A stretch of 64,000 nt of DNA from Laetmonice hystrix (Eukaryota). The first letter of the stretch is position 1; each line of letters starts with the position of its first letter. Location: contig OZ249446.1 in assembly GCA_965235115.1 (NCBI GenBank), positions 14,570,001 through 14,634,000 of the forward strand, written 5' to 3'. The translations under genes and the position numbers were made by a program. Below are positions 1 to 64,000 of the stretch, in pieces. The notes beneath the pieces were generated by a model. That model had not been told where the DNA came from. It made no database searches and saw nothing but the letters and a program-made list of their open reading frames with translations.

Positions 1-3000
1 GTTGAATATTGTTGTTCAATGTACACATTTCTGCAGAGAGTTTCGTGTCAATTGAAGGTAAACAGTACTGTTATTAATGGAAATAATGGGGACAAATGAT
101 AATGATTGTTTATTTCGTAAAGTCAAGAAGTACTTATTGAAAAGAATCATGTGTCTTGATTCCTGCGTAAGCAATTAGCCCAGAAATAAACATTTTGATG
201 TTATTAGGAAAATAACACTCGAGCCCTAGTACATCAGCACAACGGGTATTTGTCAAGAATAATTCATGTTTACTCTTTGTGAATTCGAATATAGACGCTG
301 TGTCAATGACAGTGCTGCATTATGACTCCCATTTCGCTTTATTTCGTGACTAGCACCTGGCTCTTAATGCATTTCAAACTGTCTCAAACGACTTGAGGAA
401 TATCCTTTTTCAAGGACAAAGGAAAAACATACTTTTTATAATATACCCAAGCGAATTTCATATTTTGCTTTCCTAGTGTCGCCTTGGTGGTGATACGAAA
501 GGCTGGCGAAAGCTTTCAACGAGAGGCTTTCTGATGACTCTTTTTTTACGGGAAAAATGATGCTACTTCATTAGCCTTATTGTGTAGCCGAACCAGCCAG
601 GTGATGTTAGAAAGGCCAGGCCCAATATTTCATCTGATACTGTGCTGACCTGAGTCTTCGACAGAGTCCTGTACTATAATTCCCGTCCACTGATATCATA
701 ACCTGACACTACCCGACCTTTATATATCATGGGTCAATTAAAAAACCTCGACGTCTGGAACGGAAGGACTTCAGGGGGGGGGGGGCATTTTTAAAAAAGA
801 ATACAGATTGAATATTATCTGCAACACGATAAAGATGGTTATCGCCTCCGATTACTGACAAATAGTTGCTGGAGGCGGCTTCATCCACATCTTTCTCTCC
901 GGGGGAACGGTGGACGACACTCCTGCACCTGCTCAAACCGCGGCCAAAATGACCTCCCATGCAGTCAGACCCGTTGTAGAATCGGCCCAAATTACTCGCC
1001 CTCCTTCAAAGAGATTTGTCTTAATTTGCTCAACTCTGAATCAAGTCTATTAGAAAACCAAGTCACTAGTGTGTGAGTAAAATCTCAAGAAAGAGTATGG
1101 TACGCAAAATATGGCCTCGTACTTTGCGTCGAATATTGGCCCGTCTGAGGAAGGTCATGGGAAGGGGAAGTACATATTGTCCACATTGCCGACCAGATGA
1201 AGACTTAATCAAATCCTCCTCCTCTAATCCAACTAGCTTTTCTCGTCAAACAGATTGAACGTTCTTCATAGAGTCCGTCAGGCTGACAGCTTGGTGCGTG
1301 TGCGTTTATGTGCGTTGGCGTTGGTCTATGCTGTTGTCAAAGCCTAAAATGAATGACAGTGGCTTCCTATCCGAAGACAAGACAAAGAAGTTGTTGTTGG
1401 CGATGCAGGCCACACGCCGTGGTCTTTCAAGATGCGGGGGGATTAGGGATTAACGTATGTTAGGTACAATACAACTTTGCACAGTACAGATGCATTCCCA
1501 ATGATTGATACGTATTTCACCCCTACAGTTAAGGTATGATAGGCTAATTATCGTCCGGGTTATTAATTAACAGAAAACACCGAATTGATCATATGTAGCC
1601 TCGTACTGATTGCTTCTTGCTTTGAAAGGGGGATAGTAATTTCCCAGAGGCATACGTCCACAAGGACGCCTGCAATGCCCCCTCTCTGGGCGTGTGGGCA
1701 GATCCCTTACCGCATCCCGGTGAATTTGAGGCAGGTGGTCCACTGGCTGGTGCTGAAGTAGGCCCTCTGCCATCTTCGACCCAGTGAGGGGATAGAGAAA
1801 GCGCCCACTCACGAAGACTGGCAGGAGCTGATTTTGGATAAATTAGGTTTCTACCGTCATGAGAATCCCACCCGCCTGCAGCCCGTTCTCAAACGGGCAG
1901 TATGTGACATTTTATACGATCTAACACGCGAGGAAAACATCAATATATTTTCTCTCGGTTTCCATCGTGCTGTCTTCGACCGGCTCGAGCTCGGCCCGTC
2001 TCGTGTCAGAAGGCCATGGCCGGTCCGACCCACAGCTTCCCGATGTCCACGCTTTATGGCGGCCCGGGTCCGCATGTTATAGCACAAAGACCTTCTTCCT
2101 ATGCGATCCTTCGCCACCTTTATCATACCTAAAGAACTGGGGATACCAAGAGCCCTTTCACGGCCACCGTTAGGGAGCGTGCCTACATCAGGTGCTCGGG
2201 CTTCCAACACAACAAAAGGCCCCATGTTATCCATGGGCTTCACTCTTCACCAAACACGTTTGGAAAAGTATGCACATAAAAATTCAGACGCTTAATGCGC
2301 ACTTATTCTAGGGTCATGCACAACACGCAAAGCGTTTGATGCACTGTTCAAGTATTGATTCTGACGTCGCCGTGGGCGAAATTAAGTTTTAAAAACCCAA
2401 ATGGCAATATGGATATCATCATGCCATCACTTGGGACTTGTAGAGGATTAGTACCTTTATCTATCCTCATATATCACCATGGCCCATGCCGGGGGACGCA
2501 CTCAAAATTGATTCTAAAAATTAACGCTTTTCTGTCGCTTTCAGGGTCAGGGTTGCACCTTCTCTGGACCCCGTCCCTGCCAAAAACTGAAGTAGGCCTA
2601 ATATCTATGGGATGTTGGATGTTGGATCACTAGAAAAGGAACATTTGGAGCCAAATAGAAAAGAAGATATACAGAAACCTCATAGAGAGTCGAAGACAAG
2701 GAAAAGGAAGTCAGGTCGCCAGCCCTGTGGTAGTCATCTAACCTCCCCTCTCCCGCCCCCGTAAACCAAACGAGAACGGTTCATTCCAACCCAAGTTACA
2801 GCAGTTATCATTTATGAATTAGGCGCAGAGAATACGGTTCAAGTAGACAGGTTGACTACTTACGGTCTCCAGCGTTAACACATTCACCGCGTTAATTATT
2901 TAACCCTCATTATAATGCCTGGTAATACTCGGGTGCCAGAATATCCTAGAATTGCTGCAAACGAGACGAGGTGCAGCACGGAGATCGAAATGAAGTCCTT

Positions 3001-3122
3001 TTTGAATGCCGTTGGGATGTCCCTGTTGGCATTTGTCAAATACATTGACAAAAGGGTGCCCATTGTCACTGTCACTGTAGTGGGCGCTTACAATATACTA
3101 CTGTACATTGTACACATTCACA

Positions 3123-3176
3123 TCTCTCTGCCTCCCCCTCTCCTCTCACCTCTCTCTCTCCCTCTCTCTCTCTCTC
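3123..3176. repeat. Imperfect (CT)n microsatellite
   Basis: Pyrimidine run of CT dinucleotides read directly from the sequence. Confidence 0.85.
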
Positions 3177-6100
3177 AGAACTGAGGAGACGATAATATCT
3201 ATTTGGGATATGTTGATATTCGTGTAAAATTAACATAAGTCATATTCCGGGCCACACCTATTGATAACGAGGTTCGAAGACCCACAGAAAATGGATTGGA
3301 TCGACAAACAGAAAATGATTCTAGTTATTGCTATGACATGCAATGTCCTAACAAGGCAGGAGATCGAGGGTAATGATTCTCGGAGCTATTTCGTGGAACT
3401 GAAGTATGGCATTGGACTCAAAAAGCCAAGTGGGCCCTTAATTTTGTACCCCTGACTTCCTCATCAGGATTTATGATGAGCACTTTTTTTCTAATTATTC
3501 TCCTAAAGCTCTGATTTTCAATAATCATTATTCTGTTTTCATAGTCAACAAATTGCTCTATATAGGCCTAGTTGCCCGGAAAATTCACTGCACATATATA
3601 CATCTGATAGCCACTGTTAACAACATGGCCATTACTAATTAAACAAATTAATTTCCACTATATGTTTACATTCAGGCGGGAAACAATGACTTGTACAGTT
3701 CTGCAGGAACACCAAATAAATGTTTGAATCAATGTTCGTTGCTAAGCAACTACTGAGAGAGGTTCTAAGAGTCCGTAATGGCATGCCCGCCTGGTAACGA
3801 AGTGTGAACGGGCATGGTCTGCCAGCCTCCTGCACAAGAATTTCATATACGGCAGACATTTTCTTCGATTTGATAATTAAAGGATATGCTATCCCCCGGC
3901 TGTATTTCCGGTTGTGCTGCATTCGTATTTCCATGGGGATGCCTCTAATCAGAATTTGTGGCATCAGGGGACCGACAGATGGAAAATGCGCCTGCGCGAA
4001 GGGAGCATTGTCAAGGAAAGGGAGCGTTCATTGTGGGTTAGGCGAGAATTAGTGGCAAATTTTATAGGGCGGAGACGGTCCAGAAACTCTTAGATGTTGA
4101 ATGCACGAAACTGTTGCTTCACTCTCAGCAACGTACCCCCATAACAACTCCGTCCGTCCGTTTATATGATTCGCATTGTTTCTGGTGTTAAAACGACCGC
4201 CCAATCGACACATTTCAACAGCTGCTTCCGAGGCATATATCAAGCTGAATGGCAGGCGAGCTACTAAACGAAAATTGTGGCCGCAGAGGCGACGGGAGTG
4301 GATCATCAGGGAAAACACTCTGTTCCCATTTAATGTATGGATACAAAGGGGGATATTGGCGAATAAAGTATGCATGGCTTGGAGCTGCCCTGACAGGCCG
4401 CCCACTGTAGCGCCACTGTTGGCGGGTAGCTAAAGCCTCCAACATAAGCAACTGAAATAATGATGATATTGGCAACAATGATAATAATATTTCAAGCGTT
4501 AAGAATAACATGTATAACATGCCGCTAAGGCAGGGCGGACACTTTCATTCAGTGATGACGGCCCAATATTCACGGCTCATAAAACTGCCCCCTTTACAAA
4601 GAGAATTCAGGAATCACTTCCGTGTCTAGTTACTCCCGCTTCCTACCGTTCTAATCGTCTTATTGTCTATCTGTTTACAGAGGCGGAGTGCACGGAGTGG
4701 TGTGAAGACAGGTAACTACCCCTCCTTCTTTCAATATACTCTTTATCTTTTAAGTCCCATCATACCGTTCTTTAGAGACGGTCTGAACTAAATGGCAATT
4801 ATTTCCCTTTTCTTTACGCAAACATGTCATCAATAGTCTTGAACCGAATGGCACCGTCAGCATGTGAGTTAGAGCAAAGAGTCAGAGACAGTCGAGCAGC
4901 ATCCCTTAACCTCCGAGAAGACATCTGTAATGTTCCCCTGGCTGACATAGCACAGGCACAGGTAGAATGCCCGTATTAAGCATTGCGCGTGTCGGTTGGC
5001 CCTATCAGCAGGTGTCAGGGCCGGGGACATGACTACGTGACGAAAACCCGACTCCACAAACCCTCCAATACGAGACATACATATCTAATTCTGTGACAAT
5101 ACGCTAAACAATACGGATATAAGGATGGGAACGGACGGGTGGAGAATTCAATGTGCCTTAAAATGTGCGCGAGTCATCATGTTGGTACAGCTCAGCCGCC
5201 TGATGGACTGCACAGTTCTTGTCGTTAACTACAGCACTGACCGTTTTAAATAGACTGACCGTTGACAAACAGTGCGGTTCTTACCACCTGAAAGACCCTT
5301 AGTGTGGACTGATTGAAAAAAAACACACATGTATACACCTTGAAACGGCCCATTATTGCAAATACACTGACTATCCTAAATGTATTGACTACTCAGAGAC
5401 AGTTCTTGTCAATAGAGTTTCTTATTTCACTCTATTTCATTCAACAACATCACCCAACAAAACCGAAAGAACTATACAGGTTGCCATAGAGAGTGTAAGT
5501 ATATTTCAATGACCGGCTTTAGCTAGCAATAGGAGAAGGACATACACTTTCTATTTTGAATAGAAAGTTTCGTGAACAAGTATCCGATATCACGACTCTC
5601 CGTGCTCCACACAGGTTACCAAGGAAACAGAAAGCGTCCATTGCATCAAACGGATTATTAATGACATTATTGCCTTTTGGCGGAGCAGCACAGTCCAAAA
5701 GGTAATACCGGGGTATGATGCAGCCGAAACACAGTTTAAGCATTCTGGACCGACTAAAAACTGCTCTGGAAGTGTTCAGTACAAGTCTCTACCCCTGGGC
5801 ATTCTGCATCCCTCTCTGGCACAAAGAGCTTCAACAACGTGCATGCGTTCGTACGAAAGGGTTTAAGGTGCTCATCAAGATATCCGATTACTATCTTCAC
5901 GTACCATTAACACAACTATAGCCGTACGATGGCCACGAGAACACATCGGCTGCATCATTAATTGGAATAATACAATGCCAAAACTTTTAAGAAACCCTAG
6001 AATTCTAGAGGATCTTTAAAGCCAAGATTCACGATTGATAAAGCCAATGTGCATTTTAATACCTTTTAGAGCGCAAGTCTATGACAAAGGGTGCTGTGTA

Positions 6101-6400
6101 GAAAGTTGTAAAAAGCCACAATAACTAGAGGCTTAATGTGGTATAAAGTAAAATTGTTCCACGACATCGGAGTAGTAGGACCTACGTTGTATGCGGATAA
6201 CAATGCCCCCCCCCGATCTGTCGGTTCTATCCGCATAAGCCAGGAGTCCATGTGTACGTAGTGTGGGCGTGATGCGTAATGCGAACTGCGTAGTGCGTAT
6301 CCATCAAAATCAATAAAAACAAGTTGGAGTGATTCCATGTGTGCGTAGTGCGTAATTCGTTTGGGAATACCGCCACGGTGACTTGAGAGAATTAAGAGGG

Positions 6401-6511
6401 CGTCAAATATCGGACACCCCCTCCCCCGTCAAATATCCCCAACCCCCTCCCCCGTCAAATATCAGAAACCCTCTCCCCCGTCAAATATCAGAAACCTCCC
6501 CCGTCAAATAC
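6401..6511. repeat. Short tandem repeat, 5 copies of a CGTCAAATA core at 23-26 bp spacing
   Basis: The core starts at 6401, 6427, 6453, 6479 and 6502, separated by C-rich linkers. Confidence 0.85.
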
Positions 6512-7865
6512 CGGATATGTGCATGGTGGTGTATTTTTTACATCACCCAAGACTCGGGATGGACCCGATTGAAATTAATTCTGTCATTCAGACGGGAGGC
6601 TGTCGGAAGGTCCATCTTACAGACTGTGAGAGACACATAGGCGAAGAGACAGATGGACAGAGGATGGCGTGGCCAAGTACGCAGGCTGGGAACGACCTGC
6701 CGTAAAAACTGACCTGCCTTACATCTTACCCACTCACCTGGACGTAGATATCAACGTGCCGTGTCTATTTTGCATGTCTGAATGCTGAAGGTGGATGATA
6801 TGGCCGATGTCATGCTAGACTAGGCCTTTTTACAGAACAGATCATGCAGATCTTTATAAGACTTGGTCACGCACATGTGTGACCGCGAGCCAGAAAAATC
6901 TCCTTCCGGTCTGCGTGAGTGTAGTACTGCTGTGCGCCCCCAGGGGTCGCTCGCATAGCCTCTTGAAACGCGATGTTGCCTGATTATAAGTGACAAAATA
7001 ATTCCACAGATATTTTTTTGATTACTTTGTGTTTAGCTTGAACTTGCTCTGCGGTAACGTTTGGTAAAAGTTTGGTGACTTTTGCCTCTTCCATTTCAAC
7101 CGGCACTCCAGGAGCAACGTCCGTCGAAAAGCGTCGGCCTAAAAGATGTAGTTGGTCATACGTTCAGATATTTCAGGAGTTGCGGTACTGTTGTGCCTAT
7201 ATCTTTAAACCTATAGGGGCGTGCTCCGCTGCTTCCATCCCTTGGGATCTTCGCCTTCAATTCCGTCAGTCTAAAGGTATATCAATGGAACCAGCTCCTG
7301 AAACGACGCCTCTCCTTTCCTTTTTTAATGGAGGGAGATAAAACAATGAGCCTGTCTATTCATAATGTCCATTGTAACAATATTCATAAGCAAGATGTTA
7401 TCGATGTTTGGTGAATGTTGATGTGAATACTTGCGATGATTGTGTCTGTTTAGGGCAGCACAAACATTCAATCAACCGTAATGGTTCTTTTATTGATCCA
7501 CATGCCGTGGAAATCCGCTGTATGAGCTCCGAACGCATGATGGGCTCGAAACGCAAGAGATTTTACAGCGTCGGACCATTGTTAAAAGGCCCATAAGGCG
7601 AGCAAATGTGTGGAAAGACATGAATCTCAGGGTCACGGAAAGGAGGGTGTTCTGTGGTGAACCGACTCTATAATGATGCTACCAAATTGCCATGACCGGC
7701 ATGAGCAAGATGGAACGACCACCAAACAACATGGAAGGATAGGTAACATGCAGCCTACACACAAGGATGATGAGACGGACAAAGTCCTATTCACTCCTCA
7801 CCAATATGGACTGTCAGGGTTGTGTTCAGTTCGCGTGCAACTACTTCATGGAAAAACATCTGTCT

Positions 7866-8003
7866 GTGTGAGAGACCCCCGTATTTGGTTGACAGTCGGT
7901 CAAAATCCGTCAGTGTGAGAGACCCCATTATTTGGTTGACAGTCGGTCAAAATCCGTCAGTGTGAGAGACCCCCGTATTTGGTTGACAGTCGGTCAAAAA
8001 CCG
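7866..8003. repeat. 47-bp minisatellite, about 3 copies
   Basis: Unit GTGTGAGAGACCCCCGTATTTGGTTGACAGTCGGTCAAAATCCGTCA at 7866, 7913 and 7960. Confidence 0.92.
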
Positions 8004-9169
8004 ATGTGAGAAAACAGCACTTTGTGGACGGTTGCATCGATTTGCATGATTTCATCGGAAACAAAATTATATAGCGATATTTATTTATTTCTGATTTAAT
8101 CCACCAGGCAAAAGCTAGAAGAAAAGGATGGGTTGGCTTTTCACCATGGACAGTAGGTCTATAGAACTATAGGTCTCTCTCCAACCCCTACCCGAAGTGA
8201 CAAAGCATTACAGTCACGTGTATGGCCAACGGTGTCACTTCGGTACCACGATAACTTCCTCTTCTCTTTCTAGTACGGACAAAGTTGTCTGTGTTCAAGA
8301 GGTCGCATTACAAGATCAGAGGTTTCCGGGGGAACAAAATACTCAGAACCACATGCAGTGTTGATGAATAGAACGTGCCTTTCTACCTGCTATCTGGCAC
8401 CGACCACATGTCGGCGAGTGTAAAAGGGTGACGTCGTAATTTGCGCCTGGTCTTCCTCAAGCACGCTGCTGATAGGTTATGTGTGGTGTGGGTAAACAGA
8501 ACAGCCGAGGACGCTAAAAAGAAAAGGGGACGCTTCATTCGGAGTCGGCGTCATCAGCGACCGGCGGCATGGCACCTCAATGTACACAAACCGCCAGCCC
8601 CAGGTTTCGCCTCAGTCCATACGCACCGTGTCATATATTTGTGTTAGCGCAATTCCGTAAGAATTCTTTAGCTTGTGTTGGGAAGGTGGCTGTTTCGGAA
8701 GAAGGTGAATTGCGGCCAGACGCAAGTGGTGGCGGGCGAGTCTTGACGGCGTCTGAAGGCGAGGAGATCGAGGGTAATGTAATAGATGACAATGTGGGAA
8801 CGCACCCCTGATGACCTGGCGTTGTGGAACAGGGCGTTGGAATGGATTTTGTCCTGGGGTATTTTCTGGGGGTGTTTACATGTCCGGTAAATATATTGTT
8901 TTCAAAGGAGGTGATGTAAAAGATGTGAAGTAAGCCCACGGTTATTTCGAGCCGTGATTAATCGTTACACGCCGTTCTTGTCTTCATATTTCTAACATAA
9001 GTTCTCCAGTTATAGCGACTACTTTAACCCTCCGTCTGTATTAGTCAGGTTTCACCATCAACCGTTAACTATCTCGATGGGGGTGTAATGGACACGGGAT
9101 TAATTTCGTCATGCGGAGAGATTGAAAGAAATAGGATCGAAGAAAGAAGAACGATATGATACATGCTCC

Positions 9170-9820
9170 CAACCGTGTGGGTGTTGGTAGTGGACATGGA
9201 TATGGTGTGGGTGTAGCAGTGGTGGTGGATATGGCGTGGGTGTAGGGAGTAGACATGGATATGGTGTGGGTGTAGGGAGTAGACATGGATTATGTTGTGG
9301 GTGTAGGGAATGGGCGAGGTCAGATATGGTGTGGTTGAAGGGGGGGAGGGCTTTGAAATTAAGCCGGCGGGTTCCCCGTCTACAAGGGCAACCTTCGCCG
9401 GCTACATTAACGGAATTCCAGGCGAGGAATACAACAAAATGATGGCGCCTGCTACTTTAGCCTAATCCCCGCTTACTCCAAAACATTTTGAAAGACCTGG
9501 TGGGCGTAGATATGTTGTGGGTGTGGTGAGGATGTAGGGTTGGGAGGGGCGACAGGGCTGGATCCAAGATTATGGAAAGGGGGAGGGGGTAGGGTGTTGA
9601 AGGGAGGGGGATCTGTTTCAGGGGTGGGGGTGACCAGGGTAAATTAAAAAGGTTTTAATGCGGAGGAAAATGGTGTATGATGTAGGCGTAGGGGGTTTGG
9701 TGGGGTTGGAGGTGGAGTTGGTGTAGGGATAGGAGGGGCTGGCCGTGGATATGGTCTGGGCGTAGGGGTTTGGGTGGAGTTGGTGTAGAAATAGGATGTG
9801 CTGGCCGTTGATGTGGCGTG
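9170..9820. repeat. G/T-rich low-complexity region with ~30-bp degenerate repeats
   Basis: Copies of GTAGACATGGATATGGTGTGGGTGTAGGGA at 9190-9310, followed by many G-tracts; the + strand is strongly C-poor in the repeat blocks. Confidence 0.75.
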
Positions 9821-10496
9821 GGCCCAGTAGTTTTAAAGAGGATAGTCTATACTACGTGTGGAGGCGGTGCCTCATCTTCCACTTTAAGCCTGCCAACAAA
9901 ATAATTGCCTCGCCATATGGAAACGCCCAGGCCCATAATTGCATTCATTATCGACAATCAAATATTCCACTAACTATGCGAGCTACAGTAATTGTCTCCA
10001 GGTAGTTACGTAGGTATACCCGATAACTCATTAAGGTGGTGTTCACCATGTTGAAAGCTAACTCGAGTGTCCATTGACTGAATGGACAGGCCACAGAAGA
10101 TGAACCCAGGCAACACCAAATATCATTAACATACTTGACCGTGTTACCAATAATTGAATTCGGAATGTTCTACTCCCGCAAATTAAATTATTACTAGAAG
10201 CCTTTTATGTTCGTTAAGTCGTCCGTTGATGGCACATCAAAAAGTCGTGCTGTCAGAACTACTGGCATTCCGTCACCATCAATCTTCTAGCTGTTTGACA
10301 TCCTGACCTTTTCTTGTCAGATCATGAAGTTATTTGCCGCAAAATTACTTTGATTTCAGATTGTAGCGGGTGTTGAGATTGCTTATATTTTCTGAACCGT
10401 TGGGGCAGTGGGGATGTTCCGGTGGACGAATGGGTTCAGGTGCAGGCTGAGTTAGGTCGCCACAATCAGTTCCTTGAGGGTTCATCCCCTTCTTCT

Positions 10497-11156
10497 GGCG
10501 CTGCCTCCCCACGCAGTGCACCTGGCTTAGCTATCAAAGGTCGGGTGTGTTGGCGCCGCCTCCCCACGCAGTGCACCTGGCTTGGCTATCAAAGGTTGGG
10601 TGTGTTGGCGCCGCCTCCCCACGCAGTGCACCTGGCTTGGCTATCAAAGGGTGGGTGTGTTGGCGCCGCCTCCCCACGCAGTGCACCTGGCTTGGCTATC
10701 AAAGGTCGGGTGTGTTGGCGCCGCCTCCCCACGCAGTGCACCTGGCTTGGCTATCAAAGGTCGGGTGTGTTGGCGCCGCCTCCCCACGCAGTGCACCTGG
10801 CTTAGCTATCAAAGGTCGGGTGTGTTGGCGCCGCCTCCCCACGCAGTGCACCTGGCTTGGCTATCGAAGGTCGGGTGTGTTGGCGCCGCCTCCCCACGCA
10901 GTGCACTTGGCTTGGCTATCGAAGGTCGGGTGTGTTGGCGCCGCCTCCCCACGCAGTGCACCTGTCTTGGCTATCAAAGGTCGGGTGTGTTGGCGCCGCC
11001 TCCCCACGCAGTGCACCTGGCTTGGCTATCAAAGGTCGGGTGTGTTGGCGCCGCCTCCCCACGCAGTGCACCTGGCTTGGCTATCAAAGGTCGGGTGTGT
11101 TGGCGCCGCCTCCCCACGCAGTGCGCCTGGTTTGGCTATCAAAGGTCGGGTGTGTT
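10497..11156. repeat. 55-bp GC-rich minisatellite, 12 copies
   Basis: Unit GGCGCCGCCTCCCCACGCAGTGCACCTGGCTTGGCTATCAAAGGTCGGGTGTGTT; starts at 10497, 10552, 10607 through 11102; no spacers. Confidence 0.97.
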
Positions 11157-14100
11157 ATACTGTGTTTTTGCAGTTTGCACTAACCAGAATATTTCAAACC
11201 AGAATTGCCTCCACTCACCCCGTCCCACGTATACGCAACTGTTCCCAAGACCCTAATTATATCACTGACAGAACTTCAGTGACTTTGTGTCCTCTTGGAA
11301 GACTTCTTTCGGCAGACGTTGCTTTGCAACATAGCGTGCCCCTGTGGGACAATACAGGGACGCTATATACACGTCGGTAACTCTGGCTAAATGATGCGTC
11401 ATGTTCGGGAGCGGCGACACCAGCTTCGTCCCCAGTGACGCGCAGACGGAAGGTAAATATTTAGGTTCCACGCATAGGAAGTGATGCTCATCAGCGCTAC
11501 ACGGCGTGTGGGGCCGGAGCGGTCGGGCGGGGGTCGCCAGACGGGCCGGACCTCGGGGGAGGTCCCGGGCGGCGGTCTGCTCGGCAACGATCACAATGGG
11601 TACGGCCACGCCAGGTCCCGACCTCGCCCGGCTACATGTTGATTCGGTCCGGCTAGATCTCCCGGCGGGGCCGTCCCACGCATGCCGTGCAGGCTAATCG
11701 AAGAAAGCTAACAAGGAGGGAATAAGGGAGAGCCCGGAGCGTGTATTACATTTCACTGGCCAGTGACATATGAACCAATATGGACAGACATGCCTCAAAC
11801 CAAGGGTGAAGGGGTAGGAAGTTTGATAAACATTCTCAGTGGGTGTATATATATGTCTGTCTGTCTGCTGCCAATTTCTAACATCCGTCTGCGCGAGGAA
11901 CCTTCGGAAAGAAGGCAAAAGCATTATGTTAAGTCTGCATCCTGGTTTAACTGTTTAAGAACTAGTGACAAAACAGTTTGAAATCAATAGATAACTAAAG
12001 TCATATTAAACATAAGGAAAAAAGAAAGGTATAGCCAATGCTAGATCTTGTATTCAATTTAAGTTGGCTACAGGTGTGCAGTAATGTCTCAAAATGTCCG
12101 ACGCAGAGATGTCGTGTGGAGATGCGCCCTGAATTCGTGCATGGTGATTGGGACGCATCCCAATGATGCTCTGAAAAGAATTCACAGAATTCCTTTCGCT
12201 CCGAATCAACGCTCAGTAATGTGGCGAGCCATAAATACCAAGGCTACAGTAACACGGAAAGTCCATTAACGATTGCCACTGCGACGAACTGGGGCTTACA
12301 CGGTCGTGTGAGCGGGCGAACGGCGCGCATCAACGATGACACCCAGTAAGACACCAATAGCCGGCAGTTTCTACAGCCATCAGACAAACGTACGTCAACA
12401 AATCAACAGTCGATCACCACAAGCGTTGTCACTTCCGTCACTCTGTCACTCACAACTCCACCAGTGCCCCAACCCGTTGAGCATGCAGATGGTAGCATGA
12501 AGTGCGTCTTAAGCTTGCGCGTGACACTCGACACCTCCCGCGAAACTGCAAATAAGACTCCCGCCCCTTCAGTTGCTGAAACCCCCATGCTGCCAATGAT
12601 TTGTTCTGGCAGTATTCCCGTGCGAGATGTTTTGCATGTTTCCCCGTCGCCTCCGTCTGTATGCGACACATAAGCCCCTTGCACGCAGCAAATGCATCCG
12701 AAATGAATTGTTAAAGACAGACCGAAGTACGTTTCAAGCCGTCGTGACACCCGGCAACTGAGGCATGGAACAAAGCCTTTCACTCCATTAGGCTCTCCGG
12801 TAAAGTTTCTATGCGACACACTATTTGGTTAAGTGGTAAAACAAAGCGGAGAGGACTACAGGGGGTCACATTTCGTAAATACCATAAGAAAAAGGAAAGA
12901 TGCATTGTTGAGGATGTTGTACCAAGTTGATAAAAAAAATCCGCTGGTGAATGTTTGACTTTTGACTTTTGACAGATATTACAGTTCCTTTGATTATTTC
13001 TTCCTTGACTGGCGTGTTTAGAAGTTTCGAAGACGGCCAAATTAAACACTGGATTTCACGATCCTTCATTCCCGAAAGGGTAAAGTTTATAACATGGGTA
13101 AATTAATAATGGATGTTGTGGGATATATGGGTTAAAGTAGTATTATATGATATGAATATAGAATCGAAAGACATAAGCGTCATTTGACACCTGCCCCAAG
13201 TTCTGCGGTGCAGAGGTCCTACAGTCCTATATTGTGGTATTATTATATCCTGTTACCCAGGACTACCAGTTTGTCATTAGGATATGACTCTATACTGTCT
13301 GGCACGCCACTGTAGTATCCCATTATCCTTCCTGCATGATGGCGTCCCACAAATCTATACCACTGTGATAAAGTGATGAGATTGTATGGGTTACCCGGGA
13401 GAAGTATTTCCAGTGGCACTGGCTTTATATCAAAATCAAGCTGCACTTATGGCACCATGAAATGTAACAATGTCGAAAACTGCTACCAGTAACAAAACTG
13501 CTACCTGTAAACGCGCGGCAATGGCGCGGCAAGCAATATCCTGGGCAGGCTGAAAGCACATTTTGCAGTTAACTGAACCACTCGAAAATAGCAGTCATCA
13601 ATCAGTGGCAATCAAATGGGTGGAGGCATTAAGGTAGTCATATTAACAAACGGCCAGTGACTGTCTTTTTCTCTGAATCTCTCTGCCCACAGCGCCACCA
13701 AGCGGCAATCGGGAGAATGTGGCTGGGAGGATGACGTGTATTGTGGCCGCTTGGGCGCAGCCCCACTATAACAGCGATATGGTGCGCCCTATATCAATTA
13801 ACCAGTGCTAATATGCAATAGAAGATCAACGATTTCGAGTGCTATATTATTGTATTGCCTCCAATATCGATCACACTTCAAGTGGTGAGAGATGCTGTGT
13901 GTACCTCAAGCGACTCTAACGGCAATGTCTTTCAAATCTATTTTTCTGATATACTTTCAGCATGAATTCTTCCGATCAGTCAATTACTAACTCAATCAAT
14001 GGCTACATGCGTCATTATATAATCAATATATACAGCAGGTAAATCAATCGCTATTACTACTAAAGTGAACCCTTTGCCAGACAGGCCTTTGTTACTATGT

Positions 14101-14391
14101 CCAACTCAGGGAAACTAGAAGTTTATCATGTCCCATTATGTTGTGAGATTGCAGTAATGAACGAACTCGGTCATGGCATGTCGGGGTGTGGCCAGACACT
14201 GCCCTGCTAGTGGTACATAGATAGTCTGAAGGTCAAAATAAAGCGATCGCATTGTCTGTATCAATCATTAAACATCGTCGTTATCTACTATATCTCAGTT
14301 AACAATCAAGGTACAACGGGCGTCTGGGGTTCTACCAAACCTACATGCCCGTCTCCTAATACATTACATTCCAAAAGTACAATAGTACCCC

Positions 14392-14533
14392 CAATAGTAC
14401 ATTCTGCTCGGTCAGGGCCTACTCCTGGTGGACGACAATAGTACATTCTGCTCGGTCCATTCAGGGCCTTCTCCTGGTGGACGACAATAGTACATTCTGT
14501 TCGGTTCATTCAGGGCCTTCTCCTGGTGGACGA
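14392..14533. repeat. 44-49-bp minisatellite, 3 copies
   Basis: CAATAGTACATTCTG(C/T)TCGGT...CAGGGCCT(A/T)CTCCTGGTGGACGA repeated three times. Confidence 0.9.
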
Positions 14534-16909
14534 CAACAACTCTCTATAATAATTTGTGTGTAGGTGGTCTCCACCAAGTTTGATTCCTACCGTTACAGGC
14601 AGAATTGTGACAGTACGTGCCGACCACACCCACACAAAGTATACCCATGCCACTTCCCGTACCCAGAAACATGATAGAGGGCACTCGTGTCATTCACAAA
14701 GGTTTTAGTTCCGATTTCAAGCGTCTACCATGACCGTTACAACGTACATTAACGTTGCAACCGTATGACAAAGCTCAAAACGATGTTTTGTTCACTAAGG
14801 AGCTCCCCCCGGGCCGCAAATCCCCAAGTTCAGACTGTAGGATATCGTAAGTGGATGCTGACATATTGTGGATGTCACAAAGACTCGCCGTCAGCACAAA
14901 CCTATAGTCTGCCGTCCGGGGCCTGTCGTCTCAGCCAGGTTATGTCCCAAAGGGACACAAGACTTCAGGAAGGTCCTTAGTACGACCAGCCGCGCTTAGC
15001 TGGGACTAATTAAAGTGGGCGTCCCACTGCGGGCCTTGGGACTGTGGCCGGATACACACCCACACCCGAGCCGTTTCGCAACATGGCGGTCGCCACAAGT
15101 GGTTTCATACGTGATTCAAACAAAACACTCGTTGATATGTTGCAAACTTTAAAAGATCAAACTAAATCCTGCGTGATGCCCCCTCTCCGCGATTCCTTGC
15201 GATTTGAGTCTTTGATTGGATTGGATAGAAACTATAGTACTATAAAACTGGTTTCATTCTTCAAATTCGATGTCGTCAGAGAAGACAAATCTGCGGCTTG
15301 CGTATGGGTACAGTCTTTAAGAACAGGTTGAAGCATACTTGGTCAATGTTGACCCACAATTTTTCCGTTTAATATATTTCGATGATAAGGCATAGGCGTC
15401 GGACGCGAACGACTCCCTTTGGCCAATGATGCCCCATAAATTTTCAAGATTCATTGGTACAAAACGTGTTAATATTTTCTTCTGGTAGCTCTGTGCTGAC
15501 CAGGTGCCCCCCTGAAGTCGAATTCGACCCATGCTATGGAAATCCTGGGGCCGCCAATATAAGGGATTATGGTTCAGTGGACTTGATACCATTAAGACTG
15601 CAGGAATCTCAGAACTCTCCCCTTTCCGATATACCCATGCTCTATAATGCTGGACACGGGGAACGGCATATCTGAATGACTTCCTGTTCCACTCAAGGCC
15701 GAGGTGTATTAGTTCCGCCGGCCAAGTCATAAATCTAGACTTTCCTATTACATCGAAAATACCTGCCATTTATAAGGTACACCCGAATATAATAGATGAA
15801 CGTACACGTAATGTCGTCTCCAGTTCATGGAAATCAACTATCTAATATAAAGCAAACCTTGGCAGCTCAGAACAGAATTTGATAGAGCCCTAATTGCGTT
15901 TTCGTGGGATGCGGACCCTTTAAGAAAGACATACTCGGTACTCGATCAATTCCTTATTTGCATGTGCAACGTACCTCCATAGATAACGTTGATAAAAAGG
16001 AGAGCTTACAAGTTCCAGCCAGTGTACCCCTGTTGTTGGCAATCGGGTGAACTCAACGTCGACGCTCTAATGCGCATGCACTTAACGGGCGAACTGCGCG
16101 CAGCGAACGCTTTCAATGTTGCGGCCTCAATTTCCTGTTATTGAATGCCTCCACCCAAACTACTTCCATTCGCGACGAGAAGTCAACTGCCCCACTCGTA
16201 AATGAAAAAAACCCTCTGAACGGAGTAGCACTGATATGCTAAACTGGCAGCCTTATACTCGATATCCATGCTTATGATTTTCATCGATGGCCAAAATGGC
16301 AGGTCTAAGGGGGAGTATTCAGCCAGAAAAGACATCCATACACGACATAGGGGCCAATGAACTGTAATGCTTGAGGAAGTCAGGAAACGCCTTGCAACAC
16401 ATGTAAGATGTTGGGTGTGGTGAAAATGTTTCAAAGCTATTTTAACTTTGTCGTGCTTTACTGGACACTCTGCACTAATATTGCTGGGACTGATGTCAGC
16501 CGAACCATATTGACACAGGCCACACGAATGGATCTTTTTCAGATTATTGAATAATATCACCAACTCAAAATTGAATGAGGATCAGATATAAGGGGATACT
16601 CCGTATAAGATTACACAATTTGCTGATACAGCAGCATAGGAAAAAAACTTCTTTAGAAAATCTTAACGTATTATGTTGAAAAGAACTTGAGAACAGGTTT
16701 TAACTTTGCGCCGTCCATTTCATTGCCCTTGGCGTCGTCATTGCAACACCACTGGAGGCAGGATAACTGGACGTGCAGCAAATGTCTGTGTCATCTATAG
16801 CTTCAGAGTAAATATAATCTGGATATACTGATATAAATTCAGTTTCAAAATTGTGTGGTTCCCTTGCTACTGGTAATAGACAAAGTTCAATGAGTAAGTA
16901 GTAGATTGA

Positions 16910-17580
16910 AATGTTCCTCGGTTGCAGGATATTTTCGTTACGATAACCATGCCCGAGTATAAGTAGTTCATACAGATGTTCCTCGGTTGCAGGATATTTT
17001 CGTTACCATAACCATGCACGAGTATAAGTAGTTCATACAGATGTTCCTCAGTTGCAGGATATTTTCGTTACCATAACCATGCACGAGTATAAGTAGTTCA
17101 TACAGATGTTCTTCGGTTGCAGGATATTTTCGTTACCATAACCATGCACGAGTATAAGTCGTTCATACAGATGTTCCTCGGTTGCAGGATATTTTCGTTA
17201 CCATAACCATGCACGAGTATAAGTAGTTTATAGAGATGTTCCTCGGTTGCAGGATATTTTCGTTACCATAACCATGCACGAGTATAAGTAGTTCATACAG
17301 ATGTTCCTCGGTTGCAGGATATTTTCGTTACCATAACCATGCACGAGTATAAGTAGTTTATAGAGATGTTCCTCGGTTGCAGGATATTTTCGTTACCATA
17401 ACCATGCACGAGTATAAGTAGTTTATAGAGATGTTCCTCGGTTGCAGGATATTTTCGTTACCATAACCATGACCGAGTATAAGTAGTTTATAGAGATGTT
17501 CCTCGGTTGCAGGATATTTTCGTTACCATAACCATGACCGAGTATAAGTAGTTTATAGAGATGTTCCTCGGTTCCAGGAT
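16910..17580. repeat. 65-bp minisatellite, 10 full copies plus a partial copy
   Basis: Unit GATGTTCCTCGGTTGCAGGATATTTTCGTTACCATAACCATGCACGAGTATAAGTAGTTCATACA; starts at 16910, 16975, 17040 through 17560. Confidence 0.97.
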
Positions 17581-17849
17581 TCCCGTTCCTATTCCATGTT
17601 GAATTCCATGGGTCCTAATCTGCTGGCATTATAGGTCAGCTATAGGATTCCCTGACGAAAAGTGATTTTGATAATCAAAGTAACGATACATTTGCTAGTT
17701 TTTTTTTCACCCCCAATGGAAAAACCTTTGTGGCAGTGAAGCCGAGCGGTTGGACGAATCTGGCGCCACCACCTGTCGACTAATCTACCAAAATGAGATC
17801 ATTCAGGCAAAACCATCCTCCGACGTATGCGGCCAATAGACCTCTAGTG

Positions 17850-18780
17850 ATGATCGGATTCTGTTGTCTGTCACTGAGTGATTGGTACTAGTTTGTATCA
17901 TTCTATAGGTTAGACCGCACCTGAACATTATAAACCATGTACGTCGTAAATTTGATGTTGACTGGTTCTCAAAATCCTCCACCTCAACGGCAAGGTCATC
18001 AACGAACAAAAAAAAACGCAAATCGGACCGAGACACAAAGGGTTATAGTGATGAAAAACTTCATTGAGATGAAGTAAAAAAGGACTTTGGAATATGAGAT
18101 GCCTTTGAAGCACGTTTTCTGCAATCAATCTGAGAGTAATAACGTCAAAATATACTCGGTAATCACATAGGCAGCCTTAAGGCTACTACACATCTATTAT
18201 GCACGACTACGACCCCACCCGACTCGACTAGTCATTCTCAGCTGGATCGTATTATATTATATACTGCGCGTAACAGAAACGTTAGGAAAGGGTATGAAGT
18301 TTAAATAATTAGTATTAGTAATAATATATTAGTATACAAAAAAATAAAAGACAATGCAAAATTAAAACTCGAAGAAAAGACAACAACCAAAAGACAAGAC
18401 ATTACATGATAATACCTCTTTAACGTATCCCAATCCCGCTCAACAACTACACGCGCCATTGCTCTGTCGACCTGAAACGTCTGCTGCTAGAAGAGTTTCT
18501 TATTTGGCATCGCCGAATATCGTTACGTTTGGGCTTGTCGTGCAGACGCCATCCATTTTGGCAAACTCTTCAGCTCTACAATCATCAATAATAGCTCGCC
18601 ACAGGTAGGCGATGACCATATGCTGGGTAGTCCTTTTGAAGTGGATGGGGTCCCGAAGGCCGTTGCTTTGATGTTCTTGAAAGTGCCTCTGGCATTTTCT
18701 ATTCAATTTTTGAATGGTGTAGGCTGTTGCACAAACATAGTCTGCCTTGCTAAGCTCGATGTTTTTTTTTCTCATGACGA
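17850..18780 (-). pseudogene. Decayed non-LTR retrotransposon (LINE) reverse transcriptase fragment
   Basis: The minus strand gives SPFLLHLNEVF (~18061-18090), then after a frameshift in a T-run FFLFVDDLAV (DD at 17995-18000) and CGLT. This follows the LINE RT order LSPxLFNLY...LLFADDL...GLxIN. The upstream ORF 18500-18784 only weakly resembles the QxGFR...STTDH region. Confidence 0.5.
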
Positions 18781-21311
18781 ACAATGAAGGTTACATGCCT
18801 GCCGAGGCTGAGTAGAACTTGGTTAGGTCTTGGTACCACATAGTGTGCTTCAGAGGAGTTTAAAAAATACAATTTAGCTCCCGCATACTTGCAGTATACA
18901 CTTATATATTGGCCATACTATTCATCCTGGTCCCACCGGAGCGTTTCTCCCCTCTCTATTTCTGTATACCCTCTTCTCCATCTCCCCTTTATTTCTCGCA
19001 TCTCATCCTCTCTGACTTTCCCTATGCATAAACACAATAAATTATGCAGACACATGCTGCTTCCATATTTATAGAAATCTATTTGGTCTATCAAACAGCT
19101 CTTATGTGTCCGGACAATAAGACCAGAATGACGTACACGGGCGGACATCTATTAATGTTTCACACTCGAAGACAACGCTGAGTATTTACTGATCATCCCC
19201 AGCCCCCCATATCGGCTATCTCTGCATCAAATATAGCTGCAAGATAAATATACCCAGATAAACCGCGTCAAATGTCCAATAAGCGTCAGATTGCCAACTG
19301 CACTTAGGGTAGGGAGGGTCAGAGGTTTTGGCAGCCAACCTGAACCCTTTTACGCCAATGCTATAGGTGGCGCAGATGACAATATGGCCCACAGGTCCGA
19401 ATGTCAGGTGCATATGTCAGGTAGGTGGGTTATAATCGGTTGATGAGTTTATGGAGGATATGAAAACGCTGCCTGAGTTCGGACCACCGCCATCGATAAC
19501 CCCCTCCTTATCCACCTTCATGCCCGAGGTTGGGGCGCGGGTGGGGTGGGGGTTAAGTAGATAACCCGCTTCCTGTACGGGATGGAGGGGGGGGGGGGTA
19601 GAGTCTCTGGTGAATAAACGTCTAATGTTCACACGTAGCTACCAGGTATCGGTCAGTGCTGATACTGTAAGAATTGCAAGTTTTAAAGTCACTTTATTAA
19701 CGAATTTTCCTTATCTCACCCCTAAGTGTGCACCTTATACCCCACAGACCCTGCAGCTACAGGTCTGATACCCATAGGGCAGTCATCAGGAAAGTGGCAC
19801 TGTTGACCTTCATGTGGGAGTCATGTTTACTAGTTTCCATACCGGGTTTCCATACCACTCTGCCTGATTGCCAGGCCGCCACAAACTGTTACACTTCATT
19901 AGCACCATCTGTTCGGTAGAAATGAGATGCGTTCACTTTTCATCCTATTACCTGGTAATGCCGACAGGTGGCTGTCCGACTACTCCAATCTGAAAATGGC
20001 GGGAATATCTGGCCATGTAAGAAATGGATCAGACGGTGCTTATCAGCTCAATGTAACGAATCTCGCACGACAGGAGCTTAGTGTCACCTTGTGAAATGAG
20101 CTTCAGTATACGCAATAGAAATACCTTTTAAAATGGGTCTTTCCTTTACTGGATACTGGGAACTGATACGATTTGGACATGATGTGAAACCCGTATCCAT
20201 TCCCTTTAAAGGTCGTTTACTTTATTTAGAATACTATAATATTCACACCAGTGGGCACTATTGATGGCGCTTGAATGAAAGACATTCAAGGTCGGATATT
20301 ATTCATGGCCCATATGCCGCCGATTCTTTTTTGAAGCACTCCACCAGCTCTTTTAAGCAAGATAAACACGCGTGAATCACTATAGAAATCTACATACACA
20401 CCAACAGAAAAACGTTTGGAAAGTTTGATCAACATTCTCATGAAATAATTATTTCCATAACCCTTACATTTTTCTGACGTGAATTATGAATAGGCTAGTT
20501 CAATTTGCAGGGACGGCCTGCCTTTGTTGAGCATGCTCATCTCATAACGCGCATTCTTGTTGCCAATTATATTGACTGCAGCAATTTGCACGTTGCTTAA
20601 CAACCGAGTGCTAATTATTGCAATTGAATGCACCACCGTTATGATGTAAGGAAGGATGATTGAAAATCGGGATGTCATTAATGAAGAGTCGCAATTCTAC
20701 CTAACGTACAACCTAATCTAAAGGTGCTTAGGATGGAGGATTCCCTGTCGTCGGGTCGACCAGTCGTAACTAGGCAGGTGGATTTTACAGCCTTGTGTAG
20801 AATTAGAGTGACATAAACTAGCGGGAATGGTAATGAGGAACTGAAGCATGCAGTGTATGCCCAAAATATACCGGGCCAAACACTAAGACCGCCATAGCAA
20901 GTCAGTTCGGTATGTATAGACGCCACTGAAGATGTCATGAAGTTATATATCTATGTAACAGCTAAGCCTTACCTACAGTGCCAAAGGTAGCCAAGTCTTA
21001 TTTCAGCAGACGGCATGGCGACCACTAATAGAAAGGACATACAGATTTTATATACGTTCCTAGCAAGCAATGTTATCTGAATTACCAGCTTTGACAAACA
21101 GCGAAAACATCTTAAACGCTACGGATAAGTTACAGCCGCGGTGAGCCACAGTCGTGGATGACTCAGCATGCGACAACAAAATATAACGACGGTACCATGG
21201 GCAAGTGTCAATTTAATCAGAATCCCGACTATACACGCGATCTCGCATAATAATTCCCTGTGTCATTTTCGACCAAGTTGCCAAGTCGCCCTGTTCACAT
21301 GGGCCGTGCGG

Positions 21312-21404
21312 ATGACGTAGGTGTGACGTCATAGAGTGGCTGCGGTTGCCGGCCTCCTGCGCGAGCGTGACGTATAAACGATCGGTGCTGCTGAGGCGGG
21401 GCGG
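21312..21404 (+). promoter_or_regulatory. CRE cluster with TATA-like and GC boxes; candidate promoter of the neuropeptide gene
   Basis: TGACGT at 21313, full TGACGTCA at 21324-21331, TGACGT at 21368 overlapping TATAAA (21373-21378), GGGGCGGG near 21397. It lies about 2 kb upstream of the first coding exon. Confidence 0.5.
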
Positions 21405-23431
21405 GAGTGATTGATTCGTGGGTGGCCCGACAATAAGGAAGTATCTGGCAGTCGGGCACGCGGCACGGGACATAGGCTGTCACTGAGGCGGAGAAGAGCT
21501 CCCGGCAAGCTACACCAGGCTACAGACGGTGACAGAGGCAGCCTACCTTCATTACGGTCGCTTGGCAATTGGCTCGGCAGAAACAACATTCTCGGCACTT
21601 CAATTCCGACAGACAAAGAGACATGGAGTGCACATGTGCTGGAAGGTAAACCGTCTCTGTGACATCTTCATTGCATCTAGAACCTTTAAAGCTAAGCGCA
21701 CCCTTTACTTAAATCTATCGACAGAGAAAGAGAGCCTTCAAACAGGGCAGGTAGGTGGTTACGATCCGATATGTCGGAGTGCGTGTACTTTAATCTACAG
21801 CGTTGCCCACAGACATACTCCGGCAGTCTATGTTAATGTCCTGAATGTCCTCCGAGGGCGACAGTCCACTGGACATTTCGGCAGGATGCCCATTAACAAA
21901 GAAAGGAAAGTCTCTTGGTTTCACTTAACATTGTGCCCTGCTGAGTCTTCCCAGGTAATGGCGCCGAAGAAGGTGCGTTTCCCAGCATCGAGGCATCTTC
22001 GTTAGAGTAATGGAAGACCTCCCGCCGCCGATGTAGTGATGGCAAAGGGAGGATTTTCATTTAGGCAGGGGGCGGGCAAGGGGGCGGCGGATATAGAAGA
22101 GGCAGTAGCAGTGTGATAATGAAGGACGACAGACACAACATTCAGTATTATTCACATCTATATGAGAAGCACTTTGATCATCAGCAGACAGAGACAATAA
22201 GGCAGACGCAGGAGCAAGCAGACCTCCAATGTCTCAATACTTTTTCTCCTGCGCTAACTCTCAGGGAACTTTTAAAAGCTGCCTGGTGGTCGGCACAATA
22301 CGCATGCGCCGTGTAGAGATTATGTATAGGAATTTTCCATCAATTCTCATGAATAATTCCAAAAGTACTCGGCTTCAGTTTTCAGTATAACATTTAAACT
22401 ATTAGAATTGCAGACGAACTGGTGTTGATGTTTAACAGTAGACTGTATATGACATGTGGAAAGGGGGTTCTTTCCTTTCCTTGTCTTTCGTTCTATGTTT
22501 ATTCACTTAAATTTTTACATCGATCATCTCTATTCGTTTATGTTTTTTTAAATTTGATGCTAATTCTCGCACATATTCCTCTCCATTCGACAGATATCTC
22601 ATGATAATATTAGGATGTAAGTGTCTCTTCTACTCTAGATATCCAGTGATATTATAGAGAAGACACGAGCGCTGAAGGTCCCTTGAGAACTTTCTGTTGA
22701 GATGTCCGATATAAATTGAAAGGAACCTGGAAGCAGCTAGACCAGGGCCCCATTATTTCCAGACCTGTGGAAAACGTCACAGTTTAATGAATTCCCGGCA
22801 CACTTTATTTTTCGATACCTTTATTATCCTTATAGTCTAGGAATATCAATTTGGTTCATATAATATTTATTGATGCCCACTAGAACATAGTCCTCATGGT
22901 AACCATGGCTTGTTTGGGTAAACGCGGCAGGGAATTCAAAGTTGAGGCGGTTTACTTAAGAGAGGGTATGAAGTATATTAGTCAACAATTCCCAAAATAC
23001 AACCAACATTTGATTAGTTACCTCTATGTCGATAAAAATGTCGGCATAAAATATAATATTCCTTTAAAAGTGGCTCCAAACTTGACAAAAATAGATGTTT
23101 CCTGTTTCAAATTTGGTGGAAATGGCTGAATGTTTAAAAACACAACTATTGAATTTATATAAATATGCAACGTATTCCCAAACATCAGGGCTGCCATTGA
23201 GACATCGTTTCTTTCAGAGTCTTGATGGATATAATTATTTGCTTTAAAGGGTTTGCTATTCCTTTTGCTCTATCTTTTGACTTTCTTTGAACCCGTCACC
23301 GACAGGGAAACGGAAGACAGCTTCGTCAGTACGAAAGCACACGACATGTATATTATGGTATGATGTCGACCAAAAAGAAGCTGTAGTATATACCTGATAT
23401 GTTGTTTTTTTTTCTCTTTATTTTTAGAAAA

Positions 23432-23536
23432 ATGGAAAGTCGAATCTTGTTGGTGGCCACTGTTTGGCTGGCTGTTCTCTGCCTCAGCGCGTCAGCGATG
23501 AGTTTACCTCGCGATGACAAACAGAATGAACTTCAG
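23432..23536 (+). CDS. whitnin: Whitnin/SPTR/PKYMDT-family neuropeptide precursor, coding exon 1 (signal peptide)
   Basis: Polypyrimidine acceptor TTTTTAG ends at 23427, ATG at 23432. MESRILLVATVWLAVLCLSASAMSLPRDDKQNELQ is a classic signal peptide (35 codons) ending at the phase-0 donor CAG|GTGAGT. Confidence 0.88.
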
Positions 23537-24059
23537 GTGAGTCAATCCTTTCTACCACTCTTACTCAGGCATTCAGGGGCCAATGTCAAGTAAAGTATCT
23601 GAGTGACGAATAAAGATGACATCTGCGGCTTTCCATGTTGTACCTGCACTGTATTCTGTGTTAGCATATATGCGCATTCTATCTGCCAATGCCATTCAGG
23701 GGGCGCCATATGATGGTCCGTATGGAATGCGTGTTCCATGCGGACTGATTTTATTATACACGCGCGTTTTGGGGGTTACGCGTCGTTAACTATGTGGCCC
23801 AATGGAGTCACAGGAACATGTATTATAAATTTCGCGATCTACAGCGCCAAGCGCGGAGGCCTTATTATACACTTTTTGGGGCCACGTGACGTTAACGATG
23901 GGGCCTATGGTAGCACAGGAACACGTATTATAAATTAGGCCATCGGAGGATCTGGAAGTCTTTACAAATCGTTGGGGTTTTAAAAATCTTTGTTTCCCTT
24001 AAATTAGAAATAATCTATGCACATATAATAAAAGCTTAACGAGATTCGGCTCCTTCCTC

Positions 24060-24169
24060 CACGGCGGGTAAGTATGGAACTCGATGCCTGGCGCATGAAT
24101 ACGGCACTCCACCTTCGAGGTCGTGCGGTAATCATGCACCAGGCATCTCGTTCCCTACTTTCCGCCGTG
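24060..24169. other. Long imperfect DNA hairpin in intron 1 of the neuropeptide gene
   Basis: CACGGCGGGTAAGTATGGAACTCGATGCCTGGCGCATGA pairs with TCATGCACCAGGCATCTCGTTCCCTACTTTCCGCCGTG (~38 bp, several mismatches). The apex is ACCT-TCG-AGGT. Confidence 0.85.
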
Positions 24170-26140
24170 AAGAACCCTCATCCACTTACGTGTTTTTACA
24201 GAGTAACTGCGTTCGTACTGTGATGACCTTTTTGGGGGGTCAATTCGAGGAACAAAACATGCCATCTTGTACTGCGACAAACACGCAAGTCAGACGACAA
24301 AATTGTAGTACCAGTCATGCAATGTGATCTGACCTACAGTAGTTTCACCCGGCTGTACTTTAACATAGGATCACTTCTCTTTAGAAACATCCGAAACAGA
24401 TGGTGGTTTTTTTTCTGATTAGTTATTCATTGAAACTAAATACGTTTAGTTCAGTGGACACTTTTCAGCAGCAAACACGTCAGATGTCCTTTCACATCAG
24501 AGTGTTTGATACGATGTTGACAAAAAGTTAACTTCGGAATTCAGTTCAGTTAGACAAACAGTCACCGGACTGGACTCACCGGAGAGGTAGTCATAACTAG
24601 GACAGGGGATACTAGGGATAAATAAGCAAATTTTAGTATCCAAAATTGTGAATATAGCCTAAGGAAACCATGATGTAGGCTAATCAGGATGAATGAGTCA
24701 ACGAGAGCCTGGTTTTGATAGGGCTGTTCTGTTATCGGTTGTTACCCCCGACCAATGTAGTACCTTTTCGGCCACTTCGGGAATAGGACAGGTAAGTGGG
24801 GGTTTAAGGTATCTATTTTCTCTTTTAGCCACTGAAAAACACAGATGCAGTCCAATTTGCGATAAAATAAAATGTGATAATTAACAGAATCAATTTGTTT
24901 GTGACAACATAAATGCTTACGTGGTGGAATGAAGTGTCGAAAAAGTGTTTGCTTCCGTCACACACAAATTTAATTTGTGCGGTAAGCTTAAGAAAAAACT
25001 GAAGGCATGGTTGAATAAATGAAAGAGATGCTGCATGGGACCATTTGATCAGTGTTCATATATATTCATAAACAGTAATACCCTTCAGAAATTGTACCCT
25101 TCATCTCTCGCTTTTTTTCTCTCTCTCCATTTCCTTCCTTATTTTTTTACCGAGGCCCCATGATGGTTCCAATTAGATTTCCTGGAAAACAAGTCGATAG
25201 TCAGTCGAATTAACTGAACAGAGACAGCTGAGACGGTCTCGGTTCCGATCAGGTCGTGTCTGCGAGAACAGCTACTCTTGTCACGGACGCTAGGCTAAAA
25301 ACAAACGGTCATTATGTCACGTGACACGGCTACGAGCGGGTGTAAACGGCTCTCCTTCCACCTTAAATGTTGTTCTGCCCCAGTGGTAGTTGTCCTGACC
25401 ACTTAACGGCTCGCTGCCATCTTGGACACGTAGTCGAGGGAACGTCGGTCGTCATAACGACAAAGGTCACCGTAATCCCGAGCGAGACATCACGAGACTT
25501 GCATGTTTGGACGCCCAAAGCACGCCACATGTTAACGTCAGCCGTTCTTGCTTCGGTCTCCCGAGCTTCAGCCTATAGGTCAAACAATCTGCAGTCATTT
25601 ACTAGCGGCTCCAAAGAACTAGATCCTCGTCAAGGCGACTGGATCCTCTTTCAGGTAGTCAAGTAAAGGGCAAACCATCAGTCTCGACTTATCATGATAA
25701 TAAAAGCGGAGAGGAGAGGGCGCGAAGATCGGGGTTATTGGTACATCTCAGGTACAATAACTAGCTTGAATAACCGACCCTGAATAACTGAAACTAAATA
25801 CAGTAAGGATGGTACGTTGTTCCAGTATGAAAACCGGTACTGGCAACAAAATGAAAAAGTCGGCGTTGTTCGGTAGAAATGGAGCTCCAGGCTATGTGAT
25901 TCAGAACGAGAACTGAACTGTACAGGCGGACGAGATTATTATGGTGGTTAGGGAATTGTACTGCCAGATTCAAAGAGTTGCAATCCTCAGCTTATCAATA
26001 ATCCTCACAATATACAACATATATACCTGCGTACTTGCATAGTAGACATACATTTTCTACCATTATTACGTGAACATTCACGGACCTGTGCGTATGTTCT
26101 TACGTGGAGCCTGATTCATTATTTGCATGTTCTCTTTCAG

Positions 26141-26242
26141 TCGGAGCAAGGGGATCTGGAAGAGAAGGAACGTGCGACATGGCTCGACACAAGGGAATTG
26201 GAAGATGAATTTAAAGAACTGGTTTACCTGGCAATACAAGAG
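26141..26242 (+). CDS. whitnin: Whitnin-family precursor, coding exon 2
   Basis: Acceptor TCTCTTTCAG, donor GAG|GTGGGT, phase 0/0. SEQGDLEEKERATWLDTRELEDEFKELVYLAIQE parallels the molluscan PKYMDTR...FKDLV...LQEL segment (recalled, not searched). Confidence 0.88.
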
Positions 26243-26570
26243 GTGGGTCATTGTGGTCACATCTCTATAGTGTGCCGTATGGAAAGCCTGCTTTTAAAGT
26301 CACATACTTTCGGCTTATGATGGCCTAGAATTCGTGCCACCAGAATATTCTGTACACCAATCGAAGTAAACATATTTTTCGACTTTACACAGGATTATGA
26401 TGCTCAAAATGAATACTTAAAAAAACTTGATGATGAGACAGGCAGACAAAACGCCTGTGGACGCTACTGCCTGCTACTGCTGCCTGGTGCCTGCTACTGG
26501 GCAATAGGGAGCGGGGGAAGTTGCGTGTAATGTCCATCTGTCTAGCCTTTCATTGCCTCTTGTGTTTTAG

Positions 26571-26703
26571 CTTGAGAACGAAGGTCGACTAACCAAAGGA
26601 GTTGTGGAAACCAAGTCAGTAGAGAAACGAGGACGCTGGCAGGGATTCTGCTTCCGAAAGACAAGAAGTGGCCGCTTCCTGCCCTACATCTGCTGGAAGG
26701 GAG
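26571..26703 (+). CDS. whitnin: Whitnin-family precursor, coding exon 3 (KR site and two-cysteine peptide)
   Basis: Acceptor GTGTTTTAG. LENEGRLTKGVVETKSVEKR-GRWQGFCFRKTRSGRFLPYICWKG has a dibasic site and a Cys-x13-Cys loop comparable to molluscan ERYMGICM...PC peptides. It ends at a G|GTGAGT donor or reads on to TAG at 26709-26711. Confidence 0.88.
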
Positions 26704-29700
26704 GTGAGTAGATCAACATGAGAACGAGTCAGAAAATGACGGTCACGGAGGTTTTTCTAAAGCTAATAACGCTACAGTTTGGTTGATACGCATACATGAA
26801 TCCCTTACCAACTCCATTGGGTTCCAATACTCGCATTCATGAACGATGCGTAGGGTATTCAATCAGGGGGTGGGGGGTCAGTCCAATAACCTGACCCCAT
26901 TGATTCCGTTTCTGTGGTGTTGACCATTCGATAGAGGAATAAATCCTACAAGGTCAAAATGTATCCATGGACACGACTATGGCATTAAATCGTGTGAACG
27001 TAAGGACGATGGTGAGCCCGTCCTCTTCACATCCAACTGCCGGATGTCTAATTTCCTGAACCAATCGACTTAGGGTTAAAAGGAAGTTCAGCTGGAGTTC
27101 GTAGGTGACACCCTACAAAGACAATAAATCTATCGGCAGAATGGGTCGGGGTGACTGCTATTCAGTTGTTCATTAGCGGGCGGGAATGTATTAAGTAGTC
27201 CCTTACCGCAAGTCACCGGCTGCTCAAGTCCCATGCGACCAATCAAAATCTACAACAGCGCCGACTTAGGATTATCATCTTCAGGTGGGGAAGTACGAAG
27301 TGTGGCACAGCTTAATTAACAAATAATGGACGTGATGAACTAGTGAGGAAGGAACAGAATAATTTCTAAAGATCCGTACAATGTGTTAATGACTTTTCCG
27401 ACAGGGATGTCGGGCCAAGCTCTTCATAGAAATTGGCAATCTGATCTGACGTTCAGGTATATTAACGCTAGAAGCAGGACAATATACCGACACAAGTATG
27501 ATGTGTCATATATTTTGGACAGGACATGGACAGACTGGGAAAATATGACAAATTATATAGGTAGATTGGAGCAGACCAGCAAGTAGAAAGAAAAACAGAA
27601 AAACCGGGCCTGCGTAAACTAGATTTGGAGAAATAAAGATCCACTTAGGCGAGACAGAGATACGAGTCAGGTAGTATTTGCTGGGAGCGGGGGAGGGGGT
27701 CATTATCCATTTCTGCAATAAATTTTACGGCAGAAACAAGGGATATCCACGCAGCATACCTAAATTTCAATTGATTTGTTCAATGCAAAAACATGCCATC
27801 CTCATCATCTTCGATCGATGCTTGGCCAGATGATTCAGAATCGTGCGTATTTCCAACGTAGGCCTAGTGGCAGGCCAGAGGAAATAGGTACAGTGACTGT
27901 TGTCTGAGATGTGCCCAGAATTCCCCGGTTCGTGCTCAGACAGTAGTTCAAAGATCCCTCCTTATTTGATGAAAGAAAAGCATTAGTCACCGAGCAATCG
28001 ATGCTCGATCGCGTGCCGCCAACGTTGTGTACGTAACGTGCGTGCCGTGCCCCTCTCTCGGCACTTCGTGACTTGTTCACTTCGATCTTGAATGTCTATG
28101 TGGAACGGCTGTTGCAAACTCAATCTGAAGTCAATGCAGATATTCTTATGCTTTTCTTCAATGAAAACACCAAGTAAGTCTGCCTTGGCTAGAGAACGAT
28201 GCCTGTAACCCCTTACATATATGGCTGAGTAATGCACCAGTTCCTGCAGGAAATTGAAAAGTATTTCGCGATTTTGTCCATCCCGACATTTTGCTCAGTT
28301 CCTTGTCCTCAAATCGATTTGCACTGAACAACATCGGATCCAAAGTAGGAAAGGATGAAAGACATCTCTGAAGTGGTCTACTAGCTCGTGCTCAAGGTGC
28401 AACTACTTGAATATTTTAGTATCTTCCTAGACGCTAGTTCAGTTTTTGTTATTTTATATTTCATATTCCATTTGATGCGGTTCGTATTTTCTGGTATCGA
28501 ATCCTTGGTTCCGAAATGATTTCAAAGTTACCTATGAATTATTTAATAGTAGGCCTCTGTTTCCTGTGCATATAAGTCTTTCTAATAGACATTCCTCTAT
28601 ATTATTCAGATTGAGTCACCTGTTAGACGCCGATTCTCATTTGATAAAGGTTTCTGTGAGGATTTTCTGTTTAAACCTCTCCTTATGGATCTACAACCAA
28701 CTTCCTTGAACCATGACGTCATGGAATGTCGACAACATTTTCAGCGAATTTAAGTGTGCCTTATAAAATCATTAAACAGAAAAACAATAATAGCCTTGGA
28801 TTGCTCGTGTTTCTCCAGACCTTTCTGCGGACTGGCACAGCCAAGACTATATATACTATACTACTGGGTCGCCTGTTGTCAGAGGTTGAATGTAGGTAGG
28901 ACTGCGACTGATATATCCTGTCCTGAAGCCACATACTCCATAGTCGAGATGACCACAGTACGGTCCGTCTGTGATATTTACGTCAGTATCGGTGTAACGT
29001 CCTTACGGCGGGACGCTATCAGATTAAAGGTAACCACAAATAGGTTGCAGGGAAGTAATTTCGTGCATGCAACGTTGCCCCTGCGTGTCACACCTTCACA
29101 TTATGGCCTAACTGTTTCGTTGCGGGCGTAATGACCGCTAATAGAAGGAGGATATTCAGTAAGCAAACGAGGCTTACTGCTGAAAGTTGTTTAGTTAACA
29201 TCGATAAAGCTCACTCATCGCCATTGTAACTGTTTGTTCACTATCTCATGTTGACGCTTCCAGAACCCGGATTGGTCGGACTTTACAGCGGCAGACTGGC
29301 TTGGGCAGGGGCGTTTATTGGTCTTATTTGATTATCAAGACTCTTTCATGTAACTTGCCTAATTCGGAGGCTGATACAGCAAACTATCAATGGTCCAATA
29401 TTTGTTCTGGGCAAACTAATCGGAATATCAGCCGCCAGTCGCCAGCTCTTTATTTGAAGATGACTCGCATAATGCCGATTATTTTCAAACGGTGCCTCGG
29501 TTTTGCCATGGAAGGACAGTGTGTGGAAACAGCAAGTCGTTTTCAGACTGGAAATCCAAAGACCAAATCAATTGACATTCCATGCATTCCAAAAATGTCT
29601 GGTATCTTTGGGGCATTGGACTACCATCACTGCAGGTAAACTTATGACAGCCTTGACGGATGAGCCGCATTAGAAATGCATTGAATGTTCTACCGATACG

Positions 29701-31710
29701 ACATTAAACGACGGTTTCTAATTTATAGGTCTTCGTATAAATGCCGGGTCTCGTCAACTCTATACCTTTGCCTATTGATTTACCTAGGGAGGAATTTACA
29801 GTTCCTCTTGATACCAATGTCATACACTGTGACTCCGGATATAGGAGCTGCCGGCAAAGGTTACCTTTTGACATCACTATTATCCTTCACGCTTAATACA
29901 TATTTACCAGCATTACAAATTCTGAACCCCTCAAAGATGGCTACCTTTAGACAGACCTGTCTCTCTGACGTAAACACATGATTAAGTTTAAAATGAACTT
30001 ATCGGTCATCAGTGATATCAGCCAATATGGCTGGAACGAGTCAAAGGAGCGTTTGAAGGGCAACCAGAGCGCCATACCGTACGAAAGTTCCAGCAGTGCT
30101 GACGAGAATATGGCCGACGGCTATAAGTCAGAGAGCCCAGCCAGGTATGATTGGTGTTGAAGGCGTCGGGCCTTGTGATCATCACAGCCCATCCAATAAC
30201 CTAATTAACATGGCACGGGGGGACGCCTGCATCCGGGAACCATGACCTGGCACCGCCTTACTAAATAATGCAAAGGCCACTTCTTACACAGTCTTCACAA
30301 ACCGCGTACTTGCAATCCTTCACGCGAGTGACACGGCCAATTCTACACTCCGAATTGGGAATCGTTTCCAATGGCCAAGCAGCACCACCTTCTGTCTAAT
30401 AAGACTGTTGTAGAGATTGGGGGATAGTTACTTCGCTGAAAAAAGGTTAAGTTCCGTGTAGCTAGGAAGCAATTGTATGGGGCACAGGAAGAAAATAGCC
30501 ATTGAGGATGACAGCTGTTTTAAAAAGTTACGCCATTCCCAGAAGAGAGGCCAGAACTCCGACTAATTGAAACACCACTAGTTAAATTTCGCTCAATAAT
30601 TGAGTACCCTGCCTTCATGTACTTGAGTATTAACAGCTCTTTGCGACGTAACTTGTCCTCGGAGTGAAATCACGTCAAGAGCTTACGCTTTCAGAGTTGT
30701 CGACTTCAGACAATTATTGCAAATTAACTTTCCATCCCAGTCGGTCTACAAGGAGCTACAAAAGTAATTCACCCGCAATTCGGAATCGTACAACACGGCA
30801 CGGCTGATAGTGGGCGTTCATGGATGTCCTTGAAGCCAGATTTGTTACCCGTGTAAGGTGAAAGTGTTCCATGGAGGTTCTTGTACATATGTCATGTGGA
30901 GGTAGCCATAGTTCAGTACCTACATCTCACATAGATTCATCAAGTCGCGAATGTCACACTTTGTGTCAAAATTGTAATGATACCTGAATTCCAATGGAAA
31001 CGTAAGGGATTCCTCTATTGGTGTGCGTGCCAATTGAACTGTCCGCTACTTTCAGATTCTGTCAGGACCATCGCGGTATACATTTATTGTCATAAACGCA
31101 CTGTAATTTGTCTCTTCGCCTAATGTTCACTTATATTGATATCTGTTCCACTGTGGAGGTCTAGCATGGCAGCATGTTAGTAAAATGAAACGTTAATGTT
31201 CAATAGTTGGATGGCTAACAACGAGGTAATATATCACGATTACACTGAAATATGTTCCTTTTCAATCTCTATTTCACATCTGTTAAAGAATATAACATAT
31301 TAACAAGGTGATAATGAATGTAATCTCGCTCCTCTCAGTACCTTATTGTTCGGATCTCATTGCATTTTATATCGGTCCCAGTCCATTAGTAGATGACACT
31401 TATATCTGGAACTATCCATTCGTTAAACGCATTTAAACGTCATGTATCAAATATTGCATATTTCATAAACTGGATGTCATTAAACACCTGATACCTTTTG
31501 ACTGTTTGTAAAAGTTATGGAATTTGGTGGCAACCTGAACATTGTGGCCAGGGTGTTGAACTACTTAATGCAGGAACTGCGTCAAAATGCTTATTGATTG
31601 TGATGAAGACTCCCCTTTTTTTCTTCAGTAAGAATATTTTCTAATTAGTTATTCATCAATACATCGCTTTCACTTTTAACTGACACTCTGTTTCTTTTAC
31701 TTGTTTCAGC

Positions 31711-32000
31711 CCGGAAGTAAGCGGTGCAGAACGATGTCGTGTTACCATAGCAACGCAACTATTTTGAATGTGGTCACATTCAATGCCGGCTTTCACGATG
31801 TATCTAAAAGATTTTGTGAAATATATGTGTAATGCATAACACATAGATGTCTAGTAGCGTCCACCTTGTTTATTGTGATAAAGTACCATTTCATTGACGA
31901 GTTCTATCTATTTTTATATGATACAGAGTCCCAGGGGCCGTGGGGGAAAACGCGTAGAGGAAAGATCACATAATTATGCATAATTATGCTCCTATATAAA
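31711..32000. promoter_or_regulatory. Promoter-like motif group (ETS, RFX X-box, palindrome, TATA)
   Basis: CCGGAAGT at 31711, GTTACCATAGCAAC at 31741-31754, CATAATTATGCATAATTATG at 31969-31988, TATATAAA at 31993-32000. Confidence 0.4.
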
Positions 32001-32807
32001 TAACAAACGAATACAAATGAGTAGTGTAATATAGATAGCAGCATTATCTGTCCAAGGTGTATGTCTTAAAATTCCATTAATAAAGTGATACTGTTTCTGG
32101 AACCGTAGTTTATGTGTGACACGTAGACTAGGAAGGACCTATCGCAAAGCACCATGGGAGAGGTCGGAAATTGAGAGGAAACCCCCTAACTTCTTCCCTT
32201 AATTAACGGGATAGCCGTTACACGCATTAATTTATCAATACTTTCCCTTGTACTTTTATCTAAATCCTCACCGTCAAAGAAAGACGTTTATATTTGTAAA
32301 TAACTGACCATAAGCAAAATGCAGCAGTTAATTCTATCTCTGCCCGTGTAAATAGCTGTTAAATTGCCTGAAGCGGCGCAGCACTGCCAGCTCTTCAAGG
32401 AGGCTAAGTTACTGCGGGGGCGTGGCGTTGTCGATTACGTAGGTCAGATCAGGTGTCACGGGGACTGGATGCTTAAAATTGGTCCCAGGGGGGCCCAACA
32501 AAAGGCGAGTCGTTGTGCATGGCATTTCATGCCATTTTAATCACACTTTTGTGAGTGGCAAGTTTATCTTGTTATTGATTTAGCATTCGTTTCACGTGCG
32601 CTTGATAAATCATTATCTAGTTGTAATTATATTATTCCTCTCCCGGGATTTCGATATATTGTCTTTTTTCTGGTAGTAGATGAGATTGTGTGGTTCCCCC
32701 CACGAAAGGCTTCGTTCCCTCGCTCTCTGTTCCAGCAGATGTATCCATTCTGAAGGACCAATTCAAAGTTCCCATAAACGAGGTGTCGAAAATGTCAAAG
32801 GCTGTGT

Positions 32808-33058
32808 GATTGGTTGGTCACGTTCCAATATACAACATATTACACTGCAGACAAATGGGAAGGTATAGTAGTAAACGTGGTGTCTCTAGTCAGTTTTTCG
32901 TCGACAGAGGGCAGAACCCGTCATGCGATATATATGCGCATGCGCACTTTACCCGCTTCCGCCTGTCCAAACCTGTGCCGCCCGGTTGGACGAGGTATTG
33001 TACCCTACACTGACGTCAGGCCTAGCGCTGTACTGAATCGAGCTTTGTTTATGACTCA
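32808..33058. promoter_or_regulatory. Dense TATA-less promoter-like motif cluster
   Basis: GATTGG at 32808, CCAAT at 32825, TGCGCATGCGCA (NRF1-type) at 32935-32946, GCTTCCGC near 32955, TGACGTCA at 33011-33018, TGACTCA at 33052-33058. Confidence 0.45.
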
Positions 33059-36000
33059 ATGCAATAAAAAGGCTGCACACCCAAAAATGTCTATAGTCTA
33101 GTTTATGCGAATCCTTTAGCTCAGTTATCTCACACACTCGCAAAAAAGGTCGAACATATTCCGAATATCCCAAGTTATCACTATAGACAGACACAGGCCG
33201 ATTGAAAGGTAAATAGTCTTTTTAACTGGCCAAGGACATCCTTATATGGTCATAATCCATAGCCACCCATGCCCTCCAACTCCCGTGTAACGTTCATGCA
33301 CTTTAATTCGGCATCACCTTTGAAACACCAATCCTCCATATGACCGATTAAGACAGTGTGTCACGTCTCGATTTATTAGATTCAATATTTCTATAGAAGG
33401 TACAATGAGAAGATTGCATCCTATTTTTACCCCTCTGAAGTCGTCTTAGAGGGAACCAGTACCACTCGTTGATGGCATGCAGATAGGATCGCTTGGAGCA
33501 GCACCAACGGGTCGCCATGACGTTGGATCTTACACGCAATTTTGGCGAAGGGCGCCAAGGTTCGAAGATCTTAGACAGGGGAACTCGCTGACCTTAGTAA
33601 AATGGCACAAGGACGAAATATACACTAACAGGAAGACGAAATCTTAGAATTCATGTCTTCTTTACAAGAAACTCGATTTTTTCTAGTAATACCCGTTGTT
33701 TGAATGGTACGAGCATGAGGATGAGTGGCCCGTGATTACTAGATGGGATCCCCCTTTACAAAAATTAATTTACAACCCCAGACTTTTCTTTCTTGCTTAT
33801 CTCTCTCTTTCTCGCTTATCTCTCTCTGTCTCTCTCTCTATCTCTCTCTATGACTACATCGGAATCTGCTTATCCCTACGCCATCCCCGATATTGCAATC
33901 CTTGCTACGCGCCCGATTACACATTTTATTTTTTCAAACAAATGTAGACTTCGCTCTTTGGCGACCATCGAAAGCTACTATCAGACAACTCGTCAGACCT
34001 TCAACATCAGCTACTTGAATAGAAGAAGGAGAGACGGTCGATGAACGGTCTACATTATTGGAGGATTCTGGGAGGGTGACCTATGAAAGAACAGCGTCAT
34101 TTGAAAACATTGACCGGTCAGGAAAATAGCCATCTGTCCGACTGGGCGGCCGCCAGCGTTCTGAAAACGTACGGATGACATTCAACAGTAACAATAAAAC
34201 TAAGTCTCCTACAAGAAGCGTCCGCGACAACAAGCGTGCATGAGGGGGGGGGGGGGCAAGTCACTTAGTGTCTTCGTGACATAAACACCATGCCACACAA
34301 ATTTTATATTGAACTATCATAATGTCACCGTGACCCAAAGATTGCAAGCCCTCTGAATTGGTTTGAATATTGCCGCCTTGTATATTTATTTGTAACTCGT
34401 GGTAACTTTATTACCTAGGCTACAGTCCTCCCTGTCACCTGCTGTCAGGCTCTGACCGCTCCATGTTACTTCAGTGTAATTTTGTTTTAAATTTGGCTTT
34501 ATGCCTTTACGAGACAATAATCACGAACTCATAACCTTCATGTAAAATTACATTTGGTCATAATTTCCGAGATTTATTCCACTTTTGATGATGATTTTTC
34601 ATCGTTAATATGACTAAAGATGTTATAATATGAGGGGTCGTTTTACCTTGTCACGAAATGTCTGTTTGAATTTGCTCTCGTTACTCTGTTCGGAATTGAA
34701 TACCGAATTGTTGGTCGGATAGCTTGCAGCATTTTCGGACATGATATTGGATCTCCGTGTTAGCTTGACGCGGTTGATGATAATGACGGATAACTCATCT
34801 TTTCGGTTAAAAAACAGATACTAGTGGTTGTACCACTGTTGCTGTCGATGATGGGATTTTGATCATAAGTACAGAATTACCTCCCTGACTGAGGACCTTG
34901 CTCGTTGCCCTTCAGGCTAACAGGTTTGGGTTTCCCGTAGTTCAAAATATAGGCCTTTCAAATCGCTGGCTCAAAGACGTCTTTGCGACGCAGGCAAGGG
35001 ACAGAGTTTTGCTGCATGTAGTGCTCGCTGTCGTCTCTTGCGTATAGGCAAAAAAACGCAGCAAAGACGTACTCCCAAAAATGTCTCTCGAAAAAACATC
35101 TAGCTGTCAGAACGTAAGCCAGTGTTACATTTTTGACTTCAGCATACCAGTCTTTGCCACCTGCCGATAATTAGACCTCAACCTATGGTCAAATAATTGC
35201 TTAAGCAGCTGAGTAGTGATAATTCTACGGAAGCCCAAAATGATCTAGAGTTAAAATAGAAATAATAAATTCAGAACGCCAGGTTTTAGGGGTATTGGTA
35301 AATGGCCTTTAAAGGGCTATGCGCAATAACGTGCAGACCCCATCGAATCCATCCAGTATACCAAGACACTAGGGAACCGTCCTATATCATTATAAACCGG
35401 ACTAAACCGAATTAAAAAGGGCCCGATGGATTTTAGTGGAGCGTAGCTTTCATTAGTGCCCTTGTTTAATTAACCACTGAAAAAAATATAATCAATACTA
35501 GGACTCCATGAAAAACTCGGTAGAGGTGGGGCAAAGGATTCACATAAGGGGGGGGGGGATGGGTATAATTGACATATTAGAACTAATTAATATATGCATT
35601 TTTAATGGAGTGCATATTACCCTTAACATGATCCAAGGATTCGACCTAATTTTGAAGAGTGGTTGCCTGCCACTAATGTTCGTAAGGTGGTTATAAAACA
35701 ACCTGAACTGTAGTGGGCCTGAACGTTGATTGGCGGGTGATCGGTGTGCCGAAAACTACACAGTGGGCCCTGGGGCAATCCTTGGGGCAGCCCTTCCATC
35801 TCAGACAAGTATAATAATTTATTATAATATAAAATTGGGGAAAATAATATGATCCTTACTTGGGACGTGGCTCGGGGCATCTATCAAATGTCCCCACCCT
35901 TTCGAGGCAACTGGGCAAGGAAGGTGGGCGTTTCATGGATACATTCAGTAGCACCAACCCTGCCTAAGACGTGTGGTACTACATTAACTGCCCTGGTCCG

Positions 36001-36986
36001 GCATTGCAATTTTTGACATGCAGTTTATAAAATGGCACTATTTTTAGAAGTTTTGACATATTTATCTGAAATGTATACCACAGTCCCTAAATAACCAGAT
36101 GATATAATGTGCAAAATATTATGACATTGGGATAAAAATTATAGAAGTTATATTCAAGAAAAAGATAGTTCCAGTTTTGTTTTGTTTTTGCCTACCTGAT
36201 ATATGCCGCAATTTCCACCGATAAAACAAATACTCTGACTCACGATGGCTGGCAAGAAATCAGTCACATCTACCTCTTCTTTGGGTGGGATGAGATGAAA
36301 ATAATCCCGCCTCCGCATACAAATTGGTGATAACATTTCCTTTATGCGAACAACTAGAGCCATCCGATAGTAGAATATCTGGCGACATTTTACGTTTCGA
36401 ATGTTGTGTTTCAAACTTCGCATCTCACTTTTCCCATTTCCAACTTATAATTAAAAAATCGGCCCTATGGGCTTTTATACTATTGTGTTTCATATAACAG
36501 TCCTTCGGAAAAATAAGGAATTAAACGCACACTATATAAAACTAGATGTATAGTGTTCATCTTCACAATATATGAAGACAGGAGTCCACTTACGTTAACT
36601 GGCATGTTCCTCCGTTAATATATAGCCACATTCACGTCAAGAACGGTATAAAATATTATTTTTACGTTCATCCATACAAAAAACCTTCTAATCATTACAC
36701 AGACAATATAGACAGACGTTTGTTCAAACTAAGCACGTAGTTCATAACGTGACAACAGTGTAAGAAACAATGCCCTCGGTGATGATTAGTTTAGAGTCGG
36801 TTTCCTGAAGGTAATCAAGGCTGGCAGTACACAGGAGCGGGAGAGAGATATAGCGAACGTTCGGTGGCACGTCGTATATATCCTCAAGGTGTTCAAGGTG
36901 ATGCGGACACGTGGCACACCCAGAGATACTGCGAACCCCGCCATGCCAGATAACGAGTCACGGATAGGATGCGGGCAGGACGCAAA

Positions 36987-37429
36987 CTATGAAGACCATA
37001 AGGTGACATCACCCGCCACTCGCCCCGCTACTCGCCACTCGCCACTCGCCCCGCCACTCGCCCCGCTACTCGCCACTCGCCCCGCTACTCGCCCCGCCAC
37101 TCGCCACTCGCCCCGCCACTCGCCACTCGCCCCGCTACTCGCCCCGCTACTCGCCCCACCACTCGCCACTCGCCCCGCTACTCGCCACTTGGCCCGCTAC
37201 TCGCCCCGCCACTCGCCACTCGCCCCGCTACTCGCCCCGCTACCCGCCGGTTAGGGTTAAGGTTAGGGTTAGGGTTAGCGTTAGCAGGGCGAGTGGCAGG
37301 GCGAGTGGCGGGGCGAGTGGCGAGTAGCGGGCCAAGTGGCGAGTAGCGGGGCGAGTGGCGAGTGGCGGGGCGAGTAGCGGGGCGAGTGGCGGCGCGAGTG
37401 GCGGGTATGTCACCTTATGGTCTTCATAG
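36987..37429. mobile_element. Foldback/MITE-like element with long inverted arms and a central TTAGGG-like core
   Basis: The termini CTATGAAGACCATAAGGTGACAT(C)ACCCGCCACTCG and CGAGTGGCGGGTATGTCACCTTATGGTCTTCATAG are inverted copies. The arms are built of CCACTCG/CCCCGCTACTCG modules, there are six TTAGGG-like hexamers at 37251-37286, and CAAA lies on both flanks. Confidence 0.85.
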
Positions 37430-37948
37430 CAAACACCGCCTTCCTATATATGGTGCAGCTACTTTTAAAGGATGTTTTAAGTGAAGCATAGGCGGTCTGT
37501 TCTAAAACAGAGCAGACTCCTTTGCGCCACAACAAAACCTCGCGATATGTATTGAAAGAAAGGGTCACGTAGGATCACAAGCACCCCAAAACACAGAGAT
37601 CAAACGAAATATTATATATTGAGTTTGTATCGGGACACAAACAGTACTCGTATCTGGGGCCTGTTGCACGATCAACGACAGTACAATAACGAAAAATGGG
37701 TAGATGTTCGTTGACCGTACGACAATGGCAACGACATGTCGTAGATTCTGTTGCATAAAGTCCATCGTTGATTTCTTGCTGGAACGATGTTTTCTGTCGT
37801 AGCCTGGTCCCCTGCCTACCAGACGCATCCGCTATGTTAGGCCAGGTGCTAGCTGGCAGCAGTCTCCATGACAGAGATCGTTCACTTCATTCAACCTCTG
37901 CCACACCCTGGGTCCTCCCTACTGCCGTTTCAGTGACCCCTGACCTGA

Positions 37949-38270
37949 CCCCCGGGTATAAACCAGGCTAGCCCAATGTATACCCCCCCCCCGCAGCCCA
38001 GATTATACCCCCATGGTAGAATATCCACAGTTTATTTCATACAGTTTTTAAATGTTTTAATCGAAATAACTACATACCAACTTCTTGTTTTAAAATTGTA
38101 TGTGGGATTTGTATATGGGTGTCGTACGTATAAAGTGGGCTGCGGGGGGGGGGGGGGGGTTAATAGGCCTAATCTGGGCTAGCCTAGTTTGTACCCCGGG
38201 GCTAGCCCAGAATAACCCCGGGTATACTCTAGGATAGCCCAGATTATACCCGGGTATAGTCTGGTGGGGG
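37949..38270. mobile_element. Palindromic GC-rich MITE-like insert nested in the Harbinger element
   Basis: CCCGGGTATAAACCAGGCTAGCCC (37951-37974) is inverted at 38176-38200, and a C-run-GCAGCCCA is inverted at 38136-38159. Further CTAGCCCAGATTATACCCGGG-like modules follow. Confidence 0.65.
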
Positions 38271-38859
38271 TATACTCCAGGCCCCTGCGTATGTCATTAT
38301 TATACTGCAACCTCTGACTACGCGCGTTTAAGGGAAATTGGGAGTGTGCAAAGTGCCACCCAGTGCTGCGCGTTGTTACCACATCACCATGTTCAGCAAG
38401 ACGCTGGATGTTTACCAGGCTGTAACCTTTAAAATTGATGGGTGACCCCGCCCCTCATTCTTTTCTTCTAAAACTAGTACTCAGGCCCGTAACCGGGGGC
38501 TGGCTGGGGAGGGGAGGGGTTTAGACCCCCCCCCCCCCCGGACCCAAAAGTCCATGTATAGGCCACACTTATCCAATACTATACTAGTGTATAGTGTTAA
38601 AACATATCTAAGTTGAAGTGAAAAATATAGGTTAGGCCTACTATTTTAGGCATATGGGCCTGTGTTTATACAACAGGTAGGGAATAAAGACACCTTAAAG
38701 TTTATGCAACAGATTCTGGAGGATTTCGGGCATATGCTGGCATTAAATTATATTCCTCTATAACAGTAGAGTCTTTACTTTGATTCATTTTAAGTCTTTA
38801 CTTAATTTTCTCATTTTGAAATGTAAACAAATGATATTTATACCCGTTGTTGTGCGGTG

Positions 38860-39036
38860 ATCCCCCCTCCGCGTCGGTCTCCTGCGGTAGAGCAGAAGCC
38901 CGACTGCAAAGGCCAGGCTGAGCCGAACCACCGACTGCTTATCTAAACGATATCGACGGATAAACTGCTCCGAGTGGAAGTATGTGACGGGATCTATATG
39001 TGAAAAGAACCGTCGTCTTCTCCCATGACGTTCCAT
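38860..39036 (-). pseudogene. N-terminal remnant of a Harbinger (HARBI1-like) DDE nuclease
   Basis: RRRRFFSHIDPVTYFHSEQFIRRYRLDKQSVVRL...RPTRR resembles the HARBI-family N-terminus (RxFRDRxDPL...E(F/L)xxRYR(L/F)...RxTRR). The catalytic part is absent. Confidence 0.6.
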
Positions 39037-39799
39037 GACTGTTTTCCCTCCCCCAAAAAAGATTTTAGACTTTCGGTGGATTTAACGAACACCTTTTTGG
39101 TGTTCGTAATTTGCGACAATGAAAAGGGAATAAAGACACCTTGAACGACACCGTCAGAACAACGAAAAGTTTATGCAACAGATTCTGGAGGATTTCGGGG
39201 TATCGTAACTTACGACACGTCGTAGAACAAGAACGATTTTTTATGCAACGGCTACTGTCGTTGTTCTTGAAAAATCTGATCTTTGTTGTTTATGCAACAG
39301 GCCCCTGATGCGACAACTCTTATAACAAAACAGACTTCCAGCAAGAAACTCCTTTGGCATCCTGCGTGACAATACTCGAGTGATCGCCTCTAACCGAGGT
39401 GGTGTAGCACACCTGACAATGATAACGGGATGGAAGACGGCCTCCCTACCCTCAATTATTACATACGAACCATACACACAAACGTTTGGTCGCAAGTTTG
39501 AAGTTACGGTTGAAGGCAAGTTAAGGGCCCGTTTCCACCAAGCTTTTGCATCGCGGTCGGCGTCAGCGTTTCATTTGACGTTCGAACCAAGATTATGCTT
39601 TGGCGTTTTTGAGCTTAAAATTTCACATTACACGCACGATGTAGGGGCATAGTAACTTATTTTTGCACTGTCTATAGTAATTTGGGGCAATAATAAAGTA
39701 TGTATAATCTGGCATTATAACTATCACTGGAACAATGTGAAAGGCCCCTTGCAACGTCTCTTACTCCTTGGTGTATATACCCGTAATGATAAACATATT

Positions 39800-40320
39800 A
39801 AAGGGCCTCCAATTAAAACTTCTCTATATGGATTGGATCCCAGATATATAAATATTAAACAGGTTCGATTGGTCAGCTCAGGTGTCCTTTGTACGTCAAC
39901 ATCAAAAGTATACTTTAAAAAGATAATGGCTTTCATTAAGGTGGCCTTCCTGCATGCTCCCTTTGATGCAACAGTTCCGAGCATATTGTAAATAGGCAGA
40001 CCCCTCAGGACCTGCATGCCATGCAGAGTTCTCGGCCGACTAAATTTGATATAATTTGCCGTAGGAATACAAAAAGAACGCTTGCACATTCGTTCCACCT
40101 TTCTAAGTCCAAAGTATTCACCGACAAAAAAGAGTTATAACAAATAAATCGCACATGGATCCCTTGATAGGCGAATGGCATGGGCTTGCCTATATTTGCC
40201 ACTATACGTCATGGGATTACTGCTCTCTAGCTTATTTTGGCTTGGATAATCCATGCAAGCCAACGCGATAGCCAACTCATCGTGTCGTATTCCCAATACA
40301 CCGCCCTTGGACAGGCTGAA
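39800..40320 (-). pseudogene. Possible highly decayed P-element/THAP9-like transposase fragment
   Basis: The minus strand with stops gives RIVANIGKPMPFAY and later HLS*PIEPV*YLYIWDPIHIEKF*LEAL. These resemble the P-family VGINGxWKxPxAY and HP...VYVFLDPxHxLKLxRNAL motifs in the right order. Confidence 0.35.
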
Positions 40321-42355
40321 CATAATAACACAACGCTCCCGTTTGTAACGTCAATTACTGTCTAATTATAGGGGGAAGTTTATGAAGTGGACGTGTCGAG
40401 ATGATTGGTCCGGGTTAGATTTGGGCATTAGTACTGATTAATGACATGGATATCTTTTACAATTTACCCGAGACAAAGAAACGGCATTCGGTCATGGCAC
40501 ATCCAGGAAGAGGTGGTAATTATTTCATACCAGAATAAATTAAATATAGTTTGCCGTCCTCCATTTTGTTTAGCCAAGATCAGCCGAACAGACAATGCCA
40601 GTTGATATGTTACTGTGATAGGCTGTTCTATATGCCGCTATTGATAGTATCATTTTTTGTGAAACGCCACGCATGCAGGGGTGGAAATTAAAGTTTATTC
40701 GGTCGACTCCAAATGCCACCCCTGGTATGACTTGAAATGCGTGAGATATTTCCTTTAATAAAACCAAGACCAGTTTCATTATAGAAAATGCTGAAAAACG
40801 GAGGGCATGACGTTATTAAACTATTTGTGGTTCAGCCCTTAATACTTCATCGAACTTATCGATTCAGAAATCCCTTCTTCGGTCCATGCAATCCTTAAGC
40901 CAGCCGCCTTTTAGCATTCTGCATTTAAACCGTCATTGGTGTTCCTCGCATCCTTAGCATGAAATGTTTAAGGAATACAACATTAATAACGTATACATGG
41001 TTGACCTTTTTAAAAGATAATCAACGGCCGCAGGGACCTCTCTATATATGGAACAGATTGGTAGTTGGTAGTTGAGAACACGATTAACTCTCTGTATAGA
41101 AGGCCGAGTCAGCTATTTTTAATGTTCAGTTATAAACTTCCATACTCTGTGACATCAACTCGACTTTCGTAATATTATTAACTCCGGTGGTTCTCGTGAG
41201 GAAGCATTCTTTAGTGGTTATTAGTATACGTAATCATATCTGATCATTGGTTAAAACATTTTGTGAACATGTACGGTTTATCTTATATAGGCACCCTTCA
41301 ATAAAACAGTTGGAGCTTGAAAGTAATTAGTAGATAATTTAAAGCTGCTTACTGTCCGATGTAAGTGGCCATGCTGTAATAGTTAACAGAATCAGGATAA
41401 GGCTTATCTATGTCAAATGCAGAAAAATAATTTTTGTATCACCGGCGAGAAATTTGAGAAATTTTCAATGGCAAGTTCTGTGGGATATTATTACTACAAC
41501 TCGTCGCGAAGAAAAGTTTAAAATTGTACGACTTCTCATCCTGTATGGAATATCAGACCGACACTTGACCACTTCCTAACACTATCCCTTGACCCATTCT
41601 TCGCCTGTTACGAACAGCTAGGGGGGGGGCTGAGGATCATGCTTACTCTTAATCTACTCTAAAGGGCAGATTTTTGAGTTTAGGTCAACTATTTTACATC
41701 CAACTTATAAAGGTGATATCGACATTAATATATTTTCAATGAAGAAAGACTGGATATATATCTACCATCTTCAGGTAACTCACCAACTTGCAGAATGTAA
41801 CTTGAGGACTACCTAATTGTTTTAATGTGACACACGTTCTAGTAAACACCATTATCAAGGCAGATTTCCATGCGGTCGTCAGTATGCACCGAATCGGCAG
41901 CAGACGACCGTATACATATAGTCTACGTCTACTGATGACCGAGATTAGAAACACCCTAGGCTATACATCACAGCTTGACGGGCAGACCACTCTCTGCACA
42001 TATATACGCTGCCGGCGTGTTTTCCCCCTCAATAGCAATAATCAAAGTCCAATGTGCCAATCTAGCTGAAAGCTTTGTTCGGTATTCATTTATTCTACGT
42101 CATCAGGGTCGTCAGACGAGTCGTGAATCGGTGTCCAAAATTAGCAGGCACGTGTGTACAGTACGTCCCATACCGATCTTGTAATCGCCAGGCAGCATGT
42201 GCCCGATACAGTACACAGAAGGTAGGAGGTAATAATTGTCCACAGTCACTCCTAAATATAATTAAACAGGGCAAATTAGACTGGGAATTACGGGATATAG
42301 GCCTACTGATTGGGCTCATCTAATACCTGGTAATCTTGTACCAAACCTGTACCTG

Positions 42356-43048
42356 GCCCCGGTTTCAGAAATGCTCTACCTCTATGCTAAACCTGTAATA
42401 TCGACACCCTGCCATATAAATCAGCTCAGTGTCACATGTAAAACTCAAATAAATTGAAGTGAGACCAACCAAATGTAATGTGAGAATGCTCAGCTGGCTC
42501 CGTTGCAATCTAACGCTCTACCTTCGAACCGCTTGGCCATTTTGGATAACCGTGCAACGGGAATTCCCACGCTCAGTTTCAGCGCCTCTCACACACTCAG
42601 TTGACGCTCGGCGTGGGGTTTCAAGGCCATCCGCCATCTATTTCAATGCCACGAGCACTGTCACGTCTTCTGTCCAACTCCTTCTTTCTCAGCTTTTTAG
42701 CTGATTCTGTTGCAAACATCGACTTTCGTCGCTTAAAAACCCTCGGAGGCAAATTTACAAAGCAAGCGTGTGATGATGATCAAATATGGTGGAGCGATAC
42801 CTGAAGTCATTTGCAGTGCTCCTTTTGGAGAGCGGAGGCAAATTCAAACTCCTGCTAATTATCATGTTTTAGCTTCGGTCCGAGATTTAGTACACAAAAA
42901 TCATCATACTGCAGTATTGCAGTAACAGTGTGTCTTCATATATATGTCAATAGGTTGCTATAGGGGACAGGTTTAGTGTTTTATTCTCGAAGATACTAAC
43001 GATGCCGCTTTAAAGCTTGCTGTTTAGAACCTCTCTGAAACCGGGGCA
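42356..43048. mobile_element. Harbinger-like MITE
   Basis: GCCCCGGTTTCAGA at 42356 and its exact inverse TCTGAAACCGGGGC ending at 43048. The flanks are CTG and ATG (imperfect 3-bp TSD). A related orphan end TTTCTGAAACCGGGCCC lies at 44636-44652. Confidence 0.6.
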
Positions 43049-46000
43049 TGTATGCTGTGGGTATCGGTTCGGGTTTATATAGTGATAGAAGTGCCTTCGA
43101 TACGAAATACGAGTGGATATCTCGGAAACCTGACCGTACACTACCAGTAACACTAGGGTTGTAAAAAAATACGGCTTACTCTGGTGTCTCCGGATAGCCG
43201 TTACTGCGGTTATCAGCCTCAGGATACATGTGGGGCTGAGATATAGCCAGTTTCTATTGATACTGCCAACTGACCGCGATCGGAACTTCAGCAAGCATCC
43301 ATCCGCCCGGAATCATTTATATCATGTTTAAACTGAATGGCTATATTAGTTAAAGAGTGAAATGCCAAAACACACTGTCTGTCTGTCGTCTGTCGGTATG
43401 TCTGTCTGCGTGCCTGTCTGTCTCACTCTCTCTCTCTTTGATACATACCCACATGAGATTCAAACTGAAAGAGAGGAAATACTTCTAAACTATACATAGT
43501 AATGTTGAAACTTTGTTTTAAAGCGGGCGTCCACTGTCATCCCATCTCTCATCTGATCTTTTAGATAAGATAGTGAATTTTCTTTCAAAGAATTGTAGGT
43601 GAAAATATGTATAATTCTGGAGTTTTATGACTGAAAAGATTTTTTGTAAATCCAATTTTTGATAGATTTCTAAAATTATCGTGTGGGAAATCGGATGAAG
43701 ATCAGGACAGTGGACTCCCGCCTTTACACTCACTGCTGTAGAATTAATACTCTATGAATATTAATATGGTCACATACATTTAGTACATCTAGAAACAATA
43801 CGTGGTTCAAGAGTTTTCTAAACGTATTACTGTGTGCACCTAGCCATTGGTGACCATCCTTTCATCTATGACATCATCTTATCGATTCTCCTCCTTTTTA
43901 AAAATAATCGACTTCAACACGAGATTCTGTTCTCGGCTTCTCCTTTATTCGCCTTCAGATAAATTTTCAGATCTGACTAAATCCAAAGCAAGAAGGAATT
44001 TGTTTTTGTATGATATCCCTTAAACCAGCTTTTTAAACATTCAACATCACGTAGGCATCAATGTGGCAAGATTCTAACGGAAATGCGAGGTGGGAAACAA
44101 GCTGCCGAATGCATGCCTTCACTCGCATCAAAACCTCAATTTGTGGCTTTCACTGACAGCGAATTCAATGCCAGGATTTATCTCCAAGGTCTGCCAAAGA
44201 GAGTGGCCTCGTGAGGGTGCCTTGAACGTGGGAAAGTCCCAGCTGACGAGGGCAAATCTGCAGAGGTCTTTTTTTAACTTTTCGTTTCATTTTTGTTTTC
44301 GGCTGATAATGTTTTTTACTTCCTTTGTTTCCAAAGCTGTGGCCTTTCTAACAAAACAGATAAGTGGCTTAGAGTGTGGGCAGCCCTAAATGAATGGCTA
44401 CATTAGTTAAAGAGTGAGTCTTAGAGATGCTTAGTAAAACTAGACTCTTTCTATTGTATTAGTTAACCCCTTGAGGATACATGAGAAAACGCCTTTAACT
44501 ACATTTTTACCTACACCCTTCATTTTGCAAACCTTTTAGGGCCCCTGATTGGCTGGTCCTCTGCTGCTCAGCTTCAACCAGCCAATCAGGGGTCCTAAAA
44601 GGCCAAGCAGAGCTTAAGTTAAGATCACGCTAACCTTTCTGAAACCGGGCCCAGAATTTACAGTAGGGAATAGGGAATGGTGAGTTTTAGAGAGTCACTG
44701 CCTAATTTGTATAAACGCATCATATAAAGTTTCAATTAATATAGGCCTATCAAATTAAATGACCATATTCCCATACAAATGTCGAATTAAAGGCTATATG
44801 CTTTGGAAATTTACAAATTAAACGTCGGACCTACATGTCATTAGATCAACACAGGTCTGTATATGAAGAACGAGTATGTTCAATGAGGGCAGGATCTTGG
44901 TTGTCAGGGTCTGAGGGGACCTCCGTGCTGATCAGCACTGTATCTGGTGGCTGCATGGCCTCCGAACGGCCTTTTGAAAGAGGAAGGATCGGTTTACTTT
45001 GGACGTTTTGAAAGAGGAAGGATCGGCTTGCATTTAAAAGTTTTATTAGTGACGGACGTGGAAATGTTGGCAAATGGTGACTTGACGAAACAGCGAGTAG
45101 CAAATAAGTCTTTAAAGATTAGAAGACTTGCCACAAACTGGTCTAGGTGCTTAGATTAGTATAGGCCTACTTTAATGTTATCTGTATGGAGACACATTAT
45201 ATCTTTAATTGGAACGTGTTTGTCTCGCTGTCCAAAGATTATGAAACAAATAGAAATGCAATCTGAGTTCTCTTTCGGTAATTTTTATGAAAATAATATG
45301 AAAACGTTAATGGCCGACAGGTTATTCAACTTGCACCTTTGGCTGTGTATCAGCCTTCTTACGTCACGAAATGGACTTCCTGTCAACTTTTGCCCCGACC
45401 CATTGCTCCGTGTATCCATCCTGTCAATGTCACAATTTAGTGGTTTGGTCCCAACTGCATTATCTTGGCCGTTGGCAAGCTTAAGGTGGTGATTGATTAA
45501 ATCACCCCAACTTGTCCACTTGTGTTTGCTCGAGAGTATTACCTTCCCGTCGCGGATATTGGAAGCACACCCCCAGTGGAGTCGACTTACACGTGGGACA
45601 CTGATTACTTCCAATTGAAACGATCCAAAACGGTCGAGTTCACGCGGCTAGCAGACCGAGGCGTCATTGATGTTAGCTCCCATCTCCATGTTGATTTGTA
45701 TGTTAAAAATGTGTACGGGTACTTTGCTTCAAGCAAGGGTATTATCCTAACTGCCAAAGGCCGATTAGCACAACGGGATAGGCCGAGGTTGGCTATAATA
45801 TGGAGGGGTCGCTTAGCCAGGATGCAAGGAGGGATGCAGTTCCAGTAAGGACCAATATCAGGATGGCCAAAAGGGCCAGTTCGTAATGGGGGGGGCACTA
45901 ACGTCTCAGGGTGCCAGAGCTCCAGTCTTTATATCCTTTATCCGTTGAATTCTGACGTTTTAATGAATGTTCTGAAATTAAACCGGCGTGAAGAATACTG

Positions 46001-47020
46001 TTTACAAAGGATGCATGCGTCATGTTACGCACACGGCCCCAAACAATGTAGTATCAGGATTTGCTGACTAATAAGGCCGCCTAGATGAAAACAGAGAAAG
46101 GAAGAGAAAATATACCTGAACCGAATGGCGGTAAAACTTCATCCTTAACGCTGACGACTCCAGCACAGCGCCAGGTATACCGGGTCAGTAGCCCTGTCTT
46201 GCAGCATTTTCTTTAAAAAGCTTCACTTGAACATTTATGCTGGCCGACAAACATCCCCACACAGTATTTTTCAGTATAGTGACTTTACTTCTCCCATGGG
46301 AGGAGCCCAGGTTGAGGTTTAAGGCACAATTATTGTATTCATTAGCAGCTCATTCAATCATTCGGACAGTGCCAGGTCGCCATTACACAACGCTTGGCTT
46401 CCTAAAGGCAAAAGGTCGACTAAGGATAAGTTGTTCAGTTTTGGAATTCAATTTGGTTGTGAGGATGTGAGTGATTGGAGGGTCAGGCCCTGGACAGATG
46501 GAGATTATCAGTGGATTCATGCCGTCTCTGTTGATAACTTTCCTTTTCACAAATGGTAGGCCTGAGGTTATTTGTTCAAGATTCATCACAGCTTTGTAAC
46601 TATCTCCCGCTTCTCTACAAGGGTAGAAAGGCACTGTAGAGAGGGTTGTTGACTACTGCCTTCTGTACGTCTTAAAGAGTGGTCTCACGTTATTCCTATG
46701 TGGGAGTTTCATAATCTCAAGTATTAACTGCCATTTCGGTTGAATTTTGTGTTCTGAAGCAAAACTGTTTTTCGCCAAGTTGTTGGTTTTTGTTGGTATT
46801 TGTGGGACTTATATTGGCTGACACGTGTTTAATCATACGCTGGCTAACTTGGCGATTTGTGATTAGAGAACTTATTGTTATAAGTATAGCACTTTACTTT
46901 CTTGTTACTTTATAGTCGTATGCGTATACTTGGACGAAACAGTTTCGCATTGACCTTTGCAGCACGTTGAAATTGCGGCTTTAATTTGGCATAGGACACC
47001 AAGTGGCTATATAATTTATC

Positions 47021-47089
<69 letters not shown>

Positions 47090-47108
47090 CAGACAGACAG
47101 ACAGACAG
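47021..47108. repeat. (GA)n plus (GACA)n compound microsatellite
   Basis: Read directly from the sequence. Confidence 0.95.
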
Positions 47109-49263
47109 AAACTGAGAGGGAGGGAGATCTACATGGATCAGACCCCTTTTTCACAAAAAAAACCCCACTTTCTTGTAATTAAAAATCCAGGATTCCCCCC
47201 TGATATTGGACAAATAATGTGCACATTTCGGGAAATGATCGAATTTATCATTTTTTTCTGCAAAAGAAGTAAGGTATGCTTGCCATATGCAAGTATAATT
47301 TAGACCACAACTGCGATAACTAACAACGGCTTTGAATTACATTCAAATCTATCCTTTGCAGTGGATACGTATGCATGTCAGAAGATGTTTTATGGAAAAA
47401 CCCTGAACTCTTACAACACGTTATTTTGTGATGGAATGTGATAAAAAAATCGAGGTTGGTACATGAGTGCAAAGTTCTATCGGGATCAAACGGAATGGGG
47501 TACAGAGTTCAAGAAGTGTATACCTTGGTTTGAGTATTTGAAATGGTCGTTAGCAAGAAGGTAGAGAGTGAACCTGGTGCCTGTAAATGTACAGTATTGA
47601 TTCAGCGCACATGTTCAAAGGGGTACGTAATATGTGGTAATCCTAGCACAGAGGCAATAACAGCGACTGATGGTAAAATGGTAAGTATCTAAGGTACACA
47701 AACTCACCCCTACCCGACCCACCCGGCTATACACACAAACATACGTATACGCCTGCCCTCTGTCAAAGCCATTATAAAAAGTAAAATAATCAGAACATCG
47801 TGGTATTTGTTGAATTTTGGAGGCTTTGGATGGCTTTAATAAGAAAGATGAAAGGTAAGTCAGAGCCCTCTAGCATCAACATTGGAAAATGTACACTACC
47901 ATATCGAACAACTGGCCATTATTCAGTAGTGTCTCTTTAAAAAAAATCATCGGAGTTATACTAGGCTCAACTGTAAGTATACAATATGTGATCAACGTAA
48001 TATGTTAATATACTAAGATTAAGAGCAATGGCGAGAAATAAATGAGAGACATAAATTATAAAGAAGGAATTCATGAAAACGTGCATGAAAACGCTTAAAC
48101 AATAATGCATCCTTAAGGACAATTTCCTTTCCGGAGCATAACATATGGATTTATCGGAAAAAGATGAAAAGTAGGGCACTGGAGGGAAAAGTTGCATTCT
48201 CTAACAATAGGGACTGCTTATTTCCTTTGTCTCCGACGGTCCTCGAATCTGTACAAAATAATTATCTCCACTGTTATCCTGGCACGCTCCCAAGAAACGA
48301 TTTCCAACAGATATCATTGTGTTAAGGCGTGACCGAGAAACTTGCGTGCCTGTATAGCCGTAATATCTACCCTTGTGACTTCATCAGCCTGGCAGGAAAT
48401 CCCGACGGGTGTACAATAAAAAGGTATATCCCCTATGATGGAATCGATGCGACAGAGGTAATGTACGCGTATGGTATAGGTTAAATAGTGGCTTTTGTCT
48501 ATACGTGCAGTTCGACATTTATAGTAATGACTTCCTGATAAAGAGAGGTGCTCTGGGGGTCTTGGGAATGGCAGAATACAGCATACTATCTTTGGAGAGA
48601 AAAGCAATCCATCTCTCCCCAAATGCGGCCCCATGCATATGGCTCCAGTGGAAAGCTGAGTCTCTGATGATTGTCCAATAAAATCAACACCCTTTTGACA
48701 TCTGTCTATGGCCTGAGAAAATGATAGTATTCCTTCTGATTCTAGACAATCTGCCATATTGTGATATCAATATATTACTGCTATGAATCAATACGCGTGG
48801 ACAAATTTCCTTTTATTCATCCATATCAGGGGAGACCAAATCTTCTGATAAATAATAGCAGAAAAACCCAAATACAAATCAATACAGGAGAGAAGCCACC
48901 CAGTGATCCTCGGTATTAACAGTGAAAAGGTTGACTACAGGCTACATTCATCAACATGGTCTAACCTTTGATAAGTTCACAGACTTTGCCACTGCATCTT
49001 CAGAATAAAAAAACAGCTTGTATTTAGAACGGTTGTCATGGAAACTGGGAGTCTCCATGCATCTCTCTGTCCGTTTAAACTTTGTTCTTGCAGACGACAA
49101 TATCCGCATCATATAGCATGGTCTTTGAAGCTGATCTTGTTCTTCACAATTCTATCCGGGAAAACCAAAAAATCATGACTGTCTTTGGAGCTGAAGGCTG
49201 AGACCGCCATTAGACATAGGAGGCTGTGTGAAGACGGGTTAACCGCTAGGCAAAGCCAATACG

Positions 49264-49451
49264 ACCCGTTCCACACGATCATATATCCTTGAATTAGAAA
49301 AATAGCACAAGAATCTTTGATTGTTTCGAACGGGAAATGTAATCAAACTTTCTAGTACGAGAAAATATGATGGTTACAGAATCTGTGACGGTTATGGACG
49401 GTTATAGAAACGTTGACCGTGTACAAGAAAATATGACCGTGTAGAACGGGC
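49264..49451. mobile_element. Small MITE with imperfect ~20-bp TIRs
   Basis: ACCCGTTCCACACGATCATAT versus the inverse of the right end, GCCCGTTCTACACGGTCATAT. No clean TSD is visible. Confidence 0.5.
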
Positions 49452-50420
49452 TTAAGTCTCTATTCTGTTTTTAGGGACTAATAGTCTCCCTGGATCGGGC
49501 CGGTCCCTTTCCTTGATAAGCTCTCGTGTTGGGCTATTTTGGAGTATATGAGGTGGAAGCCGGAGAAATGAGCAATACAAATTCCGGACTATAGCCGTAG
49601 TATAGGCCCGGATACGTTTGAGTATTCTTACCCAGACTGGTCAGTAATACTTCAGATGTTTCACGAAACTCACCTAATCAACGTTAAGACAGATATGGCC
49701 AAATACGTGCATAGCCTGATTAACCATCGTCACGTCCCCCCTTTAAGTTATATCCGTTTTAAGCAAAGACAAATTTCCCACTTTTTCATTTTAGTAGACT
49801 CACGGTATTAGTGTGGTATTACCATTACCTCTATACCTCACCTTTCGTGTATTGTTTCTTCCCTTTTATTTTCTATCTCGGTCTTTTTATATATTTTTAT
49901 ATTATTTTTAACCAGACACGATTTATGGGACGAATTGGCGATGCAGAGGTTGTCCTGGGCTGTGATCTGTATTCTCGCCGTAACAATTGAGCGAAAGGCA
50001 AACAGTGTACGTTCAACGCCAGTTTATCACGACCAGCCTGCCACTAATGGCATCTACAAGTCAAGAGTTAGTGTAGCTGCTCGGCTGGAGAGGGCGATAA
50101 TTCATCGACTAGCACGGGTCCTGAAGCCACGAAACCATGGAGGTGGGGGATGTCGAACATGAGAACCATGGGGGAGGGGAGACACCTGGCGGCGTAGACT
50201 GGCCCATCTGACGGACCCACCCACGGCGTAGCCAGGGTAGGTCCACAGCGCAGCAGCTGTAGCAGACCGTGGATTGTCTAGTGGCCGGAATTTTCTGATT
50301 ATAGCTGTTCTATATGCCCATATAGCAGCTCTTTTGACAACGCGAAGGGATTCCGGAGGCAGGGTACCAGTCTCAATGTATGTGCACAAAAAGAACGCCA
50401 CTGCCGTAGTGGGAATTCCG

Positions 50421-50604
50421 TATAAAATGGCTGCTGCGCTTAGCGAGGTGGAGAGTTTCCGGTCTCTATAAAATGGCTGCTGCGCTTAGCGAGGTGGAGA
50501 GTTTCCGGTCTATATAAAATGGCTGCTGCGCTTAGCGAGGTGGAGAGTTTCCGGTCTATATAAAATGGCTGCTGCGCTTAGCGAGGTGGAGAGTTTCCGG
50601 TCTA
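50421..50604. repeat. 46-bp minisatellite, 4 copies
   Basis: Unit TATAAAATGGCTGCTGCGCTTAGCGAGGTGGAGAGTTTCCGGTCT(A/C) at 50421, 50467, 50513 and 50559. Confidence 0.97.
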
Positions 50605-52004
50605 GGCGTAGATCTGTGGGTTTGTGGTAATGTGACAGTAATATTACCGAGATGAGAGGTCAGATGACGGGAAATCATTATAGGCAAAGATTAGTGTGTG
50701 TAATACGACCGTTTGACTTGTCTGCATTTGCCGAATCTTCACAGAATTTGAATTCTGAGAATCCTACAGGCCCATACCGTGAGAGTGCAAACCAAGATTT
50801 GTACCTCCGGGGGTGGGGGGCAAGCCGTTAGAAATCGACAGGAACCAAAATCTGATACTGATGTAGCATGCTATAATAAGAGAAAAAAGGGGGATGTTTT
50901 CCTTGATCTGCGCCAGCAAGCAAGAGTTTCTATTCATGTGATATAACTTCTAAACACAAAATTGGTAAGACGATTTAAGCGTATACGATGAACAAGGGTA
51001 TTGAACTTCAACCGACACACAACAAATTAATAACTTTGCATTAAGGTATTCTTAAACATGCTCGCCTACATAATCATTGTATCCATGAACATGGTTAATT
51101 GATATACCGCTATTCTTGTATCAATGTTCTACATGCCGAAATAATCCCGCTGAAGAGACAGGCAGTCTCATTAGGTGCAACTATGCTGACTTTGCAACTC
51201 TGATATTTTAGACATACATGTCTGTCTGCCATCGAAAGCTCTCTTTACACGGACATGCATGCAGAATACGTAAACGGACACCCAACCCTTCCCAACGAAC
51301 ATGCACATGTCTCTCCTTTCCTATACCCACATTAATACAAACATAAATACAGGGATACGGAGGGAGAGATACAAGACCAGCGTCTGGAGCTCAGCGTCCA
51401 GGTACTTTTCATGGTCCTGAAAGGGACGCGACTATCAGCTCACTTACCTGAACCACTTACACCTAAACTGTAAAGTGGTGAAGGTAAAGTGGGGGTACTT
51501 CATCGCAGATCAAATCTTGACTTTAGAAATAGGAGTCAGATCTAACATACATTACGTGGCAGAGAAGATGAGTGTTTACATCAGGGACAAAGCGATCATG
51601 TACAAGACGCTTCTTTCACCAATTGCCTTACCAGGGCATCAAGTACAGGCATTTCTTTGAAGGCTTCCTATATAGGCGGAGCCTGGTACAAGTACTTGGA
51701 GAGTCTAATCAATCTTTTCTTGTTTTGAAATATTTTAAATAAGTATAATTATAGAGAGGGGGCATAAGAACAAACACTGCGGTCATTGTATTAGCAAACA
51801 GGTTGCTGAGTACAATTCTGCAGACTGAGCATTTTTTGAAACAACGGACACCAGAAGCTATGCATGTATGCCTTATCCGATTTTCAAAGGAAATCGAGGG
51901 AGCGTGCTTCCCGCCCCTCACCTTGCGGTTGCTACTCCCATAGTTTATGGAAGTGGACTTTATTCGAGGTGGTTTCCCATAATATACACAACCCAAGTGA
52001 TTAA

Positions 52005-52529
52005 AGGTAATATGTCACGAATTTCAAATAATACGTCATGTTTCAGCGAAAATATGTCTGCATTGCGGTTCTCCTATATGCTCCAAAGGTCCCCTACCTG
52101 TTTATGTAGCTTTGGTCGGTATTTTGTAAAAATAATCGCCAATTCTTAATGCGGTCACTGAAAATGACCCACTTAGATTCCGAGACCCCGGGATTTGCAG
52201 CCGGCTGTGTTTTGCACCCTTTTCACAGGATCGGCGGATGGGCCATTATCGTCCCACTATCATTTTATAGATTCGTTATTTACTTATTTATTTATTTGTT
52301 TATTTATTTATTTGTTATTTACTTAGATGACGGATTCATCATACTTTGCGGACACTGCAGCTAGTTTTATTCATTTTTCTACATTAGGGAGAATTTCACA
52401 GCTGTCTACTCGTATTATGTGTTAACAGAATCAATATGAAAAACAATCAGTGCCATAAAGTGCGTCAGTGGTGAGCAGGTAAGCAGAAAACGGAAGATTT
52501 CGGTCGATACCCCCCGTGACATATTTCCT
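52005..52529. mobile_element. Kolobok-type MITE
   Basis: TTAA at 52001-52004 and 52530-52533; 15-bp TIRs AGG(T/A)AATATGTCACG. RR...YY termini with a TTAA TSD are the Kolobok pattern. Confidence 0.8.
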
Positions 52530-53099
52530 TTAAAGTTTGGCAGGGGCGTCGGAACTACATGGGTGGGACGGGCGTGACCTGTCTCGCCTATATATATTTT
52601 CCAATGCCATATAAGGGCAAACTTTCTGGTATATTAGGTCAAATGACCAGTACATAAAGATATCCAAAAGATCAATGTGGCAGTAGATTACTACCGTTAT
52701 TATTTGTATTTTCATTTATATATTTATATAATACATTTATATTTTTCATTTATATTTTTCATTTATGTTTATGCTTGGTTAAAAAGGCAAAGGTTGACTC
52801 GGAAGAGGTCAAAGATTTATCATGTCTCGCCCACTTCAATATAACTTCCAACGCTCCTGTTTGGTGAATATCGACCTGCTGTCTCCTTCCACGGTCTCTA
52901 CAACATATACAGACCTGGCTGACTCTGCCAGAAAGAAAGAGAGAGTTGCGGTCGCCAATAGGTGGCGCGCAGTTGTACAATATCACGTGTTATGTACGTC
53001 CTTCAGTTTTCTTTTGTTCACAGTAAACAGCTGTTACCATTTCCGTTCGACGTTTGCCATCAGAATAATGTTGCTTATCTACAAACTTAGTCAACATTG

Positions 53100-53600
53100 A
53101 GGATATTAGCGAGGAGACAGCAGCCCGATAATTGGTGTGAAGCCATTTGCTGTTGACAACTTAGAGTCACCTCAACTCAACAGCAGAGACAAATTTGCAC
53201 CAGGAGAGACAAAAATATTGAACCATGCCCTTTCTACTTTCTGTTGCATTTCTACTCAGCTGGATTGTATTTAGCTGCTTTACTCGCATGTATGTAGATT
53301 TGAAGTAGGCTTCTATTAAAGCTTGAGGAGGAATCATCTACATAAATTATCCGTAAATGTATGCACCCTGTGAGTTTATCAGCATCATAGGTGTATCTGC
53401 ATTGCAGTTGTCTCCGTCAGACTGTCGAGGTTTTTCCTCCATGCACACTGAATGCTTCTCAACAACTGACGGTCCGCAGCGTTGTCATCTCTGCACTTGT
53501 TACTGTCGGCGACAATAATGACAGAGTACTCGCCTTAATATCCTTTAAGTGCCTGCATAAATGATTGGTGTGGCCTTTCTTTGTATATGGGAAGGTTTGT
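53100..53600 (-). pseudogene. Decayed hAT (ZBED1/Ac-like) transposase fragment
   Basis: The minus strand gives a BED-finger-like KGHTNHLCRHLK (~53544-53580), then CKFVSAVELR*L*VVNSK/GFTPIIGLLSPR*YP (~53100-53199). The latter matches the hAT KFIxxDLRPxSVVExxGFxxLxxxLEPRY motif, with stops and a frameshift. Confidence 0.55.
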
Positions 53601-53835
53601 GGTTATATATCTTAGCGTGGCGAAGCAACTGTTAAAATAATCATACATGTCCACGGGTGCTGCATAAATATCTGTTCGGTAAATTCCAGTCGTGTATTTT
53701 GTAAAAGTCCCCCCCCCCCCAATTGATAAATTTGCATTATTTTTCGCTATATTCTAACACTCTTATCTTGTAGGTCTGTATTAAGTCGCCATGGTTATTG
53801 TAAACCTAAAACCTCAACTACATGCAGTGTGTTCA

Positions 53836-54560
53836 ATATTTACCGACCTGTGGCAAAGGTACCTTGACACAATATTTACTGACCTGTGGTAAAGGTATCT
53901 TGACCCAATATTTACTGACCTGTGGTAAAGGTACCTTGACAAAATATATTGTCTGACCTGTAGTAAAGGTACCTTGACAAAATATTTACTGACCTGTGGT
54001 AAAGGTACCTTGACACAATATTTACTGATCTGTGGTAAAGGTATCTTGACCCAATATTTACTGACCTGTGGTAAAGGTACCTTGACAAAATATATTGTCT
54101 GACCTGTAGTAAAGGTACCTTGACAAAATATTTACTGACCTGTGGTAAAGGTATCTTGACACAATATTTACTGACCTGTGGTAAAGGTACCTTGACACAA
54201 TATTTACTGACCTGTGGTAAAGGTATCTTGACACAATATTTACTGACCTGTGGTAAAGGTACCTTGACACAATATTTACTGATCTGTGGTAAAGGTATCT
54301 TGACCCAATATTTACTGACCTGTGGTAAAGGTACCTTGACAAAATATATTGTCTGACCTGTAGTAAAGGTACCTTGACACAATATTTACTGACCTGTGGT
54401 AAAGGTATCTTGACACAATATTTACTGACCTGTGGTAAAGGTATCTTGACACAATATTTACTGACCTGTGGTAAAGGTACCTTGACAAAATATTTACTGA
54501 CCTGTGGTAAAGGTATCTTGACACAATATTTACTGACCTGTGGTAAAGGTACCTTTACAC
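53836..54560. repeat. 36-bp minisatellite (~20 copies) with periodic 38-bp variants
   Basis: Unit AATATTTACTGACCTGTGGTAAAGGTACCTTGACAC. The variant with ATATATTGTCTGACCTGTAG recurs at spacings of 146 bp (38+3x36) and 254 bp (38+6x36). Confidence 0.95.
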
Positions 54561-56476
54561 AAAGTCTGTCATTCGGGTACTAAGGGGCTAACGCGGGATT
54601 GATACAATGATGTGAAAAGACTCCAGTACTGAAGTAGTATACCTGAATGTGACCTTTCCTGCAGGAAACGATATTAATGTCACATATTGCAAAATGGCGT
54701 CTCATAAGTCAGCATACATGCCTGATTATCACCAGAACGATCTCTGTTGATATATCATGAAAGATGATATAAGATACTGTATACTCTCAAAGAAGAAAAA
54801 TGAACTTGTCACAATGAGAATTGCTGGTTGCTTAATGTCAGGCGGCCCTATTTACTTCCGATATTACAATATTATATGTTCTGACAGAGAAGGCTTTTAC
54901 GTCGTTACCGCCGAAAGCATTGCAATTGTGCGTACCATGATATTTAAAATTAAGACAAACGACATGCATATTCATCATAATCTTTGAGTGGCCGACTTTA
55001 CTTACTGTACTGGCGGGTCCCTCGGCGGCATAACGACCCACTCCCGTAACGGAAGACGCCGATACGTCGTCAATTACGCATCATCACGCATGTAGTCGGT
55101 CCGGCCTCAAAGTAACAGGGCTGTATAAGAGGTTGTTCTATACGTGCACGCCCCTCCGATCACCCCCCATAACGCTCGCGGGGGGGGGGGGGGGGCATTG
55201 CCAACCTGAACGCCCACGAACGAGAATGTCAGCGCATATCAATATGCCGAGCCTACAAAGCGATTTCGCCGGACTTTCCGGATCTCAAGTGCATTAACCC
55301 CCCCTAAATGGCAGTTTGGAGACAGACTTAACAGCACGACAGAGACGACAAACGACATAGTACGGTAGAGGGCCGAGTTAGCACATTTGGACCGTTGCCT
55401 TACACCACCTATAAAGCTTAACGCAATGAGTACGGACGTCAAAAGATGTGTACAATTCCTGTATAAGATATCTATAGGTCAACATTCATTCTGAAATTGC
55501 ATATTGCAATTTGCACTATAGCTGATAGCACTATAGCGTTGTAATGGGAGTCAATTTCATTTCAGGTGGTTCAGCAGTTCTAAGACGATTCGAAGTCTAT
55601 ATAATGTCAGAGGGATTCGTTGAGAACTATATTGAATACATTCCACCAAAGCCAGCCATTTCACTCAAAGTAGCCTAATTAATATCTTTAAGTAGTGGCT
55701 CGTGGATAGAGAGCCACGTTTTTTGAAAATCGATAATAAATATTTTACCTTGCTGGAGACCTGTTGCAACTTGAATGATTATTCTAGTGAAGGAAAAATA
55801 ATGTATCTTTTCATCCTGATGTTAATTTCTTTGTGAGGATACAACCGTTAACATCCTTTATAAAAGACGAGAGTCGCTGTAACAAAATGCCATCCCTTGG
55901 CTATTAGTCTGATTAAAACAACATTTACAGCAAAATTATATCAGCAAAAGTTCCCGGTCACTGTGCGTAACCCTTGTTATCTTGAACACCGACTCAGCAC
56001 CATGGCGGACATTTGGGTTAGTTCGTGATTATTTCCTATAAGCGACTTATTATTGCATGTTCCCGACTTATTCCCTTAGAGCCACGGATAATGCTCACTA
56101 CCTATACTTGGCATTATGTTAATATACCACGGAACCACGCCTATACAACCCAGGTACTTATCATTAGGTTGGCCCAAACTCACCCACGTCCCACTGTTGA
56201 CCGCACAATCCTACCTAATGTGGAGAACAGATGTACAAGCAAACAAGAGCCGAACCTTTCTTCTCAATTTGTATCAGTATGTGCCACAGAGAACATGCCC
56301 AAAACGTTTTAAAATTGTCCTGTCTACTGGGGACAGTTGTCTGCAGTGTGGTCGGATTAGACAGGTTTACACGACACCACAGGCCAATGACAGTGGATAT
56401 GATTGGCTGGCAAAACCGATACCTCCACGCAGTGTGATGTGTGGACCCTGTACAATTAAACAGTGTGTCAGTTATA

Positions 56477-56698
56477 CAGTATGTCCCAAAAAATAATGAT
56501 AGTCTGTGTTCCATTGTCAAAATGAGATACTGGTTGTGATAGGTAATGCGTGACCCTGTCAACACCAAACTTGCTGAGAGTTATCCAGGGGGATCAAACT
56601 TTATGTTCAACTTCAACTTCAAAATTCGACAATCCTCTAAAATATCTAAGTGTATTGCACACCTAAAGTTAGACTATCATTTTTTGGGGGACATACTG
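56477..56698. mobile_element. Tc1/mariner-type MITE
   Basis: TA on both flanks; ~28-bp imperfect TIRs CAGTATGTCCC...AAAAA...ATGATAGTCT. Confidence 0.82.
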
Positions 56699-57833
56699 TA
56701 CTGTATCTGGCGTTAGTTGAGGTGTGGGGTCTCACACGTCCTGACAATATACTGTGTGATGGGATAACGCGTGCAGTACTGCCGTATTGTCCACAATATG
56801 GTTCATGCCATGGTGAGTTGACTCCATAAGTATTGCAAACTTTTGTGCCGATGAAATTCCATAACCAACCCTGCATCACCACTGGCAATCTTTGACGAAC
56901 TTTTCCTACATGCTTAATATTTCGAGTAAAAAGCTGCATGAATGTTATTTTTCATTTCTTTGGTTACTTTTGACAGTACCATTTGTAAAACGAGTATCAG
57001 TAAAATGACGAGATGACTGCACACAAAATAACCAAGAGACCTTTAAGCATTTCGCTTCGTCAGGCTACAGTTGACAGCTCCCAGCACTTGACTCATCAAC
57101 GACCATCACATTAAAAGCTTTGAAATTGCCAGCACACTGGGACATGTTTGACAACTAATTAGCTAATACAATTAGTAGAAAAAGAGGAGTGTTAAGTGGA
57201 CAAAGTTAACATAACCAGATACAAAATAACCCTGAAGGAATCTGCTTCTGTCAGGATTTCCATCTTTTCTTCTGAATAAATGGTAAGTTTCCAACCATGT
57301 GGACAACCGTTCAACCGAATCACAGTGATATAATGTTACGAATGTTATACTGTATAATATACTACATACGAAAGCCAGAGCCTGACAGGCCTTATCAACA
57401 ACTTGTCTGAACTGTTCCTCTCTAATACTGATACACACACGTCTAGTATACGCTATCCATAACAATATAGCATACATAGGCCTCAGCCAAGCCCTTGCCA
57501 ATCTAATTAAAATTAGATCTTAGTTATTTCGCATGCGCTACATCGCAGCCAGCACCGACACAGCCGAGAGAGACGCGGAATACCAAGATCTAATTATACA
57601 TACCACGGGTAGCCATATGGCACCGTTTTGCAGCCAAATTATGACCACGGTTGAGCGATCAGCGAGCTGTAGCACAACGGCTAAGCGGTCAAGGAGCACC
57701 ACAGTGCACCACCGTTGACCAGGACCTTTCGGTCCTCTCGCTCAATGACGTAACCTCTCGGTTAGAAGTCATTTGTCGTCCGGCTGAACCTGGACTATGC
57801 ACGGCGACATTAGTCAGTGGTGTTTCCTCGGGT

Positions 57834-57880
57834 TGCTATCTATAAAACCCCTCGCTTCGCTCGGGGTTTTATAGATAGCA
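57834..57880. other. Perfect 18-bp-stem hairpin, loop TCGCTTCGCTC
   Basis: TGCTATCTATAAAACCCC (57834-57851) pairs with GGGGTTTTATAGATAGCA (57863-57880). Confidence 0.95.
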
Positions 57881-58190
57881 CCCCTCGGTTGTTGTTTTTT
57901 TTTCTCTCGAAAAAAATCCTCGATTTCATCTCGTGTTTTTTTTCTCGAAAATATCAGTCGATATCGTATATAAGGGCAAAATATTATTTTCAGAGAGGGT
58001 ACTGATCTGTTTACCTACAGTATAGGGGGCGCTCGTGTGATCGCCACCCATTGTACGGTAGCCCAGAAGTACAAGTATAGCTAGGCATTTTAGTGAGCGT
58101 ATCATAGTGGTTATGCTAGTTTCTTGTGCCCATGGAACAAACAGTAAAACGAGAATAAGTTAATCATTTCTTTTGCCAACTCGACACAAA

Positions 58191-59829
58191 TTAAGTTCGG
58201 CGGCCAGCCTCAACGGTAATGTTGAAGGTGCAGTGTTGATACAGATTTTGTGCTGGGGCCACTGTGGATGTGTCCGCTGAGGTCGCAGCAGCCGATGGAA
58301 CGCGTCTCGTCTCAGAAGGCCTAGGGTCAACGGAATTGAGGAGACTGCTGATGGCCATCTTCTGAGGATCGGAGGTCCTCTTATATGAGCGCACACCTAG
58401 GGAACAAACAAATAAGCATTCATTCAGTATGTTTACCCTTCCATGGTGATCATACCTTCCAGCATTTTTAGAAAGTAATTTTAGTGCAGATAGCATCGTT
58501 TGAGATTATGTCCTACCTTCTACGGACGTGTGACCTGTGCGCTCCATGATGAGCTGCTCATCCACTCCCTTTTCGTATAACCGCGTTGCGACCGTCGCTC
58601 GCCAAGAGTGATTTGTGAAGTACCCTTTCAGACCAGCCTTTTGACAAATTTCCGCAGTGTATACTTGGAAAGCTGGTTAGCCCCAACTGGTTGGCGACTG
58701 AACCACACACCTTCAGCCTTCGGGTTGCGAAGGGGTGTCAAATAGAATGCCCCATCACGACCATCAGCTGGGGAAAGAGACATGTACATTTTGAAAAGAC
58801 GTACATGGCATCTCTCTGGAGTGTGCAAGTTTGCATGGTGTATCACCTCCTTTTTTCGTATTTTGATGTGCTTAATCCCACCCTGCCTGTTTTTGGAGAC
58901 GTCCTCAACATACTTTAAATAGGCGATTTGACCCTCGGGCTCATGCAGAGTAATTTGAGGAGGGTTGAATCGCAACTGTCGATGCTCCTGCCCACCGCGC
59001 AACCCGAAGTGTTTGCCATTTAGGGACAGAATCGTTCTGAGAAGGACACGTGGGTTGCAGTCCCCTAGCTGTTTTGTTTTCCACAGCTTGTCTTCTTCCT
59101 CGACTGTTAAGACTTGGGCCTGTTTTCTATCCGAACCAATTCCTTTGCCTGAAAGGCGCTTCAATTCCGAATCCATGATCTGACGAAATCCTTCGAATAC
59201 TGTACTAGATAGTACATTGAGGTTGGTTTTTCGCTCCAGTCGGATATAGGACTGTATACCCATTACTAGGGACATTAGAGAGTTGGGTGGATATTCCGTC
59301 CTATCAATCTTGCGTGCCTCCACTACGAATTTACCCAGCCAGTAATTCAGCTGTTCATCTGTCATTAAGTCTACAGTTGTATCTATCTTTTGATACTTGT
59401 CCTGGGAAGTCGTCATGCGGTTATTGCGCGCTGTAGCCCAGATGTTGAAAGTGCGCATTGCCCACTCGTTTCGACGAAGGGTATTTTTGGGAGTGGCCAT
59501 CTTTCCACGAGCACTCAGTGCGCTGTCGGAGACTGGGTCACCAAACCGGAACCAATCAGTGTCAGCCTGAAGGGAACACGTATAAAATACAGTTTAAAAG
59601 CAGTAGATCAAACACGGCAATATAGGGAAACATGTAATGCACCGTCCCAGAAAGAATGAATAAAAGTAATAAACTGGCGTACCTGGGAATCATCATCCCC
59701 TATCCCATACATTTCTTCAACGCGTTGGGAGGCTTGGAGAAGCTCGTCATCTGAAAGAAGTTCCTGTTCTTTGGCGGCGGCTTCTATAATCTGTGAGGCA
59801 GCTACCAGCTCTTCGTCCGACAGGCTCAT
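58191..59829 (-). pseudogene. Crypton-type (DUF3504; ZMYM/KCTD1/QRICH1-related) tyrosine recombinase, 3 exons, one frameshift
   Basis: Exons 59829-59683, 59566-58517 and 58396-58191 with GT-AG introns. Motifs LNYWLGKFVVEARK...EYPPNSL, FGLRGGQEH, EDVSKNRQGG, FTNHSWRATVATRL, RTGHTSVEG|VRSYKR give the R-K-H-R-H-Y catalytic set. There is a 2-bp AC duplication at ~58657-58660; the repaired CDS is 1401 nt (466 aa). Confidence 0.9.
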
Positions 59830-60404
59830 GGTTGCAGTGTACTGGACCAAATGTCGCCGCCGTCAATTTATAGCAAACGTTGTGGAATAGACCGAGGAGT
59901 TGCAAGGAGTTGCAAGCAGTCGCAGTGTGTGTGTTGGCCTTAAGCGGTCAAGGTTGCGCCACCTTCGAGGTCCCACCACCGTCCACTACATGTAGGGTGT
60001 CCGACATGTAGACGGTATGGTTAGAAAAAAATTGAAATGTTTTGGTTACCCAGACGAACATTGCGACATTGCGACGCGTTTGCGACGGTAAAATCAAGGT
60101 CGTTAAATTAAAATATGTTGGACTTTTAGGCCCCGAGTGAAGGTTTAAAGGTTTTTCTTTAAGTCAAGTTTTTATTAGTGCACTTCTGGGCCACCGTACA
60201 GTCATAGGCAGAGCATGGACCGACAGAATCACGTAATCGCCTGATCGTCATGGTTCACTGAAAGCGGTCGACGCAGCACCACCACAAACTGGCCACCAGG
60301 ACTGACCACCACTGCCCTATATATCGTGATCTGTACATGCCATGTGGTGGTCGTGCTCACTCAACTGTGCATTTATCAGCTGGGGACCCTTGGCATGTAT
60401 GCTT

Positions 60405-60505
60405 GATAGCTACCTGGTCAGCTCAGGGCCTGGGGCGCTATATTCAGTCTCGCTTCGCTCGACTGAATATGGCGCTCCAGGCCCTTCGCTGACCAGGTAG
60501 CTATC
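60405..60505. other. 45-bp-stem hairpin, loop TCGCTTCGCTC
   Basis: 60405-60449 pairs with 60461-60505, with two G-T pairs and one 2-nt mismatch. The loop is 60450-60460. Confidence 0.95.
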
Positions 60506-62241
60506 TAGAACTTAATTAGATTGAGCCCTTGCCATCTGACAGGTGACTTGTGGACATCTCGTGAGAGCGTTTCCCGTATAGCACAATGCGTACATGTATA
60601 CTTGTAAAGGCAGTCTCTAACAGGGCTGACGGGCAGGTGCTACACATGACAGTGGATAAGTCAGCTGATGCAGGAGTCTATCACAGGGGCACACCGGCTC
60701 CGACTGGCTATGATTGATTACAAGCTGATTAACACCTTGCCAACATCTGTAGGCCAGTCCTAGCGATATCAGGCTAACCGACTGTCCGCAGTGGGTATTG
60801 GGCTTGATGAACAAATGAAACCTACAGCCGAGTTTCACTGAAATCTATCAGCAAGTTTCAACGAGACACCCAGTTAAATAAAGATTTCATTGAAATGTAC
60901 TAGGCTCAGCGTACTAGTCTCAGCTAAACCTACAGCCGAATCTAAACGAAATCTAGTTGCAGCTTCTACGAAAGCTACCATGTAGCTTCTGCGAAACGTA
61001 GTGTCGAGTCTAAAAAAACTCAAAACTAGTTTAAATGTAATATAACAGAAAATTTGGTGAACCATCTTAATGAAACCCACTTCCGGCTCGCAACATCACC
61101 CGTCGCCAAATCGGTGCTTTTACTCATTTCAATGAATGTCGAGCGATCCTTTATATATAACGAGTCGCTGCGACGTGTACTATATACAATACCAACATTT
61201 GTATACCACAGCCGTGGACCACAGGGAGTAAAAGGCAACCAGACCCTAATACTGCCCCTCCATTTGTCACTTTTCACAAATAGCAAGGGTGTACCCGCCA
61301 CCGATTCAAGTTATGTGGGCCTCAAATCCATCACCCCTAGACCACATCAACAGAATATGGATGACGCTATTTATACCACTTGTTTGATGATCAACAACTT
61401 TTTCCGAATCAATTTAACATGACCTTTACAAACTATATCTTTTATTTTTTTGCAAGGATATTTTTTATCCTAAAAGGAAAAGCCGAGCAAACCACTCCGT
61501 CGTAGACTGGTCTCTGCGGCCCTTTTCCTGCGACAGGACGGTCTGAGAATGCCAGGCAGGCAAGCTTTACAACCAGCATGGCGTTCCAACATTCCTGCCA
61601 AGTAGCTCTTTACCGGGGAGGTGCTTTCATGGTCAGAAAGAGGGCCGTGTTTCTTTAGCTATTGCTGACCGAAAGTCACCATCAATCACATCAAGTGTCA
61701 AACATGCCGGCTTTAACAGATGAGCCACACGGATTCATCATCATCGAGACCAATCCCACTCTGTGTATAGGGCCACTCGTTTTGTGCCTGTTTCCCGGCC
61801 GCCCATTGCCCATGCAGGCCATGTGAAAGACTGAAATATTTATCCCGGCATATGTTTTCAGTTGATGGAGTGGCTCGGTATTCGGTCTGATTTCCCGGGA
61901 TAAACACAATGAAAGATGTGCCATGACAGATGTAAAAACCAGGTTTCTAGGTGTCTTAAAGAGGCGGGCTTGCTCTGTAAATAAAGACTGATGGCTACAG
62001 GTCGACCTCATACTTGTGATTATACCTACTGATACTCATTTCGAGCGGTACACAGTTAAAGCAAACACCCTTGACTAACCTGTGCGCAAATCTCCCGGAA
62101 CCTATTATAGAACATATTGCCACACATATCGTCTGAACATAAAGTAACATTTTGAAAGATACAAAGGGCATGCTGGCATTATTATTTCAGGATTGACCGT
62201 CCTGTTGCATCTTTAGTTTCAGGCATGAATCTCCTCTTTAA

Positions 62242-63070
62242 AGGTAACTTCCCAAAATATACAGCACGTTGATCGTTCAGTGTGCAGGGTAGACAGAAGA
62301 GGTCACTTTATGAATGCGAGCACCTATATCACCAAAGGTGCTTTTTCTTGATAACGATCGCCAGCTTTGTTATCAGGAAACCTTACAAGATTTAACGTTT
62401 CCCCTGACTTTACCTTTCTCACCCAAGTCCGCAACGAAGGGATGTCATTTTCCGTATGTCCTTTCTTTTCTCGACACCTTACACCGGTACATTTCGTCTC
62501 CACGTATATGAAAAACTTTTTTCAAACGGTATTAGCCTACTGTGTCAAACAAAGGATTGCAAGATATGTTTCTTTACGTTTTATATCCATGTCTGACATA
62601 TTCCAACGAATCGAAAACCAAAGAAAAAATATTCATACCACCCTTAAGTTCAGAAAAAGGCTAAAAAATTAACCAGAAATACTACCTTCTTCATCCTGTT
62701 ATATTATATCTCAGTTTTAAAGCCTTTCATGCCTTACCATATTCAGCTCTTCACTTTTAAACTTCATAATCGGCAATCGCCTTCTTTGCTTGATGCTTCT
62801 CGAAAAGAACTTGAGATCAATTCGCCTTTGAGTCATGGAAAAAACACTTTTCGTGTTCCTCGTAGTAATGTTTCAGAGGAAGGTGTCATTATTGAAATCA
62901 AACAGACACTGATATTAACAGTGCCATGCCTTTTGTCGTATCAAATATCTCATTGAAAACAAAAAAAAATCATTCGCGACCATTTCTGTAATGTCACATT
63001 ATTTTCTTTTCCTAGAAATACTAAATTATGCTCATAAGGAAATTTATTATATTTGGAAGGTGCGTTTATG
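62242..63070. mobile_element. Possible old Kolobok-type MITE
   Basis: The left end is TTAA|AGGTAACTTCCCAAAATATA. There is a degenerate inverse TATATTTGGAAGGTGCGTTTAT near 63048-63069, and the right TSD is not intact. Confidence 0.3.
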
Positions 63071-64000
63071 TTTAGGCTGTGTTAACGCCACTTAGGGCGA
63101 TGGTAATGCCATGGAGGAGATATTATAACCAATCTGTGATATAACTATATGAGAGCCTCAAAATGAGGCTCTCCTTGTCAAGGCACCATCAAGGCCTGCC
63201 ATGTGTCTGTCCTCTACATGTTTTTACGTTAGGACCTGTACATGGAGTTGTCACCAAAATCGCAAGATATGGACAGTATGGTTACAGGAGCCTTATAAAA
63301 TGCCGCGACCTATCTCTAGCTTTAAAATTCTATTTGATTCAAGTAGAATCAAACACTGTGAAGGTAAGAATGTACACATGACTGCTGAGAATTGCATCAT
63401 ATATCTGAAAGGTGGTTTATATTATACAGGAAATGCGAATGACCTTGCGAAGTTGTCCCAAATGGATTACCGTACAGCGTCCCGAAAAAAACTTAAGAAG
63501 TTGCCTCTGTCGTGGTACTAGTATTTCTGACGGATGTCGAAAATCTTCCTTCTGAGCATCCTGTGAGAGTGTATATTTAGACCAATGTCTCTAATTGAAG
63601 ACAAACCTCTGCGGCCAGGGATTGTATCGTTGTACACGCCTACATGACGTCGAGAGCTGTACGGATTATCAATCAGTCGACTGTATCTATAAGTAGCCAT
63701 GGCATTGGGGAGATCAGCGTCCTCAGCTGACTGATGTCATCAACCTCCTCACCACCTCCGCCCCAACCCTTAGATGTTGAGACTTCTATCTGCATGGCAA
63801 GTCTCGCAACGGCTCAGGACCCTCCTCGCGAATGCCTGCTGAAATCGTCTTCAATAGTGCGGTCGACCATTTTAACTACGGGGGGGGGGGGGGGCAGGCA
63901 TGGAAATTGAGAGCAACAGTGCGTCTAAGGAAATCAATGTGATTTCCCTAAACTAAATTTTCTTGCTCTGGATGGCCTCTACATGGGAAAAAGTTGGTAT

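Follow-up and report, generated by a model that had tools for sequence, protein, structure and literature searches.

The 64-kb window (the whole stretch of DNA that was analysed) contains a Crypton-type element whose tyrosine-recombinase gene is accompanied by hairpins of a recurrent design, and in these hairpins selection appears to preserve the folded shape of a single strand. Judging from sequence comparison, we put at about even chances the reading in which both hairpins singled out by the first-pass annotation belong to a CryptonA-type tyrosine-recombinase transposon, as conserved cis-structures that would act as folded one-strand DNA. Animal Cryptons have been described without recognisable ends, which raises the question of how the recombinase finds its element. 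The present locus supplies base-exact Crypton ends, a searchable strand-specific signature (C-GA-[mini-hairpin]-GA-G on long stems, together with an asymmetric terminal repeat) and evidence of a constraint on the ends stronger than that at synonymous sites. The mechanism is thereby made testable, and the possibility is raised of a eukaryotic tyrosine recombinase working on folded single strands. A word of caution is also in order: a Helentron-like annotation made from the ends alone may hide a different class of enzyme.

Structure of the hairpins

Three hairpins are considered below, all read on the gene-sense (minus) strand.

57830 to 57884, minus strand: hairpin 1 ('hairpin B'); 18-bp stem, GA/GA, GC[GAA]GC tip; at the base, a purine-purine mismatch and GGG/CCC
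57900 to 57952, minus strand: hairpin A; A/T-rich stem with two GA/GA interruptions, read by hand
60402 to 60508, minus strand: hairpin 2 (terminal hairpin); 18-bp outer stem, GA/GA, 25-bp stem, GA/GA, GC[GAA]GC tip

The perfect 18-bp stem initially reported for hairpin 1 is there (57834-57851 with 57863-57880) and can be extended to 57830-57884 (22-nt arms, 95%). The arms of hairpin 2 (60405-60449 and 60461-60505, extendable to 60402-60508; 48 nt, 90%) also form the 45-bp stem that had been announced, but this stem is imperfect: it includes two G.T positions and a 2x2 TC/TC internal loop (on the plus strand) placed after the outer 18 bp, i.e. a second GA/GA mismatch when the minus strand is read. 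Both hairpins carry TCGCTTCGCTC in the same orientation, and this 11-mer is confined to them, as had been noticed: there are two exact copies in 64 kb, both strands counted, against 0.01 expected, and none of 100 shuffles reaches two. The stems are otherwise unrelated; their only common stretch, GGT[T/A]GCTATCTA[T/G]AA, found in one arm of each (left in hairpin 1, right in hairpin 2), fits the earlier remark on a GCTATC/GATAGC pair. A hairpin scan of the whole window (loop of 3-8 nt, score of at least 11) returned three hairpins, hairpins 1 and 2 among them. Folded as DNA, hairpin 1 has z-scores of -7.8 / -9.1 and hairpin 2 of -14.7 / -12.7. Nearest-neighbour folding did not recover hairpin A, nor does a left-end palindrome at 57508-57598 stand out in it.

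The description of the shared core as an 11-nt loop has to be corrected, since it is not open. On the gene-sense strand it reads GA-GCGAAGC-GA, i.e. the mini-hairpin GCGAAGC set between the two halves of a tandem G.A mismatch, so that a tandem G.A pair is followed by two G-C pairs and then by a GAA turn. Hairpins 1 and 2 are each, on this strand, a continuous helix, in which Watson-Crick stems are broken by tandem 5'-GA/5'-GA in the context pyrimidine-GA-purine; the cap is a G..A turn closed by C-G, in both cases GCGAAGC. The minus strand of hairpin A reads TTTTC-GA-GAAAAAAAACAC-GA-G...C-GA-GGATTTTTTTC-GA-GAGAAAA.

Other readings of these structures were envisaged and rejected. Fold-back priming as the origin of the stems was set aside because templated synthesis would produce GA/TC and not GA/GA. 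The hairpins were also considered as two recombination sites in direct repeat around one and the same spacer, but the neighbours of the spacer share only C...G. An imperfect CCTCGG(G)TTG repeat is found on both sides of hairpin 1, and in one copy 27 other letters replace this hairpin (joint 57825 to 57896). A small insertion generating a CCTCGG(G)TTG duplication was considered too, and dropped because the position of hairpin 1 is conserved in relatives.

Boundaries of the element and its host MITE

The features that delimit the element, and those of the MITE into which it is inserted, are the following.

57490 to 57498, no strand: AGCCCTTGC, the 9-bp target-site duplication of the host MITE in its left copy, repeated directly at 60524-60532
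57499 to 57595, plus strand: left 97 bp of the 109-bp MITE, host of the insertion and outside the recombinase element
57596 to 60511, minus strand: Crypton-type (CryptonA-like) tyrosine-recombinase element, 2,916 bp
57596 to 57610, plus strand: ATACATACCACGGGT, terminal one of the two copies of an asymmetric 15-nt inverted repeat; in gene sense, this is the 3' end of the element
58191 to 59830, minus strand: tyrosine-recombinase gene, three exons (DUF3504 and QRICH1 domains)
60386 to 60400, plus strand: ACCCTTGGCATGTAT, the other copy of this asymmetric 15-nt inverted repeat, subterminal and directly inside hairpin 2
60512 to 60523, plus strand: right 12 bp of the host MITE (TTAATTAGATTG)
60524 to 60532, no strand: right copy of the 9-bp target-site duplication of the host MITE

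The outermost repeats of the locus, i.e. 20-bp inverted repeats and a 9-bp direct repeat (57490-57518 and 60503-60532), were at first sight candidate Crypton ends. They were rejected as such because other MITE copies run from 57595 into TTAATTAGATTG and because removal of 57596-60511 restores a MITE: the rejoined halves (57499-57595 and 60512-60523) make 109 bp with perfect 23-bp terminal inverted repeats. The same evidence argues against the joined ends being a lox/FRT-like site. This outer shell is short and non-coding, with inverted repeats, a 9-bp duplication, an empty site and a high copy number. The empty-site allele, in which 57489 is joined to 60524 with 9 ambiguous letters, was present at single-copy depth in 3 of 3 runs; loose ends of the MITE at 57499 were found in 35-38 contigs, and its contig depth, when summed, exceeds that of the flanks about 2,000-fold. 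What moved last at the locus was probably the MITE composite and not the recombinase element. The fact that so abundant a MITE moves without any GA-marked hairpin was counted against a role of such hairpins in transposition.

The recombinase element itself lies between AATT and TTAA of the right inverted repeat of the MITE, and its insertion involved neither duplication nor microhomology. Similarity to relatives (Lingula and locus L008) stops exactly at ...GGTATGTAT, which corresponds to position 57596; GGTATGTAT is invariant in the window element, in Lingula L001 and in L008, with unrelated sequence beyond. The 15-nt repeat is inverted (57596-57610 against 60400-60386) and matches at 13 of 15 positions, and CATACAT[A/G]C follows the upstream hairpin in the window element as well as in L001, L002 and L008. 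The hairpins do bracket the recombinase gene, as had been proposed, but the brackets are not equivalent. Hairpin 2 is terminal, 3 nt from one end of the element, and adjoins the 15-nt repeat, the inverted copy of which forms the other terminus; hairpin 1 lies inside the element, at about 235 nt from this other terminus, and has hairpin A beside it, the two spanning about 235-350 nt inside. When the element ends are joined (the predicted junction being AAC|ATACATACC), they fold into one long hairpin, the terminal repeats extending hairpin 2 to about 150 nt.

The recombinase is the only ORF of at least 170 amino acids in the element; the other, short ORFs are unremarkable, and there is no reverse transcriptase or other transposase. 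Pfam recognises DUF3504 (9e-34) and QRICH1 (2e-14) in it, the relatives carrying PF00589 as well, and the catalytic R, HxxR, H and Y were aligned with those of relatives by tblastn (LRGGQEH, NHSWRAT, TGH and RSY). The window copy is frameshifted by a 2-bp insertion at 58660-58661, seen as a change of frame in the tblastn comparison with relatives; most other copies in the genome, read collectively, are without these two letters.

Conservation of the design in related elements

Related recombinase loci, searched for with a 7-sequence alignment and coding for recombinases 36-59% identical in protein, were found in Lingula (brachiopod), Haliotis (abalone), a moray eel and metagenome contigs. Hairpins of the same design flank the recombinase genes in these other phyla, upstream and/or downstream. 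The association with recombinase genes that the first-pass annotation had suggested looking for is thus present, and nothing was seen of the outcome that would have spoken against its idea, namely that the hairpin is an abundant micro-element of its own without a link to recombinase elements. The hairpins occupy matching positions, most loci having only one of the two. Counterparts of hairpin 1 lie downstream of the gene in L001, L004, L008 (with an identical tip, GAGCGAAGCGA), L028 and L045, and those of hairpin 2 upstream of it in L001, L002/L003, L005, L006, L008, L020, L021 and L024/L026. Hairpin A has clear counterparts in L001 (7080-7131) and L008 (4905-4953), each with two GA/GA and just before hairpin B. 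Two findings go the other way: the eel (fish) copy has lost the tip of its upstream hairpin, and no such hairpins occur in about 150 kb of WLWD loci, whose recombinases form a family further removed (about 40% identity). Base-exact 5'-side ends were sought for the Lingula and L006 elements and not located.

C-GA...GA-G does not vary among the 13 tip-anchored hairpins, where it encloses the tip (C-GA-[GC-rich stem + G..A loop]-GA-G). The arms of these hairpins pair at 93% with their own partner vs 33% with the partners of other hairpins, with 3-4 pair types per stem position. The stems therefore differ between relatives while staying paired, which is the covariation that had been put forward as a check, and unrelated but paired stems bear out the earlier view that structure, and not stem sequence, is kept. 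The G..A turn is found in 12 of the 13 tips (L004 has ACT instead). Tips are GCGAAGC, GCGCAGC or GCGTCAGC, or else C-G-closed GAA, GCA or GTCA turns; exact GCGNAGC or GCGNNAGC tips occur in the window element, L001, L002, L006 and L008. The loci of the relatives (252 kb) yielded 41 hairpins with a total of 33 mismatches of the 2x2 type, the commonest being GA/GA on the sense strand (21/33); TC/TC occurred once (1/33).

A second family, made up of the abalone (L005) and eel (L045) elements, has the same layout and no target duplication. With the bounds of these elements set by cross-phylum alignment, their non-coding ends are 90% identical, vs 55% at synonymous sites, and their recombinase ORFs give a dN/dS of 0.10 (pS 0.447). 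By this comparison, the non-coding ends of the pair evolve several times slower than synonymous sites, and the recombinase inside them is under strong purifying selection. Because the design is kept while the stems change, and because the ends are conserved, we consider the hairpins to be selected, strand-specific cis-structures.

Possible roles of the hairpins

In the reading that we prefer, the active form would be one DNA strand, folded while single-stranded or extruded, and it is by shape that the recombinase of the element, or else a host factor, would recognise this fold when the element is excised, has its ends joined or is integrated. The GA/GA mismatches would serve to label the strand and would also keep the duplex from being a perfect palindrome, and joining of the ends would let the terminal repeats lengthen hairpin 2 into the long hairpin described above.

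Another possibility, unlikely in our estimate though not negligible, is that the hairpins are RNA-level elements, which would fold in the untranslated regions of the sense transcript and affect its stability, export or translation, or give rise to small RNAs. That all the marks are on the gene-sense strand would suit such a role, the more so as the tandem G.A of 5'-C-GA-G-3' is stable in RNA, too. The distance from the upstream palindrome to the start codon is only 10-140 nt in L006 and L005; the palindrome of L006 ends 10-30 nt before the called ATG and could thus be transcribed, which we counted against a DNA-level role. Some resemblance to miRNA precursor models was seen in Rfam, weak and sub-threshold, but every match is far under the gathering score, no family being reached at threshold by any of the hairpins. 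Moreover, hairpin 2 begins 3 nt from the end of the element, so that a promoter upstream of it would lie outside, its place beside the terminal repeats is typical of transposition signals, and the C-G-closed G..A three-base turn is notably a DNA motif, less stable in RNA. The wobble bias of single stem mismatches, used as a DNA versus RNA test, gave no clear signal; in hairpin 2, two transitions favour the plus strand.

We regard as quite unlikely that the element is a non-autonomous Helentron-like one, mobilised by a Rep-helicase in trans, with hairpin 2 as 3' terminator and the recombinase as cargo. Its plus-strand layout fits the published definitions (PMC3627910; PMC4067079), with the 15-nt repeat at the 5' terminus and the inverted copy just upstream of the 3'-terminal palindrome; in addition, it inserted between T's without target modification, and non-autonomous copies outnumber coding ones. 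However, the window element has no Rep/helicase ORF and none was called in the relatives' loci, where the called neighbour genes gave 0 Pfam matches, and the compact elements (2.5-3 kb) with both ends read carry the recombinase alone. The strong purifying selection on the recombinase within the ends (dN/dS 0.10) argues in the same direction, as does the recurrence of the gene-plus-ends unit across phyla, which is unexpected for the cargo of a non-autonomous element. Finally, L001, L005, L008 and L045 do not have T|T at their flanks, and the stem is of at least 45 bp vs the published 5-10 bp.

That the loop is shared by chance, or that the hairpins are an independent palindromic micro-element which landed near the gene, is very improbable: the copy with 27 other letters in place of hairpin 1 and the imperfect repeat around this hairpin would agree with it, but the exact 11-mer occurs twice vs 0.01 expected, hairpins of the same design are at the same positions in other phyla, the ends are more conserved than synonymous sites, and none was found by the scan elsewhere in the window or in the about 150 kb of distant recombinase loci.

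Comparison with known systems

The element resembles animal CryptonA in its single tyrosine-recombinase gene, which bears introns and has a domain of the DUF3504/QRICH1 type, in lacking reverse transcriptase, target duplication and classical terminal repeats, and in its non-autonomous derivatives being more numerous than its coding copies. For animal CryptonA, 'no terminal repeats' were reported and hairpins are not mentioned (Kojima & Jurka 2011, PMC3212892), whereas the window element has base-exact ends with an asymmetric 15-nt inverted repeat and carries long GA-marked hairpins conserved across phyla. With Helitron2, Helentron and HINE elements, whose palindrome has a 5-10 bp stem (PMC3627910, PMC4067079), it shares the repeat at the extreme 5' end, the inverted copy upstream of the 3'-terminal palindrome and an unchanged target site, the window copy being between T's (AATT^TTAA). 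It differs from them in encoding a tyrosine recombinase instead of a Rep-helicase and in its 45-60 bp stem with regular GA/GA interruptions; its relatives, moreover, lack T|T flanks.

The attC sites of integrons are bacterial imperfect palindromes of variable sequence, in which the fold and unpaired features are kept; one strand is active, its marks are extrahelical bases, and the enzyme, IntI, is a tyrosine recombinase. The Crypton hairpins may be likened to them for their variable stem, fixed mismatches and one-strand bias, although their marks are tandem G.A and not extrahelical bases. The comparison is one of fold, and recombinase binding is suggested here by analogy. Pushing it further, a widespread clade of animal Cryptons might transpose via a folded single DNA strand, the recombinase reading GA-marked hairpins and paired terminal repeats by shape, like the integron integrase on attC, and small non-coding elements taken for Helitron2/Helentron-like ones might really be Crypton-mobilised; we think this broader scenario unlikely. 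IS200/IS605 elements, which are bacterial or archaeal, use an HUH Y1 transposase; their hairpins are short, imperfect and strand-specific and lie close to each end, they make no target duplication, and they form a circular single-strand junction. The analogy would lie in the strand-specific imperfect hairpins toward both ends and in the absence of target duplication, but the enzyme of the Crypton element is a tyrosine recombinase and not an HUH Y1 transposase.

The tip motif is itself known: GCGNAGC and GCGNNAGC fold in DNA into a mini-hairpin of extraordinary stability, which contains a sheared G-A pair and is less stable as RNA (PMC13037366), and GCGAAGC-type motifs are found in phage and plasmid single-strand initiation sites and in hairpin promoters (Hirao; PMC13037366). 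In the hairpins described here, the fold stability of which is a predicted one, the mini-hairpin differs in that it caps a stem of 18-60 bp and has a tandem G.A pair around it in every case.

Results

The hairpins of the window and their loop

The recombinase gene and the GA-marked hairpins lie in the window as follows, GA/GA being a 2 × 2 tandem mismatch inside a stem, read on the gene-sense strand (TC/TC on the opposite strand):
57834-57851 / 57863-57880: hairpin 1, perfect 18-bp stem, extendable to 57830-57884
57900-57952: third GA-marked hairpin, A/T-rich, two GA/GA, adjoining hairpin 1
59830 to 58191, minus strand: recombinase gene, three exons, DUF3504 and QRICH1 domains
60405-60449 / 60461-60505: hairpin 2, 45-nt arms, extendable to 60402-60508

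The first-pass annotation had positioned hairpins 1 and 2 correctly, and the 18-bp stem of the former is indeed perfect; of the 45-bp stem attributed to hairpin 2, the 45-nt arms exist, but pairing is interrupted by a 2 × 2 TC/TC internal loop past the outer 18 bp and by two G.T positions. The identical 11-nt loop reported for both was found again: TCGCTTCGCTC has exactly two copies in the 64 kb, both strands counted, against 0.01 expected. Folded as single-stranded DNA, the two hairpins are far better than shuffles (z −7.8 to −14.7). A scan of the whole window retained three comparable hairpins, these two and an unrelated imperfect palindrome at 38207-38264 (27-nt arms, 4-nt loop).

On the minus strand, where the gene lies, the 11-nt ‘loop’ reads GA-GCGAAGC-GA. 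GCGAAGC belongs to the GCGNAGC / GCGNNAGC family of mini-hairpins, which are more stable as DNA than as RNA; this well-characterised member combines two G-C pairs with a sheared G-A pair and a single-base turn, and melts at ∼76°C (PMC13037366). The flanking GA...GA constitute a 5′-GA/5′-GA tandem mismatch sandwiched by C-G and G-C pairs, and the internal loop of hairpin 2 is, on the sense strand, a second one; the first GA/GA lies 18 bp from the base in both hairpins. Since the loop is thus a mini-hairpin plus GA/GA, and the internal loop another GA/GA, the sense strand forms one continuous, unusual helix, and the opposite strand has TC/TC bubbles. A GATAGC/GCTATC motif (TAGATAGC on the sense strand in both window hairpins) is present at or in the stems of four hairpins of the annelid and Lingula elements (57830-57884, 60402-60508, L001:7150-7185 and L001:4595-4630); it may be a sequence-specific contact amid otherwise free stems.

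Ends and gene of the element

The copies were examined in contigs of three public runs, all from one sample. Dozens of other copies continue from 57595 straight into TTAATTAGATTG; joining 57499-57595 to 60512-60523 restores a 109-bp MITE that has perfectly matching 23-bp inverted repeats, is flanked by a 9-bp target duplication and reaches a summed contig depth about 2000 times that of the flanks; and an allele without 57490-60523 is present at single-copy depth. The recombinase element proper is, therefore, the 2916-bp insert 57596-60511. The 20-bp inverted repeats and 9-bp duplication, considered as the element's own ends, were overturned by the other copies' contigs and the restored MITE. 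Insertion took place between AATT and TTAA of the right repeat of the MITE, with neither duplication nor microhomology, and since both are absent together in another allele, MITE and nested Crypton are likely to have been mobilised together.

On the plus strand, the element starts with ATACATACCACGGGT and ends with ACCCTTGGCATGTAT-G-[hairpin 2]-AAC; hairpin 1 is ∼235 nt inward from the end opposite hairpin 2. Of the two copies of a 15-nt repeat (13/15 matching), one forms the terminus opposite hairpin 2 and the other adjoins hairpin 2 on its inner side; when the ends are joined, the repeats lengthen hairpin 2 to ∼150 nt. Summed contig depth, which reflects copy number only roughly, suggests a many-fold higher repeat number for the non-coding ends than for the gene, and deletion derivatives were detected as joints in contigs.

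The gene product, whose exons were compared with relatives piece by piece, aligns with Crypton-type recombinases, including at the R, HxxR, H and Y positions. A 2-bp (TA) insertion at 58660-58661, absent from most other copies in reads, causes a frameshift in the window copy. The element also contains a 22-bp inverted repeat with 2 mismatches (58052-58073 and 60179-60200) on either side of the gene, and a direct repeat, TAAGCGGTCAAGG, at 57682 and 59941.

Hairpins in related loci

The first-pass annotation had suggested a search of related genomes near recombinase genes and a check of stem covariation; both gave positive results. The loci examined, with the gene oriented plus, were those of the closest proteins, just 57-59% identical to the window recombinase, and another 37 found by scanning metagenomes. 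Hairpins with this design occur in the following (L numbers denote loci):
Upstream of the gene: L001 (Lingula), L002/L003, L005 (Haliotis), L006 (143 nt, three GA/GA), L008, L020, L021, L024/L026
Downstream of the gene: L001, L004, L008, L028, L045 (moray eel)

Most loci have one of the two positions only, either because contigs are short or because the second hairpin was not found. The downstream tip of L008 is the identical GAGCGAAGCGA; tips of other relatives are GAGCGCAGCGA, GAGCGTCAGCGA, GAGGC-GAA/GCA-GCCGA and similar. Among 33 2 × 2 mismatches in 41 hairpins (252 kb of loci, some duplicating one another), sense-strand GA/GA accounts for 21 and TC/TC for 1. In the 13 tip-anchored hairpins, a C-G pair is always next to GA (13/13), and arms pair at 93% with their own partner versus 33% with another hairpin's; left arms are 32% mutually identical, with 3-4 pair types at every stem position. 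Four elements share CATACAT[A/G]C after the upstream hairpin, and in three, GGTATGTAT is the point where similarity stops. Such hairpins were not found in about 20 loci of a more distant family (∼40% identity). Upstream of a 43%-identical recombinase, a 184-nt palindrome with three GA/GA (L006:4808-4991) stops 10 nt short of the called start codon; copies of CATACTCTA lie on both sides of it, as though this were a junction of two element ends.

The copies L005:4785-7315 (Haliotis rubra) and L045:3796-6583 (Gymnothorax javanicus) share ∼83% DNA identity over >1.2 kb; barring contamination of one of the assemblies, they are candidates for horizontal transfer between phyla. As their flanks are unrelated, the alignment limits give the element ends: GTATAC, an extended GA-marked hairpin and TTACACCAC... 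at the 5′ end, ...GTGGTGTAA at the 3′ end; no target duplication was found there. For the recombinase ORF, dN/dS is 0.10 and dS 0.68. The non-coding ends are constrained more strongly than silent sites, because their terminal 165-190 nt differ by just 10% at each end while 45% of synonymous sites have changed. In the eel copy, the stems of the upstream hairpin are kept but its 13-nt tip (GA-GCC-GTCA-GGC-GA region; L045 ∼3860, alignment columns 102-114) is lost.

Discussion

Animal Cryptons were reported to be without terminal repeats (Kojima & Jurka, PMC3212892), whereas the present element carries an asymmetric 15-nt repeat and GA-marked hairpins. Hairpins are mentioned neither there nor in the 2026 Glomhopper paper; within the literature searched, both features of this Crypton clade are undescribed.

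The fold is strand-specific, lies at or near the element ends, is conserved in shape rather than in sequence, and belongs to ends under purifying selection. We propose that it would act at the DNA level, on one strand, its shape being recognised in the course of transposition. Action at the RNA level, to which the palindrome located just before the start codon in some relatives could point, seems to us rather unlikely; an Rfam search of the hairpins gave only miRNA-like matches, all sub-threshold. Action as DNA is favoured because the G..A turn is typical of DNA, because hairpin 2 is terminal and leaves no space for an internal promoter upstream of it, because terminal repeats arranged asymmetrically have otherwise been described in single-strand (rolling-circle) transposons, and because the mismatches would also stop the duplex palindrome from being perfect. 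A Helentron-type element, with Rep-helicase provided in trans, would agree with the element ends but not with compact recombinase-only elements recurring across phyla under purifying selection, and seems unlikely.

Outside the element, 56401-56800, just left of the locus, is a second short element that is very highly repeated; its summed contig depth is ∼60 000-69 000, and it contains an inverted repeat (56475-56505 / 56671-56700). At 53834-54562 is a minisatellite of ∼20 copies of a 36-bp unit, with a higher-order period of 146 bp (91-94% matching).
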